Source: Ginglymostoma cirratum
Taxonomy: Eukaryota
Assembly (NCBI GenBank): GCA_024137785.1
Contig: JAHRHZ010000139.1
Location: 38,719,447-38,783,446 of the forward strand
DNA: 64,000 bases
Direction: 5' to 3'
The notes under the pieces were generated by a model. The model was given only the letters and a program-made list of their open reading frames with translations, had not been told where the DNA came from and did not search any database. Position 1 is the stretch's first letter. Every line of letters begins with the position of its first letter. Positions 1 through 64,000 of the stretch are shown here, piece by piece. A program made the translations under genes and the position numbers.

Positions 1-1867
1 GAGGGTGAGCTAGGGATTTGGGTCAAGTGTTGGAGGGTCTTGTTACTGTGACTTTTTGCCTAAGCCATAAACAGAGTAAAATAACTTTCAAATATATCTT
101 CGAAACTCCTGTTTGGATACTGGAATATGTCAAATCTCATCTCTGCTAATAAAGTTTAATCTCTGCCACCAAAATGATCACCATTGAATCATTTGCCATT
201 ATCAAAAATAAGATATAACAAATAAATAGGCTGACAATTACCTAGGCTCAATTGGAGTCTGTGTTGACTTAATTAGAGTGTTAATAGGACTGGAATTTTG
301 GGCAAGTTTCGCATTGATTGGTAAATTATATTAGTGCCAGTAACATAAGTAGTTTGTTTTATTGATAGTCAAAACCGATGTCACATTTGACCTGCAGGAC
401 GCCCTTTGTAAACATCAAAATTCCACTCCAAATCCTGGAATATCTAGAGCAACACCACTGAAGATTTAATATTGAGAACCTGGTCGTCCATGTTTTCAAA
501 TTCATGCCCACACCTTATCTATCTTTTACATTCAGGTTATTAATACATAAAATGATAAAGCAGTTTTATAAATATTTTGTCATTAGCAATCGGAACCACC
601 TACTGCCGTTTACTGAATGTAAACAGGTTTGAGCACTGTGGACTAACACTGTAATCTTCAAATATTTTTGGTTGAAGGATCCCCATGTAAATTGACCAGT
701 AATCCTGGAAATAATCCCTCTCCATTGAAATTCAAATAATCATTATGTAAATTGCTACAGCTGAGAGCCAGGAAGCTGAATGGCCTACTTCTGTGCTGTG
801 ATCGTTCATTGATAATAAAAAATGTGCTGCATTGTTAGAATGTTTTTAAGAAAACAGGTATTTACTTACAGATATGAGGTGATAAGGTATCTGTTTTTTA
901 CCATATAGTATGTTCTACTTGCATATTTAAAATAAATGCTCCTCTTCAACAACCCGAACTTGCGTAATGTCCACCACTAGGCTTGGTAACAGCAGCTCTC
1001 CTGCCTGGCAATCTCTTTGACAGTCTCAGTACTGCTCCATGTGCCCTAGGTGAGACAGCTAGCCCACTCAGTACTGCCTACATGTTTGCTGTCTGGTCCA
1101 TAGCAAGCCCACATCTTGCTGCAGTTCAAAAATTTTGCAGACCCTGTAGAAAGTATTCATGGACTCTTAGGGATCCGTAGACTGCTGCCAGAGAACTACA
1201 GTCCATGTAACCAATCCTTGCAATCCTTCCATCATTCCGACGAAGCTGTGCCAATCCATCCTTCCTGAGCTTCGGTGAACAGAAATGAATGCAATGCTTC
1301 CAATGGGTCTCCGAAGGTCTCAAACTTCTGACTCAGCCTCAAATTGGTGAGAAATTTGAAGGCGTAACTTAGAGTTGCAACCTTCACAAAATCAAACAGC
1401 AGCCTATGCATTCTCTTGAAAATAGGAAGTTAACTTCCCTTACCTACAGGACAGAGTAAAGGTGGCGAGGAAGACACCAAGAAGCAAGTATGCACCTTTT
1501 GAATAAATCTATTATGGATAGTGAATAAATGTTGAGGTCTTCTTCTGAAGAATGTTCTCATTAAAAGGTGGGAACAGTAACATTGCAGGTTCCCCTGTGA
1601 TTTTTCTTTAATATTTGTTGAGTTGGGTGGTCAATGACCCTGACAATGAGATGGCATAAAGAGCCAATGTCACTCCATCCCAGCTGGCATCAAGCTCACC
1701 TCCAGCTATCACTGAAATGCAGGAGCATCTTTCTGGTGATTTTTTTTCCCTACATTGTCTCTGGACTGTTCAGGATTGTTATTATAATAAATGAGGTATG
1801 TTAATTTTGAGAGTACAGAGCTTCGGTTCACACAGCTGAATCCCTCAAAACAGGGTTTACTGATAGA

Positions 1868-1955
1868 GATAACACAGTGTGGAGCTGGAGGAACACATCA
1901 GGCTAGGCAGCATCAGAGGAGCAGAAAAGTTGACATTTTGGGTCGGCACCCTTCT
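1868..1955 (-). mobile_element. Degenerate 3' terminal (pLTR) fragment of a Penelope-like element, family A
   Basis: Similar to the 4348-4480 and 23487-23580 tails (gagataac...gctggaggaacac...gcagcatcagaggagcagaaaagttgacattttgggtc); ribozyme core mutated. Confidence 0.7.
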
Positions 1956-1965
1956 TTAGCTTTTA

Positions 1966-2165
1966 TCATCATAGAATCCCTACAGTGCAGAAACAGGCCA
2001 TTCAGCCCATCAACCCTCCAAACAGCATCCCTCTCACGCCCGCTCCCCTACCCTGTAATTCCCATGGCTAACCCACCTAGTCTGTTCATTTCTGGACACT
2101 ATGGGAAATTTACCAAGGCCAATCCACCTAACCTGCACATCTTTGGACTGTGGGAGGAAACCGTG
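1966..2165 (-). mobile_element. HE1-like V-SINE, 3' part (5'-truncated)
   Basis: atagaatccctacagtg...aatccacctaacctgcacatctttggactgtgggaggaaaccg matches the full copy at 38930-39279. Confidence 0.8.
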
Positions 2166-3985
2166 TTTCTTCTGCACAGCTGCTCTTCATTGGCATTGCT
2201 CATTGATGCAGTTGAATATTAAATCTGGCTTTATTGTTATTCATAACGGAAAAGATCATTGGCAGTTGGCAAAACTGAGGGAGAAAAGGAAAAGTAGACC
2301 AAACAAATACATGTTAATCAAAGAGATGTGAGAAAACACCTAGATAACGAGCAATGGGCACGACACCACTATACATTTGTACAAGAAGTGATCTTGCAGG
2401 AGTAGGCTTGAGAAAGCTGTGTGAATGGAGTGGAGGAGGGGGGAAGTCAAGTTAGGTACACGTCAAGCTATACTTTACTGCACCATTAAATTTCCCTAAT
2501 TGGATCATTAAAGCTCTTCCAACAGAGGCTCAAAGACTTAGCACCGCATTCTGATGCTCATTTCCTTGGGAATTGCAAACTTTGACTTGTTCTCCACGGC
2601 AGGATTCTTTCTCCTGTCAGCAGGCAACAGAATCTGCCTGTAGTCCTTTACAGCTGAGCGTTATCACCAGGGAGACAGCAATGAAGCAAGGCACTGCTTT
2701 GTAATTGCGAAAGGCCATGGCAGAAAGCGGTTGCTGTTTAAACACCTGTACAATCGTTCGAATTTTATCCCATCAGGATAATAACTATACTGACAAGGAT
2801 TGTTTTTGTGCTGCTCCAATTAATTTTTTGAGAAGCTGGGAAGTCAGGTGTAAATGTATTGGCTGAATTAAATGACTTCTCACGAGTAAAGTAGTTATCC
2901 TGCTATGAGCATGTTGGACAGTTAAAATCCAGACCACAGAGTCTGATGCTTTAATAACTACAAAGGCCAAAGCTGGCAAAGTGTTTTTCACTTCAAAAAA
3001 TAAAATTTGGCAATGTACTAACATAGTTTTGAATGTCCTTGTGCATTGTACCTCAGGATGTATACGGGCTAACCCACATGATACAGGCCTCATCTCAGTC
3101 AAGCTTCTGGAAAATTTAAAGCCTTTTCTAAATGAAAAGGAAATCAGAAACATGTTCTGTACCATTTTCATTCAGTGTTTTTTTTTGTACATTGCAGATT
3201 GGTTGTGTTCTAGGCATCATTCACCTTCCCGTACAATTGTTCGTGAAGCGAAATAATGACAAAGAAAAATCCAAGAAGCACATTTCTACTGATCAGTTCA
3301 ATGAACTTTGAAAACTGATTTCAGCAGAAAAAAGGAATTTTATTTTATATGGAGACCACAAATCAGGTTTTTAGCATACATAGTTGCTTTTAAGATTTTT
3401 TTTGAAACCTTATTGGACCGTGTCAGTAAATTATATCCTTGAGCTTATTCAAAGACTGTGTTTTACTTCTTCCATACTCTACGTACTTCTGAGTCTTCCT
3501 TAATTACTTTGAACATTTTGTGTTTGAGATTTATCAATGAAAACTATACTTTCTGGAAAAGTAACCCGTGTTTCCCATAGCATTGTTAACCTGCACCTTC
3601 GTCAACTTTGGGCTTCTCTGTATCTGTTTGTCTCCTGATGAGGAGAAGTATTTTTCATACTTGGGCACTTGGCCCAAGTTGTAGTGGCATCACATAACAA
3701 GAAAACTTCTGTTTTACAGAAAACTATTACGGTTTCTGGAAATAAATTGCAGATTTTAATATTATATTCTTTTACTTATTTATTGCATTTTAATGAATAA
3801 ATGTTTCAAATTGATTCTCCAACAGCATTATAATACCACTTTAAGACATTGTTATGTACTTTGCTGCAAGTTATATTTTTTCAACTGAGGAACAAATCAT
3901 GGAACTAGGTGAGGCTGGTGGTGCAGGATACCAGCGAAATTGGAAACAATAGATGCGAAACAAACATCTGTAATATGTAACATAA

Positions 3986-4000
3986 CCACTTGGTGGCGCT
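3986..4000 (+). promoter_or_regulatory. CTCF-like motif
   Basis: CCACTTGGTGGCGCT vs CTCF core CCASYAGRKGGCRS (one mismatch); motif match only. Confidence 0.35.
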
Positions 4001-4446
4001 ATCTTCCTGGTCGAGCAGCAGCTCCACAAAGGAATTTACATGATATTTTATATCAGAAGGAAGTATCCCAACATTGTGTTGGATTTATGCTATTTTTACT
4101 CCCTCATTTGCATACATTAATCAGTCAGTGAAGCTTTGCATATTACAAGTCATTCTAATGTTAAGTGTGAAAATGGAAGTTAATGTGCCCCAATCTCACT
4201 GTAAGATGATCAAAAATGTAAATGTCTTATCTGCATTTAGAATGACTGAAATTAAATTAAATGCTGATTTCCAGCTAAACAGTACATTGACTTTAAAATG
4301 ATATTTGAAACATGTTTGTGGTATAATCTGAAGCCACTTAATTGTAACAGAGATAAAAGGTACTGCAGATGCTGGAGAATCCGAGATAACAAGGTGTGGG
4401 GCTGGATGAACACAGCAGGCCAAGCAGCATCATAGGAGCAGGAAAG

Positions 4447-4480
4447 CTTGACGTTTCGGGCCTAGACCCTTCATCAGAAA
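4447..4480 (-). ncRNA. Minimal type I hammerhead ribozyme motif (copy 1 of the tandem pair)
   Basis: Minus strand UUU-CUGAUGA-A-GGGU(CUAG)GCCC-GAAA-C-GUC-AAG; intact core, stem II, palindromic ACGU in place of stem III. Confidence 0.75.
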
Positions 4481-4792
4481 TGGGGGAGGGGAAGAGGGTT
4501 CTGAAATAAATAGGGAGAGAGGGGGAGGCGGATAGAAGATAGATAGAGGAGAGGAAAGGTGGAGAGGAGGCAGACAAGTATGAGAGAGTTGCAGTGGGAC
4601 AGAGATTCCCTGAGGTTTGTCTGGAGGGAGGAGGGTAACTTCTTCAGGGTAGGCATCCTTAGAAGAGGCTTCGCACAGCGGTTAAAATTGTATCAGAGAT
4701 AAAAGGTACTGCAGATGCTGGAGAATCCGAGATAACAAGGTGTGGGGCTGGATGAACACAGCAGGCCAAGCAGCATCATAGGAGCAGGAAAG

Positions 4793-4826
4793 CTTGACGT
4801 TTCGGGCCTAGACCCTTCATCAGAAA
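4793..4826 (-). ncRNA. Minimal type I hammerhead ribozyme motif (copy 2 of the tandem pair)
   Basis: Identical to 4447-4480. Confidence 0.75.
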
Positions 4827-5429
4827 TGGGGGAGGGGAAGAGGGTTCTGAAATAAATAGGGAGAGAGGGGGAGGCGGATAGAAGATGGATAGAGGAGAGG
4901 ATAGGTGGAGAGGAGGCAGACAAGTCAAAGAGGCGGGGATGGAGCCAGTAAAGGTGAGTGTAGGTGGGGGGGTAGGGAGGAGATAGGTCAGTCCAGGGAG
5001 GATGGACAGGTCAAGGGGGTGGGATGAGGTTAGTAGATAGTCCAGCATTTCTCTTGCAAATGAATAGGACTAACCACTACTGAGGCAGGTTGTTCAATTT
5101 GGGACATTTGTTAACACAGCATAATAACCCCATTTAAAAGACCCCCATCACACCCAATGTTAACTCTTGGGAAGTGAGTGTACAGCACAAAGTTGGGTTT
5201 TCCAGGAGCAGAATATAGATGGCCAGATGAACTGGTTTTAAGATCTTGTTCTCTGGGACATTGTCACGGTTGTTTTAGAAGCTTTCATGCCCTTTAGCCA
5301 TCATCCCTCATTCTCCCACCCACTGGCTCTTCTATGCCCTCCATAAACCTTCCAAGTCAACTCATGTTCTCCCCCATGCCACCTCATACCCCCACACGCT
5401 AACTCTACAGCCTCTCATAAGGCAAGGCT

Positions 5430-5768
5430 ATGGCCTAGGGATGCTATCACTAGACAATTAATCCAGAGACCCAGGTTCATGTTCTGGGATGTGAGTTTGA
5501 ATAGCACCATGGCAAGTAATGCATTTTGAATTCAATAAAAATCTGCAGTAAGGAATCTAATGATGATCATGAAATTGTTGTTGATTTTTGGAGGATCTGA
5601 TGTGATTCACTCATGTCCTTTAGGTAAGAAAACTGTCATCCTTGCCTGGTCTGGCCTACATGTGACTCCAGATCCACAGCAATGTGGTTGACTCATAACT
5701 GCCCTCTGGGCAATTAGGGATGGGCAAGAAATGTTGGCTCAGCCCACATTCCATGAACAAATACAAAA
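5430..5768 (+). mobile_element. tRNA-type SINE with a LINE-derived tail
   Basis: Related copy at 38410-38710; tail gggcaattagggatgggcaa...cccacattccatgaa shared with the LINE 3' end at ~50460-50530 and with 32115-32172. Confidence 0.65.
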
Positions 5769-6459
5769 TCTCACCCTGCATACACCATGGACAGTCCTCA
5801 AGAGACATTCAGAGATGAAAACAACAATTAAACTTCTGAAAATGTAATACACTATGCACTTAGCCTTTCCCCACTAAGATTTTGAAACACGATAAAACAT
5901 TCATAATCATTTCAATTATAAATAACCTTTGGAAAATGCTTACAAAGAACTCAATTGAAACCGGAGAAGCAATGTACTTTTCTTTCCATTTACACCAGAT
6001 GATCTGTTAAGTGAAGCAATCCAGCAGAGGGGGTCTTTTAAACTGATAGCTTCAGCTGATTGCTCATGTTAAAGAGACTGGGGATTCAATGACAAAAACT
6101 TCAGATCGTACACCAAATCAGACATTAGCCAGCCTTCAAGAGTAGTTGCATCTCTACCCCATCAATTCATAACTCAGCCCATTGCCAGGAATCACGCTTC
6201 AAACAGTTAAAGTGGATTTGTTTGAACTCAGTGCTAATTTCCCATAGCCCAGCTAAGTTAAGATTCCCTGTAATTCACATCCTTCCCCCTCCCAGCAAAA
6301 ATGGCGTAAGTCAGAAATGTAGGCAGTCGTTCTATATCCAGGTCCTGCCTGCCGTTTTAAAGCTCCATTGGGTCTTTTCAGCTCTGTAAGAATCCACCCA
6401 TCGACTCGAAGCACTCAATCAGATCATTCAGTCCATCAAATATATATCAGGTGTCTAGA

Positions 6460-6850
6460 CTCCAAAGGCACCTCTTCTAACCCTCTTCCATTATCTCTCT
6501 ATTTCCTTCAGCCTCATAAGTATATCCAGCCCTCCCCTAATGCATCAATACCAGCTACTTCAATTCCTCCATGTGCCAGTGAGTTCCATATTCACATCAC
6601 ATTGTTTGGAATTTCTCCCAAATATTATATTGGACCAGTTGGTGACTATCTCATTTTCTGCCAGTCTTATTCTGAGATACTGACAAATGGAAACCTTTTG
6701 TGGTATCCAGTCTATTCAGCTCCTTCATTATTTTAAGTACAATCAGTGACCACCTCTTAGTCTTTACTTTTGTAGAGAAAAGAACTGTCAATTTCAATTC
6801 TTCCTGATATCTGCAAACGCTCAGTTTTGGTGATTTTTCATCCTCTTTAA
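6460..6850 (-). mobile_element. Old CR1-type LINE 3' fragment
   Basis: Degenerate similarity to the reverse complement of 14380-14700 and to 49975-50440. Confidence 0.45.
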
Positions 6851-7872
6851 GTTTTTTCCATCATCCATTGGGTCTTGTTAATGCTGGTTGATCAACCTCC
6901 TTCATCAACCATTATGTCTTGGATGATGCTCAGTGTTTTACAAACAGGTGCCTTTCCTGTCACTAAACTTCCCCCTTTCAATGGGGCTGGGAACCAATAT
7001 ATACAATGGCCTGTTTTACCAGTAGCTGGTTCTTTCATGGCCAACTAAGTCCTGGCATGCAACTTGAACCTGAAACATTCTATTTTAGAGACAGGAGTGC
7101 TACTACCTGAGCTATAAGGCCCTCCCCTCTTACTTCTGGCAGCATATTAAGAAGCTTTTCTGATTCATTTTCCATTACTAACCATTTTACTGGTGACACT
7201 TTGGAGACTTTTGGTTCTCCTTATCCTTTGTACCAAACCCTAGACTACTGAGCTTGATCTATGGTGGTAGACCCCTTATTATTCAAGCATGACCAAGTGA
7301 TTAAATATTTCTATGGGTCTTATCAGAGTCTGGAACGGGATCAGTGTGGATGTCCACAGATCGGGCAGTTCGTGCTGTTGTTGGGGGTACCTAGGGGAAC
7401 TTCTGCAGCTGCCATTTCTGGTCTTTCTCTACGACTTCAAAGGTTACAAGGCATATCTCATGTTGATTACCAGGTAGGCCCCAGCTAATGCCTCAACAAA
7501 AAGGAGGCTGAACTCTGACTGTAAATCTTCTCTTGATTTACAGTTTCTCATTTCACCTCCTATCCACTCCTTTTCATGGTGAACCCTGTTAACCTCAATC
7601 TCTACCTCCACAGATGCTGGAAACATGAAACCAAGGCCATTACAGCATGAAAAGTGTACTGTTACCTTCAGCAAAAATGTAACAGTGACAACGTAATGTG
7701 AACTACAGCAAAGGGAAGGAAGGCACTGCACATTTCTGGAAGCCTGAAGCAGCATGTTAAGAACTGATAATTGCTTATAATAGATTTTCAAAATATTACA
7801 GCTGGTCACCAGTTACAGAGTAGCAATCACCAAGCAGAATAAAATAAGATGAGGATAAAGAAAGAAGCTCTT

Positions 7873-8003
7873 TTTCTGATGAAGGGTTTAGGCCCGAAAC
7901 GTCAAGTTTTCCTGCTCCTATGATGCTGCTTGACCTGCTGTGTTCATCCAGCCCCATGCTTGTTATCTCGGATTCTCCAGCATCTGCAGTACCTTTTATC
8001 TCT
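7873..8003 (+). mobile_element. Solo Penelope-like tail (family A) starting at an intact hammerhead core (7873-7906)
   Basis: tttCTGATGAagggtttaggcccGAAAcGTCaag... near-identical to the reverse complement of 4350-4480. Confidence 0.85.
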
Positions 8004-9246
8004 TAAAGAGCTTTCCTAGTCTTCACTTTTAGAATTGTGGGTTTTGATGCTTATGTTCTTGCTTGAAAAATTTGATAGCTGAGGAAGTTGTTGGAATTTT
8101 ATGGAATGATAGGGTGGAATGGAATCCCGCTCCCCCATCCCATCACCATCCCATTAGGCAGATTCCAAGGATGGAGGTGGGGGCAGGTTTGATAATCAGA
8201 GTTTGAGAGGTTGCAAGTTAAAAAGCCTATGGCCTCCCTTCAGCCAAGCACAGGGAAGGAAAGCTTGCAGGCAGTCCTACCAGATATGGGTACTCTGAGC
8301 CCAATTGAGGGACCCTGCATTACAGAGAGAAACTCCACAAGAAGATGCTGCCATGCCTTTATAGACCTATGCTCCACTCTCTTTTGACACCCCTCCCTCA
8401 GCCTCCAATATGCCTATACTCACTTCTATCTAGGAATCCACGGTGAACTTTCTGCAACAGTGGAGTTACTGACAAAAGCCCCTTCTCATTCCCAGGAGCT
8501 CCCAGTGTTGGGATTCCTAGCCTACCCAGGCTGAAGTGCTAAATAGGAGAGGAGGGCTGACTTTGCTGATCTGAATGTAACAGCTTTGAGCTTTGTGCAG
8601 AAAAATTGCAAAGTTCCTACGAATAATACGATAAATCTTTAAATGGACAGTACACTTCAGAAGCGTTTTAAGGATGTAAAATACTCTGGGCCCAAAACCT
8701 CTGCTATAATTCAACCATGTTGGAGCAATATGGTGTGATGAATGGAGCAGAAAAATTCAAGGACTGTATATTTATTCAGGTTGCTCCATATTTTTGTAGA
8801 AATAAGATGCATTCTTCCCAAATATTTCTCCCATCCTCAAAAAAAAACAGCTTTGATAGCTGCATTGAGTTGTGTCTATGGATTCTACAAACAATCCCAC
8901 AAGTTTGGATAAACACTGCAGTTCTCTTGTCACTTACACTGATGTGCCCTCTAACCATCCTCACATCTACATTATTACTTCCAAGGAGCTTCAGCAGTGC
9001 AGGCAGCTGCCAGGAATTCAACATCTGTAAAGAAATTTGAATTTCTGGTAAGGGATATTTACATCTATAGATAGAGGGATACAGAATGTACCTCAGTTAA
9101 CGAGGCTCAGCTAGTTGTTCAATGATTAGCAACAAACACTCTGTGTCCCATCTGTTGAGTGTATGTGTAAGCTACTTCCTGGGCAGCCTGTGGTGGACAA
9201 GCGAAGCTGAAAGGGTCTATCCAAAATTAGGGGTTTGTTTAAAAAA

Positions 9247-9440
9247 TAAAAGCAGAGATTGTTGGGAAAACTCAGCAGCTCTGGCAGCATTTGTGGAGAC
9301 AGAACAGAGCTAACCTTTCAGGCCAGCGACCCTTCTTTATGGACCCGAAATGTTAACTGATTTCTCTCTACAGATGCTGCTAGACCTGCTGAGTTCTCCC
9401 AGCAATTTCTGTTTCTGATTTTCCAGCATCCGCAGTTGTT
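9247..9440. mobile_element. Head-to-head fusion of two Penelope-like tails (long inverted repeat)
   Basis: Left arm gggaaaactcagcagctctggcagcatttgtggag is the reverse complement of right arm ctctacagatgctgctagacctgctgagttctccc; junction lies inside hammerhead remnants (~9337). Confidence 0.75.
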
Positions 9441-10290
9441 TGTGATTTTTTGTTTGGTTTAGAGGTTTGTTTGCAGACTCAAAACACTCTGAGACAAGTT
9501 TGCACTGCAGCACCGTGCCTAAAGTGAATATTTCAAATCAGCTCTCAAGTTTTTTGTTCATTTTTGAATGTTTTCAGTGGAGTGTAAACGTGACCATCAG
9601 TACAATGGCTCCCATTGTATTTACTGCTTATAAAATTACACACGGCCTACAGCGATGAAAGGTGTTAGAAAGATGACAACATGGTAACTTTCCAGGAGAC
9701 AAAATGCTTTCCACAGACTCCGGGAAGGACCACCCCAACGTGCACTTGAAAAGACGGAGGGGGCACATTTCAGAAGAGAAGCGATCACGTTCCTTTGGAG
9801 ACCCCTCCAGAACTTGTAGTTAATCTGTGCCATAAATTCGTGTTAGGGTGTGGGTTAGTGCGTCTTTTATTGCGGGCAGATATACGGGACAGGAGTGGCA
9901 CCCCAGGATTTACATTCCGCAAATTAACACCAGTTAATGGGGACTTGGCTCTTTTATACAGAAAATTTTCTCAGGCACCAGTCTTTGCGCCATTATGCGT
10001 CAGGCCACATAAAGATTGATAGGCCGGGTTAATCTGATGAATGGGACCTTATCATGACTATCAGGGTGTTCCATTATGGGGAGGGTTTAAAGTGCATTTT
10101 ACAACAGATTGTCAACAAACTATTACTGAACTTGACACACTGTACCAGTGCTCGAGGTTTCGAAGACAAACGGAGAGACTTTGTTCTGTAAATGAAATAA
10201 TAAATAAGCTCTTGATGTTCTGAAATTTAGCTAGTCCCCGATTTACATTCTGCTGGGATGCTTTCAAAGCGCTGACAAATACAACACTTA

Positions 10291-10493
10291 GGGTCTAGTC
10301 CCCAAACGTCAGCTTTCCTGCTCCTCTGATGCTGCTTGGCCTGCTGTGTTCATCCAGCTCTACACCTTGTTATCCTAGATTCTCCAGCATCTGCAGTTCC
10401 TACTATCTCTGAAACAACATTTAGAGTTGCTTTGGAGTAAACCAGTAATTCTGCACTAACATAGATAATAGGAACTGCCGATGCTGGAGCATC
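10291..10493 (+). mobile_element. Penelope-like tail (family A) plus a short inverted copy of its end
   Basis: 10291-10412 matches the family A tail (GAAA mutated to CAAA); 10463-10493 agataataggaactgccgatgctggagcatc is the reverse complement of ~10378-10410. Confidence 0.8.
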
Positions 10494-10499
10494 TTCAGC

Positions 10500-10871
10500 A
10501 GGGAGGACAATTCATGAATGACACCGTCTGTACCGATACAGTGAGAGAGAGAGACCACTTCGAACTGAATTCTTTAAAATGCTCACAACTCTCGGGGTAA
10601 ATAAACAGCTTGCCTGTGGTTAAAGCAAACAAACCGTCCCACGAAAGTGCGAACATTCCTTTAGAAAAAGCGTTGACACTTCCATGTCGAGCTGTGTGGA
10701 AGTGGAGTTTCACGGCTTTGGCTGAGGGGGTGTGGGTTTTGGGGCGAGGGGGCTGGGTTTGAACTGGAAAGTTGCCCTGTCAGCAACACATTGAGGGGCA
10801 GCTCTGATACCGCCTCCAGTGAGTGCCAGTGGGATCGCGGCTGAGGGTCCCATTCACCTCCTACACAGCCG
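10500..10871 (+). promoter_or_regulatory. Putative FGFBP3 promoter and non-coding first exon
   Basis: Local GC/CpG enrichment relative to flanks; strong donor CCG|GTAAGT at 10871/10872; forkhead-like GTAAATAAACA at 10597-10607; TSS cannot be determined from sequence. Confidence 0.45.
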
Positions 10872-11333
10872 GTAAGTAAATACACACCGAAAAAGCCTGG
10901 TCTGCCAGGGTTCCTTTCCAGGTTGGCGATGGCACTGTCCGCAAGCTTTTTGTTCAACTCTTCTCGCCGTCTCGTTGCATCGCTGGGGTCAAAAAGTGGG
11001 TCATTCCATTCACTGATGTGTGCCTGATTATCACGGGCAAAACTTTCTTCGGCAAATTCTCACCCGGTTACTTTTCGGCATCATTAGTGGAGTATACACC
11101 TCCCTCCTCCCGAAATCGGTTTCCCGTGAAGAACTGATTCGTTTTAACTGCAGCCCTTTTGATGGAATGCTTTCTGCTTGAACTTTCCGGACAGGTAAGG
11201 CGCTGGGAAGAGAGACTGTAAGGTGTTGTCCCCAGCGCAGTTAACTTGTTTCTAACTGAAGTGTGCTTCTGGATTTTCTGTACCTTGGTTGGAGGGGGCT
11301 ATAGTTTGACCAGAATTTGTCCTCTCCCTAGCT

Positions 11334-11460
11334 ACTACCAGCTCTGAAGAAGGATCTCTGGACTCGAAACGTTAACTCTGCTTTCTGTCTCTCACTCTCT
11401 CTTTGCAGAGATGCGGCAGGTTTGCTGAATTTCTCCAGCTATTTCTTGGTTTCTGTTTTG
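11334..11460 (+). mobile_element. Penelope-like tail with hammerhead core (11340-11377) in the FGFBP3 5' intron
   Basis: agctCTGAAGAaggatctctggactcGAAAcGTTaactctg followed by the tail shared with 9338-9440. Confidence 0.75.
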
Positions 11461-11686
11461 TCGTCCCACTTTCTCATTCGCCTCCCAGACAGTAAATCAT
11501 TCCTTTTCCAAATAATTCCCAACTCGATTTGGAGACAGATTAGATGGAGCTGGACTGGAACTGAATTAAGTTAGGCTGAATGAAATGTGCATTAGATTAA
11601 CGATTCAATCTTTATATTTCAGGTTGAAGTCGCGATTTTGGCTTTTTGAGGGGAAACGTGAAATTCGTGTTGAGGGGGCTGAGGAG

Positions 11687-12397
11687 ATGAGGTGCTTTTG
11701 GGAACTCACTTGGTTTCTCTTGGTGTTGTACCTCATCTGCTTTCCCGGGGAAGGGGCGAAAGGCGGAGATGGGAACGAACAAGCCAGCCGTCCCAGGAGG
11801 AAGGGGAAAGGAAAATTGTTGCCGAACAAAGGAGTTCTGACCACCAGGGAGGGCCATGAGTGTTCCTGGGAGGTGCAGGGGCAGGAAGAGTCCACCCTCC
11901 AGCTGAGCTGCACGTACCAAGGCAACAGTTACTGGTGTCAGTACAGCGGCACGCCACACAGCTGCCTCGCCTACAACAGCAGGGCGGCCCAGTACTGGAA
12001 ACAGGTCCTCAGTAAAGTCAAGAGGAAAAGACACGCCTGTCAGGGAGATGCCACCTTAAAGGCGAGGGTCTGCAAGCAGGGGCCGGCAGAATCTCAGCTA
12101 AAACTGACGGGCAAGAGCCCCGAGCCGGGCAGGAGAAAGGACAAGGTTCATTTCAGAGGGACTGGGCGCCTGAAGGAGCCGAGTGCAGAGTTGGAGCAGG
12201 CTGAGCCCACTCAGAAAGCCCAGAAAAAGACCAGCAACAAATCCAAAGCGTCGGATTCTGTCAGGGGCGACGAGCCGAGCTCACTGAGTGAGATGAATGA
12301 TGACCATCCCGATTTGCAAGGAGACCTCTCTCAGGTTTACTGCGCTCAGAAATGGCATTCCCTCTGCTCCTTCTTCGTCGGACTGTGGAATGGCTAG
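11687..12397 (+). CDS. FGFBP3: Fibroblast growth factor-binding protein 3 (236 aa, single coding exon)
   Basis: Signal peptide MRCFWELTWFLLVLYLICFPGEGA; FGFBP motifs ECSW, LSC, YWCQYSGTPHSC, YWKQ, HACQG, RVCKQGPAESQL, and C-terminal YCAQKWHSLCSFFV (8 mature Cys); acceptor tttatatttcag at 11622 excludes the ORF-track ATG at 11585; convergent with TNKS2 as in human, which supports paralog 3. Confidence 0.92.
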   Translation: MRCFWELTWFLLVLYLICFPGEGAKGGDGNEQASRPRRKGKGKLLPNKGVLTTREGHECSWEVQGQEESTLQLSCTYQGNSYWCQYSGTPHSCLAYNSRAAQYWKQVLSKVKRKRHACQGDATLKARVCKQGPAESQLKLTGKSPEPGRRKDKVHFRGTGRLKEPSAELEQAEPTQKAQKKTSNKSKASDSVRGDEPSSLSEMNDDHPDLQGDLSQVYCAQKWHSLCSFFVGLWNG

Positions 12398-13273
12398 TTA
12401 GAGACTTTCTCTGACACCATAGCGAGATAGTTTTAGGTACATCCATCCAGCACCGCCCACCCCTTCTCCCTTCCCGCCTGTGTAACTGAGATCTCCTTTG
12501 ATACCAAACAGAGCCGACTAAACAGAACCACTGCTGAATTAGAACTGATGTTTTTTACATACTAAACAGACTCACATTGTCAAGTGAAACGCTGTGAACG
12601 CTATCTCTGTTAATTTAACATTTCAATAACCTGTTTGTTGCTTTGTATTTTTTAACTCAACCCTGTAAGACACATTAAAGTCAGAGAAACCTGTTTTGAG
12701 ATGTGCTGCTTGCCTTAAGATGCGCAGTAGAGTTGGAGCAGTGACTGTGAGGGAGATAGTCGGAGGGGTTTAGGAAAGTCTGATTCCTCATGGGTTAATA
12801 ATAATTGAGATGAGTTGGAATGTGGGGGTGGGGGGAAGACTCATTTTTAAATTATATTTCGCCCCTGTCCATTACACGTTCTACGTTTGTGTTTAGTGTC
12901 ATATTGGAAAGGGTCTATTGTTGGTCCGTTTAACGCCAGAGTCCGCAGCTCAGCTGAACGGTGAGGGCAGTGTTGTGTTGGAGAGCTATCACTGTGGCAA
13001 CGTTAGGACTGAGCAGGACCTGCTGCGAAGCAGGAAACGTGGCAAGGTGTCCCCTCGCCCAGCCTGACCACTCCCTGCCTACACCAGAGCTGCCAATGTC
13101 AGTAGCTGTCCATCTGAACATCTCCTATTGAATCGATGCAAATACCACAGGCTGCACTTTGAGCCGTAAAACGCAGGTATGCACTGCAGGTGGGAACTGA
13201 GGCCAATTTATTCTGTGGGGACATCTTACACCATCTGGACCTCGTCCTGGATCAAATGTAACTCTGCGTTTTA

Positions 13274-13279
13274 AATAAA
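13274..13279 (+). terminator. Candidate FGFBP3 polyadenylation signal (alternative ATTAAA at 12674-12679)
   Basis: AATAAA followed by T/GT-rich sequence ~880 nt after the stop codon. Confidence 0.4.
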
Positions 13280-13649
13280 TCAGAATGCAGTATTCTTTGT
13301 GACATCCAGAAAACCTTTTTAATTTTTTTGTGAAAACATTTTGAACTGCTGTAAGGCGCTTTGGCGATATGCTTTCTTTCCCTTAAACATCACAAAAGGA
13401 CAAAAAGTGATGGACCTGAAACATGAACTCGGCTTCTCTGTGCACAGATTTCCCCATGTCTCTACTGATCAATTCCAACATTTTCTATTCTTTTGAATTC
13501 AAATTTCTAACATTGTTCTTTTTTAAAAATTTGTTCAGGCTTTTTGAGAGTCACTAGCAACTTTGGTCGTCCCTGATTTTGTATTAGACAATGGCCATTG
13601 ATAAAAGGAAAAGACAGAAAAAATGGGCCTGCATCAAGACAATAAACTT

Positions 13650-13880
13650 CTTTACAGTCAACAAGTGTTTTTGAGAGCTTTAGCTGTTGCAGTAGAGGAA
13701 GGGAGACAGCCAATTTGTGTGCAGGAAGCTCTTGCAAACGGCAGTTGAATAAATAACTGAAAAATCTATTTAAACTGTTGACTGCAAGGTAAATATAAGC
13801 TCAGACACAGGAACAGCATCTTCTTCAAATAGTACTACGAGATCTTTTACATACACCCAAAAGGGCCTTGGTTAAACCAA
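13650..13880 (-). mobile_element. Old SINE with an L2-type tail (SacSINE1/Deu-SINE-like)
   Basis: cagccaatttgtgtgcaggaagctc...tcttcaaatagtactacgagatcttttac recurs at 35790-36070 and 37480-37910. Confidence 0.55.
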
Positions 13881-14139
13881 GAGAGAGTATGAGAGACCAA
13901 AGCACAATGGAGAGATACAACCTGTATGCTGGCAGCAGCTTTATCAGCAAAGATGTAGTTGGCAATGTAGTTCAGATCTCAGAGTTACTCGTCCTTGCGG
14001 TACAGAACAACAAGCAAAGCGATGTATAAATAATCTGCAAATTATCTTCAAAAACACTTTGACAAACTCAATACTGAGCATGCACACCTTGAGGATATTT
14101 TGGCAGTGATGCAATAATTTGCTCTAACACTAGGAATAT

Positions 14140-14776
14140 ACATTATAAACAGTATACTTGCCTTCATTGCTCAGTCCTTTGAGCATAGGAGTTGGGACGT
14201 TTTGTTGATGTTGAACAGGATGTTGGTAAGTCCTCTTCTGGAGTACTGTGTCCAGTTTTGGTCCCCTTCTTATAGGAAGGATATGATTAAGCTTGAGAGG
14301 ATTCAGAAGAAATTTATCAGGATGTTGCCAGGTATGAAAGGTTTGAGTTATAAAGAAAGGTTGGATAAGCTGTGACGTTTTTCACTGGAGCATAGTACGT
14401 TGAGAGGTGACCTTATAGAGGTTTATAAGATCATGAGGAGTATAGATATGGTTAATGGTCGGTGTCTTTTCCCTAGGATGGGGCATTTGAAGAATAGGGG
14501 GCATATTTTTAAGGTGAGAGGAGAGAGATTTCCAAAAAGACATGAGAGGGAAACATTTTACACAGAGGGTGGTTCGCATGTGAAATGAACTTCCTGAGGA
14601 AGTGTTGAATGTGGTTACAGTTACAACATTTAAAAGACACCGAGATAAGTAAATGAATATGAAAGGTTTGGAGGGATATGGGCCAGGAGCAGGCAGGGAT
14701 GACTGGTATAGTTTGGGAACATGGTCGGCATGGATTGGTTGGAGTGACGGGGGTGTTGTCATGCTGTATGACTCTA
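14140..14776 (+). mobile_element. CR1-type (HER1-like) LINE, 3' end
   Basis: Encodes LEYCVQFWSP and RGDLIEVYKIMR (CR1 ORF2 C-terminus); ends tgctgtatgactcta. Confidence 0.9.
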
Positions 14777-15289
14777 GAAGGTGACAAGAAGCAGCTTTAT
14801 ATCCCGCACGTGAACTGAACTTCCTAAAGGTTACCTTTCGCACCACAGGCATGACAGAGACCATGGTCAGACTTGGATGGAAAACTAATAGTGTCTGAAC
14901 AACCCATTGTTATCAAACACAAACCAGTCCACATCATTGCAGGAATTGCAAACCACAACAAGTTGCTGCTGAAAGTGACACCTCACCCATAACCTTCACA
15001 TAATCTTCATGTCTAATAATTATCAGCACAAGTATCCTTTTTATTTGATGTTAATGACTGTCAATCAATAAAAATCTTTAACATTAATGAACACTCCATA
15101 AGTGCTAGCAGGCAAAGTCTGACACCAAGTCATCTACAGAGATTTCAGGAGAGGTGACTACTGGAGTAGGTTTTAAGAAATATCTTAAAAAGGTAAAAAG
15201 AGAAGTAAAGAAACATAGAGGCTTGAGGGGGGGGTTATGGGGGTAGTTTTGAACCTAGTTCCCTGTTGATAAATGAGGAAGATATGATT

Positions 15290-15860
15290 AAGCTTCTGGG
15301 AAGTATTCTACAAATAGTGAGTAAAAATGAGATGGGGAACAGTGGATCACAGCAGTAAGGAAATTATAGAGTTGTGCAAGAACTATAGAGTGGTGATATT
15401 GGGATACCTTATTTACCCAAATATTAATTGGGGCAATTAGAATAAAGAGCAAAAATTGGGTGGAATTTTTGAAAAGTGTTTGAGAGATCTTCCATGGACA
15501 TTATGTTCGCTGCCTAGATAGGAAGGAGGCATTGCTGAACTTGTGCTGTGGAATGAAGTGAATCAAGTGTCTGTGGGGGAACACTAGAGTAAGAGAAATT
15601 ATCATATTGTTAGGTTTACACTAGAAACAGAGAACAAGAAAAAGTCTAAAATAGAACTTCTAAATTAGATAAGGGATGAGTTAAATGGGATGGGAGAGGA
15701 TCCAGCCAGGTTGAAATGGAACGAACATTTGACATGAGATATGTATCAAAACAATGGGTGAACTTTAAGGACGGGATGTTATTGATACTGGCTAAGTACA
15801 TTCCAGAAATACTGAAATTTAGGGAAACCAACACCAGAGCTTCTTAACTGACAAGAGAAG
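15290..15860 (+). mobile_element. CR1 ORF2 endonuclease-region fossil
   Basis: Degenerate GDFNYPNINW-, LDLVL- and SDH-like motifs with frameshifts. Confidence 0.6.
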
Positions 15861-15959
15861 TAGAAAATATGATTAAAACAATCAGTGCAATGCTGGAAGG
15901 CTAAACATATATACCAAGTCAAAGGTACATGGCTTAGGGTAGTACATGAGAATGTTTAC

Positions 15960-17640
15960 TTAAGGTGGAATCATGGATAACAGAGCCTTTATTATGGATT
16001 TGTCACCCAGTGGCCACCTTTCTGAATTACAACTGTTCAAACAACTTTTGCAGTTCTATTTTACAGTTCAAGAAATAAATGATCCAAAGATAAGAGCTTG
16101 AAAAATTCTGGTTGCCATTGGCAAGGAGGATCTCCACAGGATTAACATTTCTAGTCTTTCTGTGGTTGTTTAGAAAGACTTAGAAAAGAACTAGCAGGTT
16201 CTCAAGTACCAGCTCATGATAAAAATTAAATTCAGGATGTTGTTATATGGACAACAACTCCAAAAGTCTAATGACCAGTTTGTTGGAAGATGCTGCAGCA
16301 AAGAGCAGAAGTGTGACTTTTCCGAACAAGAACTGTCATAGAGGCTCATTGAATTAGTGATTACACCAATTAAAGGCTTGCGCAAGTAGTTTTGGGAAAG
16401 GGAGAAAGGCCAACCTTTGATGCTTACCTCTGGGTGGATGCAAACATGATGCCATAGTGGCAGGCCAACAACATTACATGTTTTAGGTGCGGCCGCACTA
16501 TTGCCACAGTCAGAAAAATGCACCAAATTGACAAAATCCATAACGGATGTGAATTGCCGCATCTACTCAAAAGTTGGCCACCTTTTATGGATATCTGTGA
16601 AGCATGTGGCACCAAGGGGAATTGGCAGCTATGTGCCAGAAATCTGGTTCCAAAGGTGAACCCAGACTCGAGAACAAGCCATAGGTGACAAACAACATGG
16701 TACACCACACTTCTGGCAGCTGCGAAAGTGTTAAGAAGGTGCACAAATGCAAGGTTTAGTCAATCAGGTGGAAGGCAAATTTTAGCAGGTGACCAAGCTG
16801 TTAACAACATGGACATGCTGTTAACATCACACATTTCCTAAAAGGTATAAATTGATCCGAACTTTTACAATATGAATATTATAGATCCAGAAAAGGCAGG
16901 ACAACACACACTAAAAGCTAAAGTTGACATTGTATCTAGTATTAACATATTACTATTGAGCATCCTGAAAGAAATGTACGTCAGTGTTTGTGCTCCATGG
17001 GACAGCCTATGAGAAACCAACTCACTGCGATTCCATGCATTTGAAGAATCACATTACAGTGCCAATAAGAAAGCTCCTTTTTGCTTCCCAAAACCTTCTA
17101 CTTGGTAGATACCAATGATCTAGTAGTGGAAGGACTGTCAGTATGCACAGATCTCAGTATAATCACAATTCACAACATTGGAAAATATACCCACTGTGGT
17201 AGAATAGGCCACATATGATGCAAATGAATTAGCCAATGATATCAAACACCTGTACTCAGATGGATTTGGTATGATTAACAATTTTAGCATGTATTGTACT
17301 TTAAGGGTGATTCAATCCCATTTAGTGATCCTCCAAGGAGGTGATCCGTGTACATTCTGGAGTAGCTTTGAGCATAACAGAATGAGATAGAGTGAAATGG
17401 TATAATTCAGCAGACTGACCTCCTCACAGATTGCTATTGCTTCTTGAAAATAAGCTGGGATGAAAAGAGCATGCCTCAATATTTCACTTAAAAAGGTGTC
17501 CACATAAACTACCAATGTTAGAAGAATTCAATCCTAAATTTTTAAAGCAAGTTTTTTTTTCCAAGCTATATATGTGTAACATTGATACTGATCTTCCCAT
17601 TTACCAATAGCGTCCGAAGAGGTTATTTAGGATGCCATTG
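15960..17640 (+). mobile_element. Decayed Gypsy/Ty3 LTR retrotransposon, gag-protease-RT start
   Basis: Frameshifted peptides LFKQLLQFYF...KILVAIGKE, CDFSEQELS*RLIELVI, zinc-knuckle-like CEACGTKGNWQLC, protease-like LKAKVDIVSSINIL (DTG lost) and SDPPRR...NGIIQQTD, in Gypsy domain order. Confidence 0.7.
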
Positions 17641-18445
17641 CGGACTATCATTTCGCCTGAGATGAGGTTAAAATCAGATCAGCTACAATCTTATTGAATG
17701 GCAAAGCAAGTTTGAAGGGCCGAGTGGCCTACTCTTGTTCCTTGCTCACATGCTCGCACGTTTATATGTAAAAGAAATGTACACTAGAATAGCATCTAAA
17801 ATGCGGGAAGATCCTTACTCCTGCAAGTAAGTGACTGTCAGAGATCATAAAATTGCTTTGCCCTACAGTAGGGAACAATCTGAACTATTTGCTATTACAA
17901 TAATATACCAAAGTGTCAGATTAGTACAGGTTCATCAACACTCAAGAAACTGAACACCATCTAAAACAAAACAATTGATTTGTTTGACACCTGGAACATT
18001 CACTGTTTCTATCACTAGATTGTTGTGCAGCAGTGTGTATCACTGACATGTTGCAATACAGCAAGACTCCCAAGACAGAAGCTCATGTTTAGATTTCCAG
18101 AAGGCAGTTGATAATGTGCCACACCAAAGGTTATTTTTAATTCATGGTTTGGGGGGGTAACATATTAGCATGGATAGAAGATTGGCTGGCTGGCAGAAAA
18201 CAGAGAATGCATAAATGTTTTTTTCATTGGATTGGCAGGGATATCAACCTTTTCTTTTACAAAAATAACTTAACTGAAGGGAGCAAATGCACGGTAATTA
18301 CATTTGCAGATGACACCAAGACAAGTAGGAAAGTATACGGTGAAAAAAACAAAAGGAAATGCAAAGAAAAAGATGGGTGCTGGAGTTTAATGCGAATTCT
18401 TCACTTTGGCAGGAAAAGTACAAGAGCAGAGTCTTACTCAAAATG
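17640..18445 (+). mobile_element. Cluster of CR1/L2 LINE fragments
   Basis: CR1 tail 17660-17740; RT motifs LDFQKAVDNVPH, WIEDWLAGRKQR and FADDTK at 18085-18445. Confidence 0.75.
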
Positions 18446-19979
18446 AGAACAGCTGACTCTTCAGCTGATGATTTTTTGTTTTCATTTTATAAAAGCCTAC
18501 TATTGCAAATCTTTGGAGAGCACATATTTCTACTCAAGGTTTGCAACAGAACTTTCAAAGAACTGAAAGTTTTTTGTGGGAGTCCAAGACCGTGAACCAC
18601 TGAACTTTCTCCGCTCTGACACCCCTGCCTTTAGTTGCTATCTCTGTAACCCCTCCCACCCCATCACCAACCCCTCCCAAAATGGCAAAAGCAGTGTACC
18701 ATCCTGTCTGTGTAGCTAAGGAAATCATACTGGCTGAGAGGATATAAACAAATACTTTATACAGTCTTCAAACCAACTTAATATTCATAAAGGGCAGGTG
18801 CAGCTCCAACCTCCCTTATATTTGGCAGCAGCTTTTACATTTGAATTAATCTCCAAAAATTATCACATTTACTTTGCAATTATGCCCCTAAACTTATTTG
18901 AGTCTTCTTTCTGCCTTTTAGAGAGATCTGGTTGAGTAGGGCTTCAGCAATCACTGAGAAACCTTACAACACCTTCCATTTTCCTGCAATTATTTACCAA
19001 AACATATCCATTACCCTCCGAATTATCTGTCAGATTAACACAAATATATATCACTTTTTCCATTCAGATCAGTTCCAAGTAATTAATTAGTTTTTCAATT
19101 AACATGGGAACTTTAGGATTTCATTTAAGTTATTAACCTAATTTACAAATCCTTTAAAAATAAAGTGTAAACTTGAAAATGTGATAGAAATTTGTCTAAA
19201 GCTACACAGCAATACACTTTTGCTTAAGATCTTGTCAATTTTCTTATTTCCTTCCTTTGTTTATGGAACGGTGCCACGGAGACTGACTGTTCTCTGGTCA
19301 CACTTGGTCAATTGGCCGTTATTTATGAAGACTAAAAGCAATGTGAAATATTCACTCATCTATTGCTGGTTCTGCTCCTTGCCGGTAGCTCTGAGTCTTA
19401 CCACCTATTGCTGTTGATCTTTTCGTTTCAGTTACTTGGAAGGCAGCTGGAGAATAAATACTGTCATTTTTCTTTCTCATAGGTTTCAAACTAAGTGCTT
19501 AATTTTCACATGAGAGACAACAGGCTGTTTCCCAGGACCTTCAGTGTGCAAGTCTGATTCCTTTACAGTATAACAAAAGAACATGAAACAAATTGTGTTA
19601 TTTTCAGTGTAACCGCCTGAAATAATTGACTTAAGAATTCTTTTGGGAGATAAATGATCAATAGAGGAAATTTCTAGAAACTACCAGCCAAACAGCAATT
19701 CTGATTCTTCCAGGAAACAAGCTGCAGAATTAATTTTAAAGATCCTTAAGATCAAACTCCAAACATTACCAGATGTCTAACCTATATTTCTGAAAGCTTA
19801 GCTCAGACAGAAGCTGTTGCATTTTTTTCACGGCTAGTATGTTACTCTTTTTATTTTTCCAGAAATAAAATTTATTTAAAATTTGTCAGCTTTTTCAGAT
19901 AAACTGAAATCCTTTGATTACTATCGTGGTATCTTTTGGTAATTAAAACATTAGCATTCTAATTAATCGCAAATGTTTG

Positions 19980-20115
19980 ATGAAAGAATGAGAGAAAGAT
20001 AAAGATAGTGGGAGGAAGAGAGTATGAGTGACAAAGAAACAGAGTCAGGAGACAGAGATGGAGACAGAAAAATGGAGAGGGAGAGGGGAGAAAGACAGAA
20101 ACAGACAGAAAAAGC
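19980..20115. repeat. GA-rich low-complexity tract
   Basis: Degenerate gaga/gaca repeats. Confidence 0.7.
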
Positions 20116-20974
20116 CAAGGGTATTAACTTGTGCAGAGTGAGGTAGTGATATGGGCAGGAGCTGTAGCAGGTATATCTTTGGCTCCCATCCAATCCCATT
20201 TTACTTGTCAATTACGCACTGGCTGCCAGGAAATCCAGCAGTCGAGGGATGCTGACAGTACTCAGAGATGGTGACAGGGATGGATTTGGGATCAGGATAA
20301 GCTGCAGGTAGGAGGCTGGCAATGAGATTCTGCTCAAGGGGGATGCCTCAAACAGAAGTTTGGACTACCGTGCAGAAGTAAGAAGTGAAGGGAGCTGTGG
20401 GCAGAGGGGCTACCCCAATCCCGTCAGCCCTAATGCTCTTGATTCACTGTGAACCACTGGAAACTGCAGCCAGAAACTCACGTACCTCTACAAGGTCTTA
20501 CAGAGAATCAACCACAACCTTCATCCCCCAGAAATGATAAATGAGTGTTCATAGATGGCCCCATCATTCAATGATGACTCCCTAATATGATAATTAGCCT
20601 GAATCAGAAGGTAGGTGGGCTTTGCATTTTTTGAATGCTACCACTGGGAATCAGGGGCCTGATCCAATCTGATCACAATGTATTTTCCAGTGTGGTGGGA
20701 AGAACATCTTTGCCAACCTTAAAATACTACCCAAAGAAAGATAGCCAACTAGATAGATGAGACAGCCAAACAGAAGAGGAAGATGGTTAGAATATGAACA
20801 GAACTTTATGCCTTCCTCAAAGATGCATTTGGCAAAGATTGGAAGGGGGACATTTATTGGGAAAGGATGGTGGCCGCTGGACTCTTACTTACCCACCTGC
20901 ACTCCAGTTAAATCCATGCTAGGCATGCCCCCCACCTCCAGTGCCAGTTGAGGCCCTTACACAGGAATTAAAGT

Positions 20975-21190
20975 TCAGGTAAAGTCACTGTAGTCCTAAT
21001 TGATCTTAGGGCTGGTCTTTCATGACAGAGATATGACTGGCGATAGTTTAACCTGAGGATCGCTATGCCTCAGACAATGGGAAAGGTTGAGAAGGAGAGT
21101 CCTTTATGGTAACATCAGTCAGTGTGGGAATTGAACCGCACTGTTAGCTTCATTTTACAACATGAATCAGCCAACTGAGCTAACCGACTC
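20975..21190 (-). mobile_element. tRNA-derived SINE
   Basis: Minus-strand head ggttagctcagttgg (A-box-like) and ggttcaattccc (B-box-like); tail shared with 33420-33510 (+). Confidence 0.65.
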
Positions 21191-22394
21191 GTGATACAGC
21201 AATTAGAGCCCATTGAAGGGCAGGTTCCGGGTAGGAGGTGTGTGCTACATCATTCAAACACACTCAATGCCTGATAAAAGAGATGGTCAAGATGATGGAC
21301 AGCCTATTGAGAGATACTCTTTGCCCTTATCTGGTCCACCGTTACAAAACTCCTCCCACAATTTCTCACCTCTGGCCAGGGTCGCCTTATGATTCTTGAC
21401 GGTGTCCTGGCAGCAGCCATTTCCTCCCTAGTAGCGTTGCTGAACAACAAGGCTGCTGGCCTCCGGTTACTTGGCTGCTCCTGGTGGGTGTTACATCCCA
21501 CCCCCAGTGTTCTGATCCTATGGAGAGCCTTCTGCTGATCTCTCAACTGCCTCATTGACACATAATCTCAACAGGACTTTTCAGAGGAGTCAGTGCAGGC
21601 CTCTCACCGGCTCTTGAGCTGTTAGCAGAGAACCTTGTTGCCTCCATAAATTTCTCCCAAAGTCCGAGACAGACAGAGACATGTGGACAGAAACTGAGGG
21701 ATATATTCAGACAGAGAGATTGAGAGGGCAATTTTAATCCTTATCATTCCATGAAAATGACATTAAAAGGAGATGTGATCAGACCACATCCACTTCCGGT
21801 ACTGAGTCTGAATTGTTACCACCTAAAGACATCTTTCCTGCATTGGTTTTGAAGTCAGTTGAAGCCTTATTGAAGGCAACTATCAACTTGAAGGTCATGC
21901 TTAACGATGCTATTAGTGCCGTGATGAGAGTATTTACAGTGACATGGAAAGCCTGCCACACAGTGCCCTTGAAACCATGTGTTTCCACCAAGAAGTGTCC
22001 CTTTAGTTATATTCCTTGCAAATATTCAGCTACAAAGAAATCTTATATCTAATACTGAACACAATTTGACTTGCTCATTGTTGATTGCATGTTGAAACTC
22101 AGATTTAACTTGGAAAGCTTTTTTTTTGAGAGGATATGCTATCATGATTTTCGTTAAACATGGCTCAAACCTAATTAACAATGTCCTAATCTAAATAATT
22201 TAAGTTTTCCAAACAAGATCTCTCGATAGCGTGTAAGTAAAAACGCTTCTCAAACTATCTGGTGAGCTCAGCCCAGCATGCATTATCTTCATTCTAATTG
22301 GCCAATTCTCAACTAATGACTTTTCTAAGAGCCAACTGGTTACATTCTCACTGCACACCCTCCACATCAGTCATTTACCTCCTTAGTAATCAAC

Positions 22395-22500
22395 CATTAA
22401 ACAACACTACTACCCACCTGAAGAAGGAGCGAAACTCCGAAAGCTTGTGTCTTCAAATAAACCTGTTGGACTATAACCTGGTGTAATGTGATTTTGACCT
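22395..22500 (+). mobile_element. Penelope-like tail, family B
   Basis: aataaacctgttggactataacctggtg shared with 28450-28482. Confidence 0.75.
22415..22449 (+). ncRNA. Minimal type I hammerhead motif (family B)
   Basis: CAC-CUGAAGA-A-GGAG(CGAAA)CUCC-GAAA-G-CUU-GUG: stem I CAC/GUG, 4-bp stem II, palindromic AGCU. Confidence 0.75.
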
Positions 22501-23486
22501 TACCCCTTCAAAAAGGTAGTGGAACTAATCAAATTGCTTTAATTTGTGAAGTTTACTGAGTTGTTATCTTGAGTTGTGCCCTGGAATTGTACATTAGAAA
22601 TGCAACAACAGTATAATTGTGAATAACATCTTTCATGATGTTACCATTTACATTTTAAATCCCTGGAAAATATTTTTTCAAAGAAACCTACATCTATGTC
22701 ATGACCTTGGTCACAATTTGGAAGACATATCTGAAGTTGCTCTTTGTAACACCCTTGGTTCTTCAGTTTTAACCTCTCTTTATGTCAATTATTCCTGCTC
22801 TTCATTTGCCTTAATACATATTGAGGTTCCTTCTGATCCCAGTGACTATTCACAGACTATATTAAGATTGCTTTCTCTTCCTAATTCAGCAATGGGGCAG
22901 TACTGGAAGCATTTCCTTGTACAAGAATCTACATTCAACTATGACTAGCAGGGTTGAATGTCCAGTTAAAAATGAAGAAGTGCCATTAATATTGTACATT
23001 TCATAACCTCAGGACATCCCCATGTAATTTAAAGCCAACAACAACATAACAAAGATTGTAATGGGGAAACGTGATGTGGTACAATGAGATTCAGGTGATC
23101 AAGATGATATTGTAACTGATCACATGACTGACATCAATAAGGGAGAAGACACCTTTCTAGCATGAGTATGTGAAGACAGAGTTCTTAGACACTAGACTAG
23201 AGAGCAATATTTGAGAACTTTGAATGTACAAATGTAAGCAAAAGATCGAATATGGCACAGATGTAAATAAACAAGTGTTGTAGTACACAAGGAGTTGAAA
23301 AGTCTCACTTTGTGATGAGAAGCAAGCAGCCTCAGGGACAGTCTGTGGGCAGACAGGCACAACTAAAAGAGATTGTCCAGACCAGTACCTCAATGAGCAA
23401 GTGGCAGTACTGGCACAAGACAAATCATATGGCACAAGACTCCCAAAAACAGCAGTTAAATACATAAGGAGACTGTCTATTTTAGG

Positions 23487-36835: not shown

Positions 36836-37479
36836 TTACAATACATAACAGAATCCGTTATAAACTCCACAGAGAAACAATGCACCTTGTTCTAATGGCT
36901 ATCCTTCAAACATATGTGATGTGATATAGTTGTATAATCATACAGACTTAAGGAAGGAATTCAAACAATACATTAGATGCCAACAACTGCAGTAACTCAG
37001 TTGTAAGTAAATGTTGTAAGTAAACACACACATAATTTTAGAAGTATTAAATACTAACATTTGTCAAAAACATTTATTGCAAATTATTCTATTGTACAGT
37101 CAAGTTGAGACAACTGTGTGGATCAAGTGTGGATGTTTACTGAGCAGGAAAAAAAGGAAAAGGTTTTTTTTAACATGGTACTAAAGTCAAGATGATTAGG
37201 ACAATTATTTTGAGACTGATCTTTCACCAATCCCTACAACTGTTCAGAAGTAATTAGTATTAGGCAGGGTAGGAAATCAGAGAAGACATGCAACACTAGC
37301 CATTCACAGTAGTCCTTTGAAGTATTTGATGGACTCAAGGCTCAAAGAATCTTGAGTTAGGATAACCCCTGACAATTGTCAGTAAGTCCAAGTAGCCAGC
37401 CATGGGAACTTAATCATTCCACAACAAAATTCCCTACAAGGCAGACATCAATGAAGCAAAAAAAAAGGTAATCGTTCAT

Positions 37480-37910
37480 AATAATTCTTCTCATGACCTT
37501 CCAGACTGATGTCTCAAATGCTCAGCAGACAAGTTCTTGTAACATGCAATCACTGTTGTATTGTGGAAAACTAGCAGCTAATTTATATATAGCAAGGCCT
37601 GCAATAATAATAATAATATATCCAACTACAATGAAACATGGGAGAATTTTTTTTTAAAAACTTGTGCTTTGAGGAATGGATGTTGGCCAAGCTACTCAAA
37701 GGTGACATCTGCTTTTCTTAGTACCAAGGGATATTTTAAGTCCCCGTAAAGCTAGACGCCGGTTCAGTTTAAAAGTAACATCCACAGATTGTAACTGCCC
37801 AGCTTACCAATTCTTCGGTAACCGATTGAAGTGTTGATCTATATTACATGGCCAAGTCATTGTGACTTGAACGCACAACCAGCTCTGACAAAGACTGCAA
37901 TCACCGAGGA
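37480..37910 (-). mobile_element. Old SacSINE1/Deu-SINE-like SINE
   Basis: Degenerate match to 35790-36070. Confidence 0.5.
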
Positions 37911-38409
37911 AAAGAGCAACACCATATTAACTTAAGCTATCAGCATCACAAATTAAACAGACTACTTATATGTCAGTTCCAATCTAATTGCCACGGAGAG
38001 AGACTCAGCTAATGTGAAGCAGAGAAAATAAAAAATCAGATTAAGAATTGACAGAGTGAGCATTTTCTTAAAATATTTTGAGACCATGTTTGTCACCCCA
38101 CGTCATTACTCCCAAAACTCCAGACTAGAATCCCTCCAATTAGATTCCTACCCTGGTCACAGCACTGAAAAAGCTTTTACTGAAGTCATACATGACATTC
38201 AACGTGACCATGATAAAGGTAAACCTCTTGTCTTCAACTTCTCAACCTGCCTGCAGCCTTTGACATTGCTTACCATACCATCCCTCCAACACCACACTGT
38301 CATCCAATGTTTGAGACAACAGCAACTTAGTACCACTCTTAATTAATTTCACCAGAAATTTGCTTGCTGTTTCCATTTCTGCACTTCTCCATTACTTCTG
38401 ACACGCACC

Positions 38410-38710
38410 AATGATTTATTTTTGAGCCCCTCATATCTCTGAATTCCACCACGACAGATAGTGGGATTTGAGGATTCAATAAAATTTTGAATAAAAAGCT
38501 AACTAAATGACTATCATGTAGCCACTGTTGATTTTTTAAAACCACCTGGTTCACTAATGTCCTTTAGGGAAGAAAATCTGGTGGCCTTACCTAGTTTGGC
38601 TTGCAGAGCCAACAATGTGTTTGACTCTTAAACGTTCTCGGAGATGACCTAGCACAGCACTCAGGACAAGGGAAATAAGGGATAGACAATGAATAAAGTC
38701 ATTCAAACCC
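38410..38710 (+). mobile_element. SINE related to 5430-5768
   Basis: ctggttcactaatgtcctttagggaagaaaatctg shared. Confidence 0.65.
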
Positions 38711-38929
38711 ACAGCGTCTGTGTTTTTATTTGCAACAAGTCTCATCTCCTTATCATACTTGCGCTCACCGGCCAACTACAATGGTTCCCAGTCATATAAT
38801 GTTTTGATTTTAAGATTTTCACCCTTGCTTCAACTGCCTATATTAAGTCACTCTTTCTTTGAACTCCTCCAACCCCACTATCCTCAGCAATATCTATGCT
38901 CCTCTGATTCCAACTCTCTTTTTTTTTTC

Positions 38930-39279
38930 CATAGAGTCCCTACAGTATGGAGGCAAACCATTTGGTCCAACAGGTCCACACTGACGCTTCAAACAGCATT
39001 TCACCCAGACTCACCCTCCTACTCTATTCCTGTAACGCTGCACTTCCCATGGCTAATCCACCTAACTTACATATCCCCAGGCACAATGGACAATTTAACA
39101 GACTAATCCACCTAACCTGCACATCCTTGGACTGTGGGAGGAAACCGGAGCACCCGGAGGAAGCCCATGTAGAGGTGGGGAAAACGTGCAAACTCCATAC
39201 AGCAAGTCGCCCGCAGCTGGAACCAAACCCAGGTCCCTGGCAATGTGAGGCAGCAGTGCTAACCACTGAGCCGCTGTGC
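38930..39279 (-). mobile_element. Full-length HE1-like V-SINE
   Basis: Minus strand cacagcggctcagtggttagcactgctgcctcac (tRNA head), central cctccgggtgctccggtttcctcccacagtccaa domain, LINE-like tail. Confidence 0.9.
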
Positions 39280-39595
39280 TGACTGTTGTGCATTTGGAAT
39301 CGCAATTCGTTGGCCTTGCATTCAGCTGTATAGGTTCCAGGCTCTGGAACACCCTTCCTACAACTTTCTACCTTGCACTCCATCTACAGGTATTAAGAAA
39401 CCTCCCATCTTTGACCTAGTCTTTTTGTCAAGTGACCTAATGTAATGCTTGTGGTTAGAAGTCAAACTTTCGCCCATAAAACATCTTGAGCATTTTATTG
39501 GGATAATGGTGTAATGTAAGTGAATTCGTTGTTACTGTCAGCTGTAGAAAGCTGCCTTCCACTGAATGACAGATAATGTAGGTTGCAATTCATAC

Positions 39596-39624
39596 AGTCA
39601 GAGTCAGAGTCAGAGTCAGAGTCA
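39596..39624. repeat. (AGTCAG)n hexanucleotide repeat, ~5 units
   Basis: Seen directly. Confidence 0.9.
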
Positions 39625-40517
39625 TTTCAATGAGGACAATGGATTAAGTATTTGATATTAATCTCTCTGCTGAGTCTAGCATGTTTGCACAAATGTGAAG
39701 ATATTTTTCTAGGACAGTTCCATTTGTCAACACATTTCAAATGCAAGTACTGATGATAAGTCATTTATGATCCAAGTCCTGCAAGAAATCAATCATAAAA
39801 TGCTGTCAGGGCCTTGTGGTAGAAGTGTGTACAGGATCTGGAGTACGGTGTATCAAAAAAAATGCACTTTGCTCATCACAAATTGATTCAATATATGCAT
39901 CTACTCAAAAAATGTGACTTTGGAATAGTGAACTTGCTCAAGTTTGAGTACAAATAATTTTTGAAAAGTGAAAAGAAAGCTACATTAAAAAAAATTAAAA
40001 CATGTGAAAAAAGGATGCGCTTATTGACACAAATTGAAACATCCTGAACCAGTAATACCAAAAATAGCAGATCAGGCAATTTATGGTGAGAGAAAAAAAA
40101 ATTTATGTCACCAATCTGAAACGTTATCTATGTTTCCCTCTTCACAGATTCTGCCTGGCCAACCAAATATTTCCAGTTCTGTTATGTTTCAGATTTCCAA
40201 CACCTACAATTTTTTGATTTTTGGAATATCAAATATTTGTTTAGGTTGTGTTGAATAACAATAGAATTACTTTAATATGGAAAACTAAAGAGGACCATGG
40301 GTTACATGACAGCACAGTTAAAGCTAGAGAGATAGAGTCCCATATATTTCCATATTTAGGTGTGGATATTGGCTTTCTTACGGAGAAGTCGAAGAATACT
40401 TTGCTTGGGGAACCAGAAGGTATTTTTTAAAAAAGGAGAAAAACTGCAGAAAGGAGAATAAAAAAATGTCACTCCAAGTTAAATGTACTTCATGAGATTT
40501 TGGTACTTGTTGCTTAC

Positions 40518-40623
40518 CATGAAACAGCATTCTTTCATTTGAATGGTTGTGATTTTCTTCCGATACTTCTTTCCTTCGGTGTGTATATCTCTCCCAGAGT
40601 CTTTTATTACACACCCTTTGAAT
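40518..40623 (-). CDS. TNKS2: Tankyrase-2 exon ([13 protein letters not shown]...NERMLFH)
   Basis: 106 nt, AG/GT boundaries; catalytic His. Confidence 0.96.
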
Positions 40624-40714
40624 CTAAAATCATTTTCTGGTGAATTACCAATTCTAATTTGACATTACGGCAAAAATCAAAATGAGAGGAAAAATACAAT
40701 TACAAATTTAGTAC

Positions 40715-40789
40715 CTTCAATAAACTATATTTATTAAAGACTCCTCCAGCATGGCCACCATCCCGGTGCTCTCTCACGGTACTCTGCAT
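40715..40789 (-). CDS. TNKS2: Tankyrase-2 exon ([25 protein letters not shown])
   Basis: 75 nt, AG/GT boundaries. Confidence 0.95.
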
Positions 40790-40880
40790 CTGTAAAATGT
40801 TTATAACATTCAACCAAAAAAAGGCACTGCGAGTAATGGGCACTGCGTATTTTTAGCAGCATATAAAAATGAATGATCAC

Positions 40881-40978
40881 CTCTTCCGCAACAGATTGGA
40901 ATTCCTTATCTTCTGGTAGCAAATCAATCAGAATTGTACCACTGCTGGAAGTGTTTAAAGTTAGATATGGATTGATGC
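40881..40978 (-). CDS. TNKS2: Tankyrase-2 exon ([32 protein letters not shown])
   Basis: 98 nt, AG/GT boundaries. Confidence 0.95.
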
Positions 40979-41937
40979 CTGTTTTTTAAAGAAAAGGAAT
41001 TTATTACTTTTGATGTTTTTTGCATTTGACTTTTGTCTCCAAACTCAACCCCTCCTAATACAATCTATTCCCTTTGATTCAATGCCACTTAGCACAATTT
41101 GTCTTAAATGGATTTTTCCAGAAAATTCTCACAATGATGCCTTTTATCATATTTCAAGGGCAGCCACTCCCATCTGACCTCTGGAATTCAGCCCTTTTGT
41201 CCAGGTTTAGACTGAGGCTGAAATGAGGTCTAGAGTTGGATTGGCCCAGGTGGAACCTGAACTGAATACTGTTTTGCAGGTTGTTGCCTACCAAGTGCTG
41301 CTTGATAGCATGTCAGAGAAGCCTTACATCACTTAAGCACAAAGTGAGCTTCTGATGCTTAATTCAAATTAGTGAATAATCCCAATTCCTTTCTATAGAA
41401 TTTGCTGATATACTTTTGTGCTCCAAGTTTGCTTTCTTTTCAACCTTTTTCATAGGATACAGGTAGCTTAAACAGTAACATACCTAAAACAATCTAAGCA
41501 ATACAAATAAGAATACAGAGATCATGCTAGGCAAGGAGAAGGGTGGGAGCACAAGTTAAAAGTGTTTTGAATTCTCCACACACATTTCATTTTTTGCGAT
41601 ACTTTTAAAATTAGATATCAATGCAATATAGCAGCAAAATTCAAATAATGAGCAGTGGGAATGGTTATAAATATAGTGTTTAGTTTCTTTGCACATAATC
41701 ATTTGTGCTTGTAAATGCTTCAATCTACCACTGCCCAAGCAATTGCCAGTTTTGAGTATATAAAAATTAATGACAAGTCCTCTGAAAAGTAACAGTCATT
41801 GTCATGTTCGTGAGAGTTACTGCACGTACATTACTTAATTTACATATTAATCAAGAACCTCAAATTGAGTTCCATTAATAACTGAAGTATTAACAACAAT
41901 ATTTTATCATGAAATATGGTAGAAACAAATACTTTAC

Positions 41938-42058
41938 CTTGCTGCCCAGCTATTAGATGTTCAATTCTTTTAAGGATTTTATGTCTATGCCCATAAGCAT
42001 TTATTCCAATTTCTTTGAGCTCTTTATGTCCCATTTCAACCAATACATCTAACGTGAT
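41938..42058 (-). CDS. TNKS2: Tankyrase-2 exon, SAM domain ([27 protein letters not shown]...)
   Basis: 121 nt, AG/GT boundaries. Confidence 0.96.
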
Positions 42059-42702
42059 CTACGAATTAAGAATCACAAACATGCATTGGTGAGTGGTGAT
42101 ATAAGCTTTAACTATCAATTTAACATCAATACAAAAATGAACTGTTTAAAACAGCACAATCCTAAATCAACTGGTCCCAAGATAAACCATCAAAGCAATT
42201 AGAAATCAAGAGGCAAATGGGACTAGATCAGTTTACGATAACTGACAAGTTGGACTGAAGAGTCTGTTTCCACGCTGTATAACTCTATCACTTTGTGTCT
42301 CTATTAGTTGGAGGCCAGGAATTAAACGTTTGATTTAAATATTAAAATTGATACAAGTTTCACTGCCAAGACTGATAGTGTAAATGAGATGAAGGCTAAT
42401 CTGATGGCTGGTAAAACTAAACATAAAAATCTGCAGTAGTGTAAGGGAACAGATTGTCAAAGGATTAACAATCATGAGTGTACTGTACAATGATCCACAG
42501 AAATTTAAACCACCATGCTGTTGGAGAGAGTTGCAGGCAAGATTTGTACTTTAAATGGGCCTATGCCATACCTGACCTAATTACTACATGTATTAAAATG
42601 GGAAAATACACCAACCCCAAACTTCGGGGGAAAAAAAAACACTTACAAAGGGGAGAAATGGATACAAAAGCGATGAGAAAATAGATAATGCTATATGTTT
42701 AC

Positions 42703-42785
42703 CTGTTCTCTTTCAAATATTTCAGAGAGATGTTCAAGGCCCAAATTCCTCAAAAACTGATTAATAGTCATTTCTAATCCTGGAA
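42703..42785 (-). CDS. TNKS2: Tankyrase-2 exon, SAM domain start ([27 protein letters not shown])
   Basis: 83 nt, AG/GT boundaries. Confidence 0.93.
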
Positions 42786-43806
42786 CTGTAACAGAGGGGG
42801 AAAAAATAACACCCAATGATAATTGTCAAAGTAAGCATTTTTTCAAATATTTACAATAGATCCTCAACGTAGCAAATCGTTAGAAATCTGTAAAAGGTGC
42901 AAAACTCCTCGAAGATTTGCAGCCACGTAGCAACCAAAAAAGGTTCCAGGAATGTCTGTGCATAAATCACACCACACCTTTTGAACTGTGCAGCTGAGAA
43001 AAATGATTTAAAGGGGCTGGGTATGGAAATAAACGAAAAATAAATCATACAAAGAAATTAGATGACTAACTATTTAAACTCGCTTTCCCTACTTATTTAC
43101 ATTAGAAAATATTCTTCTATTTTCAGTGTTAATTTTACAGCATCTCAAAAACAATGTGACAATACAATTTTAAAATTAAAATTTCTGGTTTTTTTCAGAA
43201 GGGGATTGTGTAGGACACAGATGTTCTTAAAAATAAAATTGCAATGGTCTGCCCAGTGATACCATGCGTGTTCAAAACAGTCACTTTCATTTCAATAGAG
43301 GTCACATAATTTCTGATTTCAATTCATATCTTTGGCCATTCCAAATGTATTTCCCTAGGAGAAATGTCAATTGATTTTCCAATTGGGTTAGGTTTCTACC
43401 CTGTACTGGAATTACGTATTTCAGATTTTTGCTTTCTAAAAGTGCAATACCAAACAAAATTATTTCTCTATAATGGAATTAAAAATCTCTGCTGAAAAGA
43501 AAATATTTTCTCAATAGTAAGTGCCATTTAATATCATCACATACTATAATAGACAGAAAATAGGTCATGACAACAGGAAGCCTGGACAATGTTACAAATG
43601 TCAAAAGTCAAAGTAGTATTTAATTTCAACAAAGTTAGTATCAAGTAATTCAACACAGATATTAGGTATTGTCTGTGCAAAAACAGCAGTAATAGTAGCT
43701 CTTAAAATTCAAATATAAAACAGCTCCACAGGGAAAATGAATGTATAGTGCTAAGTCCTAATAGTTATTTAAAATTAAATTTATTAAAACGAATTTTTTT
43801 TTTTAC

Positions 43807-44062
43807 CTTTTTTTTCTAAACTAGCAATTCCTTCTGCACCACAAACATCGCTACTGGCAGCCTGTTCAGGGAAACTAGTTTTAAGGTTATCAAGGCTATT
43901 TGCGGCAGACAGGTTTGCTGGGGTTGACGAAATAGAGGGCAACAAAGAGGTTGCAGATCCTGTTGGTTTGGATGTGTTGATGACAACAGCTTGAGGCTTG
44001 TAGCAAGATGGCAGGGCAGAAGGAGGCATCGCAGCAATCAGCAAGGCTCGGACATCATCAGC
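43807..44062 (-). CDS. TNKS2: Tankyrase-2 exon, ANK-SAM linker (ADDVRALLIAAMPPSALPSCYKPQ...SLEKK)
   Basis: 256 nt, AG/GT boundaries. Confidence 0.94.
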
Positions 44063-44685
44063 CTGTGCGTGAAGGCAATTTAAAAGAAACATCAGTACAA
44101 ACTATTATTCAATTGTAATGACAAATTGTCTCAGCTTGAAGATCAGACATTGATAAAGTTAGTCTATGAATTGGTCACACCAATAAACTCATAATTTACT
44201 TTCCAATAAGTGCAATACAGAAAGCCATTTTAAGAAAACTGTTCTAGGAAATTCGTCTTTATCCTGACAAGTAACTGCAAATCAAGTCATAATTTGTTAA
44301 AACATACAATGAAAACACCTTTCTGCTGTGTAATGTTACAGTAAAACTTAAAATGTTAGATGGATACCACTAAATTGCAGAGAAACAGTAAAGGTCATTT
44401 TAAAAAATTCTTTTCCAATGGGTATTGCATTATTGTGCTAAGATCAGTAAAAAGATACAACTGTACTGATATCTTGTGTACAAATCATCCAAATGAACAT
44501 TTTCATTTAGGTCCAATTTGTCAAGAAAAAGAAATGTAGCAATACTCTGCTTTATCTGCTACACAATCAAAACGTAACTGTAATTATTCCATTTTTATTC
44601 AATTTAATATGTGGTCATTTTTAAATTATCACATCACAGGAATTATAAAATGTTTAACAAAACTTTACCTTAATTAAATACTTAC

Positions 44686-44874
44686 AGTGACTAGGTCTAA
44701 TGGTGTTTGCCCTTCCTGATTTTTCATTGTGGGGTCAGCTCCATGTGCTAGTAATAGTGCGCACAGTTGCGTCCGTCCTTTCTGGGCTGCTTCATGAAGG
44801 GGAGTAAAAGCCCATTTGTCTGTTGCATTTACGCAAGCATTATATTTTATTAACATTGCTGCCACATCCACATG
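44686..44874 (-). CDS. TNKS2: Tankyrase-2 ankyrin exon ([12 protein letters not shown]...QTPLDLVT)
   Basis: 189 nt, AG/GT boundaries. Confidence 0.96.
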
Positions 44875-47829
44875 CTGCAAGCAAAAGAAAATTGCATGTT
44901 AGTTCTCGTTTTGTTTAAAATTAAATAAAATAAATAGCATGAATGTCTATCAAATACACGCACTATCTACAAGAGACAACAGTATCAAAACTCTACATAA
45001 ATAAACATTTCATCCAGAATGGCCAACAGGAAATTATTTCAAGGTGGCAATTTCTAACAACAGATAAACATCTCACATGCCTCTTTTAATGTTCATGATC
45101 TATACAGCAGCACCATTTAATATCATACTTCCAATTAATGGATGTTAGCAATACATTCAAAGAGTAACTAAACGAGCAATCCCAGAACAGCAACTCCTCT
45201 GAATACTGGAATCAAACGATAATGGTTTTAGGCTGGCTCATCTAACTTAAATCATTTACAGGTCACGATTTTTAAGCAATCATATTCAGCCATGTTGGAT
45301 TAGATTTGTCTCCCGATAAAATTATGCTCTTGTTGACAGTGGTTTATGTTTTTTGTACAGGTCAATACCAAACAGGGAAAAAAAAAACAATTGATAACAG
45401 AATCCCAAATTAGAGATTTAATACTGTTACCTTTTACTTCTAGCCAACCCTTAAAAGTTAACAATATGAACTGGTTTCCCCAAAGAGTGACAATCACACT
45501 CAGATTGGCACACCATTCCTTTACATTTTAACAATAACAGCAAGCTTCACATTTTGCACAGCAGATTCTGATCAGAGATCTTTCAGAAACAGGGAGTGCA
45601 AATCTGACAGATCCCTTATTTTGCAGGATAGTTGGGGGAAGGCAAACCATGCCTCCTTTTCACAGCAGTTAGCTGTCGCACTGTGAGATTTAAATGGCCA
45701 ACATCACAGGAACAGCCAAAAGTGGTTTTATATGAAGTACACAAGGCAAGTGTGACAGCAGGGTGCAGGGTTGCAAGTTGGAAAGGGAGCCAGGGAAGTG
45801 ACGGAACATCTAAGAATGGAGAGTGCACGGGGGCCTGGGCCTGGAATTCTATGAATGGGAGAGGAGGGTGTATATTTGGCAATTTCAGGGCTGGACTAGG
45901 GGTATAGGATGGAATCAAGGCAGGCTCGTGGGGTGTAGCTTAGGGGTGAGTGGATTTGGGATTGGTTGGGCAGGGGGAAGCTGTGGTGTCAGTTTAAACA
46001 TTAACAAGGAATTAGACTAGGTTTTCAACTGTCTAACAGTTCCTGAATAACTTTTAAGTGCAGCAGAACCAAACCATCTATCTGCACAAATGACTAACTG
46101 GTCATTGGAAAATCTGGGCCAATATGTTTGCATATTAAGCAAAAACAATTGTCTTCACAGTTCCAGATGCCTATGCTAAGTATCAATACGTCACTCTTAC
46201 TGGTCACAAACTTTTGCAAAGAATTGTCAAAAATCTGTTGACTAAAATCAGACTGGGCTTGAAATTTCGCACAGCACATCCTTTTTCCTGGGGATAAGTG
46301 CACAAGTCTCTTTTTGCACTGCAGGAAATGTATGCACCTTCCACGTGGGGTTACCAATTACTGCTTTTGTCTGTTACCTCCTAACCAATTCCCTACCCAA
46401 GCCAATACGGTAACTAATTCCACATGTGCTCCATTTTGCTTTGTCTCTTATTTGGAACCTTGTCAAATGTTTTCTGCAAGCATACATAAATATTATCTAC
46501 AGAAATCCTTTATCTATTAACTTTGGTCACCTCCACAAAACAAAACTCAGCCATTACAACTATCAGGTCTCTCTGATCAGCTTGTATTTGCTCAAATGTT
46601 CAGTCACTCTGCCTCTAATAATAGTTTGTTAACTTCCCTACAAGTAATGATAGAAGAATGGGTGTACCATTTTCCAGCTACCTTTTAAAACTTCTTAAAA
46701 AGAAAGCAGTGACATGGTCTAGATGGCGGTCAGGTTGGTGCACGATGAAATAGTAAGTAATGGCATGTCAGTATCTCCAATTTTCACAAGGCTTGTAATG
46801 GGAATAGATAGCAAAATGATAACAAACAGTGAGATCACACAATTTGCACCAGATTTGAAGTGACGAAGAGCAAAATTTGACTTTGTAAAATGGTGATGCC
46901 AGGGTTGGCAGGAAGCTCATTTATTTTATCTGCAAGCCTCATCATGGCTCCTTCACTCAACCATGGCATTAGGATCACACTTCTGGGTTCCTGTGATAAT
47001 GATTTTCTTCAGTCAAAGGAAGGATTTCTAGTTAAAGGATCCTTCACAGTGATCAGAAAGGCAAAACAGTGCATTGTTTCAGCAACCAAAGGAATGGCAA
47101 ATAAATGAAGCAAAGATGCTCTCTGCGTCTCTGACTCAGGCCCAGACGTCCTGCTGTGGCTTCTGAGGGGCTGACGTAACGTGATACTCCCTTGGAAATA
47201 CGAGACCAGCTTCTCAAACTAAGCAGTTGTAGTTGCAAGTGATTGGGGAAGCTGGGAGAAATGTGGCCCTTTAAATCTGGATACAGTGCCTCTAACAGGT
47301 CAATGATCTCAGAAGGACAGGAAAGAAAGGTGGCATATCAAGTATTGACTGTTCAGATGAACATGTGCTATCCTCTGCTCATAGTTCCCATCTTAAATTG
47401 GAGTCACGTTCTCCTATCCTCATGGTTCCTTTCTGACACTTACAACTCTCTGCTCTGTCTCCCTGCAGAAGAGAGCGCAACTTGGAACAGGCAGACAATT
47501 GGGAATGGCCCTCCATTGATAGCTAGTAACAATGCATACCCATGAGGTACTGTGACCGAAGTCATGCTCTAAAGAAGATAGCTGATATGAAAATTTGAGC
47601 CTCACGTTGTTCAGGGGCGCTGAGAAAGCTGATCCTCTATATTGCCTCCTCAAGCTGGACCTGTGTTCCTATGCTGTAAAAACTGACAACTGTAAATCAG
47701 TTGAATGTGAGTAAAATCCAAAGTAGATCAAATGACCTCCTCAAAAGTGGCAAGTTACTTGTGACAGTGAAATTTTTTTCTCTGAGCAATTAATCTAGGC
47801 ATGAATCTTCACATAAGCAGCTCTCTGTA

Positions 47830-48550
47830 TGTCAATATTTACTAGTCTCTCACCTTTTAAAAGAAGTTCTGCTGTTCTGTTCATTTTCCCAAAGTGGATA
47901 TTTTCATATTTTCACATTTTCCCATATTATATTCCTATCTGTCACCTTCTTTCCAACTTGCTTAACATATGTCCCTTTGCAGACGGTGTTGTCCTCAAAG
48001 CTTACTTTCCCACCTAGTTCTCTACTGTCAGCAAACCTAGATTCACTGCATCAGCTAAGTAATTAAGAGAATTTGTAAATAGTTCAGCCCCAAGCACTGA
48101 CCACTGCAACAGAATCACAACTTGTCAACACGAAAATAACTCGATTACCCAATTGATTTCTGGCCTTAATCCTCACTAATGTTAACATATCAGCCGCAGG
48201 CTCCACATCTTCTCCAACAACTATTCCACCTTTTAATTTTGGCTTTTCCAAAGCCATTTTCAAGAATCAATTTCCCTTTAGCTACCCTGCTCATTACACA
48301 CTCAAAAGAAAGCTAACTAATTTTCACCAGCAAGATTTCCTTTCACATAAGCTGCTGACTCTACTTGCTCGTAAGTGTGTAAATGCCCTGTTACCATATC
48401 CGTTAAATAAACCCTATTATTCATTTCAGACTAATTGGGTCTATATTTCCACATTTCTCTCTCCCTTCCTTCTTCATATCAAGATTCCATATGTTATCTT
48501 CCATTTTAGAATCCAGGATATTTTCAAAGATTGAAAGCAATGCACTCACT
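47830..48550 (-). mobile_element. Decayed CR1 RT fragment
   Basis: Reverse complement of FADD-/QGSVLG-region sequence (gtcagcaaacc, cagccccaagcactgacc). Confidence 0.6.
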
Positions 48551-48873
48551 ACTTCTGGGATAATTTTTAGAAAATATAAAATAAAAAGGCTTCAATATAC
48601 CAGACAACCTTGCAATATGGTATGGATTAGAAGACAGTGTTAATACAGCACAACTGAATTGCTTGGTCCCCTGAATATTTATCTAAGTAGTACAACCAAA
48701 AATCAAAGAAAAAAAGTTCGACTTAAACACGTGAACATCTTAAATGAATACCTATAAATTTCCTCAGTGACACTGAAGCAGATTACCAGGCGCAGTAACT
48801 TAATCAATTTGATTTGTTGTTTTAATTACCAAGAAAACCAGTTAATTTAGTATAGTATTGCATATCCTCTTAC

Positions 48874-48983
48874 CCCATATGAAGCAGCATTATGTAAAGG
48901 AATTAGTCCACCTTTGTCTTGCGCATTCACATCAGCACCATGTTGCAGTAGATATTCTGCAACCTCGAGATTGTTGTACCCAG
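48874..48983 (-). CDS. TNKS2: Tankyrase-2 ankyrin exon ([36 protein letters not shown])
   Basis: 110 nt, AG/GT boundaries. Confidence 0.96.
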
Positions 48984-49974
48984 CTGTTAGACAAACGATA
49001 GTGGATGACAATTGAAAAGTTAGATTCACTCTAACGTTAACACATAGAGAATAAAAACGCAGCATTTCAAAATCCATAAGTAGACAAGATGTTATCTATA
49101 GCCTTCCCATACTTTCTACAGTTCTGAGCAAAACAGTGTATTTTTCAGGTTTATCACAGTAGTTCAAAACTTGACAAAATGCACATCTACCAATCCTAAC
49201 TAAGCTTAGATGTTCGATTTAAATTTTTGATATTCATACCTCACATACATCTCATTTATATAATTTATTCAGATATATAGGCAAGGAAACCAATAAGTTA
49301 TACTCATTTGCTTGTTAATTGTGTTTTTAAAAAAAATCTTGATTTTAGTTAAAAGCCAAATTATGAAATGTCACTTTAATGTTAGTTTGCATCGAGAACA
49401 GTTAGCAAGAGGTAAAAATTCGAACTTGCTCCTGAACAACTCCAAATCAGAAGAACAAATCACGTAGATAATATAACATTTGCTCTATATATTATATGTT
49501 ATGTGCATAAGTATAATGGCAAATTGTTTTGAAAACAGCACAAGGAAGTACAAATGCAATAGGTCATTCTTGCTTTTGTACTTAATATGTCATCTCAATG
49601 AAATATTTGGACAACTTATTGAAATGAGGTGCTATACTTGCCATAATAGCACAACTCATAATTAATCAGTTCAATGGATGAAAAATTTTAGTCAAGGCTC
49701 CATCTGCCAATACAAAAAAAAACTGTTTCTCTAGTACAAATACTGTTTTTGATGACATCCCATTAAGCATCATCCACTGTTGGATGGTTCAGATGGGAAG
49801 GTGAAGAATCTGAATTACTTAGAAAAAGATTATGGTGACTTCAATAGAAAAAAAAAATTGATGACAGATAAATACACTTCAAATTTGATGAAAATGTTAA
49901 GCAACCTATAGGTTATGATATTTGATAAATACAATCAGAAGCCAGGTTAAAAACCTTTGGCAAAGAATAGCTAT

Positions 49975-51860
49975 ACCAAAAAAGGAGGCCATTCAGCTCA
50001 TCACATTCAACAGCAACATGGCTAGTCCCATTGATTTGTACTTTCACAGACCTCTGTATTCTCTCTTCAGGCATTTACTCAATTCCCTTTTGAAAGTCCT
50101 AATTGAATCTGCCTCTACTACGCTTGCAGGCAGTGCACGTTAGTTCCTGACCCACTCACTGCACAGAATGTTTCATGTTGCTGTTGATTCTCTTGTCAAT
50201 AAGATTAAATCATATCCTCTTGCTCTCAACACTTTTGCAAATGGGAACACAATTTCTCAGTGTTTTAGTTACAGACACTTCATAATTTTGAATACTTCTT
50301 TATAATCACAACTTTCTCCTCTAACTACCTCAATTTCTCCAATGTATCTACATAACTGGAATTCCTCAACCTTAAAATCACTCTTGCAAATGTTTTTTGG
50401 CACTCTAAAGCTGCCACATCTTTTGGAAAGTTCTGCCACCAGAATTTTCTTTCTTTAAAAGGATCGCTCATGGGATGTGGGCATTGTTAGCTCGGCTGAC
50501 ATTTATTACTCATTCATAGTTGCCCTTCAGAAGGTGGTGGTGAGCTTCTTAAACTGCTGCAGTACATATGCTGTAGGTAGACTCTCAATGTATTAGGAAC
50601 AGAGTTCCAGGACTTCGACCCAGACAGTGAAGAAGTGGCAATATATTTCCAAGTCAGGACAGTGACTGGCTTGAAGGGAACTTGAAGGTGGTGGTATTTT
50701 CATGTATCTGCAGCCCTCTTCCTCCTAGATGGTAGTGGTCATGGATTTGGAAGGTGCTGTCTAAGAAGTCTTAGTGACTTTTTCACTGTATCTTGTAGAT
50801 GGTACACACTGCTGCTGAGCTTTGACAGTGGGCTGGTGTGGTTTGCGTGAATTGGACCAATCTTCCCTTTAACGCCAAACCAGTGTAACTGCAAAAACAT
50901 TCATCACAACTTCCTGTATGCACAATGCAATATTTATAAAGCCCAGTATCAAAGTATGCCTTTTTAAGTACTGTTTCCCTTCGGCCAGAAATCATCAATG
51001 ATTTCACACATTTAATGCCAATTCTCACTTGGTTCTTGCATTCACTTCTGAATGATACCTTGTGGCTTAAATTGCTTCTCTTTAGGCTTACTACCAATGT
51101 AGTTCTTACAACTCTAATTTTATTGAAATTTCTTCCTCCATAATCGATTACACACATATCGAATATATTGAGTAGTACAAAATGGTTCGCCTCTAACCAG
51201 ATTAGTATCTTGGTCCCTTCTGAACATCCACCCTCTCCAGCAATGCAAGATTACTTTAATCAATACTGTCTTTGATTGCCTATTTTTCCTTAACACATGA
51301 CATCTGGAACCATTTTGTACCCAGTCCTGTCTATTTTTGAACCAAGTCTCCATGATTGCCCCATCGTATTTCAATGTTGCTTTTTATAGTATAGAAGCTT
51401 ATCAATCTTATTTGTATTTATGTTTACATTCATGCATTGTAAACCTCACTGTGTTCCCTTTTGGTCTGACCCTATCTAAAAAGTTACTTTTTCTTACTCT
51501 TGGCATATCTGTCTCTCCCAAGTCTTTGTTCACTTTGCTCCTCCTTTCTTATGTTAAACCATGGTTTCCATTCCTCTGTCAATTTAAACCGTTCCAAAAG
51601 CATGACAAAAAACTGTCTATCAAGTTCACTGGTCCCAGTTCTGTTGAGGTGAAACCCGAAAAGCACCAAATCCCCAGAATTCATCTAATGTTGCAGAAAT
51701 CTAATGCCATACCATCTCTCCAGCCATGCATTCATCTGCTCAATTTTGATTTTTTTTTTTTTAATAGCCACTAACACATGGCACCAGGACTAATCTAGAG
51801 ATTGCTACCTTTGGAGTCTTACTTGCAAATTTCTTTCCCAAGACTTTAAAAGTTGCCTGT
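49975..51860 (-). mobile_element. Stack of CR1/L2 LINE fragments (3' end 49975-50440; second LINE 3' end 50460-50820; CR1 5'/endonuclease region 50850-51860)
   Basis: Tail motifs shared with other copies; YDGAIMETW (endonuclease I-ETW motif) in ORF 51120-51374. Confidence 0.7.
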
Positions 51861-51879
51861 AGTAGCTCCTCTCTCTGTA

Positions 51880-52688
51880 TGTCAAAGAAAGGCAGCATAA
51901 CATTAAATTTACTTTTTGTATTTTACGTGAAGGAGAATCTTAGCGTCTTGTGTCATTTACAACGTTGTTATTTTGAGCTTGGCAGCACAATGTCTGGAGG
52001 TTTATTTGTAAGTGTGCACTTTTTGATCCTTAGGGTAAAGCAATGGGAATTAGTTCAATGCACTGAAAAAGAGGATAAACTGTGCTGTGACAGGAGCCCA
52101 GGGATTCAAACATCTAGACAAGAGTCAGGGTCTGTGTGCACCAAAGGATAGAGGCAGGATTATTGCACTCACTGATAAGAAACACTGCAAAACTGCTGAA
52201 AACGGAGTTTAAGGAACTCGAATGTTTGTTTTGAAGTTAAAATAACATCAAGCTTAGTTTGCAGTTTGTCATTAGGTGTTTCATGGAAAGATACCAGCTT
52301 AAGAAAAAAAACAGCTGATGAGGCACCAAATTTTGGTGGAAGGAAACTGACTGCAATTGTGCTTGCCTGAGCCAGAAGCTTTATTGAGAACATGGCGGTA
52401 AATCTTCACTGGGATTTTATGTTTGTAAGGATATTGCTAGGTTAAAACGACTAGAGAGTGAGAATCGTTTTCTGCTGTTTGTCATGAATTCTTTTCAATG
52501 TTTCTGTCTAGTGTAATATAGCACATGCTCTTGTTCAATAAACATTTTGCTCTGTGATAAAAGTACACAGGCAGACCCTTGTGAATGTGTTCAGGAATTG
52601 ACTTCCACAGCTTAGAAAAACAATGTTGGAAATTCAGATTTCACATTGCCACCTGACTTGTCAAATATTCACATTAGATGGGATAACA
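51880..52688 (+). mobile_element. Candidate solo LTR (809 bp)
   Basis: Starts TGT and ends ACA (gggataaca); flanks ctgta/ctgtt resemble a 5-bp TSD; internal AATAAA at 52537-52542. Confidence 0.5.
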
Positions 52689-52830
52689 CTGTTTACATTA
52701 TTGATACTGATACGATCAAATTCTGAATTACTGATTGTGAAGGGACTTGACGGGAAGTTTCTAATTTTGGCGCAGGCCTTCAGTTGGCTGCATTTCTGCA
52801 TATTACACATAAAGCAAAGTACAGAATTTA

Positions 52831-53061
<231 letters not shown>

Positions 53062-53344
53062 CTAGCAATTTAAACAAAATTTAACACTGAATATGTGGGG
53101 TGATACTGCTCAAAAGACAGATGAATTTTTATTACTTTAAAAGTCATCCATATAACTGGTTCTATTTATATCTTTTCATTTTCTCCCCCAAGCCAAGACC
53201 TGACACCACATGAAAGCTTTACTTGTATAAGCACTAACTGCATGCACGTACAAAGACAGCAGTAACATCATCAAAACTACAATCAACAAACATACACCAA
53301 TAGTCACTGCATAGTACAGAACCTGCATGATGGGGGGAAAAAAT

Positions 53345-53509
53345 GACACGCAGTCAAAGCTTTTTAGCTTGTGTTCATCAGCACAGGTGCAAGAATGCTA
53401 ACTGTTCAAAGCACTCTTTTCTCATCCAGCATAGATTGTTGCTCCCTTCGAAAGTTGGCTGATTGAATCTGTCCTGATATGTACAAGATGAAAAACTTCA
53501 ACACATGTC
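53345..53509. mobile_element. Inverted pair of decayed hammerhead-bearing repeats, family C
   Basis: Minus-strand CTGATGA at 53375-53381 and plus-strand gtcCTGATATgtacaagatGAAA at 53471-53493; related copy at 59712-59775. Confidence 0.55.
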
Positions 53510-54930
53510 CTGTTCTTCAGCTTGACACAAATACAACGAAGAAATAGATGATGCAATCAAGAGGATGACAAACTCTCACTGCCCCAAATAAAATCTAAAA
53601 GGGAGTTGTGCTAACTAAATTAGAAAGTTATCAACGCTTATCAAACGTAGATGCTACGGGCATTGAAGTCCTCCAGCTAACCAGTGGAAATTGTGTGCAC
53701 CCTCCTTAAGGCCACCCAAATATCTACCTGAGAAAGAGATCTGCAGGTGAACTCTAGAATCAGGAGAGGAATTTGGCCACCTGCAAGGTGCACTTGCTTT
53801 ATTGAAGGGAAAAATGTTTGTCTTGGTGTGTTTTCTTGGAAGAAAGCAGGAAAATAATAGGACGTGTGGGAAGTTCTCTCTCTAGTGTTGTGATGTCAAA
53901 TCATATAGCCATTCTCTCCCACCTCTCATGAAGGCATTGATCACTTACTGGAGTACACTCCCTCAGTATTATATTCTCATGTCAGCCTCAATTGCTTATG
54001 TACGAGAGCAGGATTCAAATCCACAACCTTCTAATTCAGAGGGGAGATTTCTACTGGTTCAATTGCAGGTAACAGGAGATCCCGCAAGCACTAGTGAACG
54101 AGAATGTTCTCTGTACTGGCAATTATAACTCACTGCACCAACACTAGGTTATTTGGTTATTCATTTATGAATGGGACCTTGCAGCTTGCACATTCATTCT
54201 GCATTTACCTCTAAGTGAGGGCAACTGAAAGCAATTAATTGATTGTGGAGAACTATGTGTCATCTGAAACAAAGTTAGTTCTTTGATGTTGATTCCTTGA
54301 TTTTTGTTATCATGGCCTGCATGTCATTAGTCTTACACTTACCCAAGAACTTTTACAGGTCTTAGCAACGGGACATGGGTTTAGCAAAAATCCAAAACAG
54401 CGTAACTGACCCTCTTTACAGGGGATTGTATGAACTGGGCAAGCAACTGTGCATCTCCTTAACTACAGAATCATTACTGAAATAGTGAGGGCGAGGATAT
54501 CCAAATAAGAGTAGTTAATTTAATGCCAAATTAGATAGAATGCAAAATAAAAGCAGGACAGATAGTATAAACATTTTAAATTTGCCAGAATTAGTTAAAA
54601 TCTTAAGGAATGAGATTCCACATGCAGAGTTCACTTTCAACAAGAACTAGTGTATCTCAATATTTCAAACATATACTACCATTGAAAATTCAAATGGACA
54701 GTTAAATAGGCAAGTTTTTCCAATAAATTTAAAAGGTGTGCAGTGGGTATTACAACTTCTGATCTGTAAAATAATAAATACCCCAATCCTTTAGGGTAAT
54801 AGGTGTATAGCCCAACTTACCAGGGAGCAGAGGAACTTCTTGATTTTCGGGTTTATCATGCAACCAAAGTCACTAGAAATTACTTTCAGGTCTACACTTT
54901 CAAAATAAATTGTGATCACTGACAATTTCA

Positions 54931-55185
<255 letters not shown>

Positions 55186-55701
55186 TCATACTGTATAAGT
55201 ACTGCTCTTGGAACTACTACAACAATATCTTGATCAACTACAAACTGATGTATATTGAAAAACTTCTGGTAAAAATTCTATATTAACTACACAGTACTGG
55301 CTTTTAGTTCATTCCTAGAACCAGAAATTGAAGGGAGATTATTTAGGATATCCAATGTATAATCTTATCTTCTACCAAAAATTTGATCTCTAAGCATCGT
55401 GGTGAATGCATGTGTGGGTGTGCAGGTAGCATGCAGGTGTGAGGGCAGTCTATACATGTCATTGTGTATGGGGTGGAAATGGGAAGAGGTAGACAACGAT
55501 GTGGAGAAAAGAACCGTTAAAATAGCTGTTTCTTAATAAAATAATTGAAACTATTACATTATCTAATGTGTAATTGATAACACTAAAACTCCTGAACACT
55601 TAAAGGGCAATGTAATCAAGTTTAAATGCCACACAATGCATCAGTAACAGCTTAGCAAATTTTTAAAAGAATGGAAAGTCTTAGGAAATAGATAAACATT
55701 A

Positions 55702-55875
<174 letters not shown>

Positions 55876-56652
55876 TTACATACACTCTCCAGTTGCAGTT
55901 CTTTAACAGCAGAACAAAAAAGTTAAAAAGTAAATATATCTCAATTTTCAGATATCAGTGCAGCTGATTTCAGAATGGGAATTTCATAAATATGCAGGTA
56001 CACTCCAATGTAAAAGAACAATTTACTTTCATACATGTTTTGTGGACATGATCTTCAGACCCATTAAATATTGACTGATCTCAATCTACTTAACTGTTTC
56101 CAATCGTAGAAACATCACAATGAGCTTCAAAACACTGTAAAAAAGAAAAGTAACTTGCCTTATCTTTTTTTGACCTAGCTTCCTACTTTTAACTTCTGAA
56201 TTATAAAGTTTTAATGTTATAAAGTTAAGTCTAGAAAAACCTCCATGTTCTCTCTCCTTGTTCAAAACTAACAGCATTACTTTACAAAATGACCAAAATT
56301 GCATGAACTACCATTATACTTCAGCGATTTACTTCATTATACATTTTACCCCAAGTCACTTTATCAGAAATAATATGACTATATTTCTGAAACCCCCAAT
56401 GCAGCCACTACTTTTTTTCACTGCATTGAAGCATGGGATCTTGCTCTAAGTACATGTATCCAGAACAATCTTAAATTTCTTCTTCCATCAATAGACTACA
56501 AGACTAAAATTAAAAAAAAAGTTTAACTTTATTTAGTTAACCAGATGGAAGTGCACTTTTCACCTACGGAGCAAGTTTCCACAATACGAATTTTCAAATG
56601 TAAAAGTTAAAAAGACCCTTGAATTTCTACGTTTCATTCAGAAACACATTAC

Positions 56653-56732
56653 CTTGACTACACTCAAGTCTCCAGCTTTGGCTGCTTCCAGTAACTGTCG
56701 ATCAGTGTCAAAGTTTCCAAGCATGGCACCTT
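56653..56732 (-). CDS. TNKS2: Tankyrase-2 exon (GAMLGNFDTDRQLLEAAKAGDLSVVK)
   Basis: 80 nt, AG/GT boundaries. Confidence 0.94.
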
Positions 56733-57169
56733 CTACAGAGTGGATTTGAAAAGAGGAAAGGAAAACAGATTTTTAAACAAGGCAACAGAAGCTCAAGTTT
56801 AATACTAATGAAAAGATGTAATTAGAAAACTCATTTTTCTAAAATAAAACTACATGTCAGTGCAAAACAAAACACTGTCCTCAAGTTTTGATTCATTCAT
56901 TATACATTAAATAACTAAATGCAGTCATTATATAACTAAAACTTAATTACTGTTTATTTCATAATGCACACTTTTAGAGGAATTATTGTATTTTATATAA
57001 AGCAAAATATCTCTCGATACTACATAGTCATGATGGATGGAATGAAACACACCAAAGTAGCAGTGAAGGAAGCCTTAGGATGTGTGCAAAGACTTCATAA
57101 TTGAAGGTTCTGGCACATAAGAAGATAGGGAAAAGAAAGCATTGTGTAATAAGCCAGGCTTGATGGCAT

Positions 57170-57520
57170 ACACAGGTAGAGAGGGGTTTGAAGGACCGTC
57201 CACTTCAAAACTATGAAGATATCTGTAAACGGCAGAAGGACTTTGCAGACAATGCAGCAGGCAAGTGTGGGCACAGATCGAAGAGAACAAGGTACAGTTT
57301 GGGAGGCTGACAATGCAAGCTTACGTGAAGTTAAATCTAGAGATGACAGAGACATGGAGAAGGGTTTCAGTGATTTTGTGATACAAGAGAAACAGGAATG
57401 ATAATGAGAATAGCACTTAATAGTCAATGTCTGACGGTGGGACTTGAAACTCAGTTCTGATTGAAGCCAACAGAATTTGACTTGGATACTTTGGCAGGGG
57501 CAGGGAAGGAAAAAAAACTG
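57170..57520 (-). mobile_element. Old L2-like LINE fragment
   Basis: Degenerate pattern typical of reverse-strand L2 ORF2; no intact motif. Confidence 0.4.
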
Positions 57521-57544
57521 AAATTTATCTTCTTCCCTGGAGGT

Positions 57545-57810
57545 GGGAGGCAAGGGACAGAGCGAGCACGCATGCACGACAGAGAGAGAGACTGCGAGAG
57601 AGGGTGAGAGAGATAGAAAGCAGAGGGGGTGAGGGGGAGTGAGACAGATGATGATAAAGCGGAATGGGGAAGAAGGGATGGAGACACAGCAAAAGTTGGG
57701 GGCAGAGAGAGAGAGAAAGACAGAGCGCGAGAGAGCGAAACAGCAGAGTGGGTTGGTGGGAAGAGAGGGGGTGGTGGAGACAAGAGAGAAATGCTAGAAG
57801 GAAGAAAATA
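57545..57810. repeat. GA-rich low-complexity tract
   Basis: Degenerate (GA)n and purine tract. Confidence 0.8.
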
Positions 57811-58013
57811 GAACTGCCAGCTACGATGAAAAGCAAAGAGACGATGTAACTTGGCAAGGACTGAACCAGACAGGGTATAACTTGTCGTGTTTAACTAATG
57901 AAGCTTCATTGTTACAGGTAGGATGGAAACAAAGTATTTGACAGAAAGGTTACAATGGCACTAAAATATCAGTACAAAGAATGGCATCCAATTTAGTAAC
58001 TAGCTTTCTCTAC

Positions 58014-58185
58014 CTTGTAAAATCTGCTGCACGCTTTCATTACCCATCTGTAATGCAGTTAAACCCTGAATTGACAGTATTGATGAGTCAGATCCAGAAT
58101 TCAGCAACAAGCGACATGTGTGATGATGACCACATTGTGCAGCCTTATGTAAAGGTGTCTGACCAAGTCTGTCCAAGGCATTCAC
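58014..58185 (-). CDS. TNKS2: Tankyrase-2 ankyrin exon ([20 protein letters not shown]...VQQILQ)
   Basis: 172 nt, AG/GT boundaries. Confidence 0.95.
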
Positions 58186-58354
58186 CTATTAATCATAATA
58201 CAGGATACGTGATTCAAAAACTACTACATATTGCTTTGGCAGTACACAAGAGGAATACTAATAGTGCTATGAACATTTAACAGCACACTCCATTGATGAA
58301 CTAATGCACTACATGTACTCAATATATAGTTTTGTTCAGAATAAAGTTGTGTAC

Positions 58355-58433
58355 CTTCGTATCATTTTTTATAAGCACTTCAATAATATCATCATGGGCT
58401 TTTTCTGATGCCACATGGAGGGGTGTCAAAAAG
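58355..58433 (-). CDS. TNKS2: Tankyrase-2 ankyrin exon (FLTPLHVASEKAHDDIIEVLIKNDTK)
   Basis: 79 nt, AG/GT boundaries. Confidence 0.95.
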
Positions 58434-58539
58434 CTAAGAGGAAGATAATGAGAGGAGATGTTGAGGAAAATCTAAATAAATACAAACAAATAATGTGAAA
58501 ATATGTTTAAGGAAACTAAAATGTTCCAAATCATCTTAC

Positions 58540-58631
58540 TCTTTTGTCTTTTCATCGACATTCGCCCCTTTTCTTAATAATAACTCAGCCACTTGTTTTC
58601 GTTTTGGGTATGGAGAAGCAGCAACACAATG
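58540..58631 (-). CDS. TNKS2: Tankyrase-2 ankyrin exon ([30 protein letters not shown])
   Basis: 92 nt, AG/GT boundaries. Confidence 0.95.
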
Positions 58632-59353
58632 CTATAAAGTTAAAAGAATTTAGGTATTCTTTTCTATTCACAGGCTTTACATAAATGTACCACAAGTCAG
58701 TTAAAATATTCAAGAACAACAAAGTCGTAAATTGCAAATACATTGAGTACAAACAACATTAATATTATTAATGTTGTGAAAAGGTAAAAAATTCAATTTA
58801 CACAATTATTATAAGAAATGAGCTGCCAATTTCAAATTGGATAGCAAAAGTTTAGGAATACTCAACCAATCCATTTGAGTTAAAATGATCATCCATCTGG
58901 GAAATGTTTAATTTAACAACATTTATCAAAAAAAATGCTATCAAAAAAATTCTAATCCCATACAAGGCTATGTTTGGTGGGAAAGCTTTGGCATAAAGCT
59001 GTATCAAAAATACTGCCTTCTTTATTTTACATAATGCCTATTTAAAAATAAATAAATGACAATAACTAAATTGAAACGTACACATAATTGCATTAAATAA
59101 AAATTTGGTGATATTAATTTTTTTTAAAACCCAAATTTGCTAACACTCCTTTCCTTTGGAGATTTCATGGTTTACTAATCAGTTGCTTTTAGTTTCAAAG
59201 TTGTTCACTAGTTCAGAAATATGAAGCGGTTCGAAAATGAGTTGTCAAAATTTATTTAATAACTTGTAGATTAGCTTGACAGCATATTCAGGGGATTTAA
59301 TGACCATCTTCGAGCACATATATTCACGTCAGGCAGCCTATAACATAAACGTT

Positions 59354-59682
59354 CATAGAATCCATTGAATCCCTAAAGTGTGGAAATAGGCCATTTGGCC
59401 CAAAAAGTTCACACCGACCCAGACTCACCCCCTACCTTATCTCTGCATTTCCCATGGTTTACCCGCCTAACCTACATCTCCCTGGACACTATAGGCAATT
59501 TAGCATGGCCAACTCACCTAACCTACACACTGTTGGACTGTGGAAGGAAACGGAGCACCCGGAGGAAACCCACGCAAACACTGGGAGAACGTGTAAACTC
59601 TGCACAGACACAATCCTCCAAGGCTGGAATTGAACCCTGGTCCCTGAATCTGAGAGGCAGCAATGCTAACCAGTGAACCACC
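59354..59682 (-). mobile_element. HE1-like V-SINE
   Basis: Homologous to 38930-39279 over most of its length. Confidence 0.88.
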
Positions 59683-59711
59683 ATTGCTAAACATTGCTGA
59701 AAAGGGAGGCA

Positions 59712-59775
59712 GGTTGCAACAGATTTTCATCATGTACTCATCAGGACAGGTGCAAGAATGCCAAATTTCAAAAGA
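59712..59775 (-). mobile_element. Family C repeat with hammerhead-like core
   Basis: Minus strand ttcttgcacctgtcCTGATGAgtacatgatGAAA. Confidence 0.5.
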
Positions 59776-60112
59776 ACACAATGATTTGTATTACAGAAGA
59801 AAAGGACATTAATTGGTGGACAAGGCTTCTCTGAATGGCCAAGGTGTTTCTGTGGAGAAAGCAATGGGCAATAATAGTCTGCCCAAACTCAGTGTATTTC
59901 AAAATAAACGTGCAAAGCTTGCACATACTTCTGCTTGGAGAGAATGTGCCCTGTGCATAAACGTCAATCACTTCAGCCACAAATTTCAAGCCTATAATAA
60001 ACTTACATTAACAATAAACCACTAAAGCAAAAATGTGACTCAATTTAAATACAAAACTGCAGAACTGAGGCAGAAAGTAAACTATCACAGCAAGAACGAG
60101 TTCATTTCTTAC

Positions 60113-60234
60113 CAATGCAGTCTCATGAGTCCTAGGATGCTTGAAATTCACATTCTCTAAAGACAGATGCTTTTTTACACAGGTCACATCTGCTTCTTTG
60201 GCAGCTTGTAATAATGAATGTCCTTTGAACTCAT
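60113..60234 (-). CDS. TNKS2: Tankyrase-2 exon, most 5' in window ([40 protein letters not shown])
   Basis: 122 nt, AG/GT boundaries. Confidence 0.95.
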
Positions 60235-61459
60235 CTAAAATAAGAATTTAAACAAAGCATTAACAAATCACTTCGTAGAAAATTTAAACATAACAGGAGT
60301 ACTTTATCGCATTGCTTCAATTTTCCATGTCTCATATCAACTATTAAGGGTTATTTTTACTGAGTTTCTAATGTTTGAATAAAGCTCACTTATCAGAATC
60401 CAATAAATGTGTAACCTTACAAAAACCTGCAAACCTGGATGGCTCAAAAGTCAACTCCTCCCAATTTTGAGCATTAACCTGCAGTAGATATTGCATGAAT
60501 AGATTTTCAAAGACATATTAAAGATTTCTAAAGATATTACAAGCATGAAAAGCCTTTATGTTCCAAAATATTATTTTTCTCTGAGGTAATGTTACCTTGT
60601 ATTCCTATAATATTTTTCAACGTATAAGCAACTGTATTTTTTGTTTGCAAGGGTAGGGAGTACACGGCAGCTAAATTCCTTACAAATGAATGTGGAATAT
60701 TTAGTTCAGGGTTGCACAAGTTCAAGAGTTACTATACTTGGGCATTATAGAGTGGGGACAATTGTTCTGGATCATACAGTAATGAATACAGTTGTAACAG
60801 TCTGATTAAAATAATCTAGCTTTGTACATGTGCAAAGTAAATGCATTGGCTGTGACCTCACCAATCTGCAGGTGTGTTTAAGGTAATGATTGTGTAGAAA
60901 TGCATTAGCTATTTTGAAAAAAAAAGCTTTATTAACTTACACCTGTTTTCTTGTACCAATTTAAATATTGTGAGACATAGGAAATTAAAGTTTTCCTTGT
61001 ATGCTGTGGGTTTAAGTGTGATGGACAGTTGATCATTTAGGGTATTGATCAATTAGCTTGTACAAGAGTCCAAATAACCCTTTGTCTCAACAGCAACCTC
61101 CACTCACGCACACTGCTGGCCTAGCTTTTGGCGACCGTGACCTCTGGTCTTACAGTGAATACCTCAGTGCCAGCAATGATTCCCCAAGAACTCAATGCTT
61201 CTCCAATCACAGACATTTTATCCCATGCTTGCAGAGTTAAGAGATCCCATATGTGACTGGAAGAACTGTTTCTCATGACTTACTTACATCCTATTTACAG
61301 AAGTAAGTTTTCCTCAATTGGGCACCCCCAAGAATGAATTTTCACAGGTGGTTTGAGGACTTTGAGGTGAATCTGCCTTTTGCCCTTGCGTTTTTGTTAA
61401 ATGATGGGGAAAAACCAACTCACTGGTTTCTGATCTGGACAAGAGATTAAAAAAAAGAA

Positions 61460-62665
61460 AACAGAGTCTGGGTAATATACTGGCATGGCAGGAGGATAGA
61501 TTAACAGGCAGGAAGTTAAGCAGGAACAAATGCTGCATTTTTAAGCTGGCAGACTATAGCTGAGGGAGTGCCAGAAGGATCAGCACTGGAGCCCCAATGT
61601 TTTATGATCTATAGTACTTGACCAAGACAGAGACAGGTATAGTACATAAATTACTGAAGATACACTAGCCAGGTGGAAATGTAGCCTCTCCGGCCATGAG
61701 CATACAAGGAGATATGGGCAAGCTCAGTGGGGAAACACGACGGCTGATGGTGAGAAATGGGAAAGAATGAAGTTATTTACTTTGGCCTTAAGAACAGGTA
61801 GGCAATTTTTTTGTTTAAAACAAGGAATTAAACTTGTAAAATGTTAATTTTGAGAGTTGAGGACAATGCATACAAGGAATACAATTAGCATGCAGTCGCA
61901 GCAAGCAATGGGAAGGCAAATCACATTGGCATTTATTGCAAGGGGATTGGATTACAGAATGAAAGGGACAATACATTCCCTCTAATTTCTTCAGCCATTG
62001 CACATAACTGAGGTCAGATCTGGAGAAACCAGAAATGAACGTACCTACATGTCCATCAGCGTTCACGGACCCTTGAAGCAGCTGTGCAGCCATGCAGCTT
62101 AGAAGGAACACTGAATGTCATAACTGCATACAGTATTGCTGAGTGCACACCTGGAATACTTTGCATTGTTTTAGTCTCCAGGCCCAACAAAGATGTATAT
62201 GCTTACACTAAAGGAAGTACTACAAAAGGTCCACTAGATCGATTCCTGAGATGAAGGGATTATCCAAGTCAATCAAATTGGGCCCATGCCTGCTGGTGTT
62301 GAGGAGACAGACAGGATCTAACTAAAGCATACAATCTTCTGGAGAGACTTGACAGGGTAGAGAAAGAAGTCATTTTCCCTCTCTAGAGGATCTAGACAAT
62401 GGGAGCACGATTCCAGACAAGAGCGTATTTAGGACTAAGATGAGAGTAAATTATAATTGTCAAGTTTGTGAATCTTGGGATCTGTTTTTAACCCAAAGGG
62501 CTGTGAATGTTGACTATGTTCAAGGCTAAGACGGACAGATTTTCAGTATTACACGGAATTAAGGATTATGGGCAGCAGGTACGAAAATAGAGTTTAGATC
62601 AGTGATCATATGATTCACAGTGCAGGATCAAGGGAAAATACGACCTACTCTTGCTTCCATTATTC
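61460..62665 (+). mobile_element. Decayed CR1 LINE, RT to 3' end, with an insertion at ~61975-62120
   Basis: GVPEGSALEP (QGS motif), HLEYFALF*SP and tail cgacctactcttgcttcc. Confidence 0.75.
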
Positions 62666-62801
62666 TTTCGAAGATAAACTGGGCAAAAGTGAATAAATAA
62701 GACTTCCACCAGAAACTCATTTCAATGTTTATCATTCAACTGCTCCACTGAAACATCTGTATAATTCAAAGGCTGCATATTATAAACACTAAATGTTACA
62801 A

Positions 62802-62984
62802 CAGTAAATCCTCGGTATCCTGAGTTCATGACTCTCGAATTCATCTATCCGTGCTAAAAATAAGTAGGAACAAAATTCAGCATCCACAGCAAAACCCATG
62901 TATCCATAACCTTTTAACAGGTATTTTAAAAGAAGCTCCGCACTCGTAAATTTCATCATTCGTGCGGATACGGAGGAATGACTG
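62802..62984. mobile_element. pogo/Tigger-like MITE (183 bp)
   Basis: Terminal inverted repeats CAGTAAATCCTCGGTATCC / GGATACGGAGGAATGACTG (16/19 match); TA target duplication not preserved. Confidence 0.75.
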
Positions 62985-63569
62985 TGTAATTATTTTCAGT
63001 AATGTTTACATTGTTCGGAATATTTGAATTCCCTGCACAGCACAAGACCTTGACTATATTGGCTAAACAAAAATCAGCAAAAACATGGACAAAATTTACA
63101 AGTATACAAACACACCTAAGTGCCATATGCAAATCAGCTAAAATAAGAACATCACTGCTTTCCAGCTGACACCTTACAGCATAATGTTCAACCTGCAAAC
63201 CATAAGATGTCTCACCAGCACCATGACACCATGCATTTTCAACAATTAGCTGTTACATAATTTGACACATGCAACATTGTACTTTCACTGTGGACTTCGC
63301 TGGTGTCAGTATTACCCTAGCCAACAAGCACAAAAACTAAATTTATAAAGTTAACAAACTGTTTAAAAAGACACAACTTAATATGGTAGTGTAGTTAAAC
63401 TATCGTGGGTTAACTAAAGGGGACATGAGAATTGTCGCTTGAGGTGGAGTCAGATTACTAACACTGCTAATTCCAAAATCACATTTGAAACTGAAAGACA
63501 TGAAAACACTGCAATTATGCCAAAGTATCAGTGTACCTACATGAGCATTAGGCTGGGTAAAAGATTACT

Positions 63570-63740
63570 AAACACGAAAAATAGGAGTAGGCCCTTTGAA
63601 TGTGGCCAACTATTCAAAATGGTCATGGCTTATCATTTAGCCGGGAGCTATATCTAACTCCTCCTTGAAAACATTCAATATTTTGGCCTCAAACTTTTTC
63701 TGTGACAGTGAATTCAAATTCAGTTTGCTAAGAAGCAAAT
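63570..63740 (-). mobile_element. CR1 3' end fragment
   Basis: aaataggagtaggccc...atggtcatggct...gtgaattcaaattc, the reverse complement of the CR1 tail type at 17660-17740. Confidence 0.6.
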
Positions 63741-64000
63741 TTGTTAATCCACACTTGTGGCAGAAAGCACACAGAAGACCAAATCTTTTATTTGATAAGC
63801 TTGGTCGGGGGGGTGGGGGGGTGGTGGGAAAGAGGTCACAAGTTAAATAGACACTTTATCCAAGATCTTCACAACTTCAGTCATATCTGGACCAGTAATT
63901 TAGAAAAGGACTACATAATTAGACATCACTAAAGCACAATACAAGAGAAGAAATGGTTCTCTCCTGTAAAAGAGCCAAAACGTATTCTGAACTGTCAGTA

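Follow-up and report, generated by a model that had tools for sequence, protein, structure and literature searches.

The sequence between positions 4340 and 5040 of the window (the whole 64,000-nt stretch of Ginglymostoma cirratum DNA analysed here) is probably a short, non-coding, partial-tandem insertion of a Penelope-like element (PLE), whose end-repeat hammerheads were doubled by a jump of the reverse transcriptase (RT) and which belongs to a lineage of two loci. The parent is a PLE, the anatomy of the insertion is [q3-463][q118-350], and insertions built in this way, with breakpoints that vary, are common in the genome. The coordinate q counts along the minus strand; in the upstream copy it equals 5043 minus the window position, and in the downstream copy the offset is 346. 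In our best reading, the locus has the shape of a retrozyme but is a by-product whose lineage is tiny at most, and not an amplified 346-nt family. Its parts are:

4580..5040, minus strand: upstream (pre-junction) PLE copy, q3-463, holding the 3' element/pLTR, then hammerhead 1, the tail and the start of the ORF; 96% to the long copy L165
4926..5040, minus strand: pLTR upstream sequence outside the 346-nt unit, 115 nt, collinear with the EN-to-pLTR region of L047, L054 and L165
4825..4830, minus strand: family-wide 5'-end hotspot q213-218, a putative transcription start, with 63/511 piece starts
4793..4826, minus strand: hammerhead 1, of minimal type I form; its core is 4823-4796 and the cut is predicted at 4796/4795
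4693..4730, minus strand: PLE tail between the 3'-end hotspots q313 and q350; second copy at 4347-4384
4580..4656, minus strand: first 26 codons of the PLE ORF, continued in L047 and L165
4579..4580, minus strand: jump-back junction, q463/464 to q118, with 1-nt microhomology
4340..4579, minus strand: downstream (post-junction) pLTR copy, q118 to q349/357, with the 3' end of the insertion
4447..4480, minus strand: hammerhead 2, of minimal type I form; its core is 4477-4450 and the cut is predicted at 4450/4449
4450..4795, minus strand: hypothetical 346-nt cut-to-cut monomer, fold z 0.59 linear and -0.01 circular

The block at 4348-4579 recurs at 4694-4925 with a period of 346 and two mismatches in 232 bp (4541 and 4556), as direct comparison of both copies confirmed for the repeat given in the preliminary description. 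When the repeat is extended to 4340, identity is 237/240; the third mismatch (4347) lies at the usual 3' end of the family, and the insertion boundary may be there. The two mismatches, from which a young age had been claimed, are a poor clock, because one of them, perhaps both, is also present at another locus. On the minus strand, both copies read UUU-CUGAUGA-A-GGGU CUAG GCCC-GAAA-CGUC/AAG; the identical cores, the stem III made of the palindrome ACGU and the stem I of 3 bp (two A-U and one G-U) all agree with what had been described. The predicted ribozymes would cut after C4796 and C4450, 346 nt apart. A scan of the window with Rfam gave no match at the gathering score, and the 346-bp repeat is absent from the TRF output. 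The spacer measures 106 bp (4580-4685), or 114 when counted to 4693, and its ATG at 4656 opens 26 residues, MPTLKKLPSSLQTNLRESLSHCNSLI, which longer copies continue into the PLE ORF, so that the earlier suggestion of a parent ORF start was right. The upstream copy extends to 5040, 115 nt past the repeated unit. No target-site duplication was found, the longest word common to the flanks being 6 nt and lying away from the ends. The locus is thus non-coding, with two consecutive intact type I hammerhead cores 346 nt apart, and amounts to 1.7 units.

The proposed Penelope origin was borne out by longer copies in which RT and GIY-YIG sequences are continuous with that of the locus. In L047, the end of an endonuclease (EN) is followed by the locus pLTR and then by the same peptide running into an ORF that contains DKG and RT motifs, while the linker before the endonuclease is of the form CX4CX2C (CNRTKCYTC). 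An 821-residue natural frame matches RVT_1 (E=5e-8), the locus pLTR following it at 95% identity; the GIY-YIG match, in another copy, is weak (E=4e-4, below the Pfam curated cutoff). Together with this ORF continuity, the family has a pLTR with a tail and a minimal hammerhead within the pLTR, and its two 3'-end peaks, 37 nt apart, correspond to a tail of 30-40 bp. Judged by its sequence, the parent is an EN+ PLE, and it is probably of the Neptune type, an assignment made by the linker motif alone; a CX2-5CxxC linker between RT and EN is a Neptune criterion in the excerpted text of PMC8557442. All 150 RT matches scored are close copies, nearly all of them 92-95% identical. Word counts over the 4.36-Gb genome gave at least 55,652 exact 28-nt hammerhead cores, 1,541 ORF-start anchors (421 + 1,120) and 372 occurrences of a word 26 nt further into the ORF; therefore, most copies are pLTR stubs.

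Junctions at which the sequence leaves the ORF start and returns into the pLTR were surveyed in 98 of the first 100 loci listed for one ORF-start anchor and the first 30 listed for the other (112 loci after duplicate removal, with L050 and L130 removed as duplicates). The form [y..e][x..t], with the exit (e) in the ORF start and the return (x) in the pLTR, was found in 88/112 loci; L047, which runs into the ORF without a junction, was left out, and its inclusion would make the tally 88/113. Exits run from about q456 to q680 and returns from q-116 to q260, with return hotspots at q100, q117/118 (11/88) and q213-217. The 3' ends (t) of junction loci fall at q305-322 in 45/84 and at q343-362 in 31/84, together 76/84. 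Double-hammerhead tandems, with units of 247-571 nt, were present in 21/112 loci, and both cores were intact in nine. The loci are first-listed rows and not random draws, and the genome-wide estimates of about 1,000 jump-back junctions, about 340 double-hammerhead tandems and about 150 of these with both cores intact are rough lower bounds. In 50 insertion-free junctions, microhomology averaged 1.44 versus 0.80 in shuffled pairs, with 0/5000 as high.

Several other sources of the junctions were rejected. A fixed RNA 3' end at q463 was initially suggested by a sample skewed toward early exits; exits in fact run from about q456 to beyond q600. Splicing does not account for exit and return points that vary and lack GT/AG, nor does insertion into an older copy at q118, since none of the junction loci has an upstream piece that ends at q117. 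Fossil 5' ends at the ribozyme cut site were rejected likewise, with 11/511 piece starts at q247-250, where the cut is predicted, versus the 63/511 at q213-218; a single junction of 88 returns at the predicted cut site, q248, and the excess of starts at q248 is mild by eye among the 100 of 3,961 candidates listed. The 5'-end hotspot has an Inr-like CCATTTC, with a TATA-like TATTTAT at 4859-4853. An extra G before starts at q210-216, as a cap signature, was not significant (12/32 vs 29/124, p=0.12).

In the mechanism we favour, the PLE protein would bind an RNA spanning the pLTR and the ORF start and nick AT-rich DNA. The cDNA would begin inside the RNA at either q313 or q350, two sites that lie 37 nt from each other, stop at a 5' hotspot (q118), pair over a short microhomology with the RNA end near q463 and continue copying, carrying the hammerheads along uncut. 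The junction would have been made once and then recopied from junction-bearing RNA, either a linear read-through or a circle, giving a sibling trimer on C20. Because 5' ends lie before the ribozyme and few are at the cut, the templates were seemingly mostly uncut; in excerpts describing the Anolis Poseidon element in vitro, the hammerhead is likewise dispensable for insertion and uncut RNA serves as template (PMC11167929).

The preliminary description proposed a shark retrozyme-like family with a 346-nt unit, and regarded a junction unique in the genome as evidence to the contrary. The junction is not unique to the locus: a genome search with the exact 27-mer gave 13 matches at 12 loci (control 0). 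A segmental duplication of these 12 loci was rejected, their flanks being unrelated (L005 and L006 are a segmental duplication pair). The PLE origin and the dimer-type hammerheads of that proposal also stood, and one of the 12 loci is a likely sibling. A distinct 346-nt family was not supported, given the many breakpoints in the 88 junction loci, a count at hotspot level, two haplotypes and 115 nt outside the unit. Returns at q117/118 occur in 4/20 loci exiting at q463/464 and in 5/51 exiting elsewhere (Fisher p=0.26), and independent hotspots would yield 421 x 20/83 x 5/51, or about 10 matches, versus the 13 seen. At least two subfamily haplotypes are represented among the 12 loci, and with the hotspot-level count this indicates that most of the 12 junctions arose independently. 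The locus also holds q3-117, which is absent from a 346-nt circle, and so does not simply reproduce such a circle. No amplified family or array of its own was found among the 12 loci, which include one sibling and a trimer as the longest array.

The one likely true sibling, judged by shared alleles, is this trimer at 56.90 Mb of C20 (L013/L198), in which the junction is present twice. It shares 443G, 421A and 141T with the locus, from which it differs at 14 positions in 544 nt, and the flanks are unrelated. The 443G word has 14 exact matches in the genome, and the junction accompanies 2/14, the locus and the C20 trimer only; the 141T word has 52, and one of the 30 examined has the junction. 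The shared junction with rare flanking alleles therefore makes it very likely that the junction was copied at least once. In C20, 141T and 156T are split, each unit having one of the two; as 156T recurs elsewhere (4/144), the split may be due to homoplasy or to a third source locus.

Whether such copying went through a circle bears on an alternative that we consider unlikely, though it is the strongest of the rivals, namely a small-scale retrozyme cycle in which tandems cut in cis give circles around which the PLE RT rolls, the C20 trimer coming from a 346-nt circle of the locus or of a relative. The trimer, with its two junctions and a start exactly within the 346-nt unit, fits this, both cores are intact at the locus, and a circular intermediate was proposed earlier for PLEs (PMC4209133). 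A circle from the locus predicts 141T and 156T together in both C20 units, however, and not one in each, and the same junctions otherwise occur on different haplotypes. Among loci with several junctions, 15/18 show a single junction more than once, either serially or on each of the inverted arms, and three have mixed junctions (L056, in two places, L080, mis-parsed, and L128, ambiguous, are excluded from the count). Such repetition favours the cycle, but is predicted both by a circular template and by repeat jumps between the ends of a linear RNA. In the return class q209-222, the upstream copy also begins there in 10/14, as a linear RNA end would give, and extra bases are present at the junction in 11/14. 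For returns below q205, the upstream copy passes the return point in 0/71, and copies reaching it usually cross the same junction, which we count toward a circular template. The locus is atypical in this respect, and the favoured explanation of an RT jump must therefore assume a second template or a switch. Fold models also weigh against the cycle: the 346-nt monomer has 42% of its bases paired and does not exceed shuffles in stability, so that by this comparison it is not a stable, highly self-paired molecule, and free folds are predicted to pair CUGAUG with CGUCA, burying the core, or to pair the stem II palindromes of the two copies. The local hammerhead fold has -9.3 kcal/mol, and the constrained double-hammerhead fold lies 36 kcal/mol above the free ensemble, a figure of little weight given that it lacks an active-ribozyme control and leaves tertiary contacts out of account. 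The models, uncalibrated, thus disfavour an active dimer. Minimal hammerhead variants of this type are said to cleave as dimers, reportedly a result of Lunse et al. in 2017. Dimers of minimal hammerheads cleaved weakly in PMC4209133, and in the excerpted Xenopus data 1/9 dimers cleaved and 8/9 did not at all (bioRxiv 10.64898/2026.07.22.740005). In one unstranded polyA RNA run (about 24% read), 28,711 reads fell on the repeat, 89% of them running into other sequence; the locus flanks had no reads, and neither starts nor ends were listed as piling up, in a library type that cannot show circles. In run X22, 11 reads aligned, and X1 and X17 are contigs whose type is uncertain.

A more general version, that PLEs continually spawn short circular templates of pLTR and ORF start and that the locus and the C20 trimer are a retrozyme at birth, appears about as doubtful to us. 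Quite improbable is an event at the DNA level, in which slippage or unequal crossover duplicated a single PLE copy locally and gene conversion accounts for the likeness to C20. The copies do differ at just 2/232 sites, and satellite-type pLTR expansion is proposed in part of bioRxiv 10.64898/2026.07.22.740005; against it, exits cluster just inside the ORF, 3' ends fall at two fixed sites, flanks are unrelated, the same junction is present at 11 other loci, and tandem slippage would not be expected to give inverted arms that share a junction but end differently. An assembly artefact is scarcely credible. Repeats of this PLE type are described as hard to assemble in the excerpted PMC8557442 and no contig compared spans the locus, but the copies differ at two sites, the non-random junction is shared by 11 other loci and the ends are typical of the family. 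Between these accounts, insertion of a partial tandem formed by an RT jump remains the reading we prefer.

It is normal for PLEs to have partial tandems, tails and inverted copies, according to excerpts of PMC8557442, PMC3846280 and PMC2377424. The locus and its relatives share with EN+ PLEs of the Neptune type, as the same excerpts present them, 5'-truncated partial tandems, the pLTR, the 30-40-bp tail, inverted 5' copies (in the relatives), RT followed by GIY-YIG, DKG and a CX4CX2C linker before EN. In contrast to those elements, the ORF of the locus is cut to 26 codons by the jump back into the pLTR, and so the tandem is non-coding. The hammerheads resemble the minimal ones of PLEs in having an extra base between A9 and 10.1, a G10.1-C11.1 pair, a palindromic 15.2-16.2, no loop 3 and a short stem I; stem I has 3 bp and stem II 4 bp, versus 4-5 and 7-8 bp in Schistosoma, and the count of cores given above greatly exceeds the figures of about 4,000 in coelacanth and about 9,000 in Xenopus (PMC4209133). 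In Anolis carolinensis Poseidon in vitro, as far as the excerpts of PMC11167929 go, two internal RT starts likewise bound the tail, both target strands are extended and ORF-start RNA is needed; jumps from the 5' to the 3' RNA end, which we infer from genomic copies, are not in the excerpted Poseidon description.

Vertebrate non-LTR retrozymes are described in parts of bioRxiv 10.64898/2026.07.22.740005 as pLTR derivatives, one of them chondrichthyan with a mean unit of 363 bp. Two consecutive complete hammerheads, homology to the pLTR and a unit near 363 bp are common to these and the locus, which differs in having 1.7 units that TRF does not call and in a unit length that varies among loci. 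Coral and axolotl non-LTR retrozymes, in the excerpted PMC7229834, are similar in their 170-400-nt unit with a type I hammerhead and, for axolotl, in the requirement for a dimer; unlike the locus, they have canonical hammerheads, arrays of up to 62-mers and abundant, highly self-paired circles. The single locus is of minor importance, as a by-product of a known retroelement, and the wider junction population matters more. PLE tandem formation and the origin of retrozymes from PLEs are treated as open questions in portions of PMC2377424 and bioRxiv 10.64898/2026.07.22.740005. In the literature searched, which is incomplete in coverage, none of the papers listed deals specifically with the statistics of PLE jump-back junctions. 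The roughly 1,000 junctions, the few hundred double-hammerhead tandems, the repetition within multi-junction loci and the sibling pair make the choice between a circle and a linear jump directly testable; if the circular-template reading were true, the junction loci would be a fossil record of the origin of retrozymes from PLEs.

Some further features of the junctions were observed. The return hotspots at window positions 4925 and 4988 (q118 and q55) both sit at G|AC, q100 being a third; a nuclease site, a pause or a minor start are candidate causes. In RNA run X21, the joint 4942 to 4580 is another jump-back junction (38 reads with 23 starts), with 27 extra ORF bases and a return at q101. Micro-tandems of 31, 24 and 35 nt within PLE insertions (L021, L066 and L235) suggest RT stuttering. 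In L112 and L158, a composite junction with a short deep-ORF piece (about q1203-1229) is crossed by each of the two inverted arms, and this junction was therefore likely in the template. An inverted copy pair at G000:C3:7936132-7936191 is centred exactly on the stem III ACGT palindrome.

The window contains further copies of the same PLE family at 7873-8003, 10290-10417, 1866-1954 and 23484-25271, the last of which combines inverted arms with the endonuclease end in a complex, as well as older related pLTR/hammerhead remnants at 11346 and 9356-9436. The stem II variants GGGUC/GACCC and GAGUC/GACUC in related loci represent a compensatory change. A 275-residue frame at 11570-12397 on the plus strand matches FGF-BP1 (PF06473, E=1e-55), and the PLE insertion lies about 6.5 kb upstream of it on the opposite strand.
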